Part shown: in pieces, positions 1-64,000 of the stretch
Numbering within the stretch: position 1 is the stretch's first letter
Layout: each line of letters begins with the position of its first letter
IMG/VR virus record: IMGVR_UViG_3300035113_000077
Location: 1 to 64,000 of that record
DNA length: 64,000 nucleotides
From: a virus
Reading direction: 5' to 3' (one strand)
Notes under the pieces: model-generated
Databases searched by the model: none
Told to the model about the DNA's origin: nothing
Seen by the model: the letters and a program-made list of their open reading frames with translations, nothing else
Program-made: the position numbers and the translations under genes

Positions 1-564
1 TTACTCTTCTTCGCCTTCGTCGTCAGCTTCATTTCCTTCTTCATCAGAATATTCTAAATAGCAAGTACATCCTGGATATGCATCTGCTAGAGACATTGCT
101 CCAGATGAGAATGCTTCGTCAACAGGTATTGGCCCATCATCTGAATTGTCTGAACATTCATCACAAGGGTTTTCTTCTGTTATCCAGTTCTTATAGATGG
201 TTTTATTCTTCGACTTACCTAAACGCTCAAATCCTTTTTGTTTTCCAAACTCTTTAGCTGCATGTGATTCATTATCACCAATATTTTCTCCACGTTGTTT
301 GCTGGTATCTGTTTTTGGATTATCTAATTTCTTAAATGCATTGTGCATAAATTTCATGCGTTTAGCAACATACTTATCTATATGAGCTTTAGCTACACGA
401 TCTAAACTTCCTCCAAAAGATTTCTCAGCTGCTTTAGTAGCACTATCTCTAATTTGTTGTTCTATTGAATCTAAGCCTTTTGTTTTACCTAGTTTTTTAT
501 GTAATACACCTATGGCATCATCAGCTATTGAGCACCATAGTTGAATTGTATTCTTAAGATTCAT
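1..564 (-). CDS. Mu gpF/SPP1 gp7-like minor head (morphogenesis) protein
   Basis: C-terminal KNWIT..PCDEC..N...GPIPVDEAFSSG......YPGCTC pattern typical of Phage_Mu_F C-termini; acidic tail. Confidence 0.65.
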   Translation of the reverse strand: MNLKNTIQLWCSIADDAIGVLHKKLGKTKGLDSIEQQIRDSATKAAEKSFGGSLDRVAKAHIDKYVAKRMKFMHNAFKKLDNPKTDTSKQRGENIGDNESHAAKEFGKQKGFERLGKSKNKTIYKNWITEENPCDECSDNSDDGPIPVDEAFSSGAMSLADAYPGCTCYLEYSDEEGNEADDEGEEE

Positions 565-751
565 TTTTATTATCTAATGTTGGTCTTCTCTGTATTCTAC
601 GCCCAAGAATTATTCCTAAACTAAATTTCAATATATCTGGAATAATTCCATTATCACCTTTACCTAATCCAATTAAACATAAGCATCCTACAATAATTAC
701 TAGTGATATGATATCGTCAGCTTCAAATCTACGCCCCTTTTGTATGGACAT
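554..751 (-). CDS. small two-TM membrane protein, holin-like
   Basis: 65 aa, two hydrophobic segments, basic C-terminus. Confidence 0.4.
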   Translation of the reverse strand: MSIQKGRRFEADDIISLVIIVGCLCLIGLGKGDNGIIPDILKFSLGIILGRRIQRRPTLDNKNES

Positions 752-1019
752 TAGTTTCTCTCGCTTTTACAAAGTGCTCAATTAACAATTTATCAACAAC
801 TAGCGATAAGAAAAATATGGATATAGTAATGCAAAATAATGAAATAGCAGTGCTAAGAGCCATTGCAACATCACTTATCCAATGATATTGATCTATTCCA
901 AATATCCAATATCCAAGTATTGTACGCAAAGTTATAATCATTGATATTGAACATAATCCACGAACAACTGCTAACATCCAATGGTGAACTAAGAACACTC
1001 TAAGTACTTGGTGTAGCAT
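729..1019 (-). CDS. membrane protein (2 TM)
   Basis: Two long hydrophobic stretches; overlaps the next ORF. Confidence 0.5.
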   Translation of the reverse strand: MLHQVLRVFLVHHWMLAVVRGLCSISMIITLRTILGYWIFGIDQYHWISDVAMALSTAISLFCITISIFFLSLVVDKLLIEHFVKARETNVHTKGA

Positions 1020-1058
1020 AACAATATCCCTTCACTTTAAATTAAACGAAGTAACTAC

Positions 1059-3995
1059 TTAGCTTCCACCCACCATACAAAAACTACCTTTTTGAATTGT
1101 CACTGCCGCAGCTGCTGTACCAGCTTGAACTGCAATTACTCCTGCTGTTGTTCCATTGTTTACTGTTCCAACTACCTTCGCTTTATATGTTGTTGTACCA
1201 GCAGTCAATGCTGGTCCTGTTAAGTTTGTTCCACCAGTTGTTGTCTGAGTAAATGTTGGAGCTACAGCACCACTATTGCCATAAATTTCTGCCGAATACT
1301 GTGTGAACGTTGGTGATGCAGGAACAGTAACATCTAGTCTAAGTACAGCTGATGTTGTTGATCCTTGATAATATATTTCACAAGAGAACGATTGCTTAAA
1401 ACTAGCTGCAATATTCCAAGATACAATTGTTGTCTGAGTAGACGTTAACGATGCTGAGTTTGCTGTCAATATATGATTCGTACTTGAATAACCAATTTCA
1501 CCAGTATTATCATCAATTAAATAATAACTCTTTTGTGGTGAATCACATATTCCATGGTTTGTTGCTACGTTTGCACCAATCTCTAATAGGCAATTTGAAC
1601 CACCAGCATTGCTTGTTGTATCTGCACCTATAATACGAGCTCTTGCACTATTCTCCATTCTTATTCCATATTGTTGATGTTTGTTTGCAGCTACGGGAGC
1701 ATTATCATTTAAGCTACCACCAATAACTGTCATTTGACAATGGCCAGAACAATAAATTCCCTCAGCTAATCCAGTTCTAACTCCAGTTCCTGTTCCTGCT
1801 TGGCCATTATCATCAGCTTTTGGTGCACTAATAGTTGTGTCTTGAGTATAAATTGAAAATGCTTGTGATGCACCTAGCCCACAAGTTGTGCTTAATACTA
1901 ATGTATGAAAATCAGTTACAGACGCAACATTGAATTGCGTTGGCCCTGCTCCAATGTTCACTGGCATTCCTACTGGAAATGGCCCAAATGGTTGGCCACT
2001 TACCCATGCTACTGTAGTTGTGCCATTACAAGTAACTACTGAAGATGAATCAGCTAATACAATTCCTGAATTTAAGTTTCTACTTGTAGTTACATTATTA
2101 AATGCCACTGATGGGCTGCCTACAACTCTTACTCCTTCATTTCCAAGATCATCACTAAAGTTACTATTACTTATGCTTCCATCTACTGATGAGTATACTT
2201 CTAAGCTTGGGCAACAATTACCGCCAGCACCACCTCTATGATTACCAATTAAATTATTCAATGTAAAACGAGCAGCCATAAATATATCGAAGCAGTCTGC
2301 TCCTAGAATATTTGCACCTGTACCAGCAACGTTGTTTGTATTTCGACAAATACCATTTGACATTCCAATGTCATGCGTCATATTCAGTGCATCTGCACAG
2401 TTTATATTAATCAAATTTTCACACTGAAAATTCGTAAAAGTAATATTAGAACTAGCACCAGCAGTTGTTCCATCTCCTGTGGCAACCATCATACTACCAC
2501 CATTGACAGCTTGAGAGTTATCAATATTTTCTGACCTCATTCCATCAACAGTACACATATCACATTGACTAAGAGATATTCCATTATTAAGAGTTGCACT
2601 TACTGGAAAAGTAAAATTACTAAATGTTGTATCTTCTATTCTTAACCATTGATTTACAAATCCAGTTATTCCAGCAACAGGACCAGTAGTCTGAGTAAAA
2701 CCATAGTGTCTAGTCTTTTTAACTGTTACCATCTTTCCGGTCATGTAAATATGATTACCACCACCTGTGAATGTAATATTAGAAGCTTCTTGTTTGTTCG
2801 CTAGTTGCAGCATTCCATTAACTGATTGTGTAGTTAATGTTGAAACAATACTCATGTCTTGAAAAATCCAGTTCCATGTTCCAGAGCCATCTATAGAAGC
2901 AGCAGCATTCTCCAAAGAAATCTTTGTGTCGTCACCTACTCCACTAATAATACTAGTATCTGTAAATTGAAGATTAGCTGTATTAATTGCTACTCCACCA
3001 CAATTTGCAGTTATTTTATAATTTGTCCCAATTGGAATTGGGGCAACATTACAAAGTTTTTCATTTCCAGTAGTATTCGATTGAAATACATTGTAAGAAT
3101 ATGCACCAACTACTGCAGCAGGAGAATTTATTGTTGCTGTACAAGTGGGAGTGCCAGAACATGCAGCATTCATTGAAGCAGTTAATTCAGGTGACGGCCC
3201 TAAAGTGTTAACTTGATCTGCTATCCATGCAGTCATGTATCCTACTTTCACGAATACCTGATTGCTTAACGTTCCACCAGTTGTCGTTGTTGATGCTGTC
3301 GTAGGAGCTGCAGGAGCTGCAAGTACTGATGATGTCGGAAATCCTGCTGCTTGATTTACTGTTGTATGAAGTATAACTTGACCAAGTTTTATCCACGTTG
3401 GCTTTGTAATGGCCAACATGTTTGATGCACAATTCTGATCACCAGTAAATCCAGTTGCATCAATTATTGCTCGACTAGCAGCTACATAAGTTGCATCTGA
3501 ATAAACAGATGCAATCTTAGCACACATATCTGCACCTGTACCAATCTTCGATGCATCTAATATTGGAGCACCACCCCAATACTTAGCTAAGATTGTATCA
3601 GGTAAACTAGCTACAGGTAATTGGCCCTTTACTTGAGTTGAAAGGTCAATTAAAGTTGATGTAAATGCCATTAGCAATAAACTAGACAAGATAACAAAGA
3701 CAGCAGCTCTTTGTCTTAGTGTTGGTTTCTTTATTCGACGACTAATTACTGGTCTAGTATATTCTTCTATTGGTAGTGGTTCACTCTCAACTTCAATTTC
3801 TCTTCCATCTAAATCATGATTTTCAAAATAAGGGTCTAGTGGTAATGGCTCTGGCCTTAAAAGATTTCCATGTATATCATGAGTCTTAAGAAATTCATCT
3901 AACTCTATAGATGATTCTAACTCAGTAGGAACTTTTAACCTGCCAAAGATATCGTGGGTTTTCAAATATTCGTCAATTCGATTAAAAATTCTCAC
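1059..3995 (-). CDS. large beta-helix (pectate-lyase-like) tailspike/adhesin-like protein with N-terminal repeats and a hydrophobic anchor
   Basis: GTG start after AAGGGG; Asn/Gly/Thr-rich beta-helix-like repeats in the central part; C-terminal 'TIQKGSFC' fibre-type end; hydrophobic segment at about aa 97-112. Confidence 0.6.
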   Translation of the reverse strand: MRIFNRIDEYLKTHDIFGRLKVPTELESSIELDEFLKTHDIHGNLLRPEPLPLDPYFENHDLDGREIEVESEPLPIEEYTRPVISRRIKKPTLRQRAAVFVILSSLLLMAFTSTLIDLSTQVKGQLPVASLPDTILAKYWGGAPILDASKIGTGADMCAKIASVYSDATYVAASRAIIDATGFTGDQNCASNMLAITKPTWIKLGQVILHTTVNQAAGFPTSSVLAAPAAPTTASTTTTGGTLSNQVFVKVGYMTAWIADQVNTLGPSPELTASMNAACSGTPTCTATINSPAAVVGAYSYNVFQSNTTGNEKLCNVAPIPIGTNYKITANCGGVAINTANLQFTDTSIISGVGDDTKISLENAAASIDGSGTWNWIFQDMSIVSTLTTQSVNGMLQLANKQEASNITFTGGGNHIYMTGKMVTVKKTRHYGFTQTTGPVAGITGFVNQWLRIEDTTFSNFTFPVSATLNNGISLSQCDMCTVDGMRSENIDNSQAVNGGSMMVATGDGTTAGASSNITFTNFQCENLININCADALNMTHDIGMSNGICRNTNNVAGTGANILGADCFDIFMAARFTLNNLIGNHRGGAGGNCCPSLEVYSSVDGSISNSNFSDDLGNEGVRVVGSPSVAFNNVTTSRNLNSGIVLADSSSVVTCNGTTTVAWVSGQPFGPFPVGMPVNIGAGPTQFNVASVTDFHTLVLSTTCGLGASQAFSIYTQDTTISAPKADDNGQAGTGTGVRTGLAEGIYCSGHCQMTVIGGSLNDNAPVAANKHQQYGIRMENSARARIIGADTTSNAGGSNCLLEIGANVATNHGICDSPQKSYYLIDDNTGEIGYSSTNHILTANSASLTSTQTTIVSWNIAASFKQSFSCEIYYQGSTTSAVLRLDVTVPASPTFTQYSAEIYGNSGAVAPTFTQTTTGGTNLTGPALTAGTTTYKAKVVGTVNNGTTAGVIAVQAGTAAAAVTIQKGSFCMVGGS

Positions 3996-4018
3996 GACAT
4001 TTCCCCTTAAATTAATTT

Positions 4019-4672
4019 CTAGTGTAAGTAGTCTGCTGAAATAATATCACCTGTCTTTGGGGCTACTGTCGTTGATATCGAATTTGTTGTTAGAGTAAAG
4101 TCAGCTCCTGCTGCATATAGTAACTGTCCATTCTTGTAGAAGTGTAAACTAAGTGCTGGACTAGGGGCACTAACTAATGTATACGTTGTATTAGCTCCGT
4201 TTACTAATCCAGTTGGAGTTTCGTTATTTACTTGAGTACCAGTTGGTACTGCAGCACAACTGAATAAGTGTGTTGCTGTTGTATATTCTAATGCTCCTGT
4301 TGTACAATTGGGAACACTCTTCCAAGCACCTGTTGCTGATGCTGTTGTAACTATAACTTGATCTGCCGCAGCGTTCGTCGGTACCGACGTCCCATTAACA
4401 TTAACCACTGTAACTGCATTTGAGCCAGACGTAGTTGCGTCTCCAGAGAGTTCTGCACCTGATAAGGTAGAACCATTGGATCGTACAACTCCTGTACTAA
4501 TAGAGGTAGCATTTGTTCCTCCATTACCAAATGGTAATGTTCCTTTTACCTGTGTAGTTAGATCTATTTGTGTCGCGGCAAATCCAACAGCAAATATCGA
4601 AATAAGAATTAGTGCAAACACTGCACCAATGCTCCGCATCTTTTCTATCCAAGGCTTGTTTGGTGTTCTCAT
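4019..4672 (-). CDS. fibre/structural-like protein with signal peptide
   Basis: Signal-like N-terminus, then IDLTTQVKGTLP (shared with 1059-3995); C-terminal ETP.G..NG..YTL..L.FYKNG domain shared with 4683-4979. Confidence 0.55.
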   Translation of the reverse strand: MRTPNKPWIEKMRSIGAVFALILISIFAVGFAATQIDLTTQVKGTLPFGNGGTNATSISTGVVRSNGSTLSGAELSGDATTSGSNAVTVVNVNGTSVPTNAAADQVIVTTASATGAWKSVPNCTTGALEYTTATHLFSCAAVPTGTQVNNETPTGLVNGANTTYTLVSAPSPALSLHFYKNGQLLYAAGADFTLTTNSISTTVAPKTGDIISADYLH

Positions 4673-4682
4673 TCTTCTCCCC

Positions 4683-4979
4683 TCAAAAGTATGCTATCAG
4701 TTTATCACCGGTAGCAGGTGCTATAATCATTGTTACTTGATTTCCTACCAGTGTATAATCATCGTTTTCATTCTGTAGCATGCCATTCCAAAAGACTTGT
4801 AGAGCTAAAGAACTAGGAACTGCACCAAATGTAAATACTTTATTCACTCCATTTGGAGTTTCCGCCGGAATCCATTTTATTGGCTTTCCACCAGGAGCAG
4901 AAGCCACTTGTGCCCACTGAGAATTGCAGTCTTCAAATACTTTCCATTTATACGTATTTACTGGGAATGGATTTGGCAT
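4683..4979 (-). CDS. small beta-sandwich structural-like protein
   Basis: ETPNGVNKVFT...VFWNGMLQ...DYT...AP..GD motif, paralogous to the C-terminus of 4019-4672. Confidence 0.5.
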   Translation of the reverse strand: MPNPFPVNTYKWKVFEDCNSQWAQVASAPGGKPIKWIPAETPNGVNKVFTFGAVPSSLALQVFWNGMLQNENDDYTLVGNQVTMIIAPATGDKLIAYF

Positions 4980-4982
4980 ATT

Positions 4983-5285
4983 CTATCCTAATGGTTCAGT
5001 TGTAACTTTCTTTTCACCATCTTTATTTGTTACAACAATTGTTTGTTTACTTGGGCCAACTACTCCATGAAATAAGATTGTCATTAAACCACCTTCAAAT
5101 GGCTTATAATCTTTTGTCATGAAGATTTTTTCAGTCTTCTTTAATCTATCAACTTCTTCTGTTACTTGACTAATATGAGTGGCCATTAAAACTTTGTTTG
5201 TGTTATGCGTAAACGGGAGCTTATCTTTTGTAAGTGGAACTCCCGGAAATGCTGCATGGAGTTCAATTGATTCTTTAAGTTTCAT
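4983..5285 (-). CDS. hypothetical protein, paralog of 5282-5596
   Basis: C-terminal FHGVVGPSKQTIVVTNKDG resembles YHGMTRSSEKKTFITTTADG of its neighbour; ATGA overlap. Confidence 0.45.
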   Translation of the reverse strand: MKLKESIELHAAFPGVPLTKDKLPFTHNTNKVLMATHISQVTEEVDRLKKTEKIFMTKDYKPFEGGLMTILFHGVVGPSKQTIVVTNKDGEKKVTTEPLG

Positions 5286-5596
5286 GCTACACTCTCCGTC
5301 CACGATTGGACTGTTCCATCAGCAGTAGTTGTTATAAATGTTTTCTTCTCTGATGATCTAGTCATTCCATGGTAAACAACTGTTTGATAAATTTTATCTG
5401 GCCCATCATCATTTCCGATTAGTTGTGCATTATTACTCATTTGGATGATATCACCACTATCTTTAATTCCCTTAACTATCTTCTGTACATTACCATAGTG
5501 CAGTTGTAATTGAGGATTAAGCTTACGTGAGATTGCCGTCTTACGATCTTTAATCATCGTTTCGGCTTCAATCTTTATCCATTGAAATAAATTCAT
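5282..5596 (-). CDS. hypothetical protein
   Basis: ORF with GAGG RBS; paralog of 4983-5285. Confidence 0.5.
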   Translation of the reverse strand: MNLFQWIKIEAETMIKDRKTAISRKLNPQLQLHYGNVQKIVKGIKDSGDIIQMSNNAQLIGNDDGPDKIYQTVVYHGMTRSSEKKTFITTTADGTVQSWTESVA

Positions 5597-5619
5597 AAGC
5601 TTAATCCTCTTATCTTAAA

Positions 5620-5922
5620 CTAGAAGGCACAGACTTTCTCTGTGGTTGCTCCATTAGCATTTTCGATATAAGCGCAGTCCCATAGTGCAACATCCCCATG
5701 GATACAGGAAGCGCCTTCATATCCAACAAAGAACGTTTGCTGTTCGTTGTTGATTTCCAGCGACATCTCTCGGACTTGATTTGTGGCCTCAGGGATTGTC
5801 ACAGTCGAGGAAGCTAATTCCACCGTTGCTTTATTGGATGGCGTGCCTGAGGGAAAGATACTAATGGAGTTAGCTGCTACTATCTTGGTAACTTTGCCTT
5901 TGATAAGTTTCACTGTAAACAT
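5620..5922 (-). CDS. hypothetical protein
   Basis: Likely start MFTVKL; ends AYIENANGATTEKV. Confidence 0.5.
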   Translation of the reverse strand: MFTVKLIKGKVTKIVAANSISIFPSGTPSNKATVELASSTVTIPEATNQVREMSLEINNEQQTFFVGYEGASCIHGDVALWDCAYIENANGATTEKVCAF

Positions 5923-6002
5923 ATTCTTCTTCTCTTTTCTTCTTCTGAATTTTCCACTCTCGTGGAATCTTTGTTTGCCATTTTGCAAAAATGTCTTATA
6001 AA

Positions 6003-6566
6003 CTATTGCTCACTCCATCTAAAGCCTGCTCCAAACGTTCCAAGAAATGATTCACCAATATAAACTACATAGCCTTTTCCGGGAGTAATAACTAATGGCT
6101 TTGTTGTCATGTCCCACTTCTCACCCAGTCTAAAATGATTCAATGTCGTTGTCTGAGTATTAGTTCCAAGATTTCCTGTTGCAATAAATCCATTAGTTAT
6201 GCAAGGTATTCCAATTATCTTTGCTACTGATTGAGCAGTTGATCCTGTACTAACTTGTTCTCCTACATCTGTTAAGTCTTCATTGATGATTTTATATTGA
6301 GTACATGTTCCATTCGTTGGCAATGTCGTTGCAAATGAAGTTCCTATTACAACATATGGAGTAATGTCGTTAGCTTCAAATCCAATATTCAATTCGTAGA
6401 ATGATAAACTAATATTCTTTCCAGAATTAGCTGGGTTGAATATTCCAATCGCAAATGCTGACTGCGGATTATTCAATCCATAGACATAAGAAATAAAGTT
6501 CTTAGGTGCAACTTGAGCGAAGCTTGTGAGTGAGGCAAGTGTAATAGCTAGCAATAGTTTCTTCAT
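6003..6566 (-). CDS. secreted protein (Sec signal peptide)
   Basis: MKKLLLAITLASLTSFA|Q, a classic signal peptide; AAGGA RBS. Confidence 0.6.
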   Translation of the reverse strand: MKKLLLAITLASLTSFAQVAPKNFISYVYGLNNPQSAFAIGIFNPANSGKNISLSFYELNIGFEANDITPYVVIGTSFATTLPTNGTCTQYKIINEDLTDVGEQVSTGSTAQSVAKIIGIPCITNGFIATGNLGTNTQTTTLNHFRLGEKWDMTTKPLVITPGKGYVVYIGESFLGTFGAGFRWSEQ

Positions 6567-6579
6567 TTTATCCTTTTGG

Positions 6580-6927
6580 TTATATTTTATTTTGTGGATC
6601 ATAAGCTATTCTTACTATCTCTTCTCCATTTGCAATCACCGCAAGGAATCTGTGGTTACCATCCTTTAGAAACCACTTTTGTTTTCCTTTATAAATAATC
6701 GATCTACAGAATAGAGTTCCTATTTCTCTTCCCTGTTGATATCTTCTACTATACATCAATATACGTTTTGGCCATAGCTTATAGCTTTTACGAATTATAT
6801 CATTAACATTTACTTCTTTAAATTCAAGTCGTCGACTAGCAGCTGCAGCGTTGATCTCATGCTTCTGAGAATGACATGACCACTCTTCCAAGAACTTATA
6901 TGGCTCTTTGTCATTCCATGTTACCAT
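6580..6927 (-). CDS. ParB/Srx N-terminal-like domain protein
   Basis: W.LKDGNHR..A motif; paralog of 25600-25947. Confidence 0.55.
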   Translation of the reverse strand: MVTWNDKEPYKFLEEWSCHSQKHEINAAAASRRLEFKEVNVNDIIRKSYKLWPKRILMYSRRYQQGREIGTLFCRSIIYKGKQKWFLKDGNHRFLAVIANGEEIVRIAYDPQNKI

Positions 6928-7127
6928 AGTCTTTCTTCTACTATTTTCTTTTTTGTTCTTCCTTTTATCCCGTACTTGTAGCCAATGTCTTTATAATTCT
7001 CTTTCTCTGATGCATGAACTATTTGCAAGTGGCGTTGCATTTGGCCAACATCAATTGGCTTCATACAAACTATACATTCAATTTGTTCTTTAGACGAATA
7101 TGACATTCTTATTTCCTTAAATGCAAA

Positions 7128-7159
7128 TAGGACAAGGGCTTATCTATGCTCTTGTCCTA
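7128..7159 (-). terminator. intergenic hairpin, possible terminator
   Basis: TAGGACAAGAGC/GCCCTTGTCCTA stem followed by a short T tract on the minus strand. Confidence 0.45.
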
Positions 7160-7184
7160 CAAGTATTCCTTCTTCTATTATTAG

Positions 7185-7607
7185 CTAGCTTGTTTCAAAA
7201 TGGTATCTAAGTCTTTGATTTGTAACCCAACGATTTTTACCAACTTGACCAACACCAGGTACTCTTTCTAATATTTCAATTACAACTTTATCTTTCACAA
7301 CATCAACTACTTTAGACTTTACAAATATTTTAGTATCAACTGGATTATAGTCTACAATATCTCCTACTTTAAACTTAGTCTTTACATTCTTTCCACCAGT
7401 AATTGGTTTTGCTTTTGTTGTACGAACTTGTTCTTCGTGCTCAATCAAAATTCTATTTGTAGCTTCTCTCTTCTTTAATTCTTTAATTTCGTTACTAATT
7501 ATTTCAACACAGTCTCTAAGTAATACTACATCTGAGGATGGTATATCAACAGCCTCTTTCCATAGTCTTATTCTATTCAATACATCTTCAACTGTTTTTA
7601 GTTCCAT
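7185..7607 (-). CDS. hypothetical protein with C-terminal SH3/KOW-like region
   Basis: KFKVGDIV motif. Confidence 0.45.
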   Translation of the reverse strand: MELKTVEDVLNRIRLWKEAVDIPSSDVVLLRDCVEIISNEIKELKKREATNRILIEHEEQVRTTKAKPITGGKNVKTKFKVGDIVDYNPVDTKIFVKSKVVDVVKDKVVIEILERVPGVGQVGKNRWVTNQRLRYHFETS

Positions 7608-7937
7608 TCTATTTCACCTTTGTTTACTGTAAAATGTGCTCCGCATCCTGGCCCAGTTAATAGTACAGAATTTGATGTTGCTCCAATGAATGTTAAATCA
7701 TCGAAGTTTGTTCCTACTAAATTCCATCTACCTGGACCTATCTTATGTTCTGATTGTGGAACATGTTGTTGCCAGCAAATTATCCCATGAGTTCCTTATT
7801 GCACCATTGTTATTCTTGAAGCATAAGGGGCACAGAAAGAAGATTCCATCTGCTTCTGATAATAGTACACCTTTACTCTGCCATGTACGATCATCAATGA
7901 CTTTAAGAAACTCCGGTTCTAATTCACTAAGTCTCAT
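7598..7937 (-). pseudogene. frameshifted Cys/His (Zn-binding-like) protein
   Basis: Frame 1 ...FLCPLCFKNNNGAI continues after skipping one A (7796) as GTHGIICWQQHVP...GPGRW...SVLLTGPGCGAHFTVNKG to a stop at 7598. Confidence 0.6.
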
Positions 7938-8164
7938 TATTCTTTAGCTCATTTGGTCTAGTTATTTCAACACCAATATCTTTAAGCACTGCTTCGCATG
8001 CACTTTTAAACTGTTGTGTTACTTCCTGAGTTGGCATATACATCAATCCAGCTGGCTTCTTTTCTTTTGGGAGTAACCCATTTTTAATTGCCCGATCAAC
8101 TAAGCTACCCCAAGCCACTTCTATTGCAAATTGTAAATTGTCATAGGGAGTCTTTTCTATCTTC

Positions 8165-8689
8165 TTAACTTTTATCATTTTTCTCAATCCTGTAATCATG
8201 ATTCAAAAATCTCTTTGCCATCCATCTCACCATATAATCAATTGCCGAAGTAGCTTCACCAAATTCTTCTCCAGTGAATCCACTTGGCTCAAATCTAGTG
8301 AAGCTAAGCTTATCACATAGTAACTTTAGTGGAACTCCATGCTGAAGTGAGATTGACATTGTTATTGCCCAAGTATCCAACAATCCTTTCATCGTTGACC
8401 CCGATTTACTTGTTATAAATAATTCACCCGGGCTACCATCTGGATATAATCCAACGGTCAAATAGAATTGCTCTTTATCGCCAGTCTGACTATATCTAAG
8501 AGTAAATGTTCTTGTAATAGCTCGTCTATCTTTAGGGAGCTTATGTCTAATGGCAATTGGAGGCTTTATTTGACTGCCTTCAAATGCAGCTGCTGCTTCT
8601 ATGCCTAATATACTCATTGGTTTCTCAGGTGGTGCTGGCCAAGGTTCAGGTCTACCTACATCTACTATATCAAAATGTCTTTCACTCAT
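8165..8689 (-). CDS. stand-alone TSCPD domain protein (class II ribonucleotide reductase C-terminal/NrdJb-like)
   Basis: RHKLP..R..IT, YLTVGLYPDGSPGELFI, GST..GL.D..AI..SISLQHGVPL, RFEPSG, ATS..DY..RW. Confidence 0.8.
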   Translation of the reverse strand: MSERHFDIVDVGRPEPWPAPPEKPMSILGIEAAAAFEGSQIKPPIAIRHKLPKDRRAITRTFTLRYSQTGDKEQFYLTVGLYPDGSPGELFITSKSGSTMKGLLDTWAITMSISLQHGVPLKLLCDKLSFTRFEPSGFTGEEFGEATSAIDYMVRWMAKRFLNHDYRIEKNDKS

Positions 8690-8873
8690 TTTTAATTACC
8701 TCTAGCTATTTGTGCCTCTATCATTAATCGAACTGTTGCTTGCTCTTCTTCATTTAGAGGTCCATTTGTCTTTGTCCAGTTAGCTGCTTCTTCAATTTTA
8801 TCAGTTAAATCATCTACATTATCAATTAAAGACCAACCACTAACTATATCTCTAAATTCTTCACGCATAAAAA

Positions 8874-9173
8874 TTACTCCAAGAAATTATAGATTGGTTC
8901 AACACGAACTTTAAATGTTGTGTTACCACGATTCATTGGAGTACGAATTTCTCCACTCTTTGAACAACAACTTCCGCCAGCTTCTACTTCCACGGCTGAT
9001 GTTTCATTTTCAATACAAAAATCTAATTCATGTAAAATTGATTGTTCAGCAGAATCAATGCTCTTTCTCTCATGTTCACTATATACATTTCCTCTAATAC
9101 CTTCAAAGTACTGTTGAACTCTATCTTTTACTTGTTGTGGTTTTCCAACTATTTTTCCAATTGACCAACTCAT
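8874..9173 (-). CDS. hypothetical protein
   Basis: ORF with AAAGGAG RBS. Confidence 0.55.
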   Translation of the reverse strand: MSWSIGKIVGKPQQVKDRVQQYFEGIRGNVYSEHERKSIDSAEQSILHELDFCIENETSAVEVEAGGSCCSKSGEIRTPMNRGNTTFKVRVEPIYNFLE

Positions 9174-9194
9174 CTTTATTTTCTCCTTTGTATT

Positions 9195-9938
9195 TTATAA
9201 TCCACGAACATTCCAATTTCTAATTTGAATGGATGCAGGTTTACCATCACCCATAGAATCAATCTGAAATGCATTGTGCAAATAGTTTGTCTGCGGTGAC
9301 CACTTCTGCATTTTCTTATGTGCAAGATTGATTGGATAATTAATTCCATCAATCACTATTGAATCATGATAAGTCACTCCATTTGCACGATCAATTATAA
9401 AGTAAGCTTCAGCTGAAACATATATTCCTGCCTTAGGTACTGGTGGTGGAATATTCGTCATTGCTACCCACTTATGGTCTGGAGCCGTTTGGTCAAATAG
9501 TCTCCACGCTGGTGGTCCATCTACTTTTGACCATTTATATTGCCAAGCCATATTATATGTCCAACCAGCTTCACATAGTTCTATTTCAAATTCTCTAGCA
9601 TTTCCATTTAAGTCAGAATTTGAAATAGCAAACTCCAGTTCCCAACAAGCATATTGTAGCTTTGGTGGAGTTCTTGAAATTGTATTGTACATGTAGGAAT
9701 TATCCCAAGGCTGACCTGGTCGCCTCTGTATTGAATTAAATACCATCAAGGCTGCAGTAGTAGAAGTTCCTGGCTTCCAGATAGTTTTACCATGGGGTAA
9801 AGCATTTATTCCACCGGTATCAGCACCAGCTCCATCAATCATGCTCGGTACTTGTTCAAGGCCAGCCCATTCGTATAATGGTCGTGTTCCATTCAATAGT
9901 TCTTTTATTTCTGAAGTAATCATTGTAGTTTCTCCCAT
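9195..9938 (-). CDS. hypothetical beta-rich (lectin/ConA-like) protein
   Basis: Trp-rich, beta-strand pattern; fold is a guess. Confidence 0.4.
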   Translation of the reverse strand: MGETTMITSEIKELLNGTRPLYEWAGLEQVPSMIDGAGADTGGINALPHGKTIWKPGTSTTAALMVFNSIQRRPGQPWDNSYMYNTISRTPPKLQYACWELEFAISNSDLNGNAREFEIELCEAGWTYNMAWQYKWSKVDGPPAWRLFDQTAPDHKWVAMTNIPPPVPKAGIYVSAEAYFIIDRANGVTYHDSIVIDGINYPINLAHKKMQKWSPQTNYLHNAFQIDSMGDGKPASIQIRNWNVRGL

Positions 9939-10164
9939 TTACTAAAACTTATTTACTTTTTTCTTTTTGAATTTTCTGTATCTTATCAATCAATTTTTCT
10001 AAATATCTTCGTTTTGTTTGTTCATCTGGAATAAATCTTATCCAAAACTCTTCAATCATCAATTCATTTAATTCTCTCATGTGTATAAGTTGTAAATCCA
10101 TTCCACGCTTAGGTAGTCCTAAATCACTTGGTGCACTAAAGCTTCTTGTCCAAGGCCATGGCAT

Positions 10165-10596
10165 TTAATCTTCATCCTTGATTCTTTTATATTTCCAATG
10201 TTTGGGATAGTGCTTTCTCTTTGCTCTTATATGCCTGAAATAATCTTTGCCATATCGAGCTAATGTTGTATTTCCAGCTTTCTCACCGTTCTTTCTAAAG
10301 AACTCTTTATCATGCGTTGCTGCAGTCTTCGAGCCACCTTTATGACCAGCAAGCTTTTTAGCTATGATATCTGGATGAGTTCCTTTTCTCCATTTAATTT
10401 TCTTCTTCTTTTTATTCTTTGGAAGAGCTATTCTAAAGAACTTAGCCTTCTTTGGGAATAAGAACTTATCTACTTCGTCTTTTAATTTTTCAGCTTTCTC
10501 TTTTAACTTCTTATCTTTAGTGTATTGAGTATAGCCTACTAATGAATTGAAAGCTTCAAATACATATTTTAATTTCTTATTCAGTGGCTTAGGCAT
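10165..10596 (-). CDS. basic protein with KGG/GsiB-like stress motifs
   Basis: AGHKGGSKTAATHDKEFFRKNGEKAG..T..RYGKDYF resembles KGG repeats. Confidence 0.55.
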   Translation of the reverse strand: MPKPLNKKLKYVFEAFNSLVGYTQYTKDKKLKEKAEKLKDEVDKFLFPKKAKFFRIALPKNKKKKKIKWRKGTHPDIIAKKLAGHKGGSKTAATHDKEFFRKNGEKAGNTTLARYGKDYFRHIRAKRKHYPKHWKYKRIKDED

Positions 10597-11318
10597 CAAT
10601 TAATCCTTCAACTAAAGCTTCATTCCTTGCATTGCTGTTGGAATTATCTTAGGCAATTGAATCATAGACGACCAGCCTACACTTCTAGGTTTCATCACTA
10701 TAACTTTAATAGGAATACGTCTAAGCACTTTCAACAAGTCTGCATCTAAATTAACTTGTATTGGATTCTTCTTCATCAGTTCATCACCATTACTGCATTC
10801 CATTGAATTGGATGTTCTAAACAGCTACAAGTAAATAACTGATCTAAATAAACACTAGCAAACACCATACTAATACTTTTATTCTGATGAACATTCATTG
10901 ATATGTTTTCTTTATCTCTAGAGCTATGAATAAATCCAGCAAATGTCTTAACTTGATAGTGGTTCAATCCTTGATGAACTTTCCTATGAACAATCATTCC
11001 TTCTGGCAATGGAATTGTTTTCATCTTATTCCTTTGGATTGATTCCCTTACGTTGCTGCACTCGATTACTAACAGCTTCAGCAGCTGTATTGCCTTGCTT
11101 TCTAAAATCATTCACTGGGTTCTTAATTGGAGTGGAACTATCATTCACTTGAACTGGTTGAGCTATGTCTTTGTCTGCCATAGATTCTCCTCTAGCATAA
11201 GCTAATAAATGCTCGCATGTGTCATAAGTATCTGCACCACATATACAACAATAAATTACTTGTGGTTGAACTTCATAGTCAGTTCTAGATAAAAGAACTT
11301 TCTCTAATCTAGAGTCAT

Positions 11319-11801
11319 TCACTTTATTAACCTCTGTCCTTTACTTTTATTCCAGTTACAGCAAGCGTCGCCTTCAATAGTAAATTGTACAGATAATCCA
11401 AGTACTTTCTTTAGCACTGTAGTGAGTGCCTGACATACATTAGGAGTTGGTCCTTTCCTTACACAACGTATACATTGCACTTTACCAATTACTAATCCCA
11501 CTTCACTTGCTGTAAATATTCCTGCTGGCTCAACATCTTTACAGTATTCCCACTTATCAGCAGCTGCTCCCTTTGCATAGTATGTGCACGAAGCAACATT
11601 TGGCACTACAACATCTTTAGCTAATAGAGTGCAACGATCTTTATACTTGCCTGATTCAATATGGAATAAGCACCGATCACCACAGAGTTTTTGTGTTCCA
11701 TCTGATCCAAGATAACCAACAGCAACTCTTAGTGCATTCACTTCAGCACTATTACCTGCCGATTGAATTTGAATTAGGCTTACTGAATCTTGAAGCTTCA
11801 C
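11319..11801 (-). CDS. Cys-rich two-repeat protein (possible Fe-S/HiPIP-like or Zn-binding)
   Basis: Two C-x2/3-C...C...C-x2-(Y/W) units. Confidence 0.4.
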   Translation of the reverse strand: MKLQDSVSLIQIQSAGNSAEVNALRVAVGYLGSDGTQKLCGDRCLFHIESGKYKDRCTLLAKDVVVPNVASCTYYAKGAAADKWEYCKDVEPAGIFTASEVGLVIGKVQCIRCVRKGPTPNVCQALTTVLKKVLGLSVQFTIEGDACCNWNKSKGQRLIK

Positions 11802-11802
11802 A

Positions 11803-12081
11803 TTAGCCTCTTATAATATCATCGTCTATGAATGCCCTATACAAAGGGTCTTCTAAAATTTTATCACCATAAGTTTTCTTTATAAGCTCTGAAGTTTCAA
11901 AATGAACATCATCTATTGAATGTCCATGAATCCACCCATTACTTGGAACTGATTCTATAATATATTTAGGGTCAATTAAATATGATGAATACTTCTTCGG
12001 CTCAGCTTTCACAAATGGCTTAAGCACTAGTGCACCAATTGATGCTGCAAAACCTTTGAATAAATTTCTACGAGTAATCAT
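11803..12081 (-). CDS. small protein with a twin-arginine-like signal
   Basis: MITRRNLFKGFAASIGALVL approximates the S/T-RR-x-FLK Tat consensus. Confidence 0.5.
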   Translation of the reverse strand: MITRRNLFKGFAASIGALVLKPFVKAEPKKYSSYLIDPKYIIESVPSNGWIHGHSIDDVHFETSELIKKTYGDKILEDPLYRAFIDDDIIRG

Positions 12082-12276
12082 TGAATACTTTCTCCAGTCT
12101 TTCTTAATGCATTAGAAGGTATATCATAAACTTTTTGTGCTAGCACATTCCCATCATCGTAAACTTTAAGAACTTTATATTTAACAGTTACTTCGCAGAT
12201 ATCGCCTTCTTTAAGTTCTTGTCCATTAGCATCATTACTTTTAAGTATAGCCATTATTTATTTTCTCCTTTAATAA

Positions 12277-12651
12277 CTACCATCTACGTCTCTTTGCTGC
12301 TGCAACTTCTTCTTCTATTTTCTTCATGTCTTTTGGCATCGTTGACCCAGGTTGTTTCATCTTATCTGGATTATCTACTGCCCATCTATGAAATTCGCCA
12401 ATCATCTTTTTAATTCCAAGTAATTGTTCGCTTGTGCAATTATCTTCTACACATAAAGCTAAATAGCATTGTATAGCTCTAATAGCTAATCTATCTTTTG
12501 CTCTGAATATAAACAATGGCTCATCATTTGGGATTTCATTTCCATTGTAGACATTTCTAATACTAATTAGTGGTTGATTAAATTCACTAAAGTTATCACC
12601 ATTTGTATCCAATACTTCTATCTCATACTTACTATCTATTCTACGTTTCAT
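12277..12651 (-). CDS. hypothetical protein with EPxFxxRxKD motif
   Basis: DEPLFIFRAKDRLA ... W...NPDKMKQP; paralog of 16311-16691. Confidence 0.55.
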   Translation of the reverse strand: MKRRIDSKYEIEVLDTNGDNFSEFNQPLISIRNVYNGNEIPNDEPLFIFRAKDRLAIRAIQCYLALCVEDNCTSEQLLGIKKMIGEFHRWAVDNPDKMKQPGSTMPKDMKKIEEEVAAAKRRRW

Positions 12652-12866
12652 TTTATTAAATTCACTTTCTTATCATCAATTCCAAATTCTTGTTTTGATG
12701 CTAGCTTATGATAATTATCCTGAACTTGTACTAAGCTTTTGTGGGTGCTACTTTGTCTAGCAATTAAGTCTTTTATTGTTTTATTCTTTGCTTTAATAAC
12801 AACAGTAAAAAATACAATTAGCCCAATTACCAAACTAATAATTATTTCTATCAAGTGTTCATTCAT
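12648..12866 (-). CDS. single-TM membrane protein
   Basis: N-terminal hydrophobic helix; GGAG RBS. Confidence 0.5.
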   Translation of the reverse strand: MNEHLIEIIISLVIGLIVFFTVVIKAKNKTIKDLIARQSSTHKSLVQVQDNYHKLASKQEFGIDDKKVNLIK

Positions 12867-12885
12867 CTATTATCTCCAATTCTAA

Positions 12886-12922
12886 AAGAGTGTAGACTAA
12901 ATCTAACAAAGTCTACACTCTT
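12886..12922 (-). terminator. rho-independent terminator-like hairpin
   Basis: 13-bp inverted repeat AAGAGTGTAGACT/AGTCTACACTCTT just after the 12932 stop, ending in T's on the minus strand. Confidence 0.65.
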
Positions 12923-12931
12923 CTCTTTGCT

Positions 12932-13513
12932 TTAAGGGGTTGGAGTAGCTGCCTGCGGGTCACCAAATGTCAATGTCAAAACATCTGGCCCACCAGATAC
13001 AGTTAAAGTGTTTGTTCCAACAGTTGAAGTCGCATTGTCTGTCAATCGAACAATGGTGCTTCCAGTGGCTAATGGAGTAAACGTAGCCGAGCCATCAGCA
13101 TTTTGCACGAATGAAGCAATGGTTGAATCATCAATTGACCACGAAGAATTCTTTGGATCAATAGTTACTGGTTTCCCAAAAGCATCTGTTTCAATTCCAG
13201 ATGCTGCGATTGTTTGACCTTTCGAAATATTACCACCTGCCATAGTTGTGTCGCCTCCAAATTGAATTTGTAATACTGGTTCTAACTGCGGTGTTCCTAA
13301 CGTTGAAATGATTGTCTTTATTCCAATGAGTACTTCACTTTGATTTATCTTTATTGCATTTACTTCATTGGTTAACTCTTCAATATCTTCTTCAATGCTG
13401 TTTAACTTGCTGTTTACAGTATCATTAATTTTATTTTCCAACTTTTGCAATATCTGAAGTTGATTTCTTAAATGAGTAAGTACATCTATTTCTTTATGTT
13501 CATTCTCTTTCAT
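12932..13513 (-). CDS. coiled-coil plus Ig-like (Big_2-type) domain protein
   Basis: Heptad-rich N-half; C-half ..WSIDDSTIASF....G.ATF..LATGST.V.. Ig-like. Confidence 0.55.
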   Translation of the reverse strand: MKENEHKEIDVLTHLRNQLQILQKLENKINDTVNSKLNSIEEDIEELTNEVNAIKINQSEVLIGIKTIISTLGTPQLEPVLQIQFGGDTTMAGGNISKGQTIAASGIETDAFGKPVTIDPKNSSWSIDDSTIASFVQNADGSATFTPLATGSTIVRLTDNATSTVGTNTLTVSGGPDVLTLTFGDPQAATPTP

Positions 13514-13850
13514 CTACACCTGCTTTCTCCTTTAATTTATCTCTTGTTTAACTGGCAACGTAGTGGTTACTTCTTTCGGATCCCAGTCTGCAATTTTTCC
13601 TAAACTCATCAATTTCATTTCCATCAGTCTATTCTTAATTGTCATTCTATCTATTGGATTAAACATTGTTTTGTTTTCGGTATTGAATACAGAAATCATA
13701 TCATCTACATCATCTACTGATAGTATCTCATCTTCATCATTTGGTTTAGACAACAATCTAAATAGCTTGCCCACTGCGTCTCTTAGTCTAAATAATTTAT
13801 CTAAATCATCTTTTATCATATCTAATCTATTCATTTATACTTTACCTCCT

Positions 13851-14918
13851 TTACACTGGATGCCAGAATAAATCGTTCTTTGGTACTTGCTTCTGTAACC
13901 ACTCAGGATGTCTCATTGTCCATTTGACAGTACGCTCAAGGGATTCTCTAAATTGTACAGGATGCTTCCATCCTATTTCGGCGAGCTTGCTTCCATCTAA
14001 TGCATATCTACGATCATGACCTGGTCTTGTCTTATGAAACTCTTCCAATCTATACTTCAATGGCTTACCGGCAAACTCTGCAATCAACTCTGCCATTTCC
14101 AGATTGTCTACTTCTTCATCTCCCACTACATGATAACGATCTGGTCTATCGAAGTCTGGAAATTGAGCTATTACATTTAGATTAGTTGATCTATTTCCAA
14201 ATGCAACTGAATCATCACGATATCCAGATAGAAATAAAAGAGCATCAGCATGATTTCTAGCATGAAGATAATATCTAGATCCAATATCTCCCGGGCTTCC
14301 ATGAATTGTAATTTCCTCTCCAGCTAATACTTTTTGAATCACCATTGGCACAAACTTCTCTATGTCTTGTCTTTCTCCAAAGTTGTTCATTGTATTTGTG
14401 ATTACTACTGGCACCCCATAGGCTCTCCAATAGCTGATTGCAATAGCTTCCTGAGCAGCTTTACTTGCAGCATATGGGTTCGATGGAATTGAAGGTTCCC
14501 ATTCTTTATGCTTATGATCTTTCTCTGCTGGCCCATAAACTTCATCGGTACTAATTTGAAATACTGACTTAGGCTTAATCTTTCTCGCATATTCCATTAC
14601 TGATAATGTGACATCAACATTATTTCTGATGAATGGAACTGGATCAGATAATGATCTATCAACATGGCTTTCAGCAGCTAGATGATAGATGTAATCTATT
14701 GGCCCAATTCGATCTATCAGTGTCGATGGAATCTGATGTCTAAGATCATGAACATGAACTGTATATCTATGTAGTGGCAAATGACTTAGTCTAGAGCTAT
14801 TTCCCTTGTGATTGAATGTCGAGATCAGATGAATATTCCAATCTGTCTTTTCGATTAAATGCTCGATAAGATGATGACCAATAAATCCAGCTCCGCCAGT
14901 TACCAATACTGATTTCAT
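13851..14918 (-). CDS. rfbB: dTDP-glucose 4,6-dehydratase
   Basis: VTGGAGFIG, HLAAESHVDRS, ISTDEVYG, PSNPYAASKA, RPGHDRRYALD. Confidence 0.9.
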   Translation of the reverse strand: MKSVLVTGGAGFIGHHLIEHLIEKTDWNIHLISTFNHKGNSSRLSHLPLHRYTVHVHDLRHQIPSTLIDRIGPIDYIYHLAAESHVDRSLSDPVPFIRNNVDVTLSVMEYARKIKPKSVFQISTDEVYGPAEKDHKHKEWEPSIPSNPYAASKAAQEAIAISYWRAYGVPVVITNTMNNFGERQDIEKFVPMVIQKVLAGEEITIHGSPGDIGSRYYLHARNHADALLFLSGYRDDSVAFGNRSTNLNVIAQFPDFDRPDRYHVVGDEEVDNLEMAELIAEFAGKPLKYRLEEFHKTRPGHDRRYALDGSKLAEIGWKHPVQFRESLERTVKWTMRHPEWLQKQVPKNDLFWHPV

Positions 14919-14934
14919 CTTTTATCCTTTTCTA

Positions 14935-15459
14935 TTATGGTCTCTTTCCAATTGTCTTTGCTCTGAGTAACCACTCGTGCTCAAACACTTTCAACTGAGG
15001 ATGTTCTACAATTAGTGATTTGTAGTACTGTTCGAGATTAGCAACATAGCTAATTAATATTGAGTCAACATTATCTAAGTTTAATGCATATACTGTCTTA
15101 GGTCCAAGTTGACCATCATAAACTACTCCTACTGATTGTTGAGCGAATTTGATTGCTCTTGATCCCATGTTAACATAGTGCTGAAAAATCTTATCTGCAA
15201 TGTCTTGATTATCTAAGTCTTTAAATGACTGTTTATTCCAGAAATTTTCATAGTAGAAATTCTCTACAGCTATATCTAATTGGCCAGCTTTCTCGTTCCA
15301 CTTAAGACTTAAATGATCTACGACCATCCACCCAGCCCAGTTTGGCCACATCCTTCTGGATATTCCACAGTACGTCTCTCCACCTGGATCTTTACTGTTG
15401 CTGTCATATCCACCTTCCCACGAATCTAATACTATCATTGATTTATTAAAGTCTGCCAT
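14935..15459 (-). CDS. glycoside hydrolase family 108 endolysin
   Basis: EGGY....DPGGET..GI catalytic motif; VN.G..A....Q...GV..DG.LGPKT..AL peptidoglycan-binding-type motif. Confidence 0.85.
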   Translation of the reverse strand: MADFNKSMIVLDSWEGGYDSNSKDPGGETYCGISRRMWPNWAGWMVVDHLSLKWNEKAGQLDIAVENFYYENFWNKQSFKDLDNQDIADKIFQHYVNMGSRAIKFAQQSVGVVYDGQLGPKTVYALNLDNVDSILISYVANLEQYYKSLIVEHPQLKVFEHEWLLRAKTIGKRP

Positions 15460-15606
15460 TAAATCTTCACCTTATCTCTTTTGTATAAAATTCTCTAAAT
15501 GCTTTTAACTTCTCTTCGCAATATAGCCCATGACAACTACCAGCATGACTGCATCCTTTATAATGCTCTGAGAATTTTATCATTAATTCACTTAAACTAT
15601 CTCTTT

Positions 15607-15691
15607 TGGTGCGGATAGAGGGAATCGAACCCTCATGACTTTCGTCTTCAGATTTTAAGTCTGATGCGTATACCAGTTCCGCCATATCCGC
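15607..15691 (-). tRNA. tRNA-Leu (anticodon UAA)
   Basis: GCGGATA/TATCCGC acceptor stem, TGGCGGAACTGGTATACGC D-arm, TCAGA-CTTAAAA-TCTGA anticodon arm, long variable arm, GAGGGTTCGATTCCCTC T-arm, encoded ACCA. Confidence 0.95.
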
Positions 15692-15720
15692 TTCTTTCAT
15701 TTAATTTATCCTATTGAATT

Positions 15721-15751
15721 GGCGAGTACTCTTACGTATTGAATACTCGCC
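15721..15751 (-). terminator. intergenic hairpin
   Basis: GGCGAGTA...TACTCGCC inverted repeat upstream of the tRNA; no strong U tract. Confidence 0.35.
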
Positions 15752-16310
15752 TCTTAACTCTTGAATTACTTTGCTTCTAACTCTCGCCATGTATCCCAAG
15801 CTATCCTGCGTTTTACTCTGCGTGGAAGATTATCACCATACTTAGCTGTTACAGCTTTATATGATCGTTGAAAACCCTCTCTACGTTTTATCTGTCTTGA
15901 TGGTTCTTTAGGTGCTTTATTCATTGTCTTTTCCTGAATTAAGGTTTAATTGGTTTCTCATTCCATTTGTTATTTAATACAGTCTGTGGATTACTTCCAC
16001 CATTTCCTCCTGTATTCTGTGCTCCCCATCCTCTATCTACAGCTTCTTGAACACCTTTACTTGGTGTCGTGGCTTTATTGGTCAATGACGAATCTTTTAC
16101 TCCTGCCATTTTAACTTTCTCCTTTTCTTAAATCTGTTTTCTTTAGGTCAGTGTTGTTTTGATTGGTTGTATTGACTATTTGTTGTTCTTAATGCTCGTA
16201 TATTGTAAATAATCATAGTTATTATGTATATAGTTAAAATCCTTTTCCTATAGTATATGGGCTCTACGTATTCTTTTAATGAATATCTAAGGCTAATACT
16301 AAATAGGTTC

Positions 16311-16691
16311 TTAGTCAGGCAGTTTAATCTTATCCTTGTTGTTCTTTCTCCATTCGTTTATTTCTTTAAATTTCGCAGTTAAGCTAGTAATAAACGATTT
16401 CTTTACTTTAGCAGTTATGGCTAATGACTTATATGTCCTAGTCGTTTCAGTCATTAACTTATCTTTTGATCTAAGAATGAAGACAGGTTCGCCATCTAAC
16501 AATTGTTGGCATAGTTCACCAAGATTCTCGCAATTGAAATGATCGAAGTCTTTTGTCCAAAGCTCAATAGTTTCAGGGGCAATGGCAACTTTTTCTTCAG
16601 CTTGTTCGTCAGCAATAGTTTCTATGCTGATCGGTTCTTCTTTCGTAATTGGTTCGAGTCCATTTATTTCTTGACAAATAATTCTAATCAT
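16311..16691 (-). CDS. hypothetical protein with EPxFxxRxKD motif
   Basis: GEPVFILRSKDKLM...W...NKDKIKLPD; paralog of 12277-12651. Confidence 0.55.
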   Translation of the reverse strand: MIRIICQEINGLEPITKEEPISIETIADEQAEEKVAIAPETIELWTKDFDHFNCENLGELCQQLLDGEPVFILRSKDKLMTETTRTYKSLAITAKVKKSFITSLTAKFKEINEWRKNNKDKIKLPD

Positions 16692-16702
16692 AATTTCCTC
16701 TT

Positions 16703-17191
16703 TTATTCTAATTGAGATTTCAAATCGCCACTAGCTAAACTACCTGTTCTACATCTGTTAACTTGATTGCCTGCTGTATAGTTTATCTTTTCTATTTCAC
16801 CATTCAAATGATGAATCACTAAAGGCATTCCAGCTTTCTTCACTCTACTGATTAAATCTGGAATATGCCCTGTTGTCCTTCCCGATGGTAGAATGTGGAA
16901 TATTTCACCAATTTCTAATAGAGCCGGATTTCTACTCATAAATACTTGAGCCAATCTAGCTTCACTTAGTCTTGTCCATGGTTTGATGTCATATTCAACA
17001 AATCCAAAATCAGGATTCTTTTTATCACGAATACAACGATCACGTACAAAGAATCCAATACCAGATTTACATGCACCAGATATGATTGTAAGATCGCTAT
17101 ATTCTGATTTCAAACTATCCAATAAAGACATAACATAATCTTTATCTTCCTGTGTATCTCTATCTAGGTCCCCCATGATAACTACGAACAT
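16703..17191 (-). CDS. SLOG superfamily (YspA/DUF2493-like) protein
   Basis: N-terminal V.I.G..D, IISGA...G, RN..L and C-terminal K.G.P pattern. Confidence 0.5.
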   Translation of the reverse strand: MFVVIMGDLDRDTQEDKDYVMSLLDSLKSEYSDLTIISGACKSGIGFFVRDRCIRDKKNPDFGFVEYDIKPWTRLSEARLAQVFMSRNPALLEIGEIFHILPSGRTTGHIPDLISRVKKAGMPLVIHHLNGEIEKINYTAGNQVNRCRTGSLASGDLKSQLE

Positions 17192-17193
17192 TC

Positions 17194-17430
17194 TTAACCT
17201 CCACTTTTCCTATTAGCTTTCAGTGGTGCGTGTTCTGTTACTACAACATTAATTGCTCCCGGTCCTTTGTTTGTTGTTTCAATATCAAATTCAACAACAT
17301 CATTTTCATTCAATGACTTGTAACCATCTTGCACAATGTTTGAATAGTGAACAAAAAGATCTTCTTGTCCTTCTACTTCGATGAAACCATATCCCTTAGT
17401 AGCGTTGAACCATTTCACTCTGCCTTGCAT
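17194..17430 (-). CDS. cold-shock domain protein
   Basis: [14 protein letters not shown] (RNP1), DLFVHYS (RNP2), GYKSLNE, KGP.A.NV. Confidence 0.95.
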
Positions 17431-17470
17431 TTTATTTCTTTCTCCTTTTATTTTTCTAATTCTGTATAAA

Positions 17471-18202
17471 TTATACAGGATAGGCTAAGTAATCATAAAA
17501 ACAATCTGTTGGATCATTCAAAAGTTTCAAGTTATAACCAATTCCAGTAATGAATGTCTTATAGTCTATATCAAAATCTTCGTTATGATAGTAGGCAATA
17601 GGGGGTTCAAATTCAAAAATAATTTTTGGTCTATATTTTTTAATAGTTTCAACTGCACCTTTCATTATCTTTAAATCACATCCTTGAGCATCTATCTTTA
17701 TTAGAGTTACATTTTCAATTCCAAAGCTATCTAAAGTCTTAGTTATTAACTCTCCAGTTGTACTTTCAATTAAAGAAAAACCGCCAATATGGTCCCAACT
17801 AGTAAAATCAATTTCATTATTGTTAAAAGGAATTGGTTTAAACTTTTCTACAAATAATTCATTGAACAACCTTACTTTTGTTTCTTTATTGTAAAGAGCA
17901 ACATTAAAAGCCATTACATTTTCTTCAACATCATTCAGTTTAATATTTGAAACTAAAACATCAAATGTTTGTCTGCATGGTTCAAAGGCAACAACACGAT
18001 GGCCAAGTTTAGCTAAATATATTGACATAAAACCAATGTTAGCCCCAACATCAATAATTGTACTATTTTTTGGAAGTGTATCAAATGTTTCTTTTAAATG
18101 CTTATCCCAAAACTTTCCTTCTATAAGAGACTTACAAATACCATCTTGAGGCCAAAGATTAAATTGACCCCAAGATGTGTTAAACAGTTTTGTGCCTATC
18201 AT
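17471..18202 (-). CDS. FkbM-family SAM-dependent methyltransferase
   Basis: [33 protein letters not shown]. Confidence 0.85.
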
Positions 18203-18211
18203 TTTTTTTAA

Positions 18212-18727
18212 TTACCTAACTTTTGTAATTATAAATCTAGCAGCAATATCACTATCAGAATAGGAACTTCCACCAGTCATTCGATGAGCACGAACAACGT
18301 CTCCAATAGCTAATATAACTATAACAGAGCAACCTTGAGCTTGGTTTACGATTGAAGCTAAACAAAGCCTATTCGTACCACTTAAACTTGTAGCACTAGT
18401 TGTAGTCGAAGCATTTAAGCTAATGGCCAAATTATCATTAACTGATCCATCATAGTAGCTTATAGCATAAACTCCATTTGTATTTATTGTAAATGAAGCT
18501 CCATCAGTAGCACTATCTACATATGTAATGTCTGAGCCAACATTTGTGTCAACATTTGCAAAACGACGAATTTTAACTCCAGTTGACCCGTAGGCATTTC
18601 CAGTGTCAACACTTACTTCAGAATCAAGGCAAGGTGGTGTGCTTGATTGAGCATTAACAGTTTCAAACTTGTAACCAATAAATAATCCAACAAACAATAT
18701 TGCAACAACTATCTTCAACTTTTTCAT
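18212..18727 (-). CDS. secreted beta-sandwich (C1q/BclA-like) protein
   Basis: Signal peptide MKKLKIVVAILFVGLFIG...VNA|Q; FTINTNGVY.I and L..GD.V motifs. Confidence 0.5.
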   Translation of the reverse strand: MKKLKIVVAILFVGLFIGYKFETVNAQSSTPPCLDSEVSVDTGNAYGSTGVKIRRFANVDTNVGSDITYVDSATDGASFTINTNGVYAISYYDGSVNDNLAISLNASTTTSATSLSGTNRLCLASIVNQAQGCSVIVILAIGDVVRAHRMTGGSSYSDSDIAARFIITKVR

Positions 18728-19098
18728 TTCTTTCTCCTTTTATTTTTCTTCTTGTAGTCTTTATGATTTGCTATACATGCTGCTGAACAAAATTCTTTTG
18801 TATCTTTATCGTAATAGACACAATCTTTTGAATGACACTTAAATATCTTTTTCTTTTCTTTATTTATTTTCCTCTCATCTATAAATTTAACTACAACTTT
18901 CTTTCCTCTTAAATAACTAGGTTCTTGAATCTTTCCAACAACTCTTGTATACCGATCATATAGGTTGTTTGAATGTTTATAATGCTTCTTTATAAACTTC
19001 TCCACCATTGGTTGCGTATAGTTTACTGGACCAATAGAACATGTTGGACAAAACAAATACTTCGTCTTAAACGTTAGAGTCAATATAGCTCTAGCCAT
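18724..19098 (-). CDS. basic Zn-finger-like hypothetical protein
   Basis: CPTC and C..KDC...FCSAAC. Confidence 0.45.
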   Translation of the reverse strand: MARAILTLTFKTKYLFCPTCSIGPVNYTQPMVEKFIKKHYKHSNNLYDRYTRVVGKIQEPSYLRGKKVVVKFIDERKINKEKKKIFKCHSKDCVYYDKDTKEFCSAACIANHKDYKKKNKRRKK

Positions 19099-19275
19099 TC
19101 TAGTTTCCTTCTTCTTCCCCTCTTTTGTTCCACTCTTTTAACCATTTATCTTGATATTCTTTTGGTTGGGCTTTAAACCACTTATACCATTTCTTAGCAC
19201 CATGTCTAGCCCATAATAAAAAGCCTACTATAAATAAAAACAATAATAATATTACTATAGTTTCTGTTGTACTCA

Positions 19276-22059
19276 TCATTGTACCACCTTCGATATACTA
19301 TGGTGTTTCTCTATTTTAATTACTTTCTCGTTTGATAACTCTCCAAGCAATATAGGAGAGTGGGTAACTACGAATATTGATTCGAATCGTTTTTTCATTT
19401 CAGTCAATGACTTAGCAAAACGTCTTATGTTATGTGGTGATAATCCAGCTTCTGGCTCATCTAAAATCAATACATTCGTCTTAGGTGCAATTTCTTTCAA
19501 TGCAAAGCTAGTTATTAATCCAGCAATTGAAGCTTCACCATTTGATTGGTCAGTAGCTTTCTCTCCACCATGTAAATTGATTATCTTAGGAACTAAATCT
19601 CCCTCATCAGGTTTGAATTGAACTAGCACTTCTTTATCGCAAAACATATCTGAATAATGTTCACAAGCTTTATTTAGAATCGGAGCTACTTGTGCATTTA
19701 TAAATGCAGGTAATCCATCTTTGTTGAATGCTTCTTCACAGTATGTAATAAATCTAGAATCTTTTTCCAGTTGATTTTTGTATTCTTTGAATTCAATTAA
19801 CTCTTGCTTGCGTTTCTTATATCTTTTGAATATTTCTTTCTTAGAAGCTTTTCCTCTATCAATATTACTTTGAATTTCTTTCTTCATTAAAGTCAACAAT
19901 TCTAAAACTGAGTTAGCTTTATCTCTAGCACTAGCAAAGTCTAATTTAGCTTTATCTATTTCTCCTTCATATATGGCACATAAGTTATTGTATTCAGTTC
20001 GTTTACCATATAATATCTTTAGTTTACGTTTTATCTTAATAAATGAACGTTGACTTGTTTCTATCTTTTGTTTGAATTGCTTACTACTTATTTTGCTATG
20101 GCATGTAGGACATTCATTCTTGTCTACTAAGTTCTTATAGCGACTTAATAGTTGCTCTACATTCCACAAGCTCTTATTAACTATTTCAATCTGTGTTTCA
20201 TAAGATGTTACCATCTTAGCTGCATTATCATATTTCTTTTGATACTTACGATACTTATGATTTGATTTTCTCTCTAAAGCTTTCTTCTTTGAGTGTAGCT
20301 GTTTCCACTCATGCAATTGCTGTTTATAAGCACGTTGCATTTTTTCAATTTGCTTTTTATTATCTTTACTATATTCTTTTGTAAGTCTTTTATGTTCACT
20401 TAACTCTGACTCTAAAGAATCAATAGCTTTTTGATTTTGCTCTATAGTTGTTTCATGTCTTTGTTTATACTTCTTTACTAATACTAAAGCTCTTTCAAAG
20501 CGTTCCAAATTTTGGAACTTATAAAGAATAGAAATACGATCACTGCGGCTACCAGTAATAAAAGCACTAGCAATGGTGCGGTCAATATAAACAGAATTTG
20601 CAAGTGTATGCCACGAAAACCCAGATACAGATTCAATACGCGACTGAGTTCCTTCAGTGGATGATTTATTAATTCCCGAACTGTTGTCTTTCCCTTCAAC
20701 CAACAACTGAAGCCTATTAGGATGCCTACCACGTACAATAGTATAAACTTTACCATTCGATCTTAACCTCAATCTTGCTCTTGCTTTATTCTTAGTTTGT
20801 CGTCTTGCCCATCGATCGTATTTCTGTCCTTTAAATGTCCTCCCGTATAATGATACCGGAATTGATTGGACATAGTTTGACTTGCCACTTCCATTCGATT
20901 GGTTTGACCAATCTTTATTTGTGCCTTCAATAAGCACCAATCCTTGCTTCTTAAAAAGACATTTAATTTTCTTGAAACTAAGAAAATTTTCACCTTCAAA
21001 ATCAATGAACTCAATCTGTTGACTACCATGACGACGTAGGCCTTCTGATTCTTTTAACTTTGATACTAGAAATGATATGATTTTATCTTTCTGTTTTTCT
21101 AACTTATCAGTAATTGTTTCGTTTACATAAGCTTTAATCTTTTGCTCATCTGAATCATTGACATTAACTTTAGCTTCTCTTTTTTCTTCTTGAATGAAAT
21201 TAGGAACTATTTTTATTATTGCTCCCGGATATTCACGCTCTGATAGTAATTGTGCTCTATCTAATATCTTTTTGTAATTTGAATCAGTATCTACATCAAC
21301 ATGAATTCTTACTCTAGCATTTTTCCAAGTCTTTGGTTTAATAAAGCCTGGCCAACTAGGATCATAATAACCAGGTAATGGGCTATCTATACTTTTTACT
21401 TCTGATCCTAATACTAATAAAAATCGTTTCTTCTGATTTACTTCGCCGTAGTCCATTGCAAAAGGGCTACCTACATAATGTTCTTGAGGTAAGTGAATGT
21501 GTCCACCAATAACTGCTAAATACTTCTCTGGATATAATTCGCTAAGTCTTAATCTGCTATTAGATAATGTTCCTAGCTGATTATACTTACAATCTTTTAT
21601 ATCAGCATGAAATAAAAGAATATCTTTATATTTATCCCATTCTAATTCAGATAATAGCTTTGCTCTTTTTCTTAGTTCTCTATTACTAGTTGTGAATGGC
21701 AACATTCCTATCTTGCCATTGGTTAGCTCACAAACACCTGGGCTATCAAATGTTTCAGCACCAGCTTTTCTTAGAATAGATAACCAATTTCTTTTATCAG
21801 TATACAAGCTAGATCTATCATGATTTCCTAATAATACAATTACTCTAATATTTTGGTTAGAAGCTTTACTTATAGAGCGAAACCAAAACTTTGTAACATC
21901 TAAATCAACTGGGTTATACTGAGATTTTAGGTCTCCAGCTACAACTATAGCTTCTAAAGAATTCTTTTTAGCAATACTTAATATATATTTCCAGCATTTT
22001 TTACTTCTATCAATGTTTTCATAACAAACTTGCCAATCGCTAGTTATAATTATACGCAT
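19276..22059 (-). CDS. SbcD-SbcC (Mre11-Rad50) fusion nuclease/ATPase
   Basis: Metallophosphoesterase motifs SDWQ, AGDL, LGNHD, GGHIH; Walker A SNGSGKS; CPTC zinc hook; SNGE signature; ILDEP; VTHS. Confidence 0.9.
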   Translation of the reverse strand: MRIIITSDWQVCYENIDRSKKCWKYILSIAKKNSLEAIVVAGDLKSQYNPVDLDVTKFWFRSISKASNQNIRVIVLLGNHDRSSLYTDKRNWLSILRKAGAETFDSPGVCELTNGKIGMLPFTTSNRELRKRAKLLSELEWDKYKDILLFHADIKDCKYNQLGTLSNSRLRLSELYPEKYLAVIGGHIHLPQEHYVGSPFAMDYGEVNQKKRFLLVLGSEVKSIDSPLPGYYDPSWPGFIKPKTWKNARVRIHVDVDTDSNYKKILDRAQLLSEREYPGAIIKIVPNFIQEEKREAKVNVNDSDEQKIKAYVNETITDKLEKQKDKIISFLVSKLKESEGLRRHGSQQIEFIDFEGENFLSFKKIKCLFKKQGLVLIEGTNKDWSNQSNGSGKSNYVQSIPVSLYGRTFKGQKYDRWARRQTKNKARARLRLRSNGKVYTIVRGRHPNRLQLLVEGKDNSSGINKSSTEGTQSRIESVSGFSWHTLANSVYIDRTIASAFITGSRSDRISILYKFQNLERFERALVLVKKYKQRHETTIEQNQKAIDSLESELSEHKRLTKEYSKDNKKQIEKMQRAYKQQLHEWKQLHSKKKALERKSNHKYRKYQKKYDNAAKMVTSYETQIEIVNKSLWNVEQLLSRYKNLVDKNECPTCHSKISSKQFKQKIETSQRSFIKIKRKLKILYGKRTEYNNLCAIYEGEIDKAKLDFASARDKANSVLELLTLMKKEIQSNIDRGKASKKEIFKRYKKRKQELIEFKEYKNQLEKDSRFITYCEEAFNKDGLPAFINAQVAPILNKACEHYSDMFCDKEVLVQFKPDEGDLVPKIINLHGGEKATDQSNGEASIAGLITSFALKEIAPKTNVLILDEPEAGLSPHNIRRFAKSLTEMKKRFESIFVVTHSPILLGELSNEKVIKIEKHHSISKVVQ

Positions 22060-22568
22060 TTCCAAACTCGATTCCGAATCACTGTTGAAACATGAGCTTG
22101 AGAAATGTTATATTTTTCAGCTAATTCAACCTGATTATATTTCCCAATCTTATAGTATTTTCTGATTTTTCTAACTATTTTATTTGTTAATTTAGCACTA
22201 GGATTATCCTCACCTTTTCTACTTCTTCCAATTTTAACTCCATTTAGTAAAGCATGTTCCATATTTTCTTGATTTGTTAGATATTCCAAATTTTTGTAAT
22301 GATTGTTTCCTTTATCTAAATCTTTATGATTTACTTGATGGTCGTCAGTAGGATAATCTCCAATAAATACTAGTGCAATTAAAGAATGAACTGATTTTCT
22401 ACATTTCTTCCCATCTTCATATAAAGTCAACCAACAATATCCTCTTCCATCCACCCAAGGAATTAATATTTTTCCATAATAACCCTTTATAAATCCTTCT
22501 TTACAGGCTTCATAATGTGGAAATCCTGGAATTGATTTCCATTTACTAGTTGTTTTATCTATTCTCAT
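22050..22568 (-). mobile_element. free-standing NUMOD4/HNH homing endonuclease
   Basis: WKSIPGFPHY, VHSLIA..FI, VNHKDLDKGNNHYKNLEY, KGE.NP.AKLT plus HTH. Confidence 0.85.
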
Positions 22569-22586
22569 GGTTACCAAGTAAAATGA

Positions 22587-22763
22587 TTACTCTAAGATGT
22601 CTTTCAATAGCCTTTCTAATTGCTTTAAACCAAAATCACCTGCAAGTACAATTGCTTCTAGTGAATATTTCTTGCATTGCTTTAATATAAACTCCCAAGC
22701 AGTAACACACTGGTCGTGATTCGAATACTCGGCCTGCCAGTCAGAGCTAATGAGAATTCTCAT
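22587..22763 (-). pseudogene. truncated duplicate of the SbcD N-terminus (58 codons)
   Basis: Translates MRILISSDWQAEYSNHDQCVTAWEFILKQCKKYSLEAIVLAGD FGLKQLERLLKDILE*; the first 43 aa align gap-free with the start of 19276-22059. Confidence 0.8.
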
Positions 22764-22979
22764 TTTGTAAGTTCTTTATATGCTCTATGAGCTTCTTCAA
22801 ATGTTGGATACCACAAACCAACTGTCTCTACTTTATGATTTGAATTTCCAATTGGAAGTTCATGTTTTCCAATTTCGTGATCTACTGGCCCTTGGCAACA
22901 ATAACAACCCAAATTCAAAGCATCTTTAATGTGATAAGTACATTGCACAAATTTCTTATTTCCATTTTCTTCCATAAAA

Positions 22980-23981
22980 TTATCTCGGGTGACTATTGAA
23001 AATTCGAGTCGCGTAAAAGCATGCTGCTCGAACTCTTGCTAAGATTGTACTGTTTTCTCCTGCTGCATCTGTAATCTTTTCTATGGCTTTAGCGATAGCT
23101 TCCGTTCTATCGTCCATTTCTTCCGAGTCAATAAGTACTGTTGATAACCACGCTGAAATTGTTCCACGAATTGCTCTTGCATCTTCTTTTGTAGCTTCAC
23201 CAAGATATTTTCTAGCTCCACTCCAATCTCCCTTGGTGATTGCACGTATAAGGTATCGTGGATTAAAAGTACTTGTGTATTCGACAACAGCTGCTTCTTC
23301 ATATGTTGCACCTGCTAGTTTATTCTCTATAGCTTTAACAACAAATCCAGCGCTAGTTACTCCATTTTCAATTAGTGCTTCACATAGCTTCAATGGAGAA
23401 CAATCTTCTTCTAATTCTTTTGCAAATTTCAATACTCTACGAATTAGTTTACGAATACCTTCTTCATTTAATTTTTCTAATCCAATTGATTTTACTCTTC
23501 TCCACATTGCTTTAACTACTAATTCAGGTTCACTAGTGCACAGTATCCAAATACAAGTCTTAGGTGATTCTTCTGTTTTCTTCAATAACATTTTCTGTGC
23601 ATGTTTAGATAGTCCTTGAAACTCATCCAAAATATAAACACGATATCTACTTCCATGTTTAGGATATAAATTTGAATCTGCAATGATATTCTGCATCTCT
23701 TCTTTACCAGTATCTTCGGATGCATTACTTTCAACAATATCAAAGCTTCTTTTTCTTCTATAACATTTCTTACAGGGGTTACCAAACTTATCTTGGTGCT
23801 CACATTGGAAAGACAGAGCCATTATTCTAGCAACTGTTGTCTTTCCTGACCCTGACTCTCCAGTAAATAGCCAAGCAGTTTGATTTCGTTTTTTAAGTAA
23901 ACCTCTAACTCTATGAATTAGCTTATCTTGTCCAACTAATTCTCTAAAAGTCTTTGGTCTAAAATCACGAGTAAGTTGCAT
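22980..23981 (-). CDS. DnaX (gamma/tau)-like clamp-loader AAA+ ATPase
   Basis: RPKTFRELVGQ, FTGESGSGKTT.ARI.A, Zn motif PCKKC, YILDE..L...AQ..LLK..EE. Confidence 0.85.
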   Translation of the reverse strand: MQLTRDFRPKTFRELVGQDKLIHRVRGLLKKRNQTAWLFTGESGSGKTTVARIMALSFQCEHQDKFGNPCKKCYRRKRSFDIVESNASEDTGKEEMQNIIADSNLYPKHGSRYRVYILDEFQGLSKHAQKMLLKKTEESPKTCIWILCTSEPELVVKAMWRRVKSIGLEKLNEEGIRKLIRRVLKFAKELEEDCSPLKLCEALIENGVTSAGFVVKAIENKLAGATYEEAAVVEYTSTFNPRYLIRAITKGDWSGARKYLGEATKEDARAIRGTISAWLSTVLIDSEEMDDRTEAIAKAIEKITDAAGENSTILARVRAACFYATRIFNSHPR

Positions 23982-24158
23982 CAGTATCCTCTAGCTTTAT
24001 CATATCTCCCAAAAATGTAAGATGCAATTCCAGTTATAGCAACAGTTGCTACTAATACCCATTTTGAGCTTTGACCATAAATCCACCAAGAGTTTCCTGC
24101 TATTACTCCCATGCTCATTAAACGCTGAATCCATTTCCATTTATTTTTATTCTTCATA

Positions 24159-24449
24159 CTACCACCCTTGTTGGCTTGATGCAGAAACTACTTCCGTATA
24201 GATTGATTCATAGAAACGACGCATACGATCAGCACGTTCACGAAGCATTGTTCCTAATTCTTTCTTTTGTTCTGATGTCATAGTTGATCCAATGCCAGTA
24301 ATTATAGAACTAACTTCTTTCCTAATCTCTGGCATGGGAGTATTTTCAACGTAAGCTGTATGAATTGTTCTTTCAAATTTATGAACTAAGCTTTCCAAGC
24401 TAGGTTTAGATTCTGTAGTTGCAACTTTTTCATCTTTAGGTTGTGCCAT
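24159..24449 (-). CDS. hypothetical protein
   Basis: ORF with AAGGAG RBS. Confidence 0.5.
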   Translation of the reverse strand: MAQPKDEKVATTESKPSLESLVHKFERTIHTAYVENTPMPEIRKEVSSIITGIGSTMTSEQKKELGTMLRERADRMRRFYESIYTEVVSASSQQGW

Positions 24450-25479
24450 ATTTCTCCTTCTTTGCTTCTTTTTTGATTTTGTCTACATCCATTACTTCCC
24501 ACTTGCCTTTGTGTGTTAAAATCTTTAGCCCACACTGATATCCTTCTTCACCAGTTTTATTCTTTATATTAGTTATGATTGTACGAATGCCATAAACTCT
24601 TCCATGCTTCTTTATTCTTCCACCAGATACTCTAGCAATTCTAGCTCTTACTGATGAATAATACTTTAAGGCTTTACCACCACTTGTGTATGTTGGGTTT
24701 CCAAACATCACTCCCGGAGCTGTTCTCTCTTGATTAATGAATATTCCAATTACGTTATAGTTCTTAAAAAATGAAACCCACCTCCTACATAACTTAGATA
24801 AGAATGTAGCAAGTGAAACATTTGTTCTCATGTTCTGATTATCTAAATCACCTTCCATTTCTTCTTCAGTTAGTAGCCCAGTTACTGAATCCATAATCAA
24901 AACAAATATAGCTTTTGGGTCTTGTTTACTTTTATACTTAATCCATTTTTCTATTTTCTTACAAACTTGCTGAGCTGTCTCTTGAAACTCTTCAGCTTTC
25001 TCTAATACCTTTTTATATGTTTCATAGAATTTAGCTTTAGCTTCTGCCGTTCTAGCTTCATCCATTTTCTGCTGAAGTTTCTTTAATCGTTTAATTGCTT
25101 TAGCACTAGCAGCAATCTTTGCTCTGAATAAATAAAATCTATCCATATCAACTTGCATAGTTTTATTAAATTCAGCATTATCAGAACCTTCTAAATCACC
25201 TTTTGCAACATATACATGCCGATTTTGGCTTTGACCAATTGCTCCAATGATTGTAGCTACTGTTGTTTTACCACTAGATTCTGGCCCCCATAGTTCAATC
25301 ATTGACCCAACACGAACACCATACTTACTATTTCCCAAAGCACCATTAAAATTCTTATCACCTAGATCAATATAATTATAAGTAGAAGCTGATCTTTCAA
25401 AAGTAGTGTAGCCCATTTTGGCTTCAATCAGTGCTACTTCCTCTTCAGGTGATAATTTATTGTTTTTTATTTTTCCCAT
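24436..25479 (-). CDS. RecA/UvsX-like recombinase
   Basis: IELWGPESSGKTT, DSV..L, IFINQ.R, GVMFGNP...GGKALKYYSSVR, KNK. Confidence 0.9.
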   Translation of the reverse strand: MGKIKNNKLSPEEEVALIEAKMGYTTFERSASTYNYIDLGDKNFNGALGNSKYGVRVGSMIELWGPESSGKTTVATIIGAIGQSQNRHVYVAKGDLEGSDNAEFNKTMQVDMDRFYLFRAKIAASAKAIKRLKKLQQKMDEARTAEAKAKFYETYKKVLEKAEEFQETAQQVCKKIEKWIKYKSKQDPKAIFVLIMDSVTGLLTEEEMEGDLDNQNMRTNVSLATFLSKLCRRWVSFFKNYNVIGIFINQERTAPGVMFGNPTYTSGGKALKYYSSVRARIARVSGGRIKKHGRVYGIRTIITNIKNKTGEEGYQCGLKILTHKGKWEVMDVDKIKKEAKKEKYGTT

Positions 25480-25599
25480 TTGATTTTATCGCTTCAATTA
25501 CTATTGTTTGATTCTGAGGATTGACAATTACTTTAACATCACTAACTATATCATAATTTTGAGGTAGTTTCTTTAGTTGCGTAAGCAATTGAATTAATG

Positions 25600-25947
25600 T
25601 CATACTTTATTCTCGGGGTCATACGCAATCCTAAATGTTTTTACACCATAGCCAATTAGTAAATACAATCTGTGGTTTCCATCCTTAGGCATCCACTTAC
25701 CATTTTCTAACTTTCTACACAATAGAGTTCCAATACTTTTTTTCTTCATAATTCTACTTGCATGAAGTTGAAGCCTAGGAATAAATATCTTATAGATAGG
25801 ATTATGTAACTCAATATCATCTACTGATATTTCTTTGAATCTTAATCTTTTTATTGCACCTAGAGCATCTAGTGTTCTATGCTGATGGTCAGTCCCGAAC
25901 TTCATGAGAAAAATATAAGGTACATCATCGTTCCATTTAATTTTCAT
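25600..25947 (-). CDS. ParB/Srx N-terminal-like domain protein
   Basis: IGTLLCR...W..KDGNHR...RIAYDP; paralog of 6580-6927. Confidence 0.55.
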   Translation of the reverse strand: MKIKWNDDVPYIFLMKFGTDHQHRTLDALGAIKRLRFKEISVDDIELHNPIYKIFIPRLQLHASRIMKKKSIGTLLCRKLENGKWMPKDGNHRLYLLIGYGVKTFRIAYDPENKV

Positions 25948-26096
25948 TTTTCTTTTCCAAAGTGTACGTTTTTGTATTTACTAATTGAACATCAGACTGA
26001 GTTTGAACTTCATGCACAGTTAATTTATATTTATTTAGTTCAGTTAAAAATACTTGAATCATTTCTTTCATTTACCAATTCTCCAATCTATAAATT

Positions 26097-26250
26097 AGAC
26101 AAAGTGTGTTATTACACTAAAAGGCCCACCTCAAACGAAGCACTGATTTAATCTTCGCCGATACGTTGTAGTCCATTATAAGTTGTACACCCTTATAATT
26201 GGCAACTGCCTACTCTTATCATGGCCACTTCTAAGCCCAGTACTTTGTCT
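26097..26250 (-). ncRNA. structured RNA mimicking 23S rRNA H43/H44 (uL11-binding GTPase-associated centre) with an internal insertion
   Basis: Terminal 8-bp helix AGACAAAG/CTTTGTCT enclosing GGCTTAGAAGTGGCCAT...TAAGAGT [insertion] GTGTAATAACACAC; compensatory changes relative to rRNA; intergenic. Confidence 0.75.
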
Positions 26251-26264
26251 TTTTGGTTTAGTTA

Positions 26265-27368
26265 CTATTTCTTTTTCTTGCCCTTTGCCTTAGCTTTTGC
26301 ACCTTTCTTAGGACCAGGCTTAGCCTTTCCTTTCTTTGGCTTATCATCTGAGCTTGAAGCAGCAGATGAAACAGCACTACTACTTGCAGAGCCACTAGCT
26401 GAACCACTTGCACTTCCAGATCCAGAACTCTTCTTGCTGGAACTAGATGCACTACCAGAACCACTCGATGAAGCTGAGCCACTAGCACTACCACTTCCGC
26501 TGCCGGAGCCTGAACTCTTTGCACTTCCAGAGCTTGCTGCCGATGAACTAGCAGAGCCACTTGCAGACGATGAGGCACTACCACTAGCTGCCGAGCTACT
26601 AGCTGCGGTGGATGAAGCGGTTGAACTAGTTGCTGCTTTCTTCTTAGCTTTCTTCTTTGCTGCCATACTAGAATCTCCATTCGATGAATTATTTGAACTA
26701 CTTGCACTTCCACTAGAACTTGCTGAATCACTCTTACCAGAATAAGCTTGCTTCTGCCTATTCTCATCATACTTAGGAATTATTTCTTCAAATGTTCTCA
26801 TGGCTTTCAGTACCTTCTCCGGTACCTCCGACTTATCTGGAGATATCATTGGAGAGGAATATACTGTAGCCATTCCTTGACCCTCCCTGTTAATGATAAT
26901 GTTACGACCCTTCCTAGTATCTAAGGTATCGTATTTTGTGTTCTTCAGAGTCTTCATTATTCTCCAGGCAAGAGATTTCTTACCACCAAGGTTCATGGAG
27001 AATACTTCCGGGCCTCTGAGTTTCTTTCCATCTAGAACTGCAATCTGAACAGTGAAGACTTCTTTTGCCTTCATTGTATCAGCACGTTTCTGTTTGGATT
27101 TACTATCCGAAGCTTCATCCTTCGGAATCCTTACATCGCATAACCAACAGTGACCTTTTCCACTACTGTCTTTACCACAGGTGACAACTCTTTTATCTGG
27201 CCCTACATTTGTATGAATCTGATGTGTAAAATAAATGTATGGGTCTTTATCTTTCTTAGTTCGCTTAGTTGGAAGAACTCGAATTTCATTATCTTCTTCC
27301 TTAAGCTTATAGCTGCCTCCCTTTCGTGGTTTCTTTAGATCATCGTCTAATCTATCTTTCCAACCCAT
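26265..27368 (-). CDS. gp32-like single-stranded DNA-binding protein with a long Ser/Ala/Gly tail and Lys-rich ends
   Basis: IRVLP, H..C.....C.LC Zn site, GRNI.I.REG.G..T.Y; position between polymerase and RecA. Confidence 0.7.
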   Translation of the reverse strand: MGWKDRLDDDLKKPRKGGSYKLKEEDNEIRVLPTKRTKKDKDPYIYFTHQIHTNVGPDKRVVTCGKDSSGKGHCWLCDVRIPKDEASDSKSKQKRADTMKAKEVFTVQIAVLDGKKLRGPEVFSMNLGGKKSLAWRIMKTLKNTKYDTLDTRKGRNIIINREGQGMATVYSSPMISPDKSEVPEKVLKAMRTFEEIIPKYDENRQKQAYSGKSDSASSSGSASSSNNSSNGDSSMAAKKKAKKKAATSSTASSTAASSSAASGSASSSASGSASSSAASSGSAKSSGSGSGSGSASGSASSSGSGSASSSSKKSSGSGSASGSASGSASSSAVSSAASSSDDKPKKGKAKPGPKKGAKAKAKGKKKK

Positions 27369-27383
27369 TCTGATTCTCCTCTT

Positions 27384-27590
27384 TTAGTTCATCAAACGTT
27401 TGTCTAAACCTTCTTGCAACATCTTTTTATAGTGTTCCTCCTTGCGTTCAAAATAATGATCAATAATCATTAGCCCAAGTGATGCTAACTTAGTAGCAAT
27501 TTTATCTATAATAGAAAACAAAGTTGCAAATGAAAAGAACCACATAAATATAATACAGATTATGAGAGTTATAAATTGCCAGTTAATCAT
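27384..27590 (-). CDS. small membrane protein
   Basis: N-terminal hydrophobic helix. Confidence 0.45.
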   Translation of the reverse strand: MINWQFITLIICIIFMWFFSFATLFSIIDKIATKLASLGLMIIDHYFERKEEHYKKMLQEGLDKRLMN

Positions 27591-28122
27591 CGCTATTCTC
27601 CGAGCCAGTCATATGATTATATCTTCCTCTAATTTCTTGTGCTAACTTTTTAGCAATTTTCTTACCATCTTCCTTCTTCAACATTTTAACTAGTTTACCA
27701 CCCTCAGCCCAACGTGCATCTAAAACAACTTTCATTGCAAATTCACGCTTATCATAAGCTTTAAGCAGTAACTCTGAAAACTTCTCATAAACAAAAGACA
27801 TTTCCATTTCATGTCTAAGTTTTCTAATCTCTGGCTTAAGCTGCACCTTAGCCTTAACTGCACCTTCTGTTAAGGTTCGTTTTCCTTTTTCATCTTTCTT
27901 TTCTTGATACTTAGAACTATACTTTGATAGCTTATTTTCGTAAGCTAATTCTGCTTTAACTCTATCTCTCATCTTTTGAACACGAAATCTAGCTACTCGC
28001 AGAAAAAGCTTGGGATGATTTTGTGCAGCATGTTCTACTTCTTCTTGAGTAAAGTCTAAAGCTTCAATTAATTCTTTTAAATTAACTTTACGACTTAAAT
28101 ATTCGTCTACTTCAGGATTCAT
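27583..28122 (-). CDS. UvsY-like recombination mediator (helical)
   Basis: Helical protein with TE..VKA.V....I..L pattern; lies next to SSB and RecA. Confidence 0.45.
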   Translation of the reverse strand: MNPEVDEYLSRKVNLKELIEALDFTQEEVEHAAQNHPKLFLRVARFRVQKMRDRVKAELAYENKLSKYSSKYQEKKDEKGKRTLTEGAVKAKVQLKPEIRKLRHEMEMSFVYEKFSELLLKAYDKREFAMKVVLDARWAEGGKLVKMLKKEDGKKIAKKLAQEIRGRYNHMTGSENSDD

Positions 28123-28468
28123 ATTCTTTTACCAGTTTATATAATGCAAATCTTTGTTTTTCATTATAATCGTCGTCATCATCAATAATATTTTCTAATA
28201 CGTTAATACTAGAAGCATTAGCTTCAATCCCTCCAGAAAGTGTTCCATCTGGAAGAATCTTCTTTGCAATACACTCTGGTAATTTAATCTTCGGAGCTTT
28301 TATTAATGTACGTTCTTCTTCTAAGTTCTCAATTTTTTCATCTAATTCAGAAAGTCTACTATCAATTGCCGATACAAATTTATCTAAAGCTTGATTCAAC
28401 TCATTTATCTTATTAACTAATTCTGAAGTTTTATAAGACTTATTTGGATTTATTTTCTTAAATGACAT
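28112..28468 (-). CDS. hypothetical coiled-coil protein
   Basis: ATG after AAGGA; preceded by the CTGTATAAT motif. Confidence 0.5.
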   Translation of the reverse strand: MSFKKINPNKSYKTSELVNKINELNQALDKFVSAIDSRLSELDEKIENLEEERTLIKAPKIKLPECIAKKILPDGTLSGGIEANASSINVLENIIDDDDDYNEKQRFALYKLVKEYES

Positions 28469-28837
28469 AAATTTTTCCTTCAAATAATTATACAGGTAGT
28501 AGCTAATTAATTCTTCATTTGTTTTAACATCTGTTCTAATTCCTGGGATTCATCTTTTAAACGTTTTCTAAGTTTTATAAGTTTATCTATTTTATCTTCT
28601 TCAATTTTTTCATCATCCATAATTACACAAAATATAGAATACCAAACTTTGAGTATCTCAACTTTCTTTTCGTCTAAGGCCATATAAATGCTCCTAATAC
28701 TTGTTCACACCACTTATTGCAACCATCAGTTTGACACGACCAAATAATCATTTTCTTTCGTAAGACTTGTTGGTATCCAGTCTTAATCTCTTGTACTCTT
28801 TGTTTCATAGTATCACCATGTTCTGGACATTGTGGTT

Positions 28838-31708
28838 TCATGCTACCTTTCTCAATTCTTTTCTAACATCACGATTTCTAGCTTCACTGATAAGACAAAC
28901 TTCATTTAACCAATAATTCAGATTAACTTCTTTTCCTAGTTTCACCATTGTTCCTAATCTAAATCCAGCTTCCCCATCGGCTTTCAGTGGAACTTTCCAT
29001 TTAATTCCAAAATCATCTTTAATTGTTTTTATTACATCTTCTGTTAATAGCTTTGATCCTAGTCTATTAGCTTCTGGTAAATACTTTACTTTTGTTCTCC
29101 AAATCATCTGATCATGTACTTCCATTCGTAAATCTTGTAGCAATTTATACTTATCTTTAAATCGATGCAATAGAGCCATTGCAATAACTGATATTTGATG
29201 AGCTGTTCCTTGAATTGGACTATTGATGGCCTGATTCCCTGTAAATGTGTTTCTTGTATCATCATCACTTATTGGTCTACGAGCACCAAACAATGTCTCA
29301 ACATATCCATATTCTTCAGCTTGCTCTTTAAAGCTATCCATCAATTGACGAACACGTTTGAATTTTTTCCAGAAAGCTTCCAGTAGTTCTCCTACTCTTT
29401 CAAAACTAATCTTCACTCCCTCATTCTTTAACTGCTGGTATAAACCTTTATGTTGTTTGCCATAAATAATTGCAAAGATGATTGACTTACAAGCAGCTCT
29501 TGTATGAGCATCATTCATTATTCTTTCTACTGTCCACCCTGTTAACTCAGCTCCAATCGCAGAGTGAATGTCAACACCTTTTTCAAAGAATTCAATTAAC
29601 TTAGGATCTTCAGACATTTGAGCCAAGACCCTAACTTCCATTTGGCTAAAGTCAAATGCTAAAAATGCATATAAGTCTGAAAACTCTTTATGGCTAAATA
29701 GTCCTTCACTAAATTTATGAAATAAAACTACTAGAGCTTTCGCTCGTTCTGTTCTTTCTTTCTTCTTCTCATCTATTTCAAATAGTCTTTTATATTTTTT
29801 ATTCTTACTCTTAAAGATATTGAATAAGTTCTTATACCAGTAATCTTGTACTTTATACCATTTGTCATCTGAGATGATAAGATTTTTTATCATCTTATCT
29901 TTAGGTACATTCTGAAGGTTGATTATTCCTTTTTCTTTCTCTTCTACACTTTGCCCACCACCTCCTGATCTTAACCTAAAGGTAATTGTTCCTGTTAACC
30001 ACCAAGTTGTTCTAAGCAGCCCATCGTGCAAGTCTGCCGATTTCTTAAATGACTTCAATCCTTTTGTATTAAGTGCATTGTACCACTTATATGTTAACAG
30101 ATTAGAAATAAACTTAGTGGGTTGTTCTTCATTGATTAATTCTAAAGTAGTAGCTCTACAATTCTGTGTTACAACTTCTTTTCCTTTTACAAATATTGTA
30201 GGAGCATCTAATCCCATCTCATCATAGATGATTGGCAATAGCTGCTGAGATGAATTAGGATTTAGTTCTTTATGACCACATATTTTTTGAAGCTTTTTCT
30301 TTAATTCAGCTACTCTAACTGGAAATATTTTTGTTAGTTCTTCGTGGTACCGATAATCAAGCATTGGCCCACGATGTTGCATTTCATCAATTGTAAATGA
30401 AGCATCAATATAAACTGACATCAAAGGCTTATTAACAACACCTTTTGTCATCTGTTCTATTCTTTTGCTTAGGTCACAATCTGCTCCGTTGTATAGAACA
30501 AGCTTATTGATTGGTACTCTACTATAATCTAATGTTCCTAACTTTCTTCCCTTTTTATAATCTTCACCTGGTGGTAAAGCTTCTGGCATTGTTACTTCTT
30601 TATAGCCAGCAAATTCAGGGAACCATCTCTCAGCTAATCTACTTAATCCATAAGCTTTTATACTTGAATCAAAGAAGTATGCACCTAACTCAGAGTCATA
30701 ATCAAACCCTCTTATCTTCCATCCATAAATTCTATATGTTGCAGGAACATCACTACATCCATGATGAAAGATCTTCTTTATCTTTTTATCCGTAAGTAAG
30801 AGCTTGGTGTATTTCTTAACTATCTTTCTATCTGGATTATCTAAGTTCTTTGGGTGGTCTAGAATGAATACGTAAGTTAAATGTTTCTTTGGGGAGAAGC
30901 CATATACTAGTCCAATATCTTTTTTCCATTCAAAATCAACAGCTATACTTTGTTTTCTTTTAAGAGCATAAAACTTAATATCTCTATAAGCTTTCTTGGC
31001 TAGCTCTTTTGTATCAACTTTAATATACTGTTGCTTTAATAAAGTTCTAAAGTTTTCTAAACCTTTAGGAGCTTTGATCTGTTTGCCAAAAGCTTCTTCA
31101 GCAGCTAATTTCAATGTGGCTTGAAAGTCTTTAAATCGTTGGCCTTTCTTACCAGCATATAAAAAGAAAGCAGGATGATCTGTAATTATAGCTTTTGCTT
31201 TTAGCTTTTCTGACCAGAATATTTTTGTATTCTTTTTATATTCTCTACCTAGAACTTGTCTTGCAGCAACTAATCCAAGAATAAGAATTACTTTAGCTTT
31301 AGATTTATTTAAAGCATTTTCAGTATAGATAGAGCAGCAATGAATTTCTTCCTTGTTTGGGGTATTTCTCTGAACTCTATACCCACTAGAATCTTTTTCA
31401 TTTGGCAAACATCTTACAGAGTTTTGAACATCACAATACTTTCTCTTTACTCCTAACTTCTTAAACTCATGCCAGAGGATTTCACCTGTTGGCCCAACTA
31501 GTTCTTTCTTTCTCTTTACTTCTTTTGCACCAGGATTTTGTGCCCATATAAATAATCGTTTACCTTTGACTTTACCCATTACTGGACCAAAGCCATACTT
31601 AAATCCTTTTCTTGCTGGGCAATGGTCACAACCACGCTCATCTAAAGTTAGCTTTTTGTTCTTAACTTTTTTAGTTTCGATCTGTACCAGATTTTCGTAG
31701 GATGGCAT
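28838..31708 (-). CDS. family A DNA polymerase with N-terminal uracil-DNA-glycosylase-like domain (SPO1-type architecture)
   Basis: N-term CxxC, QNPG..E...VGPTG, N.VRC.P, HPA; 3'-5' exo VDFE/YNGAD; NLQN, DFSQMEVR (motif A), R...K...F...YG (B), VHDQ (C). Confidence 0.9.
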   Translation of the reverse strand: MPSYENLVQIETKKVKNKKLTLDERGCDHCPARKGFKYGFGPVMGKVKGKRLFIWAQNPGAKEVKRKKELVGPTGEILWHEFKKLGVKRKYCDVQNSVRCLPNEKDSSGYRVQRNTPNKEEIHCCSIYTENALNKSKAKVILILGLVAARQVLGREYKKNTKIFWSEKLKAKAIITDHPAFFLYAGKKGQRFKDFQATLKLAAEEAFGKQIKAPKGLENFRTLLKQQYIKVDTKELAKKAYRDIKFYALKRKQSIAVDFEWKKDIGLVYGFSPKKHLTYVFILDHPKNLDNPDRKIVKKYTKLLLTDKKIKKIFHHGCSDVPATYRIYGWKIRGFDYDSELGAYFFDSSIKAYGLSRLAERWFPEFAGYKEVTMPEALPPGEDYKKGRKLGTLDYSRVPINKLVLYNGADCDLSKRIEQMTKGVVNKPLMSVYIDASFTIDEMQHRGPMLDYRYHEELTKIFPVRVAELKKKLQKICGHKELNPNSSQQLLPIIYDEMGLDAPTIFVKGKEVVTQNCRATTLELINEEQPTKFISNLLTYKWYNALNTKGLKSFKKSADLHDGLLRTTWWLTGTITFRLRSGGGGQSVEEKEKGIINLQNVPKDKMIKNLIISDDKWYKVQDYWYKNLFNIFKSKNKKYKRLFEIDEKKKERTERAKALVVLFHKFSEGLFSHKEFSDLYAFLAFDFSQMEVRVLAQMSEDPKLIEFFEKGVDIHSAIGAELTGWTVERIMNDAHTRAACKSIIFAIIYGKQHKGLYQQLKNEGVKISFERVGELLEAFWKKFKRVRQLMDSFKEQAEEYGYVETLFGARRPISDDDTRNTFTGNQAINSPIQGTAHQISVIAMALLHRFKDKYKLLQDLRMEVHDQMIWRTKVKYLPEANRLGSKLLTEDVIKTIKDDFGIKWKVPLKADGEAGFRLGTMVKLGKEVNLNYWLNEVCLISEARNRDVRKELRKVA

Positions 31709-31713
31709 ATTGA

Positions 31714-31998
31714 TTAGTGATCCGTTTGGTCAGTTCTAGATTCATTTTTTATAATAATATCTTCTAATACTTTTTGAGCATCTACTCCTAAAATTTCCAA
31801 ACCACCAAGAGCAAAAACTATAGTGTCCCCAAGACCATCAATCATTTCTTCAATATTCTGTTTTCTTCTCCATTTTTCAAATTCACCAATTTCTTCAACT
31901 AGTCCTAATGTTGTTTTTTGTAAGTCGGTTGCAGATGTCCAACAATTTCTATTTATTCTATTTGCAATTATTCGTTCCTGCATTTCTTTTAAAGTCAT
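31714..31998 (-). CDS. MazG-like nucleotide pyrophosphohydrolase
   Basis: LVEEIGEF...EMIDGLGD.IV all-alpha NTP-PPase motif. Confidence 0.75.
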   Translation of the reverse strand: MTLKEMQERIIANRINRNCWTSATDLQKTTLGLVEEIGEFEKWRRKQNIEEMIDGLGDTIVFALGGLEILGVDAQKVLEDIIIKNESRTDQTDH

Positions 31999-33122
31999 TA
32001 GTTTGTCCTCCTACTAATTAATAATTCAATGTTTCCAGCTTTAACATAAGAACGATTCTCTTTATCAAAACTCCAGTGTATCTTTTCACCAGTTAATGCT
32101 ATAACTCCTAGCACCCCAATTACTCTATCAAATGGTAGATCAACAGAAAAATCATAAGCAATTTTTTTCTTCAATTTTATCTTATCTCGAAACATCGTAT
32201 GACCAAGTGGAATAATTGTCTCCAGTTTACTTGATCCTTTTTTTCCAGTCAATGTTAAGACCCAATCCAATCTTCTAACTGACCCAAGGTATCCTGCTAG
32301 TCTTTCAATTACTACTCCATAGCTTTTAGCATCCACTACAAAAGCTAGCTTAGAGTTTTTCTTTTCAGTGCTAATTAAATTATCAATTCGTTTATATGGA
32401 AATTTCTTTTTAGCTTCTACTGAGATTGTTTCCCAGACTTTACCTATCCCAAAGTCAAGAATCACTTCATGTTTGGTAGCTTCTACTCCTACTAGCTTTG
32501 GATTGGCCATTAAATCAATAATGAATAATGGTAGTGGAATTGGTTCATTTAAAACTAATTTACTTTTAACTTCAGCACGAATATTTAATACTCCAGTAGT
32601 TGCGTAGAGTACGATATTCTTTCCACTACGTCTTGCATATACACAATTCTTTTCTGGTTCAGACGTTGATTCTTCTGCACAATGTTTTGCAGCAATCAAT
32701 AGAGTATTTAATTCTTTTTCTGTCTTAACTTCATGTCTAGTTGTCTTTCCAATGTCTTCATAGCCAGCTTTTGAATCAGCACAAGTAAGTTTAGCTTTTC
32801 TATTGCCATTTACAATGGTTAGTTCTTTTTTACCTGACTTTATAAATCTAAAATCTGACTTTGACTTGATATTCTTAGCAGCAGAAATGAAAGGATCAAA
32901 CAATCTACGATCTATATAAATATCTTTTTCAAATGGCCAATCACCATTTCCTTTTATTTCAGTATAGCCAGATACTTCCGATGCCATCATCATCTTTACT
33001 TTATTCTTTTTACCAGAAACTTTTATAAACTCTGAAGTAATGATTCCTGGTCTAGATGGAATCATTGATAAGACTTCTACTACATTTATAATCTCATCTC
33101 TTTTTATTGACCATTCACTCAT
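31998..33122 (-). CDS. DnaN (beta sliding clamp)-like protein
   Basis: About 375 aa; N-terminal .I.RDE....V..L..IPSR, central LYATTG (cf. LVATDG) and FPYK (cf. FPDY); next to the polymerase, with a DnaX-like loader nearby. Confidence 0.55.
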   Translation of the reverse strand: MSEWSIKRDEIINVVEVLSMIPSRPGIITSEFIKVSGKKNKVKMMMASEVSGYTEIKGNGDWPFEKDIYIDRRLFDPFISAAKNIKSKSDFRFIKSGKKELTIVNGNRKAKLTCADSKAGYEDIGKTTRHEVKTEKELNTLLIAAKHCAEESTSEPEKNCVYARRSGKNIVLYATTGVLNIRAEVKSKLVLNEPIPLPLFIIDLMANPKLVGVEATKHEVILDFGIGKVWETISVEAKKKFPYKRIDNLISTEKKNSKLAFVVDAKSYGVVIERLAGYLGSVRRLDWVLTLTGKKGSSKLETIIPLGHTMFRDKIKLKKKIAYDFSVDLPFDRVIGVLGVIALTGEKIHWSFDKENRSYVKAGNIELLISRRTN

Positions 33123-33330
33123 AGTCTTTCCATCCATCTTCATACTGTATATCCCAGTGTTCGTCTATGAAAAGAAGTTTATGTTCATTTGAACTATCAG
33201 TTCTATGTTTTTGAAGAAAATCATTTAATTTTTTCATGATATTATCTTCAATAAGATATATGTAATCACTTTGACCAATCCATAATTTTTCTTTACAAGA
33301 TGTACAAACAATATCTGTTGTAACGCTCAT

Positions 33331-33738
33331 TTATTTGCCTTTCATTGCTTCCTTCATCCGAGTAAGAGATTCTCTCCACATTCCATGTCTTTTAACTATG
33401 TCAATAAACTCTTCTACTTCGTGATGGAATAGCTTAAATTGAGTTCCTTTCTTTGTTTTCTTACGTGCCATGTGTCTGAGTTCGTGGTCAACTAAAGCTT
33501 TCTGTCCTTTGTGACCTAGACCAGCCCATTCATCAGCATTGAATGTTAAAACATAATCACCATCTACTCCTGCTTTTCTTGCTTTCTTAGATACTAATGC
33601 CATAGTACCATATTTGTCCCATTTACCAGTACGCATTAGAATAACAATTTTAGCTTTACGGAATTTAGAATAGTACTTATGTCTAATATCTTTTACTAAT
33701 TTAGTTACTTCACTTGGTGCTTTGAAATAATCTGTCAT
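33331..33738 (-). CDS. phage metallopeptidase-like domain protein
   Basis: ALVDHELRH (HExxH) and HEVEEF.DIV.RHG. Confidence 0.7.
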   Translation of the reverse strand: MTDYFKAPSEVTKLVKDIRHKYYSKFRKAKIVILMRTGKWDKYGTMALVSKKARKAGVDGDYVLTFNADEWAGLGHKGQKALVDHELRHMARKKTKKGTQFKLFHHEVEEFIDIVKRHGMWRESLTRMKEAMKGK

Positions 33739-34337
33739 AACAGTGAATTCTCCTTACTTTTTGCTCCATCAAGAAATTCATACTTTGTTCTTTCACTATC
33801 TAAAAATGTTCCTCTCAACGATACTGTTCTAGTATATGAACCAGATTTCTTAACCCCACGAGCGCACATACAAAAATGAATAGCTTCAATTACTACTCCA
33901 CAACCTTGAGGATTAACTACTTCATTAAATATGTCTACAATCTGATCTGATAACTTTTCTTGTATCTGTAGCCTATGAGATAGAATTTCTGTCATTCTAG
34001 GAATCTTTGATAGCCCAACTATTTTACCATTTGGAATATAACCAAAATGAATCTTGCCCGCAAATGGGGCTATGTGATGAGCACAATGGCTAATGAAGGC
34101 TATATCGTTCACCCATATCATTTGATTATACTTTGATTCTTCAAAAGAAGCAGATAGTACACCTTTTGGTCCCGGGTCTGCTTTATAACCATTTATATAC
34201 TCATGCAAAGCTTCAACAAATCTATTAGGAGTATTTACTACATGATCATCTTTTAGTTCTAGTTCTTTACAAAGTTTAGTTATCCCTAAACTAATTAAAG
34301 TTTCCCAACTAAAACTTTCTAATAAGTGTGTTCCCAA
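33735..34337 (-). CDS. folE: GTP cyclohydrolase I
   Basis: TP.R, SHCAHH..PF.G, Y.P..K.VGLSK.PR, RLQIQE.L, H.CM.ARG; probable TTG start 6 nt after the G13 tract (alternative TTG at 34379). Confidence 0.92.
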   Translation of the reverse strand: MGTHLLESFSWETLISLGITKLCKELELKDDHVVNTPNRFVEALHEYINGYKADPGPKGVLSASFEESKYNQMIWVNDIAFISHCAHHIAPFAGKIHFGYIPNGKIVGLSKIPRMTEILSHRLQIQEKLSDQIVDIFNEVVNPQGCGVVIEAIHFCMCARGVKKSGSYTRTVSLRGTFLDSERTKYEFLDGAKSKENSLL

Positions 34338-34343
34338 TTTTAA

Positions 34344-34356
34344 CCCCCCCCCCCCC
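34344..34356 (-). repeat. G13 homopolymer between dpdA-like gene and folE
   Basis: 13 consecutive C on the + strand in a very AT-rich genome. Confidence 0.9.
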
Positions 34357-34360
34357 TCAA

Positions 34361-35356
34361 TTATACTAATATTTCCCAATTTGCTTTTTTATAAGTTAAA
34401 TCAATAAATTGATCTAAGTGATTGTAAATCCAAGCGTTGTAAACGCAGCGTTCAAATATTGATGTTCTCAACTTATCAAAATCAAACCCAGCCTTATCTA
34501 CAGAGTCTTCAATTTCTCGTCTAATTGATTTTGGCATTCTGTTATATGTTACAGGATTGCCAGTTTGTCTTTCGCTAACGTGAATTGATCGCATTACACT
34601 TCTATCATTATCTGGAACTAGAATCATTCCGAAGGCAGCTGTCTTAGCCCATGTTGCACTATCTACACTCCACCAAGGAAATTCTAGCATTGAAGAAATA
34701 TAAGTGAACGCGAACCCATGACAGTTAACTTTGTATTCTTCAGCAATTCTAAATATCTTTTCAAAGAACTTTCTTTTAGGTAGAAATCCACGTCTCTTAG
34801 CTGGATAGGCGCCGATGCATATGAGTTTGTATCCTTCGTCGCAGTATCTTTTGAAAAAATCTAAACTCATATCTCCATGATACACAGGTGCTGGTCTAAT
34901 TCCTTTTTTCTCTAGGTACTTTTGCATATCCCAAATTATATCGCAATCTTTTTTATAATCAAAATTGCAGTAGACATCCCAATGTTTACTATCGCTCTTT
35001 ACAAAATCTATATACTGCTTTACTGTCTTATTCTTCTGTTCTTCGAATTCTTGTTCTGTCAGAATCTTTTTATTTGCTGATAGTTTACCACCTTGCTTTC
35101 TTACAAACTGATAGAATGAGAATGCAGAACTATCCATAAATATTCCAACATTCTTAGCTATAGCTGCATCATACATTTCTCTTATTTTCTCTTGATAGTA
35201 AAATGCACCCGGGCAGACATATGCAAAATTTAAGCAACGATATTTTGTTCCAGACCGTTTTATCCAGTCTAGCTCAAATTCGTAGTTCCGATTTTTATGT
35301 TCCTTGAGTACAGCACGAAATCCACTCAAGTACATTCTAGGCAATTTAATTTTCAT
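34361..35356 (-). CDS. DpdA-like / TGT-fold 7-deazaguanine transglycosylase
   Basis: FMDSSAFS, PVYHG, ICIG, HGFAFT, P..SVDSATW...AAFG TGT-fold motifs; directly upstream of folE. Confidence 0.72.
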   Translation of the reverse strand: MKIKLPRMYLSGFRAVLKEHKNRNYEFELDWIKRSGTKYRCLNFAYVCPGAFYYQEKIREMYDAAIAKNVGIFMDSSAFSFYQFVRKQGGKLSANKKILTEQEFEEQKNKTVKQYIDFVKSDSKHWDVYCNFDYKKDCDIIWDMQKYLEKKGIRPAPVYHGDMSLDFFKRYCDEGYKLICIGAYPAKRRGFLPKRKFFEKIFRIAEEYKVNCHGFAFTYISSMLEFPWWSVDSATWAKTAAFGMILVPDNDRSVMRSIHVSERQTGNPVTYNRMPKSIRREIEDSVDKAGFDFDKLRTSIFERCVYNAWIYNHLDQFIDLTYKKANWEILV

Positions 35357-35613
35357 GGTCTATCATGATCTCTAGCCACTTTTTGCCCAGTAAATACATT
35401 ATGAGAATCTTTCATTTGTTGCATCATTGGATTTGTAAGATTTCTAATTTTATTAAATAGATTGTTCCAAGTTTCAGCTTTGTAGGCCTTTGTAATATGC
35501 TGAACAATAGTACTTCCAACTTCATAACTACTTAAACAATTCAGTAATTCTATTTCATCATTTTCTAGTTCTAATGATAAACTAAATTTTATTTCTTTTG
35601 CTTCTATTTTCAT
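35353..35613 (-). CDS. hypothetical protein
   Basis: ATG after GGAG; coupled to neighbours. Confidence 0.5.
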   Translation of the reverse strand: MKIEAKEIKFSLSLELENDEIELLNCLSSYEVGSTIVQHITKAYKAETWNNLFNKIRNLTNPMMQQMKDSHNVFTGQKVARDHDRP

Positions 35614-36476
35614 ACTAACTCCGGATGGTTTGGTTTGAAATCTGTAACATATTCTTTTGGAAGTAAGTGACGATATGATCTCCACCCAATGTACTTAGCA
35701 TATCGTTCATTATCACCCATTGCTTCACAAACATGTTCGAAAGGACTAGCGTGCATTGGAGTAGAATTAGCTAGACGTTCAAATAGTTTTACGTCTTCAG
35801 CAAAATCTCTTTTTCCTTCTTGAGTCAAGTAGGATGTTCTAGCACAGCGACCAATTGAAATTCGTTGCCTAGTTAACCAAAGATCATGAACCATTCTTAT
35901 TTGTAAATCTTCTTCCTGAGTAATATAAGGTGTATGCCAATCACCTTTAACTAATTCTTTTGGAGTTGATTTGAAATAAGCAAGTTGAGCCATATAAGCT
36001 TGATCTGCAATTGCTTCTGCTGCATCAGGATGGCATCTAAGAGCAAAGTAATTTGACCAAGCACCCCAGTCTCCAGTTACACAAACTGTAATCCACATCC
36101 AAGGTTCTACTAATCTATTCACCAATTGCTTATGAACATTTAGCCCATTTTTATCAGCTAAAAATTTAGCCCAACTAATAGCATTATCTCTTGCTTCTAA
36201 CCAAATACCCTTAGCTTCTTCATAATCTTTTCCTTTCAAAATTTCTGAATGTTGCATTCCCTTTTGATTTATTCCAAAAGTTCTAGGAATGTAAGGGTCA
36301 ACAATTACTCGTTTCAACATTGTTTCAAAAGGAATAGCTCTACTACTAGAGGCGTTACGAGCAAACATACAATGAGTATTAAACTCTGCATGAATAATTC
36401 TAGGGTGGGTTAGTTGCATCGTAGTTAAACGATGTCCATTACAAATTGAATCGGCAAGTATTTTAGCTTCGTACAT
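35610..36476 (-). CDS. thyX: flavin-dependent thymidylate synthase (phage type)
   Basis: PRIIHAEFNTHC.FARNASSSRAIP, HKQ.VNRL.EPW, LR.HPDA, S.GRCARTSY, HASPFEH. Confidence 0.82.
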   Translation of the reverse strand: MYEAKILADSICNGHRLTTMQLTHPRIIHAEFNTHCMFARNASSSRAIPFETMLKRVIVDPYIPRTFGINQKGMQHSEILKGKDYEEAKGIWLEARDNAISWAKFLADKNGLNVHKQLVNRLVEPWMWITVCVTGDWGAWSNYFALRCHPDAAEAIADQAYMAQLAYFKSTPKELVKGDWHTPYITQEEDLQIRMVHDLWLTRQRISIGRCARTSYLTQEGKRDFAEDVKLFERLANSTPMHASPFEHVCEAMGDNERYAKYIGWRSYRHLLPKEYVTDFKPNHPELV

Positions 36477-36690
36477 TTTGTTTTCTTCCTTCCAATCGTT
36501 CAATTCGTCTATTCAAATACCAAGCTGCTTTTTTCAAGTCTTCAATCGTTTTAACTTTTTGTTTCTTACCTGCTCTAGCAATATACTTCACTGCATTGCC
36601 AAGATTAAAATCAAAGTCTAATCCCCAAGCCTCCAAAACTTTTATAACTTCATAAGTAGTGTCGCCACCATAATGGTTAGGATGATTCAC
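36463..36690 (-). CDS. DUF3310 / T7 gp1.7-like nucleotide kinase domain protein
   Basis: VNHPNHY, F.LGNAVKYI.RAGKK, EDLKKA.WYL; probable GTG start after AGGAGG. Confidence 0.8.
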   Translation of the reverse strand: MNHPNHYGGDTTYEVIKVLEAWGLDFDFNLGNAVKYIARAGKKQKVKTIEDLKKAAWYLNRRIERLEGRKQNVRS

Positions 36691-36941
36691 CCATTCTTTC
36701 CTCCTATTCTTTCTTGAATTGGATGTTACTGACTTTGATTGAACCATCTCTTTCTTCATAGTGCCATGTTCTGCCATAGTGCTCTCCACTCCTCAAAATT
36801 TTAATTAACCTCTGCTCACCAGTGCTACCAACTTTTCTACATAGCTTTTTAATTTTCTTAAATGTTGTGCCCACCATTGCCAGAGAAAATGCTTTATAGA
36901 TCAATGAAGTAGAATGGGCCATTGGATTTCCGGGAAATCGT

Positions 36942-37184
36942 TTACGACGCATACTTTTCGACCCTCACATATAATCTGCATATTTTTCTATCTTGGCATA
37001 TTTTACTACACACTAAAGAATGTTTATCATACTGATCTATTTTTCCGAAACAAACTGTTTTGTCTTTTTTGGCTTCATTATAACAACTACTACAAATACA
37101 AGTCGATGGAAAGAACTTCAAATCTTTAAAGTCTTGTTCAGAGAATTTCTCTTCACACAAAACACATTGGAAGACTTTAGTCAT
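36942..37184 (-). CDS. small Cys-rich Zn-finger-like protein
   Basis: CVLC, CSSC, C...C..C...C. Confidence 0.5.
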   Translation of the reverse strand: MTKVFQCVLCEEKFSEQDFKDLKFFPSTCICSSCYNEAKKDKTVCFGKIDQYDKHSLVCSKICQDRKICRLYVRVEKYAS

Positions 37185-37729
37185 CTTCGTAACCAGGTAT
37201 TAAAATTTACAACATCACATATTACATTTTTATGTACTTTAAATAACTTAGCTAATCTAGTTTGTGTATACTTTCCAGTAGCATATAGCTTTCTAATTAA
37301 TTTAACTATTTTCCAAGTTAATTTTGCATTACCATTATTTTCACCAGTGTGATCTTTACCATACATCGGATTATTTTTACCACTTCTATTTGTAACTGTA
37401 TTTCCAATTTTAACTCCATTTCTAACAGCATGTCGCATATTTTCACTACGATTACACCACTCTAAATTCTTATAGTGGTTATCACTTTTAATTAAATTCT
37501 TGTGGTTAACATGTGGTCTTTTTCTTGTTTTTCCATCAACAAAAGTTACAGCTATTAACCTATGAACATATAATACTTTTCTTACGCCACCATCTGTTTT
37601 TGCAAGTACTTGTATATAACCAGTCTTAGTAACATACTGATTCTTTATAACTTTGGTTACACTATTACGTATATACTTACCATTTTTAGTTGCCTCAACT
37701 TGATAGCCAGTAACTTTATACCATTTCAT
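37181..37729 (-). mobile_element. free-standing HNH homing endonuclease
   Basis: YVHRLIA.TF, VNHKN..KSDNHYKNLEW, NPMYGK, GE.NGNAKLT plus HTH; paralog of 22050-22568. Confidence 0.85.
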
Positions 37730-37731
37730 GC

Positions 37732-38349
37732 TTATAACTCTACAAAATTAAATTCCGGTAGCCTACTTACAACATCATTTCTAATCTGTACACAATTCAT
37801 TAGCTTTCGACAATCAGTTCTATCTAAGCCATACTTAGCTGCTAACTGTTTGAATTCTACTTTGTCCTTTCTAAATCTAACACTATGAGTATGTATCTTC
37901 GTGGCATCCATTTGCAGGAACCACCTTCTCATCGACTCTCTTAGATTGTCGCTAGCATCATTATATGCTTCAAGGAATGCCCTGCGTATATGTTCGCAGT
38001 CTTCAGCAGCTTCTTCCTCTTTTGAAACATCATGACCACCTAGCAACATGTCTTCTATCATTAGGTCATTAGCATCGAATCTCTTATTTGCATTTAATGT
38101 TTCAGCGCACCGATGATAGAAGTTTTCAAGCTTTGTCCACAGTATAGTTGTTAGCTTTCCTTTCTTTGGATCGAATCTTCCTTTTGCTAAAAACTTTGTT
38201 GTTACAAATATTCCATCTTGTATCATATCGCTAATTTCGATATAGCATCTAGTCTTTGGTGGTAATTTCTTCCATGACTCTATAGCCTTTTTTGCAATCA
38301 ATCCTTTTACAGCATTTATATCACTATCAGTCACAAGTTTTACCTTCAT
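37732..38349 (-). CDS. phage sigma70-like factor (region 2)
   Basis: DMIQDG........RFDPKKGKLTT..W resembles DLIQEG...A..KFDP.KG.KFSTYA. Confidence 0.6.
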   Translation of the reverse strand: MKVKLVTDSDINAVKGLIAKKAIESWKKLPPKTRCYIEISDMIQDGIFVTTKFLAKGRFDPKKGKLTTILWTKLENFYHRCAETLNANKRFDANDLMIEDMLLGGHDVSKEEEAAEDCEHIRRAFLEAYNDASDNLRESMRRWFLQMDATKIHTHSVRFRKDKVEFKQLAAKYGLDRTDCRKLMNCVQIRNDVVSRLPEFNFVEL

Positions 38350-38451
38350 TTCGTTTGCTACCTTTGTTACTAGATTTAATTAAATTATACCAGTTATTAT
38401 AAATGGTAGCCAAGTGATTGTCGAGTGTTATATTGTGGGATATTTTACAAT

Positions 38452-39411
38452 CTAGGGAAGTACGCATATTTCCTGCCTCCTATCAAATATCTCATCTAAC
38501 TCAAATTTTACTAAGTATTCTAAAGTTTTCCGATAGTTGTATAAATTCCAGTTTTGTCTATTCAGTCCTTTTTCATCCAGTTCTCGCATAATGTCTCTTA
38601 TGAGTCTATTTATTTCATTGGATAATCGAGGACTATCCACTTCAGTAATAATCTTACACAGATGATAGTTCTCATGCACTTGATACCACAACGATGCAAA
38701 TCTATCACTATGTAAATTAAATGGTTCTTTAGAATGCATGTGAAAGAACTTCAAGCTAGGGTCTAATCCAGACTTCAATAGCTTTACTGCTGTCTTAGCT
38801 CCAATGCCTTTTATTATGTTACTTATATTGTCGCTCTTATCTCCACAAAAGGCTCGCATCTTTCTATAGTCTTCTGGCTTAACTCCCCATCGTTTCTCTA
38901 CATACTTAGGAGTTATAATTGTTCCTTTAACTCCACTTCTCCCCTGAGCAGCCCAAATCACAATCTTATCTGAAAGTAGTTGTTGAAAGTCTCTATCTCC
39001 ACTATAAATGATTACTTGAGTTTCTTTATCTGCAATATAGGTAGCTAGTATTCCGATCAAGTCATCAGCTTCCAGCTTAGGAACTTCAAAATTCCAAATT
39101 CCCATCGTTGTCCATAGTTCTTTGAAAATTGGAATCTGAGAATTTACTATAGTTCTAATCTTGCTTAGATGAGCACGATTGCCTTTGTATTCTTTCTTTC
39201 TGCCTTTTGTTAGTTCATGTCTCCATGTTTTTCCTGCACCATCCCACACTATAATCATTGGAATGTAGTTTAGTTTTCTTTGGAGACTTAGTAACATATT
39301 TGTGGCCCCAAATATAACTGATGTCGATTGTCCATGGCTAGACAAAGCAGAATGAGTGAAATGTGACCTATATGCTAAATTTCTGCCATCAACTAGAAGT
39401 ACTTGTTTCAT
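38452..39411 (-). CDS. 5'-3' exonuclease / flap endonuclease (PolI N-terminal type)
   Basis: LLVDG.NLAYRS, VWDG, YKGNR, EADDLIG, SGDRDFQQL, GDKSDNI..IKGIGAKTA.KLL. Confidence 0.92.
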   Translation of the reverse strand: MKQVLLVDGRNLAYRSHFTHSALSSHGQSTSVIFGATNMLLSLQRKLNYIPMIIVWDGAGKTWRHELTKGRKKEYKGNRAHLSKIRTIVNSQIPIFKELWTTMGIWNFEVPKLEADDLIGILATYIADKETQVIIYSGDRDFQQLLSDKIVIWAAQGRSGVKGTIITPKYVEKRWGVKPEDYRKMRAFCGDKSDNISNIIKGIGAKTAVKLLKSGLDPSLKFFHMHSKEPFNLHSDRFASLWYQVHENYHLCKIITEVDSPRLSNEINRLIRDIMRELDEKGLNRQNWNLYNYRKTLEYLVKFELDEIFDRRQEICVLP

Positions 39412-39794
39412 CTTGGTAACTTCGGATGTTCATTAAATTCAATAACTAAGTGTAAGTACTTTCCAATATTACTTCTTAATTCTTCCATCAAGTCATGGCC
39501 ACCAATAATTAAGTCTTCATCTGTCCAAAGATATCCTGTTATATCGCTGTAGGCCATACAATATGTTACTTCACCCATTCCGTATAGTTCTTTCAAAAAT
39601 TCTTCTTCTGGGTTTTCTACTGGTTCATCACTTATGTAATAATGTACTGATAAATAATTTCCATTTTCTCTAATATCTGATTCTATAGTTTCAGCTAAGA
39701 TTTCATCATTTAATTTCAAAACTTCTGTTTCAGTATTATTTCCTTCTACTAATATTCCTTTGTATATCTTTTCAACTGACATTCTGAACTCCAC
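39408..39794 (-). CDS. hypothetical acidic protein
   Basis: YS..TGYLWTDE...IGGHDL..EL....GKYL motif. Confidence 0.55.
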   Translation of the reverse strand: MEFRMSVEKIYKGILVEGNNTETEVLKLNDEILAETIESDIRENGNYLSVHYYISDEPVENPEEEFLKELYGMGEVTYCMAYSDITGYLWTDEDLIIGGHDLMEELRSNIGKYLHLVIEFNEHPKLPR

Positions 39795-40746
39795 GATAAT
39801 CTGTTGCCAACATCGACTTAATCTTTATTTCAATTGCCCAAGTGAATAATTCTGCATGAGTAAATAGTCTAACAATATACTTTTTGCCATGATTTACATA
39901 AGCATTATTTATATCTTTAAACTTTGGATTCATAAAAGATACATAAACATTAAACTCTGCTTCTTTCAATTTCTTCAAATCTTTCAATGCACCTTTTAGT
40001 CCAGGTCTGTCCATATCAGGCACACGAATTATTTTCTTATAGTGCTTCAATAACTTTAGATCTTTATCTCTTAACACTCTACCCGGGATTCCAATTACAT
40101 CTACTCCATATTGAGATAAAACTCTTTCACCAGATAGTTTATCAATAGCACCTTCAACTAGCATTGCAACATCAGACTTTTTCTCAGGTACTCCATACAA
40201 AGTCTTTTTGCCCTTTGAATTCTTATAGCGCAGAAATTGCTTTCCTGTGAAATCTCTTCCAATGTATCCATAGAGCTTATCTTTACGAAAAATAGGTAGA
40301 ATAATTCTATTGCTATATGGACCAGCAAGGCAGAAGCCAATCTGATATTTTTCAATTTGTCTATCACTTATTCCCCTATCCCTCAAGTAATGATAAGCTT
40401 TACGAAAGTCTTTATCTTTTTTCAGTGGCCATAATAGTTCAAATGATTTAGGTAGCTGACCATCGAATTCTTTCTTTTCTTCAATCCGAGAAGTTAGTTC
40501 TTCGATGTTTTCTTTTTCTATTTCTAATTTCTTAAGAACTTTATCTATAGTATCATGTCTAGATGCCCATGAGCAGTTAAAACAATAAGCAACATTCTTT
40601 TTTACATTGATTCCTAATCTAAATCTTGTATCTAATGTTTCACCTTGGTCAAAGCAAAATGGGCAACAGATATTAATTTCATTTGGTTTATCATCGCTAG
40701 CATGATTTTCAATTCCACGAATATCTAATAGCTCTTTGAAATTCAT
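39772..40746 (-). CDS. DNA primase
   Basis: CPFC...CFNC Zn domain; YL..RGI, RII.PI, GR, Y.NS; TOPRIM LVEG.ID and PDMD.PG. Confidence 0.88.
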   Translation of the reverse strand: MNFKELLDIRGIENHASDDKPNEINICCPFCFDQGETLDTRFRLGINVKKNVAYCFNCSWASRHDTIDKVLKKLEIEKENIEELTSRIEEKKEFDGQLPKSFELLWPLKKDKDFRKAYHYLRDRGISDRQIEKYQIGFCLAGPYSNRIILPIFRKDKLYGYIGRDFTGKQFLRYKNSKGKKTLYGVPEKKSDVAMLVEGAIDKLSGERVLSQYGVDVIGIPGRVLRDKDLKLLKHYKKIIRVPDMDRPGLKGALKDLKKLKEAEFNVYVSFMNPKFKDINNAYVNHGKKYIVRLFTHAELFTWAIEIKIKSMLATDYRGVQNVS

Positions 40747-40748
40747 TC

Positions 40749-41174
40749 TTATTGACCCATTACGCAACCAGGGCTAATACCTACTGCTTCGCTCCAACAA
40801 TATCCATCTTTATATTTTTTAATTCTAATAATATCATTTTCTTTTAGCATTGAACAAACTTGAATATGGTCTCCCCACGCACGAAATGTCATTTGCATAT
40901 TATCCACTTCAACATTAAATTGGCAACCTTCAATTTTATAAACTATAGTTGATTTGTCATTTTCTTTACCAGCAATTGCTCCAACAATGGCCCCCGTTTT
41001 TCCTGCTACTAACCCACCTACAATTGCACCCGGTATAGTATCATCTTCATTATTCTTAGTTTCAGGTTGAAGTAATATTCTTACATCCGTAACTTTTGCT
41101 TTTAATTCAAGTGGTGGTTTATCTATTTCACATCCAATTACAAACAATATAAATATTACAAAAATACTTTTCAT
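40749..41174 (-). CDS. lipoprotein with glycine-zipper motif
   Basis: Lipobox VIG|C; GAIVGGLVAGKTGAIVGA. Confidence 0.6.
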   Translation of the reverse strand: MKSIFVIFILFVIGCEIDKPPLELKAKVTDVRILLQPETKNNEDDTIPGAIVGGLVAGKTGAIVGAIAGKENDKSTIVYKIEGCQFNVEVDNMQMTFRAWGDHIQVCSMLKENDIIRIKKYKDGYCWSEAVGISPGCVMGQ

Positions 41175-41175
41175 A

Positions 41176-42543
41176 TTAGTCCTTTTCCTTCTTTGCTTTC
41201 TTAGCTTCTCTTCGATACTGTTTTAATGTTCTATCTCTGTCAAAGAACGTACCGTGCTCGAAGTCACTAAAGATGTTCCATCCAATTTCAGACTTATCAT
41301 TTTTGTTCTTGGTAACATATATGAATTTACTATCATCACCCCAATCACCTTTACCTACACCTATGCAACAAAAACTTTTCTTGATCTTACCATAATCTTC
41401 CCCGATCAATTCTTTGGTAATATATTTCTTACCTTCACCTTTTCTATTTGTCTGAGCAGCAATCCATCCAAGAAGATTCCTTCTTGCCATTAATCGTCTA
41501 TAATCTTTATGGATATCAGATAGTTCCATTCTTCTACCGGCAGCATCCTTACCATACTTAACTGCCGGTTCGATTTCTTCATCATAGTCTGTTAGAATGG
41601 CATCAGCAATGAATCCTTTATTTCTTTCTCTCTCCCAAATTTCTTCTATTCTAGCAACAGATACTCCACCTTCAGTTCCATCTATAATTTTTAATCTAGA
41701 ATGAATTAGTAATTTTATCTTTCTAAACTTTCTTCTAAATTTCCTATTCTGATCACCAAGTTCTTTTGTAGCTATTCCAGTTAATAAGGCATCAAATCTA
41801 TCTTCAGTAATTTCTCTATTATCTTCAAGAGTAATATAAATAACATTTAAGCCTTGTAGGATATAAGCAAATGCAATCCAAATCAATAAAAGTGATTTTC
41901 CATTTCCAGAAGGGGCTAAAGCAATTCCATATTGCTTTCTAGTAATAGCTCTAATACTTTCATCCCACGGATCAATTAGTAGTAGTGGATATCTAACAAA
42001 TCGTTTCTGAGCTTCTCTACGTTTTATTCTATCTTCTGTATTGGTTAGGTAGTCAGTTGATTCATGCTTATTCTCACTGAAGCTCTCAACACCATTCATG
42101 CATATCTTGTACCACTGTTCGTCGGATAATTCACCTTTTTCCAATAGCTCAGCAGCACGTTCTACAGCTATTTTCTTCAGTCTATTCTTTTTGAATTTAA
42201 TTACTTTTTCAGCTACTGAATCTACTGATATAATATCTCGTTTTGTATCGCTAACTTCCTTTACAATTTTGAGAAGCTTTTCAGTTTGCTTCTCACCCAT
42301 TTTCTTTTCATCAGCATAGTCAATGATGAAAGTTCTAAGTAAAGGACCAATTGGTTCTCTAGTCTTATTCCAATGTTCAAAAGCTAATTTCGCAATTGTA
42401 TGATTTTCATAACCATCATCTTTACTTACTGGTTTAAAGTCATCAGCAGATAAAAGGTATCCAGTATCACGTAAAAAATTTCTATCTCTACAAATGAAAC
42501 TAAGTAATATCTTTTGAAACTCAATGTCTCTGATGATATTCAT
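41176..42543 (-). CDS. DnaB-like replicative helicase
   Basis: LAPSGNGKS Walker A, YITLE, DY, AAQTNR, KNK. Confidence 0.88.
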   Translation of the reverse strand: MNIIRDIEFQKILLSFICRDRNFLRDTGYLLSADDFKPVSKDDGYENHTIAKLAFEHWNKTREPIGPLLRTFIIDYADEKKMGEKQTEKLLKIVKEVSDTKRDIISVDSVAEKVIKFKKNRLKKIAVERAAELLEKGELSDEQWYKICMNGVESFSENKHESTDYLTNTEDRIKRREAQKRFVRYPLLLIDPWDESIRAITRKQYGIALAPSGNGKSLLLIWIAFAYILQGLNVIYITLEDNREITEDRFDALLTGIATKELGDQNRKFRRKFRKIKLLIHSRLKIIDGTEGGVSVARIEEIWERERNKGFIADAILTDYDEEIEPAVKYGKDAAGRRMELSDIHKDYRRLMARRNLLGWIAAQTNRKGEGKKYITKELIGEDYGKIKKSFCCIGVGKGDWGDDSKFIYVTKNKNDKSEIGWNIFSDFEHGTFFDRDRTLKQYRREAKKAKKEKD

Positions 42544-42547
42544 TTAG

Positions 42548-43087
42548 CTAAAATTTCCCACTCTTATAAATCTTAGCTCCTTCAACACTAGGATCATTAT
42601 TATATCTACCTTTATACAAATGTTCTTCACGAACTTCTTCATGTTGAAAGAAAACTACTTGACCAATTCTAATTCCTGGCTTCAAAATAATACGTGTGTA
42701 GTTTGTCATATTCTTAAGTTCCATTGTTAGAACACTATTATGCCATCCCGGGTCACACCACCCAGCCATCATATGACTAAGTCCACATCTACCAGCAGTA
42801 CTTTTCATTTTAAATTCTGCACTAATATTTCTAGGAATGAAAAACATTTGCTCTGAACATCCTAAAATAAATTGACCAGGAGAAAGAACATAACCATTAC
42901 TAATGTCCACTTTTTGCATTTCCATTCCAGTTTTATTTATTTCAATTGTTTTATCACAAATAGTTTCAGTAAATATTTCTTTTCCAAGAGTTATATCTAT
43001 GCTAGCAGGATTCATTAAGTCCATTGTAACATTTGTAATAACTCCATTTTTAACTAGTTCTTCAAGTTTATGTCTGACTAATATCAT
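42548..43087 (-). CDS. dcd: dCTP deaminase
   Basis: NPASIDITLG, PGQFILG, KST.GR.GL.H..AG..DPGW, LT.EL.N, G.RIGQ..F, Y.GRY. Confidence 0.85.
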   Translation of the reverse strand: MILVRHKLEELVKNGVITNVTMDLMNPASIDITLGKEIFTETICDKTIEINKTGMEMQKVDISNGYVLSPGQFILGCSEQMFFIPRNISAEFKMKSTAGRCGLSHMMAGWCDPGWHNSVLTMELKNMTNYTRIILKPGIRIGQVVFFQHEEVREEHLYKGRYNNDPSVEGAKIYKSGKF

Positions 43088-43109
43088 TTATTTTCACCTT
43101 CATAAAAGA

Positions 43110-43724
43110 TTATACAGATTCGCGAAGTTGAACTATTTGGTCTAAAATATCTTTCTTCAATTCTTTCATTGCTTCACTTTCAAATTGTTCGTTTGCCATA
43201 GTTGCTATTCCTTCTGATCTAGGTTTTATAACTGGTGGATTTCCTCTAAGTTTATATCTTAAGTCATTTGCAAAATTTTCACATTGCTTCTTCTTATTCC
43301 ATCTTCTAACTAGCTTTATATACTGATCTTGAGTTGGCCTATAAATCCATCCTTCACTTTTAGCTTTAATGAAGTTTCCAAATGATACTATATAGATTCC
43401 ACGAAAGCCATGACTATTACCTAAATTTCTAGGTTGAACATCATTCCATTTAAGATTCTTTAACTCTTCTTCAGCTTCATTCAAAACTCCAAGGAATGTA
43501 TTTCTTTCGATTGTAATTTTTCTTACTGTATTGTCGAATAGTTCATATTCTTGGTCTGGAGTAAAAGCCTTAGAGCTATTTTTTATTGTACGTGTCACAA
43601 CATCATTGGCTAGTCTATTTATTTTCTCTTCTACTGATATGGATTGTTTCTGTACTGTTTGTTCCTTATTTCCTTCAACTGTTTCTGGTTTCTGCTGGAT
43701 AAGTTCTTCTCTCTGCTCTTCCAT
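43110..43724 (-). CDS. hypothetical protein
   Basis: Long ORF with AAGGA RBS. Confidence 0.55.
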   Translation of the reverse strand: MEEQREELIQQKPETVEGNKEQTVQKQSISVEEKINRLANDVVTRTIKNSSKAFTPDQEYELFDNTVRKITIERNTFLGVLNEAEEELKNLKWNDVQPRNLGNSHGFRGIYIVSFGNFIKAKSEGWIYRPTQDQYIKLVRRWNKKKQCENFANDLRYKLRGNPPVIKPRSEGIATMANEQFESEAMKELKKDILDQIVQLRESV

Positions 43725-44227
43725 TTGATTTCCTTCTTATACTTACTAATAAAATGCTGAGGATTATGTGCTTGCAGGATGCTGGTAAATCTAGCTTTCT
43801 TTCTTCGATCTTTTCTTGGTTGAATAAGACTTACAATTCGATCTTTTTCTGCCTGTTGCCAAGTTGACTTATTTTCACCATTGGGAAACTCTCTAAATAT
43901 TCTTTCTCTAATTATTTCTTCTGACTTCCTACCCACTAGAGTTGCTACTCTACATCCTAAAGATGATTTAACTTTGAATCTACTAAATTGCTTTGACCAA
44001 ATCTTTATAAGAAATTTAAGCATCCATCGAATACTAACTCTATACCTATCTCGCCAAGTATATAATGTCAATAACCTAAGCTCATCGTCGTGCTTTAAAT
44101 TGTACAATCTACGATTGAAGTCTTCCTTTAATACTTCATTGATAATAACTCTAAGTCTAAATATTCTTTTCTGGAGTCTTAGCTTCTCTTGCTTGTAGAA
44201 TCGTTTCTTAAGTTTCTTTTGATTCAT
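43631..44227 (-). CDS. basic hypothetical protein
   Basis: Long ORF with AGGAG RBS; ends YRNNPY. Confidence 0.55.
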   Translation of the reverse strand: MNQKKLKKRFYKQEKLRLQKRIFRLRVIINEVLKEDFNRRLYNLKHDDELRLLTLYTWRDRYRVSIRWMLKFLIKIWSKQFSRFKVKSSLGCRVATLVGRKSEEIIRERIFREFPNGENKSTWQQAEKDRIVSLIQPRKDRRKKARFTSILQAHNPQHFISKYKKEIKWKSREKNLSSRNQKQLKEIRNKQYRNNPYQ

Positions 44228-44266
44228 TTATCATATTTCTCCTCTGCGTTCTCCCGCGCCACGGTG

Positions 44267-44662
44267 TTACTTTGCTAATTTCAATCGTCTAATCTCTGAT
44301 CCTAATTCCAAAGCATTAAATTCGGGCGGCGATAGCACTGCGATTACCACACCGTTCTTAGTAATGCTGAACACTTTTCCCATTTGTGCCTGAAGCAGAA
44401 TGTCTCCGGGGGTGCGCCTGAAGTCCATAGCTGTTATCGTTTCTGTCTGGCCCGAGAGAGCAACACTTTTTGCCAACGTTTTACGTGTTCTCTGTTGTAT
44501 AACGAGGGTTCGGTCAGATGTGAGCCTAATAACGCCATCTGCAAGCATCTTCAATAATTCAGTTTTCACGTCTCCATCTGCAATCCCTTGCCCTGACAGT
44601 TTCTCTAAGAGAGCCACTGGCTTTATTGGAACGCTAGCTAAAATTTCGTTGTGAATGCTCAT
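44267..44662 (-). CDS. Phd/YefM antitoxin-domain protein with N-terminal extension
   Basis: ATG after GGAGG; C-half TITAMDFRRTPGDILLQAQMGKVFSITKNGVVIAVLSP fits the Phd_YefM pattern. Confidence 0.7.
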   Translation of the reverse strand: MSIHNEILASVPIKPVALLEKLSGQGIADGDVKTELLKMLADGVIRLTSDRTLVIQQRTRKTLAKSVALSGQTETITAMDFRRTPGDILLQAQMGKVFSITKNGVVIAVLSPPEFNALELGSEIRRLKLAK

Positions 44663-45260
44663 TTCCCTCCTTGGTTGCGCTCTCCGGGGATGGAACGGGG
44701 CTGGGTTCTTCTTCAGGAAGGACTTCAAGGTATCCCGAAAACCCCCATGATGGTTTCTGTTTTGGCTTCGGCCCCTGCCCCTGTGCGCCGTATCCGTGCT
44801 GGCGCAGAATGGCTGTAACTTCAGAAATGCGAGTGTGTTCTGGAGTTTCTTCAAACACTTGGTAATATTTGTCAATCTCCCTCGCCACTTCCTCTACCGG
44901 GGCGCTCTGGGCCGCAAGTCTCTTTCCGTATGCGCGTATCCAGTCCCAATCTGGATTACACGGACAATGTTCAACAATAGTTCCGTCTGGCTTAACGATA
45001 TTCGCCATCACGTTGTAATTGGCTCCGCAAATACCAATGCTTTGACAGTCAAACTCTTCACCGCATCTCATACAACGATGTTTGTGCTTTCTCGCCCGTG
45101 CAGTAATTTCTGTTATATCGCTTTTATTAGTTTGACAATCTTCAGCTACATGACCAATATGAGAAAGAATTTCTTTGCGAATTATTACAGCACGTTTATG
45201 AGCTTTAAGATTCCATGATCCAATATCCAAAAGTTCATCAAGCAATTCTTTGACTTTCAT
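44634..45260 (-). CDS. hypothetical, apparently chimeric protein
   Basis: AT-rich 5' part, GC-richer 3' part; HRCMRC/C..C motif. Confidence 0.45.
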   Translation of the reverse strand: MKVKELLDELLDIGSWNLKAHKRAVIIRKEILSHIGHVAEDCQTNKSDITEITARARKHKHRCMRCGEEFDCQSIGICGANYNVMANIVKPDGTIVEHCPCNPDWDWIRAYGKRLAAQSAPVEEVAREIDKYYQVFEETPEHTRISEVTAILRQHGYGAQGQGPKPKQKPSWGFSGYLEVLPEEEPSPVPSPESATKEGNEHSQRNFS

Positions 45261-45821
45261 TTCCAATTCCTTCCTGTGAGAACACAGCTAATAGCAATAG
45301 CTTTACTGCTTCCAGTAAATTGACCTTCACTAAGAATTGTGCAATTCTCTTCAATTCCACTATCCTTGTCATGAAGGATAATAGCTCCAACTTGATCAGA
45401 AAGTTTCTGTACATATAAAACTTCTATTCTTTCAGGAGCACTAGCTTTTACTTTATCTACTTTATCATTGTTGTCATCAATTATAGCTAATGTTAACAGC
45501 ACCAAAATTAAAATTACAAAAAATATCTGTTTTGAAAATTTTCATTCATTTCAGTTTTCTCTTTCTGCTATCAATGTAACTTTATGCTTAGCTGAACCAA
45601 ACTTCCCAATTCCAAAATTCTTCATCACTCCAGTAAATGCTAGTGGCTCTGATCTATATTTTGTCTGCTGAGTAATCATCAGTTCCACTACAGCTTTAGG
45701 TGGAAGCCTCTTCAGATACTTAATTAATTTCCTCACTGATAATGGTCTATTTCTCTTTTGAGTTTCTTTACTTATTTTTTCAATTACTCTAGAATATTCA
45801 ACTAGAAAATTATCTTCTCTT

Positions 45822-46244
45822 TTAATCTTCATCTTGTTTTATCTCTGACTTCTTCAACAAGCTAACAACTTTCTCTACATTAGATGTTGCAGCTTTAATC
45901 TCACTAGACTTTTTATTTGCCTGTTTAATTATCTCTGCAATCAATTCGTCTAATTGATCTGATAATTGAATTCTAATATTACGACTACAGTCATTCAATG
46001 GAGTTATTGAATTTAGTGATTCTACATAGATTCTCCATTTACCATTGTGTTTTTTATAGACTAAATATAATTCAGATAGCTTTGTTGGAATACTAGCTTC
46101 TACTCCAAAGTGTTTCTGAGCTAGAATTTCTTCTAAATCTAAAATTGCTTTTCTTAATTGATCACTTGCTTCATTTATACTTCTAGCTGCTTCTTCAAAA
46201 TCTTTTTCATAAAACTGCATTTTTCTTTTCCTACTTAATTTCAT
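45822..46244 (-). CDS. hypothetical coiled-coil protein
   Basis: ORF in a tightly packed operon. Confidence 0.5.
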   Translation of the reverse strand: MKLSRKRKMQFYEKDFEEAARSINEASDQLRKAILDLEEILAQKHFGVEASIPTKLSELYLVYKKHNGKWRIYVESLNSITPLNDCSRNIRIQLSDQLDELIAEIIKQANKKSSEIKAATSNVEKVVSLLKKSEIKQDED

Positions 46245-46569
46245 TTAACTTATTGATTTCAGCAACAGCTAATCCTAGCTTATATCCTGCATAAAAAATA
46301 TCAACTAATGAATCTCTAATTGGCAATTCTTCTATAAACTTCAATTTATCTTCCGATGATTGTGAACTTAAATCTTTTGGCATCAATAGCATTCCAAGTA
46401 AGCTAATCATCCCTGTTGCTTGGATTATAGCTTTAAACTTTTCACTGTTGATTAATGCTTTGACTATTAATTGAAAATCTTCTCCATTTTTAATTCCAAA
46501 ATTTGTTTTGCTGTACTGATGCATTTTAACTAAAATTTCATCAATCTGAACTGCTGATATCTCTACCAT
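46231..46569 (-). CDS. hypothetical protein
   Basis: AGGAG RBS. Confidence 0.5.
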   Translation of the reverse strand: MVEISAVQIDEILVKMHQYSKTNFGIKNGEDFQLIVKALINSEKFKAIIQATGMISLLGMLLMPKDLSSQSSEDKLKFIEELPIRDSLVDIFYAGYKLGLAVAEINKLNEIK

Positions 46570-46574
46570 TTCTT

Positions 46575-46704
46575 TTCTCCTATTTACATATACATTATGT
46601 ATTATGAATAACGGTTATATGTAACATATACATATACGTTTATTAGTTATTAACTATAGCTCTATAACTTAAGTTATGATCTTATACTACTTCGTAGTAT
46701 AAGA
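46575..46704. promoter_or_regulatory. AT-rich intergenic cluster of palindromes (operator/origin-like)
   Basis: TCTTATACTAC-TTC-GTAGTATAAGA 11-bp hairpin (46680-46704) and ATAACTTAAGTTAT palindrome (46664-46677) in about 130 nt of AT-rich DNA. Confidence 0.45.
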
Positions 46705-46713
46705 AAGAACTTT

Positions 46714-47166
46714 CTACTTGAACTCTGGATTTCCAGCACACATAAACTTTCTTTCCAGAGATGATAACTTTTGTTTACTAGTCTTAACCCATCTACCCTT
46801 CGGAGAGAATTTTGTGTAAATCACTGATTTATTTCTCTTTAAATAAAACACTGGTAGTGGTTCGTTGGATTTGAATGTAGTCTGTTTATCTTTCCAGATA
46901 ACTTTCTTTTTTCTTGTAGCTTTAATTCCAATAGCTCTCTGGTTTCTTTTAATTTTACGTTTCTTAGCTTTATCTTTATCTTCACACTTACTACAAATTG
47001 TTTTTCTACCTTCTACTGTATTTTTACATTTCAATCGTCTACATCTAAAGATATCACCTTTACTAAAATGAAATCTATCGAAACACTTTTGTGGTTGAAA
47101 TCTCTCTGGTAGTTGTTTTCTATCATCTTTGGTTCCACCACAAGTTGGACATTTATCTTTTTTCAT
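46714..47166 (-). CDS. basic Zn-finger-like hypothetical protein
   Basis: CPTCGG...C.D.FH; C....C...CSKC. Confidence 0.5.
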   Translation of the reverse strand: MKKDKCPTCGGTKDDRKQLPERFQPQKCFDRFHFSKGDIFRCRRLKCKNTVEGRKTICSKCEDKDKAKKRKIKRNQRAIGIKATRKKKVIWKDKQTTFKSNEPLPVFYLKRNKSVIYTKFSPKGRWVKTSKQKLSSLERKFMCAGNPEFK

Positions 47167-47375
47167 ATGGTCTCACCAAAGAAGTCTTTAATTTTATCTT
47201 TGCACGGAAGACAAATTGTCAATGTAACTTCTTCACCAAATTGAATTAGTGTAAATGCACCTTGATCTATGGTGTTCTTACAAAATACATTTGCACACCT
47301 AGTCTGTAACCATCCAGATTTTATAGGCTTATCAGCTTTAATTTTTTGTTTTTTCATTGTGACCATTACTCCAAT

Positions 47376-47666
47376 TTAATTCCACTTTTGTAGTTCAGAG
47401 TGCTCTGTACCTTCAGAAGCTCTTTCACCATTTTTAATACGTTTCAAAGCATCTTCTAAAAGAAGAATCGCACAATTTTTACAAAGCTCAGCTTCCCTTA
47501 ATTTTCCATTATTATGAACTCCACTATTGTTTTGTATTCTCACGTGAAGTCTTTCCCAACAACTTCCCTCTGATAAAGATGTTACAATATCAATTGAGTT
47601 ACTATACGTTTTCAATTTTTTATTACATTTATCACAATTATACGTTCTACTAATTAATGTTGACAT
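47376..47666 (-). CDS. Zn-ribbon hypothetical protein
   Basis: CDKC ... ELCKNC; AGGTGA RBS. Confidence 0.55.
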   Translation of the reverse strand: MSTLISRTYNCDKCNKKLKTYSNSIDIVTSLSEGSCWERLHVRIQNNSGVHNNGKLREAELCKNCAILLLEDALKRIKNGERASEGTEHSELQKWN

Positions 47667-47702
47667 TATTGTTCACCTAATATATTATACAGAAAGTGAC
47701 AT

Positions 47703-49196
47703 TTATTTTATGATTTGTTTAAGTTTCCGTTCTGCCTTTTCGTATAGGTGTTTTGACCAGTGTTTATTATGCAGGTAATCATTAGGTATTCTGATGATTG
47801 GGATTCCTACTTGCTTGAACGTTTTTCTACGTTGTTCAGCTGCTTCTTCAAATCGATTATATTTGTCCGCGATGTCGAAATAAATAAGTCCTTTTTTCTT
47901 CTTATGCCTACGAACACCGCGCCCAAATTTTTGGATTGCATCCTCTTGACTTTTCTTAGCCGCACCATCAATTACAACATCTAGTCTACTGATGTCAATG
48001 CCTTTCTTAAAAACGGTGTTTGCTATGATGAGCTTACACTCTCCAGCATTCATATCTTGAGCAGCTTCGAATCTTTCTTTGGCATGAATTTTTCCATAGG
48101 CAAGTTGATGCGGAAAGTGCTTAAGTCTACGAGATAAGTCTTCTAAATGAGAAACTCTTTCCACTAATAGTACAATATGCTTTTTACGTTTGATTCCTTC
48201 TTTAATAAGTCTATAAATAATTTCATTTCTTTTATCGCAATCTACAATTAGTTCATTATAATCCCTCTGATACTGTTTTAGTCTAGCCCAACGACCCATT
48301 CTTCCTCTACGTTTTTCTTTCTGATGATTGTGATTTACTTGAACTACTACTCCAAAATCAAGAACTCCCTCTTCTTGACCTCTCTTCAGTGGATAAGAAT
48401 ACACAACTGGCCCACACAATGAATATGCTTTCATCCTAATGTGCTTTTTCTTTATAGCTAAAGTGGCAGTCAATCCAAATATGCAAGGAGCTTTAATTGC
48501 AGCGGTTGTTCTAAACGCTCTTTTGTTCATTGCAAGATGCACTTCATCTACAATGATAACACTAAGAGTTTTTGTCCATTTTCTAAATTCTTTGTTGTTA
48601 CGATACTTATCCATTGTCTGGATAGTAGCTACAGTTATTCTTCTTGGCTTAAACTTGGAATTGCCAACTATTCCAATCTTTTCACCTAACGTGGCTGCCA
48701 ACGATGCTCTTGTCTGTTTTAATAGCGTTAGTTCATCTACTATAAATACTCCACTTCCTTCTAGCCATGAGAAAAACATTCCAGCTATTCTTGTCTTGCC
48801 TGTCCCGGTCGCATTTAAGACGAGACCACCCCCTTGCTCTGAAGTCTCCAACATGGATTTCAAGCAATCGTTTTGAAATAGCCATTTTTTCTCCTTAGAA
48901 GTTTCTCCAGTTCTATTAAAGAACACTGGATCCAAGTCTGTTTCAACTTTAAATTTTATCTTTGTCTTTTTAGTTAGGTCTTCATGGATAGCACGAAAAA
49001 GACCTGCTGGAATTGAATCGTCTCTCTCATCCAGCAGGTTAACGTAACCGTCCCAATCAGTGTACCTATAAGCAGGAGTGAATTGATAGTTTTTTGGTCT
49101 GAAGCGAAGTAGTGGTTTTAGTAGCTTACGTTTTCTTTTACTAAGACTTAAATAGGATACACGATTGTTTAATAGGACGTCGCAAGTTCTTCCCAT
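47703..49196 (-). CDS. superfamily II (UvsW-like) DNA helicase
   Basis: ATGTGKT, ATIQT, VDEVH, GLTAT, GIDI, QKFGRGVR. Confidence 0.9.
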   Translation of the reverse strand: MGRTCDVLLNNRVSYLSLSKRKRKLLKPLLRFRPKNYQFTPAYRYTDWDGYVNLLDERDDSIPAGLFRAIHEDLTKKTKIKFKVETDLDPVFFNRTGETSKEKKWLFQNDCLKSMLETSEQGGGLVLNATGTGKTRIAGMFFSWLEGSGVFIVDELTLLKQTRASLAATLGEKIGIVGNSKFKPRRITVATIQTMDKYRNNKEFRKWTKTLSVIIVDEVHLAMNKRAFRTTAAIKAPCIFGLTATLAIKKKHIRMKAYSLCGPVVYSYPLKRGQEEGVLDFGVVVQVNHNHQKEKRRGRMGRWARLKQYQRDYNELIVDCDKRNEIIYRLIKEGIKRKKHIVLLVERVSHLEDLSRRLKHFPHQLAYGKIHAKERFEAAQDMNAGECKLIIANTVFKKGIDISRLDVVIDGAAKKSQEDAIQKFGRGVRRHKKKKGLIYFDIADKYNRFEEAAEQRRKTFKQVGIPIIRIPNDYLHNKHWSKHLYEKAERKLKQIIK

Positions 49197-49201
49197 ATAA
49201 T

Positions 49202-49220
49202 ATTATACAGATAGTAGCTA
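49202..49220 (-). promoter_or_regulatory. putative promoter motif TAGCTACTAYCTGTATAAT
   Basis: Near-identical copy at 28487-28505; CTGTATAAT core also at 47684, 43109 and 17470; each lies just upstream of a gene. Confidence 0.6.
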
Positions 49221-49221
49221 T

Positions 49222-49608
49222 TTATCTTTCAGGATGAAGAAACGAATGTCCTTTTCCTATTAATTTTGTAATTACATCCACTATCGTATCTGTTGGATTT
49301 AGCTTACAATAAACATCTAGTGAATCATAGTGACTTTGATGTTTTCCTTTATTCTTTTTTGCTAAATGATTCTTCAATGTAATATTTTCCGATAATGATG
49401 GGTGCATTGCCACAGTATCATGGTCACCTAGTAATTGATTGAAAGCATAATCTTCCAATTCAATCGTTCCAAAAATAACATTATTATCTATTCTAATCCA
49501 ATTCACTCTAGAAATTCCTTCCAGTTTTCCTAGAATAGATTTCTGAGATTCATGGTGAGGGTCTTCATGACCTGTTAATGATTCCGAAAAATATCTTAGT
49601 CTAATCAT
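49222..49608 (-). CDS. hypothetical His-rich protein coupled to the tail-tip gene
   Basis: ATGA overlap with the stop of 49605-56144. Confidence 0.55.
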   Translation of the reverse strand: MIRLRYFSESLTGHEDPHHESQKSILGKLEGISRVNWIRIDNNVIFGTIELEDYAFNQLLGDHDTVAMHPSLSENITLKNHLAKKNKGKHQSHYDSLDVYCKLNPTDTIVDVITKLIGKGHSFLHPER

Positions 49609-52600
49609 TGCTTTGGCAAAACTCCATTGTGCGTTAATATACTTCCTGCAAACAATGTATGAATTGGCAACACTACTAGCTTAACTACTTTCTTAAATCC
49701 AAGATTTTCTACCGATTTAACATTTGATAGATTACCATCAATTGTAAACAACTGTAAATCGCCAGTTAAATTCCAAGGGAGTATATAGCCAATAAATTTA
49801 TTATCTTTCCAAATAGGTATCTCAGTGTAAATTGAGCAACTACCTTTTGACCCATCTTCCAATTCAATCTTTACACAACGTTCTTGTCCAAAAACAATTG
49901 AATCTATTGTACTATGATGAATTGATCTATCTTCAGGATTCGCACCCTTTATAAAGTGCTTCATAGTTACATCAGATCCAAGTATTTCTCCTTCTGATGT
50001 ATGTAATATTTCATCAACTGGAATACATTTACTTCCACCACCAGTTCCACCACCACTTGAAGGTGGACCAGCAGCTGGTGCTGCTGGAACATTAAATGTT
50101 AATGCAATTGTCGTTCCACCTAAAGCAATAAATCCATCAGTCTGACAAGCAATAGCATCGTTTGAACTAGCTGTTGTATGAGCTTCATTTACAAATTCTA
50201 CAAGTGTTCCAGGTATTCTAGCTTTAACTCTTGGATAAAATAAATAGGGGGTTACTCCACCTTGTGACGATGTCAAAATTGTTCCAGTATCTAATGTACC
50301 ACTAAGTATCGTTTGAAAAAATAAATCTGGAAAAGCTAAAATAAATGTAGGCCATGTAATTACTATTCTACCTGTAGCTATTCCCCCAGGCGATACTGCT
50401 GTAGCTGTATACGTAAATAATGGAGTAACTTGATTATCAAACGATGGTGGAATACTTCCCTGTCCACCAATAAATGATGAAGCAATTAAGTTTCCATAGG
50501 GAATGTATAGAATTGGGCTCCAAGGTCCATCACTAAAGAAATCAGTTCTTTTCGACCTAGCAAAGAAAGAATTTCCACTACCAATAATTGGAGCATGTAC
50601 ATTAAATGTCGGTGGCTGAGCCGAACCAGTTACACTAATAGCCCCTGTTGATAAGAAATTTCCATCTGTTGAAATCTGTAACTGTGTTCTACGAATATCT
50701 CCTCGATTTAATTGATCTAAAAATAATACTAAAGCATTTGACAGTTTTTCTCCTAGTGTCATATTAGGAGCAGGTGGACTAGAAATTGGCACAATCGTTG
50801 CTTGACTGTAAGCCCACATTAAATTGAAGAAATACAAATAGAATAATCGCAAGACATTACCATTTCCTAGGTATAGTGTCGCAGCATTACCATATTCTAG
50901 CTGAGCACCCCACACATATAAAACTTGAGCACCTACAGCAATAGTAAATCTTGATCCAATGTATATTCTTAACTTACCACTAGGATTCGAGCCAAATGCA
51001 CCAGAAAATGAAAATCTTTGCCATTGGTTTGTAACAGTTATTAGCTGATCAATAATATTAGTAGTCTGTGGTGAATCTTGAACTACTAATTCAGTTGTTA
51101 TATTGGCTCCAGATGTTTTCAACCAAACTGATACTGTAAAAGTTTTATTAGCTATTAATGGAGCTATTAATGATTGCTGAACTCCTGAATCTGCATTTGT
51201 TCCTTTAGGAGCTAAGTTTATTTGATCAGCAGTTAAAAATCCATTTGGATCAAGAGTAGCATCTGGTGAAACAGTTGTTAAATAATTTACCTTAATTAAA
51301 CTAACTGCTAAATAGAATACTGGTAAATCGCTTGGGAAAGTTATTGATCTAACTTTCTTTGTTGGATCTAAAGCATATTGATAATGATAGACATTTACTG
51401 CACCACCTAATGTGGTTGCAGCTTGAGTAGAATGAGCCATTGCCTTTGCTAATAGCTCATTTGCATTTCCACTAAACAATGTCCAAGCACTATATATTTG
51501 TGAAAATGTTGTCTGCGTTCCATCAACATAAGTTACTGTAATTAAGTCAGTTGTTGTTGGAGCTGCTCCTCCAAGTATTCTTAGTGAGTTATAATAATCT
51601 GGAACTACAGGAACAACTTGTCCTGTACCATACATTATATTCTGAGGTGGAAAACCACCAGCAGCAAAGCTAGATAATTTTGTTGATGGAGCAGCAACGC
51701 CTACTCCAAATATTCCAGGACTACCAGAAGAAATAGGAGTTGCATCTATAGCAGTAAGAACAACTACTCCATTTGTAATTCCAATAATTACATTTCCTTT
51801 TATTTCTATTTGCATCACGTCATTTAGTACAACTGGCCTATTAGTTGATGCAAATAGAATACCTGCTCCATTAACTATTCTAACAATATAAGTATTAGTT
51901 GTATCTCCATAATAAAAATAGCCATTTATTGATCCTAAAGGCCCACTTGCTCTAACACCTACACCCATATTGTTTGTATTTGTAGGAGCCACAGCAATTG
52001 TAGCTTGAGCAAATTGATCTGCTGGATAAGACTGATCTGTTCTTATTGCCAAAGCATGTGAATCAGCAGCTAGTGCTGTAACTGATACTTGTCCTCCTGC
52101 TACTGCAAATGTAGCCTCTACTACTGTCCAGTTTGCAGATAAAGCCCCACCAGCAAATGCATCAGTAATAAAATTACTAGGTTGTGGTCCAAAAGCAAAA
52201 GATACTCCAGCAAAATTCAAAGATGTTCCCAATAAATTTGCAGAATAAGCTGCTGTTTGTAGTCCAGCACCAACTGGATTTCCTTGTAATGAATTATTAA
52301 AAGTTATTCCATCTTGAACTATTCCCTGAAAATTATACGGTAATGACAAAGCTACAGCACCACCAGTTACTGATGGGCCAGAAGACGTAGTCCAAAAATC
52401 AGTATTATCAAATTCTTCTGTTGCTTGGATATAATTTTTAACATTATAGTTATTTACATTAACATCATAGGTACTTGGTGATGTTCCAACTTCCAGTTGT
52501 GCTCCCCATGCAAATATTGCCTGTGCTCCAATTGCCTGTCCAAATGGTGATCTTATCCAAACTCTAACTGAATTATTTGTTCCCGACCCCATTGTTCCAC

Positions 52601-55600
52601 TAATAGAAAATCTTTTCCAAGTACTAGTAACTGTTTGTAATGCAGAAAATCCACTTGTAAATGGTGAATCTTCAACAACCATTTCTATTGTTGCCGTACC
52701 CCCAGATGTTCTTAGCCAAGTAGAAAATGTAAATGAAGTTCCAGCAACTGGTAAAGGTTGACTTAGGTCTAAGCTAGGAATATTTACTACTTGAGATAAT
52801 CCATCTAGTGTGTTTATTACTTTTCCGGGTATCTGTAATAAATCAGCATTTGTTGCTAAATTATTTGGATCTAGTGCTGCATTAGCTGAAACACTTACAC
52901 TACCAAAATTTGCCCAAACAGGATTATCAAATTCTTCAGTAGACAATAACAAATTAGGAGATACCCAAAACTGATTAGCTTTTAGTTTGATTAAATCCAG
53001 CTCCATATCTGTAGGAGTAGAAACTGGTTGTTGCGTTAGAATAGTTGCATTATCTGGGCCCCTTAGTTCTATTCCATAAATATTTCTTATGTCTCCATTG
53101 AAAAATCCTTTTATTCTAGATGAGTCAGCATATAAAAGTTGTGGTGAAGCTGGAGTAATTGGAGCATAGACTCTAAGTACTTTTGATCTACGAGAAATTA
53201 ATCCACCAACATTTAGATTTCTATTTGTAAAAGTTCCCTGTAGTAATCTAAAGTACCAAGTTCCATCAAATCTAGTTCTAGGTAATGTAAATGTTCTAGT
53301 TTGAAATAAGCCCAAACGATCATTATTTGATATTCCCCAGCCAAAATTTGTTTGCCTTGCTTCTATAAATTGTCCTGCCGTTGGAATAAAGCCAGCATCA
53401 ATATAAATATTAGAACTATCAAGTCCTAAGCTAGGTACTGGGCCACCTGATAATGATACTAAATCTAGATCAGTAGTAAAAGCAGAGCCAACATTAGCTA
53501 ATTGAATAGGAGTTGGCTGAACAGCTGTATCTTTTGGCATCAAAACCCCTTCAGGCTTTGGTACAAATGTTGCCAAAAGATTTTCTAGAAATTGAGTTGG
53601 TCCATAATTTAATGTTATATTAGCTTGCTCGGACATTAGTTCAATATACGAAATTGTTACTGAACTAACCATTACTTTAAGATTATTTATATTTCTTTTT
53701 GGAGCATTGATCGTAAAGAATAATCCAGGCCTTGGATAATCTTTATTTACAAAGTCAAAGAAAATATCTCTAATTGGCCCATATGAACCCTGATAGATAG
53801 TATTCGTTCTATCTAGTAAAACAGCTTTTCCTGCTAGCTCACATTCTTCACTAGATCTAGGTAATGGCTTAAAATCGGTCATAATTGTCATTCTATGACC
53901 ATCATCACCTACAACAGAAGCTTCTTTTGCTATAGAAGTTGAATCTTGAACCCTAGCTATAGCAGTTTTTGATTCCCAAGATTGCAAGCGTATTCGTGAT
54001 CCTACTCCTGGTATCGAGTCACTATAGAATTGTAAAACACTACCAGTTCCATCCGATGCTGAACCACCACCTCCTGATTGGCTATTTCCAATAGTAGCTA
54101 TTTGTCGACCTAAGCCAAATCCTAATTCGTAGTCAAATAGACTTCCAACATTATTTGGTAATAGTGGTAATAACCCACCTGATACACCTGATATTCCTGC
54201 AGCAGACAAACTAGCTTGTGGTGGATCAAAAATTTGTGTCCATTGAATGGTTAAATTAGCATTTTTAACATTATATAAAACGTATAAAGCAAACGCAGGA
54301 ACGTTTTGATCTCTTAGTGTAAATCTAGTATCTGTAATTGGTGGCTGAACGTTAACGAAACCAGGCTGCAACGGATTAGTGTTATTTAGATTTATATCTG
54401 ATATTACCCATGTTATATCAGCTGTTGCACTATTTGTTCCACCAGAAATTATAGCGCCGGTAAAACTCTTAAACGTAGAAGTGTATCTGTTAACAGATTG
54501 TCCATTAACAATTGTTCTAAGTATATAATAGTGATTCTGTTGAGTAATTACTGGTGTTCCTACTAATTGACCTAATCTACGTGGTTGTATTTGTAAGCCA
54601 GACGTACCACTTACTGAACTAGCAACAGTAAATCCAGAAGCGGGTCTAATATCAAATCCAAACTCACATTGTCCAGAGCCATTTACTTCAGCAAAGGTAT
54701 TTGCGTTATCATATACTCCACCGATTATTGCTCCAGAACAATTTCCAACAAAGAATATTTCTCCATGCTCCAGAACGATTTTTCTTCCTAAGTCTAATCC
54801 TGTTCTTAGATACTGATAGGTTTCTCCAAAATTATTGGTTCCTCCATTTATATTCAAAGCACCTACAAGAGAAACAGAGTTTACTGGATCTTGTATCACC
54901 CATTTACTAGTGTCAACTGATCCAGATGACCAATCTTCTTTTAGTAATAGATCAGTATCTGTTTGGAATCCAACATATCTAAGTGGAAAGTTTGTCTGAA
55001 AGCCATCTCCTACAAAGTAATCTTCATGGTTATCTGAAGCTTCAGCATCACCAAGAACAAAGACATCATTCACCAGTGGAGTATCGAAAATAGTTGTCTT
55101 TAGTAAGGTAGGATCAAAAGTTTTCTGATTCTGAGTTTCATCATAAGTAATAGGAAAAGCTTGATCTCCCCACGGCTTATAATATAAAACTTTATTTAGT
55201 ATCTTTACTCTATATCTAAATTGATCAGCTAATTCTTTTGCCATTGCGATCCAATTTTTATTTGGATCATATTCCATATAAGGAACTAAGTCACCGGAAG
55301 CAGTTTGAGAAGTAACATCGAAGTATCCTGGTGCTAGTACATTAGCTAAATAGCCCAAGATTTGACCTGCACCCATATTTACAAATGGTGGCAAAATTGG
55401 AACAGCTTTTTGTCCTAATAAATACTCATCTCCTGTAGCTTGAATTAAAAATCTATAGGTCTGAAAATTCATACTAGGAGTAGTAGAATTTAATCCAACA
55501 AAATCTTTTGGAATATCATTAGCTATAAAACCAGTAAACACATAGCGATTATACTGATTACTAAAAACTTGAATATAAGCTTCTCTACTAGGAATAATGA

Positions 55601-56144
55601 ATGTATCATCGTTATTGGTTAGGCTAAACTGACACTGAGCAGGCTGATTTAACTTATCTGTAATTGTTAATGAGCCATTATTTACATATTGGGTGTAATC
55701 AATCGTTCTATTTTGACTCTGAGTTACTATTACAGTTGCCCCACTAAAACTATTCCAGTTTGTTTGAAACGTTGTATCTGTTGAAATAATCAAATTCGTA
55801 GTTGGAGCTTGTGGTGTATACTGAACTGGATTCCAAACAATAACATCAATTGGATCGCCTGCTGCTTGTGTTTGAAATATAAATTGAAATGATGCTGCAC
55901 CATTTCCTTTTGATTGTAATCTTATTGGTACAAACTTTGTTCCTGGTTGAATTGTTATCGAACCACCAAGATTATCTAAAATAATTACTGGTTTTGTTCC
56001 TTGGTTCTTAATCCAACAAGTAGTTACATATGTCTGACCATTAACAGATGGAATTACAGTAGAATGAAAATACTTAGTTACATTTGACCCACCTGAACTT
56101 TGTATTCTAGTGGAGTCTTTATTTGTAATTAATACTTGTAGCAT
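49605..56144 (-). CDS. tail tip / host-specificity protein with carbohydrate-binding-like modules and a C-terminal Hint domain
   Basis: Immediately follows the tape measure gene; repeated N....TEEFDN..W ... WGAQLE.G modules; ends GGGSK-CIPVD...ILTHN-GVLPKQ. Confidence 0.8.
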   Translation of the reverse strand: MLQVLITNKDSTRIQSSGGSNVTKYFHSTVIPSVNGQTYVTTCWIKNQGTKPVIILDNLGGSITIQPGTKFVPIRLQSKGNGAASFQFIFQTQAAGDPIDVIVWNPVQYTPQAPTTNLIISTDTTFQTNWNSFSGATVIVTQSQNRTIDYTQYVNNGSLTITDKLNQPAQCQFSLTNNDDTFIIPSREAYIQVFSNQYNRYVFTGFIANDIPKDFVGLNSTTPSMNFQTYRFLIQATGDEYLLGQKAVPILPPFVNMGAGQILGYLANVLAPGYFDVTSQTASGDLVPYMEYDPNKNWIAMAKELADQFRYRVKILNKVLYYKPWGDQAFPITYDETQNQKTFDPTLLKTTIFDTPLVNDVFVLGDAEASDNHEDYFVGDGFQTNFPLRYVGFQTDTDLLLKEDWSSGSVDTSKWVIQDPVNSVSLVGALNINGGTNNFGETYQYLRTGLDLGRKIVLEHGEIFFVGNCSGAIIGGVYDNANTFAEVNGSGQCEFGFDIRPASGFTVASSVSGTSGLQIQPRRLGQLVGTPVITQQNHYYILRTIVNGQSVNRYTSTFKSFTGAIISGGTNSATADITWVISDINLNNTNPLQPGFVNVQPPITDTRFTLRDQNVPAFALYVLYNVKNANLTIQWTQIFDPPQASLSAAGISGVSGGLLPLLPNNVGSLFDYELGFGLGRQIATIGNSQSGGGGSASDGTGSVLQFYSDSIPGVGSRIRLQSWESKTAIARVQDSTSIAKEASVVGDDGHRMTIMTDFKPLPRSSEECELAGKAVLLDRTNTIYQGSYGPIRDIFFDFVNKDYPRPGLFFTINAPKRNINNLKVMVSSVTISYIELMSEQANITLNYGPTQFLENLLATFVPKPEGVLMPKDTAVQPTPIQLANVGSAFTTDLDLVSLSGGPVPSLGLDSSNIYIDAGFIPTAGQFIEARQTNFGWGISNNDRLGLFQTRTFTLPRTRFDGTWYFRLLQGTFTNRNLNVGGLISRRSKVLRVYAPITPASPQLLYADSSRIKGFFNGDIRNIYGIELRGPDNATILTQQPVSTPTDMELDLIKLKANQFWVSPNLLLSTEEFDNPVWANFGSVSVSANAALDPNNLATNADLLQIPGKVINTLDGLSQVVNIPSLDLSQPLPVAGTSFTFSTWLRTSGGTATIEMVVEDSPFTSGFSALQTVTSTWKRFSISGTMGSGTNNSVRVWIRSPFGQAIGAQAIFAWGAQLEVGTSPSTYDVNVNNYNVKNYIQATEEFDNTDFWTTSSGPSVTGGAVALSLPYNFQGIVQDGITFNNSLQGNPVGAGLQTAAYSANLLGTSLNFAGVSFAFGPQPSNFITDAFAGGALSANWTVVEATFAVAGGQVSVTALAADSHALAIRTDQSYPADQFAQATIAVAPTNTNNMGVGVRASGPLGSINGYFYYGDTTNTYIVRIVNGAGILFASTNRPVVLNDVMQIEIKGNVIIGITNGVVVLTAIDATPISSGSPGIFGVGVAAPSTKLSSFAAGGFPPQNIMYGTGQVVPVVPDYYNSLRILGGAAPTTTDLITVTYVDGTQTTFSQIYSAWTLFSGNANELLAKAMAHSTQAATTLGGAVNVYHYQYALDPTKKVRSITFPSDLPVFYLAVSLIKVNYLTTVSPDATLDPNGFLTADQINLAPKGTNADSGVQQSLIAPLIANKTFTVSVWLKTSGANITTELVVQDSPQTTNIIDQLITVTNQWQRFSFSGAFGSNPSGKLRIYIGSRFTIAVGAQVLYVWGAQLEYGNAATLYLGNGNVLRLFYLYFFNLMWAYSQATIVPISSPPAPNMTLGEKLSNALVLFLDQLNRGDIRRTQLQISTDGNFLSTGAISVTGSAQPPTFNVHAPIIGSGNSFFARSKRTDFFSDGPWSPILYIPYGNLIASSFIGGQGSIPPSFDNQVTPLFTYTATAVSPGGIATGRIVITWPTFILAFPDLFFQTILSGTLDTGTILTSSQGGVTPYLFYPRVKARIPGTLVEFVNEAHTTASSNDAIACQTDGFIALGGTTIALTFNVPAAPAAGPPSSGGGTGGGSKCIPVDEILHTSEGEILGSDVTMKHFIKGANPEDRSIHHSTIDSIVFGQERCVKIELEDGSKGSCSIYTEIPIWKDNKFIGYILPWNLTGDLQLFTIDGNLSNVKSVENLGFKKVVKLVVLPIHTLFAGSILTHNGVLPKQ

Positions 56145-56152
56145 TTATTTTC

Positions 56153-59100
56153 CTATGAGTACAAGTAGCCTGCTGCCCCGCCAAATCCCCCACGTGCGCG
56201 ATTGGCTCTAATATTATTTAACCAATCTTCAATGCTACCACCCATACCACCATTACCTAATGGTGCTGGTGATGCCATAGCAGAATTAAGCCCTAGAGCA
56301 GCTAATATCTGATCCATATTTGTTAATGGAGTTCCAGATTGCAACATTTTAACTATCTGAACTAGTGCCTCTATTCTAAGTATTTCTTTGTCCGTTTGTG
56401 CTTCTTGGAGTTTTAATAACTGAGCTTCTAAATCAATTCTAGTTGTTGCCAGGTCAAATATTTGTTTTTCACTATTTACTTTGTAAGTAGTCAATGCAAT
56501 GTCTTGATCCATTTGTTGAAGCTGAATATTCATCTGATTTCTTGCCTGTTGAATCTGTTGCATTTTTGTCATTGCTACTGTTCTTTGATTAACTAAAACT
56601 CCCTGAGTCATAATGTCATATTCAGTTTGAGCTTCATCTGTTAACAACTGCTTTCTATCTCTAAGTAAATCATTCAGTTTTATTGCATCTTGAATTGCCC
56701 CTTGTTCTGCTTCATTCAATGCAGTTGCCTGAGTGTCAGCAAAGTTTCTAAGACTATCAGCTAAGAACTGATTTGCCATAGCTAAGTCTTTAGCATCTCT
56801 TGCAGCTCCAGCAAATTTCTTATACTGATCCATTATATCTTTTAAGCTACCTAACAAGCCTTGGAATTGAGTCGGAGAATTTAAAACTTTTAATTGAAGC
56901 CCAAGATCAATAAACATGGCTTCCTGTTGACGTTGTAAAGCAATAATTTGATCATTGATAGCTTGAGCTTCTTGTTCTAATTGTGCTTTTTGTTTTTTCT
57001 TACTATGTCCTTCTTGCGAAATAACACTTTGACGTAAACTTTGTAGTTGTTGTATTCCTTGCTGAATTCCAGTTGTACCATTTGAAATAGCAGCTTGCAA
57101 ATCAGCCATTTGTTTATTAACACTATTTATAAATTGAGCAGTCTGATTATTCTTATGTCCAATAATTCCACTTAGTATTCCACCAAAAGCCGCGCCTGCA
57201 ACTTGTCCGATTGGGCCAGCAAATTTGCTAAACTTACTAAACATATCTCCAATATCTCCACCAATTCCCATTCCTCCTATTGCACCACCAGCAATATCTC
57301 CGGCTTTACCATGACTAGATCCAATCATTTGAATAAAGCTTCCAACAGCTCCAACAGCCCCTTTTATTCCTTCATTAAATTTTTGCATTGAATCAGACAT
57401 ATCATGCCAATCAAATCCTTTGAAGGCATCTGCCAAATCAGAGAAAGCACCACCATCTTTATCTTGGGCTGATCGTTTTGCGCGAGCGCTACCTAATTGT
57501 TCTAATATCCCACCAGCAGCTCCAACACTTGCCCATCCACCGCGAGTCACTCCAAATTGGCCGATTAAAGAACTTAGTTGCTGAAAAATACTTCCAACAT
57601 TTACCATTACGCTCTTTGACTTAAGCAATTCAATATTCATCTTCATTAATTCTTGAGTTGCTTTAGTCATATTTCCAAGAATTTGAAACCAAAGATTAGA
57701 TAAGGGCATTGTACTATGAAGTAAAGCTTGCTGTTCTTCTTTATATCTTTTTGTTGCTTCAATTTGCATTTGAACAGCATTATTGGATAATGCTACGCCA
57801 CTACCACCTGACATCATTTGGGCAATAGCTTGTTGTCCCTGAAACAGCCCCATTGATCCCTGATAACGACTTTCTGAAAAACTTAATCTTGTCTGAGTTT
57901 CATTTCTTAATAGGTCAGTTAATTCTCTCTCACTTTTTATTCTAGCTTCAATTCTTTTGTTTTCTAATTGTACTAAAGCCTCAGGTGTCTTTTTTCCATT
58001 ATTATATTCTTCTTGAGCTGCAATATTTGATAGCTCTACTTCATGTTTTATTTGAGCTTCTCGTATTGCCATGTATTCGTCGACGCTAACTGTTCTTTGC
58101 TTCAATTGATAGTCTAATAATGACTTATCGTTGGTTAGAATCTCCTGTTGCATTTTCAAATTTTCAGCAATACGCAGCTGATTCGCTTTTATCTCTGAAG
58201 TTACTCCTTGAAGATCTAGTTGCTGATTTTCTTTTGCGAATTTTTCGTTCTCAGCTAATATCTTTTCTTTAGTTTGTACATTAATTATTTTTACTTTCTC
58301 AGCAGTCTGCTGATTCAATAATTTAATTTTATCTTGTTGTTCAGCAGCAAATGAAGCTTTATCTCCACCCTCTTCTGGTTCCTCACCACCCAGCTGAGTT
58401 ATCTGTTGCCTTGCAGCTTCTTGTACTTTTTGTATTTCTAACTTCTTATATTCTGTTAAATACTTTAGCTTAGTTTCATGATCTTGCTTATCTAGTTCTC
58501 TACTTTGATTAAGAAACGATTCTTGTGTTATTAACCCCTGATCATAAGCAATTGTTAGAGCAGATTTCTTTGTTGCAATTGCAGCTTCTTCTTGTTTCTC
58601 TTTTAATTGTGCAACAACTTCATTATATTTAATTGTCAGTTCAGTTACTTTAGCAATACTTTTAGTATTATCTTGTAAGCGTTTATCAAGACCGCTTGTA
58701 GCAGTTTCAGCTTTTTTCAGAGCATCAGGAAATTTTTGAGCAAATAGCTCAATCAAATCATTAGTTGGTTTACCTTCGCTTTGTAGCTCTAAATAAATAT
58801 CCTTCCAAGTATTATTTTTACCAAAAGTCATTCTCGAAGCTTTTTGTTTTCCATATCTTTTTTCAGCTAAAGTTCTTTGAAGATCTTCAGGAACTTTTTC
58901 TTCCATATGACTTCGAGCATCTGTACTAAATTTCAGTTGTGGTTTTCCTGCCATCATTCCTTTAGCTCGTGCCCATGCTTCCACTTCATTTCCAAAATCT
59001 TTTACTGCATTAACTCCAGCTAGTTGATTCCAACCTTCTGCAATTTTATTTACCCAACTAGCTACTTGAACTAATAGGGGTAATATTCCTTCTCCTAGAG

Positions 59101-60148
59101 TAAATTGCAATTGGTCAAATTGCATCTTTAGTGCAGCAGTTTCGACATTCCATTGATGTTGCGATTTTATAAGGTCTTCATTAACTAAAACACTATACTT
59201 ATCAGCTCTATCATATAGTTCTTGAATTGCTCCACTACCTTGATTTAATAGTGGAATCATCTGATAGCCAATTCTACGTGAGAATAAATCAGCAGCTAAT
59301 CTACTCTTTGTCATTCCATCCGGTAAAGTTTGAAATAAATCAGATACTCGTTTTAATATATCATTAGCTGGAAGTATATTGCCATGAGCATCTCTTAAAC
59401 TAACTCCAAAAGCTTTTAATTCTTTTTCAGCTTTACTTATTCCTTGTCCCCCTCTAGAGAGTTGAAGATTCATCAACATCATAGAGCGACCCATTGTTTG
59501 AATATCTATACCAGTCGCAGCTGCTGCTAGTTTTAATTCTTGAAATTGCTTAGTAGTTACTCCAGCTCTTGAAGCAGATCGTTCTAGTTCTTCTGCCATT
59601 TTGCCAGCTTTTTCTGGCATTTCACTAATTGTCTTTACTATTTCTCCTAATGAAGATGCTAGTTTCTCAAATATTAAAAATGCTCCTCCACCAGCTGCTC
59701 CTGCAATGATAGTGTTTAACATTCCACCACCAGTAGCAGCTCCAGAAAAACTAGCTAATAGTTTACTAAATCCTCCACCACCTCCTGCATCTGCTTTGTC
59801 TAATGATAACTGTTTTTCTTTCAAAGAAATTAACTGTTGCTGTAGCCTTATTTCATTTGACTTCGTTGTAAGTCTTTTTATCTGTGAAGCAGCTAAAGAT
59901 TTTTCGTAGTTTGTTTCTGCTTCTGCTGCTCTTTGTTTTGCTTTTATTAAGTTAATCTGAACTGCAGTTTGTTCTTTGGTTAATCTAATTGCTTCATCAT
60001 GTTGCTTCTTTGCTTCAGATGCAGACTTACTTCTTTCGCTACTAAGCATATTACTAAGTTTTTTAACAGTGCTTTCTACACCCTTAGCATTTTCAGTAAG
60101 AGCGGATAAATCACCTTTAAACTTCAGTAATAATGTTCTAGCATCCAT
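56153..60148 (-). CDS. tail tape measure protein
   Basis: 1331 aa, helical, Ala/Gln/Gly-rich; GVS.RDA.G........L..VSD.F motif; follows the chaperone pair. Confidence 0.88.
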   Translation of the reverse strand: MDARTLLLKFKGDLSALTENAKGVESTVKKLSNMLSSERSKSASEAKKQHDEAIRLTKEQTAVQINLIKAKQRAAEAETNYEKSLAASQIKRLTTKSNEIRLQQQLISLKEKQLSLDKADAGGGGGFSKLLASFSGAATGGGMLNTIIAGAAGGGAFLIFEKLASSLGEIVKTISEMPEKAGKMAEELERSASRAGVTTKQFQELKLAAAATGIDIQTMGRSMMLMNLQLSRGGQGISKAEKELKAFGVSLRDAHGNILPANDILKRVSDLFQTLPDGMTKSRLAADLFSRRIGYQMIPLLNQGSGAIQELYDRADKYSVLVNEDLIKSQHQWNVETAALKMQFDQLQFTLGEGILPLLVQVASWVNKIAEGWNQLAGVNAVKDFGNEVEAWARAKGMMAGKPQLKFSTDARSHMEEKVPEDLQRTLAEKRYGKQKASRMTFGKNNTWKDIYLELQSEGKPTNDLIELFAQKFPDALKKAETATSGLDKRLQDNTKSIAKVTELTIKYNEVVAQLKEKQEEAAIATKKSALTIAYDQGLITQESFLNQSRELDKQDHETKLKYLTEYKKLEIQKVQEAARQQITQLGGEEPEEGGDKASFAAEQQDKIKLLNQQTAEKVKIINVQTKEKILAENEKFAKENQQLDLQGVTSEIKANQLRIAENLKMQQEILTNDKSLLDYQLKQRTVSVDEYMAIREAQIKHEVELSNIAAQEEYNNGKKTPEALVQLENKRIEARIKSERELTDLLRNETQTRLSFSESRYQGSMGLFQGQQAIAQMMSGGSGVALSNNAVQMQIEATKRYKEEQQALLHSTMPLSNLWFQILGNMTKATQELMKMNIELLKSKSVMVNVGSIFQQLSSLIGQFGVTRGGWASVGAAGGILEQLGSARAKRSAQDKDGGAFSDLADAFKGFDWHDMSDSMQKFNEGIKGAVGAVGSFIQMIGSSHGKAGDIAGGAIGGMGIGGDIGDMFSKFSKFAGPIGQVAGAAFGGILSGIIGHKNNQTAQFINSVNKQMADLQAAISNGTTGIQQGIQQLQSLRQSVISQEGHSKKKQKAQLEQEAQAINDQIIALQRQQEAMFIDLGLQLKVLNSPTQFQGLLGSLKDIMDQYKKFAGAARDAKDLAMANQFLADSLRNFADTQATALNEAEQGAIQDAIKLNDLLRDRKQLLTDEAQTEYDIMTQGVLVNQRTVAMTKMQQIQQARNQMNIQLQQMDQDIALTTYKVNSEKQIFDLATTRIDLEAQLLKLQEAQTDKEILRIEALVQIVKMLQSGTPLTNMDQILAALGLNSAMASPAPLGNGGMGGSIEDWLNNIRANRARGGFGGAAGYLYS

Positions 60149-60153
60149 AGTAA

Positions 60154-60447
60154 TTACCTCTGAACAATTGGTATCTTAATTCCTTGTGATGAAAGAAATC
60201 TATAAGCTTCTTTACCAGTTACTTTGCGAAGATCAATTTCACCCTCTTCATTATAAAAGTTAGGTGATAAATCTTCCTCTTGTTCCTCTTCAATTTCTTC
60301 AGTAAATTTATTTCTTTTCTTCTTAGTAGTCTTAGAATTCTTTTCCAAGTTTAAGACTTGTTCACGTGACGAATATGACATCATTGCCATTTCAGATTTA
60401 GTAAACTTATCTTCTATTTCTGATAATGACATTTTAAATTCTTGCAT
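60154..60447 (-). CDS. tail assembly chaperone, frameshifted 'T' part
   Basis: In the -1 frame relative to 60465-61172 and open back to the slippery site. Confidence 0.65.
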   Translation of the reverse strand: MQEFKMSLSEIEDKFTKSEMAMMSYSSREQVLNLEKNSKTTKKKRNKFTEEIEEEQEEDLSPNFYNEEGEIDLRKVTGKEAYRFLSSQGIKIPIVQR

Positions 60448-60464
60448 CCAGCTACCTGCTGCAC

Positions 60465-61172
60465 TTACTGCTGGGCATTTACTAATGTTGTCGCCACGTC
60501 GCTTTGGAAGCCTTGGAAAAGAATCGAGAAAAAATCCCTCATCTTGTTTACCTCCACTTGAGCAAGAACTATGGTGGTTATTCTATAATTGGATAGATTC
60601 TCAATTACCCAAGCTTCAGTCAACCACTCATGTTTCTTTACTTTATTTTCTCCTCTAGGTGGATCTAAACAAAGTACACAACACTTTGCCAGTATATCTT
60701 GTAATGGTTGAAATAATTCCATCATTCCAAGAATCTTTTGTAGTACATCACCTTCAAATGTTCTTAAATTAAAACCGCTAAATTCTTGAGATGCTGAAGC
60801 TAAAGAATTCTTTGCAATGGAATATAATTCACGTTCAACACTTTGAGGTAATTCCTTCAATATAAAATCAATTGTATCGTTATCTTTTTGTAGTTTAACT
60901 TTAAAAGTTACATATTCTTTAGATAACAATTTCTGCAGTTCATCAGCGGATAGGGGGATTCTTTTCTTTCTCTCTTCTTCTTCAAATTTTTGAACAGCTT
61001 CTCGCAACATCTCATCGTTGTTTTTACGTAGATCATCTTTAAATAGAGCAATGTCTATTTCAAATTTCTTTTTAAATTCTTCACGTAATTGTGGTTCAAG
61101 TTCTAAGCGAAGTTGTAATTTTAAGGAATCAGTGGTGTCAATAGAATTTGACACTATAGGTGTGGTTGACAT
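60465..61172 (-). CDS. tail assembly chaperone (lambda gpG analogue)
   Basis: Between tail tube and tape measure genes; GGAGG RBS; T-TTT-TTC heptamer at 60534-60528. Confidence 0.7.
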   Translation of the reverse strand: MSTTPIVSNSIDTTDSLKLQLRLELEPQLREEFKKKFEIDIALFKDDLRKNNDEMLREAVQKFEEEERKKRIPLSADELQKLLSKEYVTFKVKLQKDNDTIDFILKELPQSVERELYSIAKNSLASASQEFSGFNLRTFEGDVLQKILGMMELFQPLQDILAKCCVLCLDPPRGENKVKKHEWLTEAWVIENLSNYRITTIVLAQVEVNKMRDFFSILFQGFQSDVATTLVNAQQ

Positions 61173-61224
61173 TCTAAACCTCCAAGCTTTCTCAAATAAT
61201 ATAAATTACTTCAACTAGAAAATA

Positions 61225-61256
61225 TTTATGGGTGACGATATTCTGTCACCCATAAA
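61225..61256 (-). terminator. rho-independent terminator after the major tail gene
   Basis: TTTATGGGTGAC/GTCACCCATAAA 12-bp inverted repeat followed by TATTTT on the minus strand. Confidence 0.65.
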
Positions 61257-61266
61257 AGGTTAATTA

Positions 61267-62397
61267 CTAAATAGGAACTCCAGTATTCGATGCTGGATAA
61301 TATGCTCTATAGCATACAACAGTTTCACCATCTAGTGGATCATCAAATGCCAATGATTCAAAAGACGCATCTAATTCATATCCAGTTTCATCGGTTGTCC
61401 CTACGTTGCTAATGGCCCAGTTTCCTAAATCTTTAAATTGACTAATCGACAAATGTGGATAATAGAATGCAATTTGATCACTATCAATTGTATCTAGTAT
61501 AAACAATGCCGACCAATCCATAATGAATGTTCCACCTTCTCTGGAAGTCCACCCATTTATTCTCTGGATTTTAGATCCAGTCGGTGGTGATGTTGGCCCA
61601 ACTAATACAGAAGATGAAGCGCCACCACCTGTAAACACTTGTTTCAAAACTAGGGCATCTTGGTTTCCAGCAATACCAGCAATTGGCCCAGCAACTACAG
61701 CAGTAATTAGATTCGTAAAGTCCGATGTTCTACGAATAAAATCAGTGTCTTGTGGAGCGTTGTTTACATATACTGGAACTCCATTTGATCCAATAAATCC
61801 AGTTGAAACTTTATCATAGTCAACATCTACTACTATCATTTGACCAGCAGCAAATAATGCACCAGATCCAGATGGTAGAAATACACAAGGCAAACCAGCT
61901 ACTCCAGGCTGAGTAGCTGTTCCTCCAGTGGTCTGATATCCAGATGCTCCAAGAGCTACAGCAGTAGTTCCAGAAGTTCCTAGTGGGTTCGTTGTTGAAG
62001 CTTGACCAGCAGCTAAGAAATTAAACACTTCGCAGCCAGAAGCAATTTTCAAAGCTAAGCGAGAATACTCACGAAACTTAAATTCAATTTCCTCCGATAC
62101 TTCACCACGAACCTTTGCTCTTGTTGCCCCACGATAGCCAGACTTGATCGACCCCACTTTGCTACCTTGTGTTAACTTATAGTCTTTAATCCATCCAAGA
62201 TCAAACCATCCTGCTGGCATGTTGTTTGTATTGAATGGTCCTTGAAATTGCAAATCTAAGATTGTAGGACCAACAGCGGAGTTTGTTTGGCCAGCCCAAA
62301 AGGGGGTATTGAATGGAGCAAAGAACCCTCTCCATCCTGCTCCAATTAAAAGTTGATTTCGTCTAAATGGTTGTACTATACCTTTAGATAGTGGCAT
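61267..62397 (-). CDS. major tail (tube) protein
   Basis: GGAGG RBS before MPLSKG; GWFDLGWI tube-type motif; synteny; followed by a terminator. Confidence 0.65.
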   Translation of the reverse strand: MPLSKGIVQPFRRNQLLIGAGWRGFFAPFNTPFWAGQTNSAVGPTILDLQFQGPFNTNNMPAGWFDLGWIKDYKLTQGSKVGSIKSGYRGATRAKVRGEVSEEIEFKFREYSRLALKIASGCEVFNFLAAGQASTTNPLGTSGTTAVALGASGYQTTGGTATQPGVAGLPCVFLPSGSGALFAAGQMIVVDVDYDKVSTGFIGSNGVPVYVNNAPQDTDFIRRTSDFTNLITAVVAGPIAGIAGNQDALVLKQVFTGGGASSSVLVGPTSPPTGSKIQRINGWTSREGGTFIMDWSALFILDTIDSDQIAFYYPHLSISQFKDLGNWAISNVGTTDETGYELDASFESLAFDDPLDGETVVCYRAYYPASNTGVPI

Positions 62398-62473
62398 ACT
62401 TAATTCCTCCAAATGTCCTTATTTTAAATTCCTGCTTTAACCATTCTTTCTTTTTTAATATGACACTATTTCT

Positions 62474-62998
62474 TCAGCTAGTAATTACATCAGCAAACTC
62501 TCCAACAGTTACTTGACATGCTCCATAAATTATTCCTTCTTGCTTTTCAAATCTAGTTGGCATAAATCGTGGTCTACTCCACCAAATACTATCTTGTGGT
62601 TGAACAGTTGGTACAGCCACTAATTTATTTCCTTGAACTTGGGGAGTGTAAACATTCTTATCACAAAAGTAAGGATATAAACCATTTATTAACTCAGACT
62701 TCATTTGATAATTAGATTGGTACCTACTTCCACGATTGTTTCCTACTTGATCTTGTGGTAAATCTGCTCCTTCAATTGTCCAAACCCACTGAGTTAAATG
62801 AGAGAATCCAATTGATGTCGCTGTTCCAGATGTTGGCATTTCTCCCAACAACAAAAGATAGAATGCTTCAGCTTGAACATTCTTCGGTGGCCAAGCATTT
62901 GCTTCAATCACTCCCATAACTGTACGTTTAGGATTTTTAGCTACAATTCTAGCTTTGACAAATTTAAAATAGCTATCGACGGCGTCTCTAATGTTCAT
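62474..62998 (-). CDS. putative tail terminator/completion protein
   Basis: Size and position directly before the tube gene. Confidence 0.45.
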   Translation of the reverse strand: MNIRDAVDSYFKFVKARIVAKNPKRTVMGVIEANAWPPKNVQAEAFYLLLLGEMPTSGTATSIGFSHLTQWVWTIEGADLPQDQVGNNRGSRYQSNYQMKSELINGLYPYFCDKNVYTPQVQGNKLVAVPTVQPQDSIWWSRPRFMPTRFEKQEGIIYGACQVTVGEFADVITS

Positions 62999-63540
62999 AT
63001 AATTCGTCTGTCAAAGATAGCTTTCAATTTCAAATAACGATCAGGGCCAACAAATTCTATCAATCGTTCTGTCCAAGATAATTTATCTTTGAATCTAAAT
63101 AATAATTTACCTTCTTTACAGTAAAGATTAAAATTACCTTGACTACAGCTCTCACAGTGCTGAACATGAGTTTGCCAAGATTCTGGAAGTTTCATCAACG
63201 ATGGCATAAATGACCACACTTCCAGCCAGTCAGAATCTACTTCCATGTCTCTAAATGTATCACATTTCCAAGTAAGAGTTATTCCAAAGCAATCGCGAGG
63301 CTTAAATATTACTTTCTGTAGCTGAGCCTCCATGAAATTTGTTCTATATAAACTAGTTCCAGTAAAATTCGATCCATAGCAATTAGCATTGGAAAAATTT
63401 GAATAGGAACAATCAGCATCTGTAAAATTACATTCTAATAATGAGCATCGACTAAAATCTGAAAACTTCAACTTTTGCTTTGAGAAATCTTTTTGATAAA
63501 ACTTCTGACCCGAGAATTTTGCACCATCTTGTTTTGTCAT
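62995..63540 (-). CDS. pentapeptide-repeat protein
   Basis: About 14 (S/A/C)-(D/N)-(F/L)-x-x repeats (SDFSR CSLLE CNFTD ADCSY SNFSN ANCYG SNFTG TSLYR TNFME). Confidence 0.85.
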   Translation of the reverse strand: MTKQDGAKFSGQKFYQKDFSKQKLKFSDFSRCSLLECNFTDADCSYSNFSNANCYGSNFTGTSLYRTNFMEAQLQKVIFKPRDCFGITLTWKCDTFRDMEVDSDWLEVWSFMPSLMKLPESWQTHVQHCESCSQGNFNLYCKEGKLLFRFKDKLSWTERLIEFVGPDRYLKLKAIFDRRII

Positions 63541-63555
63541 TCCAAATTACCTCAA

Positions 63556-64000
63556 CTATAAATTTAATGTTCCAATTGTATTAATCATATCTGATGCTAG
63601 ATCATTTACACCTTTTAATATTTCATCACCTGGTTCAACAACTTGTAAGCTATCGTATAAATCACCACTATCAATTGGTACGTTTTCTTGCAGTATGACT
63701 AAACACTTCTCTGAAATTCTTTTGTAAGCACCAGTTAACTCTTGTTTTAAACTATCTTCCGTAATTGATTCTTTTGAATCAAAACTTACTTTAGATAACT
63801 CATCTTGAATTATATTCCAATACTTATCTTCATTTATTGCAATCCATCCACTAGGAGCTTGGGTAGAAAACCACCTATTGGTAAATTGTCCTTTAGGATT
63901 TCTACCTTGAACTGTCTTTGGTCCTTTCTTCGTTTGTCTAATATTCCCCCACTCCCATACAAGTGCATAATTTGCTGGCGGCCCCACGCTTTGCACTCCA
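63556..64000 (-). CDS. HK97 gp10-like neck/tail-completion protein (5' end probably outside the window)
   Basis: VPIDSGDLYDSL motif (cf. APVDTGxLRxS); YALVWEWG. Confidence 0.5.
   Translation of the reverse strand, partial: GVQSVGPPANYALVWEWGNIRQTKKGPKTVQGRNPKGQFTNRWFSTQAPSGWIAINEDKYWNIIQDELSKVSFDSKESITEDSLKQELTGAYKRISEKCLVILQENVPIDSGDLYDSLQVVEPGDEILKGVNDLASDMINTIGTLNL

Follow-up and report, generated by a model that had tools for sequence, protein, structure and literature searches.

An uncultured phage carries, between its SSB and recA genes, a 154-nt RNA element (window 26250..26097, minus strand) that, judged from sequence, is a non-coding RNA of a large and apparently undescribed phage family. 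The window is the whole stretch of DNA analysed, positions 1 to 64,000 of IMG/VR virus record IMGVR_UViG_3300035113_000077; its G+C content is 34.7%, and the complete record measures 98.6 kb. An 8-bp helix joins the two ends of the RNA, which together reproduce the three-way junction formed in the GTPase-associated centre of 23S rRNA by the top of H42, H43 and H44. The long-range contacts by which this centre folds are retained, and a lineage-specific 90-nt domain sits inside the 5' strand of H44. Our preferred reading, to which we assign a probability of about 0.5, is that the RNA would imitate the GTPase-associated centre as a separate molecule away from the ribosome. Its likeliest partner would be host uL11, the protein that recognises exactly this fold, and the insertion would be a second, lineage-specific module that adds an adaptor-like function.

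Architecture of the RNA element

The GTPase-associated centre (E. coli 23S nt 1051-1108) is the minimal uL11- and thiostrepton-binding domain. The phage RNA shares with it the three-way junction, the H43 and H44 loops, the U1060-A1088 pair, the G1071 and 1072 triples and the junction-loop UAA (Table 1), and 13/15 nucleotides of the H43-like hairpin are identical to E. coli 23S rRNA (L121). The base triple of the window copy is U.U-A (U1072 at 26227, U1092 at 26116, A1099 at 26109), and position 1073 is G. Unlike the centre within the 2.9-kb rRNA, the phage RNA is a free-standing gene with its own closing helix, lies between replication genes, has its H44 split by the 90-nt domain and a UUU-purine linker and, in the window copy, lacks the lower pairs of H43 and the pair that closes the junction loop. 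The minus-strand sequence 26250..26097 quoted in a first-pass annotation of this DNA agrees letter for letter with the window. We note that the E. coli sequence L121 (NZ_CP048603.1) is identical to the E. coli quotation of that annotation over 1056-1108 and reads differently just 5' of G1055.

Table 1 Features of the RNA element and neighbouring genes in the window (nucleotide names follow 23S rRNA numbering)
Feature	Window position	Strand	Details
gp32-like SSB gene	26265..27368	(-)	Pfam PF08804, E 2.7e-10; upstream, stop 14 nt before the RNA
P1 closing helix, 5' strand	26243..26250	(-)	Replaces top of H42; last G = G1055; 8 perfect bp (26250-26243 with 26104-26097), ending in G1055-C1104
5' junction, 5 nt	26238..26242	(-)	C1059 (26240), bulged U1060 (26239)
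H43-like hairpin	26223..26237	(-)	3-bp stem, 9-nt loop, UUAGAAG; A1067 = 26232, G1071 = 26228, U1072 = 26227
Compact 3' junction, 11 nt	26212..26222	(-)	A1077 through U1090, in the order A1077, U1078, G1079 (26220), one nt, invariant UAA, G1087-A1088 (26214)-G1089-U1090
Inserted domain, 90 nt	26122..26211	(-)	4-bp closing stem AGGC/GCCU
Linker UUU + purine (UUUA)	26118..26121	(-)	Joins insertion to H44 hairpin
H44-like hairpin	26108..26117	(-)	G1091-C1100, U1092 (26116)-A1099 (26109)
GUAAUA loop of H44-like hairpin	26115-26110	(-)	A1095 = 26113
A1101-C1102-A1103	26105..26107	(-)	Pair back to U1090 and G1087
P1 closing helix, 3' strand	26097..26104	(-)	First C = C1104
44-codon ORF	25937..26071	(-)	Downstream; GGAG 26084-26081; ATG about 25-26 nt past the RNA
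recA	24436-25479	(-)	Downstream of the 44-codon ORF and a 115-aa ORF

Family size, distribution and membership

A 16-nt seed pattern from the H43-like hairpin was searched in IMG/VR. In most of the matches listed, conserved 5' and 3' halves, the former long, flank a variable middle and are held together by a clamping helix of variable sequence, and a second IMG/VR scan, seeded from the 3' half alone, recovered the same architecture among the matches listed. Both scans and one metagenome scan together give a family sample of at least 111 copies and at least 102 distinct sequences; member length among the matches listed is 105-414 nt (median 197). A scan of bacterial genomes added 16 further copies. 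Copies were found in genomes labelled Clostridia, Bacteroidales, Neisseriaceae, Thioploca, Gastranaerophilales, Saccharibacteria and Parcubacteria, and because the carrier genomes represent many phyla, the partner of the RNA, if it has one, should be universal.

Membership of the window copy was assessed with R1, a covariance model built from 26 aligned phage members, window copy excluded, with the structure written by hand. R1 matches window positions 26097-26250 end to end (model positions 1-168, 58.9 bits, E 5.7e-15), which is the only significant match in the whole 98.6-kb record; the other compact-junction members, described below, score 58-64 bits. The model also recovers true 23S rRNA at full length, both from E. 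coli (L121:56-116, about nt 1051-1108, 45.2 bits) and from the 23S genes of two Clostridia (59.5 and 49.6 bits), and there the alignment skips the insertion. One canonical member is identical to E. coli 23S rRNA at 36/36 positions. Family hallmarks present in the window copy are the closing helix, the H43-like hairpin, the bulged U1060, A1088, a covarying triple state, a helix-closed insertion after U1090, the UUU + purine linker, the G-U-A-x-x-A H44 loop and A1101. It does not have the canonical junction of the majority (a lower H43 of three pairs plus a mini-hairpin of 5 nt at 1082-1086), but its layout recurs in eight further sequences and is therefore the mark of a subclass and no ground for exclusion.

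Rfam 15 at gathering scores found one tRNA only in the whole window, in agreement with the first-pass annotation, which had named no family for the element but had allowed for one. At E up to 10, the element region returned a 13.7-bit match to DUF805b, rejected as an identity because it falls below the cut-off of 35.6, and two noise matches. Seven canonical loci searched with the same models gave only tRNAs and one GOLLD, and a full-text literature search found no published description of the family. The split partial LSU rRNA match that the annotation had expected from Rfam is absent even at E up to 10; this, together with the flanking SSB gene and phage ORFs and the split H44, excludes a true 23S gene or fragment.

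Covariation and conservation

Covariation across the family carries the case for a selected structure. In alignment A1, paired cells reach 97.3%, compared with 68.6% in shuffles, and the covariation score is 0.551, compared with 0.133 in shuffles and 0.09-0.14 with slid partners; 0/500 shuffles reach the observed score. The P1 closing helix has 11/14 pairs that change on both sides in A1, and all four pairs of the insertion closing stem covary, the position of this stem being common to every member. The 1072/1092-1099 triple was followed in a 62-member set found via the 5' half, in which 1072, 1073 and the entire 3' half were unconstrained. Its state is C.C-G in 47 members and U.U-A in 14, and one member is mixed (Fisher p 5e-13); where the 3' half used for the search was held at C-G, all 62 members found have C at 1072. 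The triple has switched state more than once: both states are present in both junction classes, and members L122 and L129 have an insertion module in common and different triple states.

The junction behaves similarly to that of rRNA. Pairs 1057:1081 and 1058:1080 are Watson-Crick in 41/41 members of the 5'-half set, with two and four pair types, respectively. In rRNA, 1082-1086 forms a mini-hairpin with two stacked adenines, in which the U-A pair of E. coli is replaced by C-G in H. marismortui (PMC2952862); in the 5'-half set, 1082:1086 is U-A in 22 members and C-G in 14. Nucleotides unchanged in the 62-member 5'-half set (62/62) are U1060, A1077, U1083, A1084, A1085 and A1088 in the junction strands, and G1093, U1094, A1098 and A1101 further 3'. 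C1102 is present in 55/62 members and A1095 is kept in 94% of members of that set; a set whose search left the H43 loop unconstrained retains A1067 and A1070 in 87% of members each and G1068 in 77%. The rRNA fold is held by the contacts C1072/C1092-G1099 and G1071/G1091-C1100 plus the junction adenines (PMC2952862), and L11 residues contact the U1060-A1088 pair (PMC2175356). By this comparison, the fold and the pair recognised by uL11 are strictly kept, whereas conservation of the nucleotides that meet factors and thiostrepton is high but incomplete.

Covariation of helices and triple across the family marks the element as a structured, self-closed RNA whose uL11-domain tertiary fold is maintained by selection, not a decaying rRNA scrap. 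The first-pass annotation had read the single copy in this way and had looked to homologs, a covariance model and the 1072/1092-1099 triple for confirmation, and the 26-member model and the covarying triple bear it out. A functionless remnant of host 23S rRNA, or similarity by chance, would be in keeping with the close similarity of the core to rRNA, but it leaves unexplained the compensatory changes throughout the helices and the triple and the more than 100 distinct members with an insertion site in common. Resident 23S rRNA also differs from the copy at several core positions in three copy-carrying bacterial genomes, which rules out a host-matched copy or recent host capture in those three. 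Scrap or chance has practically no probability left, being refuted by the covariation, the triple states and the R1 match (E 6e-15).

A compact-junction subclass

The window copy belongs to a rarer subclass, overlooked in the first-pass annotation, in which the junction strands are shortened, the 5' one to 5 nt (canonically 6) and the A1077-U1090 stretch to 11 nt (canonically 14). A pattern for the compact layout matched one more viral contig and eight metagenome contigs, and the same 11-nt layout is found in L122-L125 and L127-L130; seven distinct full-length members of the subclass are alignable. They keep U1060, A1077, U1078, the junction-loop UAA and G1087 to U1090. The 1057-1058:1080-1081 pairs are absent from them, as is the pair that closes the 1082-1086 junction loop. 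The sole remaining lower pair, 1059:1079, covaries: three members, the window copy (26240/26220) among them, have C-G, and the other four have G-C. With its shortened junction strands and missing pairs, the window copy is less faithful to rRNA than had been implied. The missing pairs adjoin the groove read by uL11, so binding by the subclass may be weaker or altered.

The subclass also differs in the linker, which in nearly all members consists of a three-U run followed by G (55/62) or A (7/62). The purine is A in 5/7 compact members and in 2/55 others (p 6e-5), and this enrichment hints that the linker touches the junction.

The inserted domain

Within the window insertion, predicted folds place an 8-bp hairpin at 26199-26175 and, at 26174-26123, a branched arm that includes a hairpin of 5-7 bp. 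The insertion had been described as ~95 nt long and closed by AGGC/GCCT: the closing stem is there, and the size is 90 nt, or 94 nt with the UUUA linker. Of the internal stems proposed at the same time, the 8-bp and 5-bp hairpins appear in computed folds, whereas the GTAG/CTAC stem appears in none and competes with the family-conserved closing stem. Thermodynamic stability is unremarkable (z -1.76 for the whole element, -0.89 for the insertion). No sarcin-ricin-like motif was found in the insertion, and the only motif that it has in common with others is a 9-nt match with L123, near chance level.

The interior of the insertion shows no sequence conservation across the family. One module (C-rich run, GNRA-like turn and GGUAAGG right before the linker) is present in 21/102 members, for example L122:1026-1280 and L129:1243-1557, and other recurrent modules exist, such as one with GUGCGAAAUG in 9 members; these patterns suggest modular, interchangeable insertions. 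A single phage copy in the sample is uninterrupted, a 66-nt insertion-free sequence (L017:3710-3775, R1 34 bits, E 1e-8) beside a tRNA-like sequence on a 42-kb viral contig. Some loci hold more than one copy. Two differing copies stand in tandem in one phage tRNA array (L081:5127-5359 and L081:5441-5708), with a tRNA gene between them, and differ in their insertions. A contig of a Candidatus Limenecus genome bin (L236) has three R1 matches within 1.4 kb (3996-4079, 4190-4344 and 5204-5386, at 41, 18 and 93 bits), the 84-nt copy having a very short insertion.

The near-universal insertion and the UUU-purine linker have no rRNA counterpart, so mimicry alone is insufficient to explain the molecule. 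The insertion could be the real working part, if the rRNA-like junction were only a very stable clamp that presents and protects it and had no ribosomal partner. Such a scaffold would fit an insertion that occupies a constant place behind an invariant linker in nearly every member, the modularity seen in 21/102 members, and the role of almost every invariant core nucleotide as a fold contact (PMC2952862). It fits poorly with the insertion-free 66-nt copy, with the lack of any sequence common to insertions across the family and with the exposed A1067 and A1095, which are still mostly conserved, and we consider it unlikely.

Genomic context

The gap from the SSB stop to the next ORF is 193 nt and is almost entirely occupied by the element, and no promoter-like or terminator-like site was found between the SSB gene and the 44-codon ORF. 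After recA come a clamp-loader gene and a fused SbcD-SbcC gene, the latter a single 929-aa ORF with SbcD-like phosphoesterase and SbcC-like ATPase domains (19276-22065, minus strand). On the same strand, positions 28838-31708 encode a 956-aa family A DNA polymerase with an N-terminal uracil-DNA glycosylase superfamily domain (Pfam UDG, E 8e-14). The C-terminal part of SSB (26265-26770, minus strand) is a long low-complexity tail, and a 170-aa ORF that overlaps it in a different frame (26258-26770) is probably not a real gene. Among cultured phages, the matches to SSB and RecA reach only 27-31% identity. Megablast and blastn found no cultured relatives among GenBank phages (22-nt matches to Yersinia phages, E 7, were dismissed as chance), an exact 30-nt search of viral contigs for close relatives returned 0, and a search with the SSB core found no close relatives of the window phage.

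Among the matches listed, 60/111 copies (54%) have a same-strand tRNA within 500 nt and 37/111 have no tRNA in the locus. The tRNA genes within 500 nt of copies are all on the same strand (60/60, among the matches listed), which fixes the transcribed strand, and these recurrent neighbours suggest that family RNAs mature together with tRNAs. The window copy, unlike that 54% of members, adjoins no same-strand tRNA gene; the closest tRNA is at 15607-15691. One tRNA-rich phage locus contains a GOLLD RNA (L034:685-1176, Rfam 164.8 bits) in addition to the family core motif.

No conserved protein neighbour emerged from ORFs within 4 kb of 102 loci, the largest cluster covering 6/102 loci and overlapping the RNA itself. 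The 98.6-kb record, estimated to be 83% complete, contains no uL11, bL12, Ro60/TROVE or RelA_SpoT gene, and PF05731 (Ro60/TROVE) has no match in it. Taken with the many host phyla, the absence of a conserved protein neighbour and of phage partner genes makes a host component the likely partner.

The position of the window copy could also be read as that of a cis element of the SSB-recA transcript, either a uL11-sensing switch or a block to 3' exonucleases that stabilises the upstream SSB message. The copy fills the intergenic gap, adjoins no promoter-like or terminator-like site and has no tRNA neighbour, all of which would suit such an element. However, the next ORF has both its ribosome-binding site and its start outside the structure, a simple exonuclease block needs no elaborate covarying tertiary fold, and members of the family are self-closed, lie mostly among tRNA genes and have no fixed relation to ORFs. 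We regard a cis element as quite improbable for the window copy, even though this copy does lie within an operon. As a general role, the uL11-sensing switch for recA/dnaX/sbcCD put forward in the first-pass annotation is unlikely given self-closed members, 54% of them near tRNAs, and no conserved protein neighbour.

Comparison with known RNAs

Ribosomal-protein leaders, such as the L10 leader (RF00557), likewise imitate the rRNA site of a ribosomal protein off the ribosome, and the L1 site in the L11 operon leader is another rRNA-mimicking autoregulatory leader. These are cis-acting 5' leaders of cellular ribosomal-protein operons and usually loose mimics, whereas the phage RNA is self-closed, near-exact down to tertiary contacts and typically found among tRNAs, with no ribosomal-protein gene near. 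To our knowledge, no uL11-binding leader has been described. The window copy was rejected as a leader on its neighbours (SSB, small ORFs and recA), the lack of an Rfam leader match and the lack of a uL11 or bL12 gene.

Bacterial and phage Y RNAs, the partners of Ro60, are modular non-coding RNAs that also occur in phages and have one module that copies tRNA (PMC4201824); the parallel would lie in an adaptor-like logic. The present family copies a different fold, and no Ro60-binding stem is evident in the window copy. GOLLD (RF02032) and ROOL are function-unknown structured phage RNAs in tRNA arrays, as are many family members, but they have no sequence or structure similarity to the element, and Rfam models do not match it.

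Possible roles of the RNA

If the RNA is an off-ribosome imitation of the GTPase-associated centre, as we prefer to read it, it would be cut out of the SSB-recA operon transcript or be active as part of that transcript. Binding of uL11 is plausible from the sequence comparison, since U1060-A1088, the pair contacted by L11 (PMC2175356), is invariant. Most invariant nucleotides are also needed for the fold, so their conservation is no proof of a protein partner. The variation at A1067 (kept in 87%) and G1068 (77%) speaks against full mimicry, as some factor contacts of the real site are lost.

On the ribosome, the GTPase-associated centre meets the elbow of the incoming tRNA and is needed for RelA activation. 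Candidate pay-offs of an imitation would be a change in the amount of uL11 available, failure of RelA activation where it depends on uL11, or sequestration of other molecules that read the site. Damping of RelA/ppGpp and a decoy for thiopeptides or toxins, consequences that had been raised in the first-pass annotation, are speculative. A more specific scheme, which we entertain as a long shot, is that the uL11-loaded RNA forms a miniature cytoplasmic stalk base that drains uL11 or traps deacylated tRNA, RelA or ribosome-dependent defence nucleases, so that the host's translation-based alarm is blinded, with the swappable insertion picking a second partner. If true, this would be a new phage strategy, in which a functional ribosome centre is counterfeited in RNA.

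The exposed loops invite another explanation, that the free copy soaks up an enzyme or toxin attacking this rRNA site and so spares the ribosomes that the phage needs. Targets of such a decoy could be an ADP-ribosyltransferase, methyltransferase or nuclease of the host or a competitor, or a ribosome-dependent defence effector. A toxin aimed at the GTPase-associated centre exists in Tre23, which ADP-ribosylates its H44 (PMC8661411); mimicry by phage RNAs has a precedent in the ToxI mimic (PMC3475682); and A1095 (94%) and A1067 (87%) are kept though dispensable for folding. However, the known H44 toxin is an interbacterial weapon and not an anti-phage system, the insertion splits H44 right beside the putative target, the loop nucleotides are more variable than in rRNA, and no defence or counter-defence gene lies consistently near the RNA at 102 loci. 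We judge a decoy of this kind to be doubtful.

Significance

Phage-supplied tRNAs are known, as are a few phage-supplied ribosomal proteins. In the literature, the closest theme is ribosomal proteins carried by phages, among them the stalk protein bL12 (PMC6375957), and we found no description of a phage RNA that rebuilds a functional ribosome centre, tertiary contacts included. The system is tractable, as the RNA has 154 nt, uL11 is easily purified and related copies exist in cultured gut Clostridia. Cultured strains with a prophage-borne copy are Flintibacter muris DSM 110149, Clostridiaceae bacterium strain 9 and bacterium D16-76. The family constitutes a natural mutational series for the uL11-binding fold, in which the triple and the junction pair covary as rRNA comparisons had predicted, and its compact-junction subclass shows which parts of the fold are dispensable. 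Its large size, across phages of many phyla, points to a common target in host translation.
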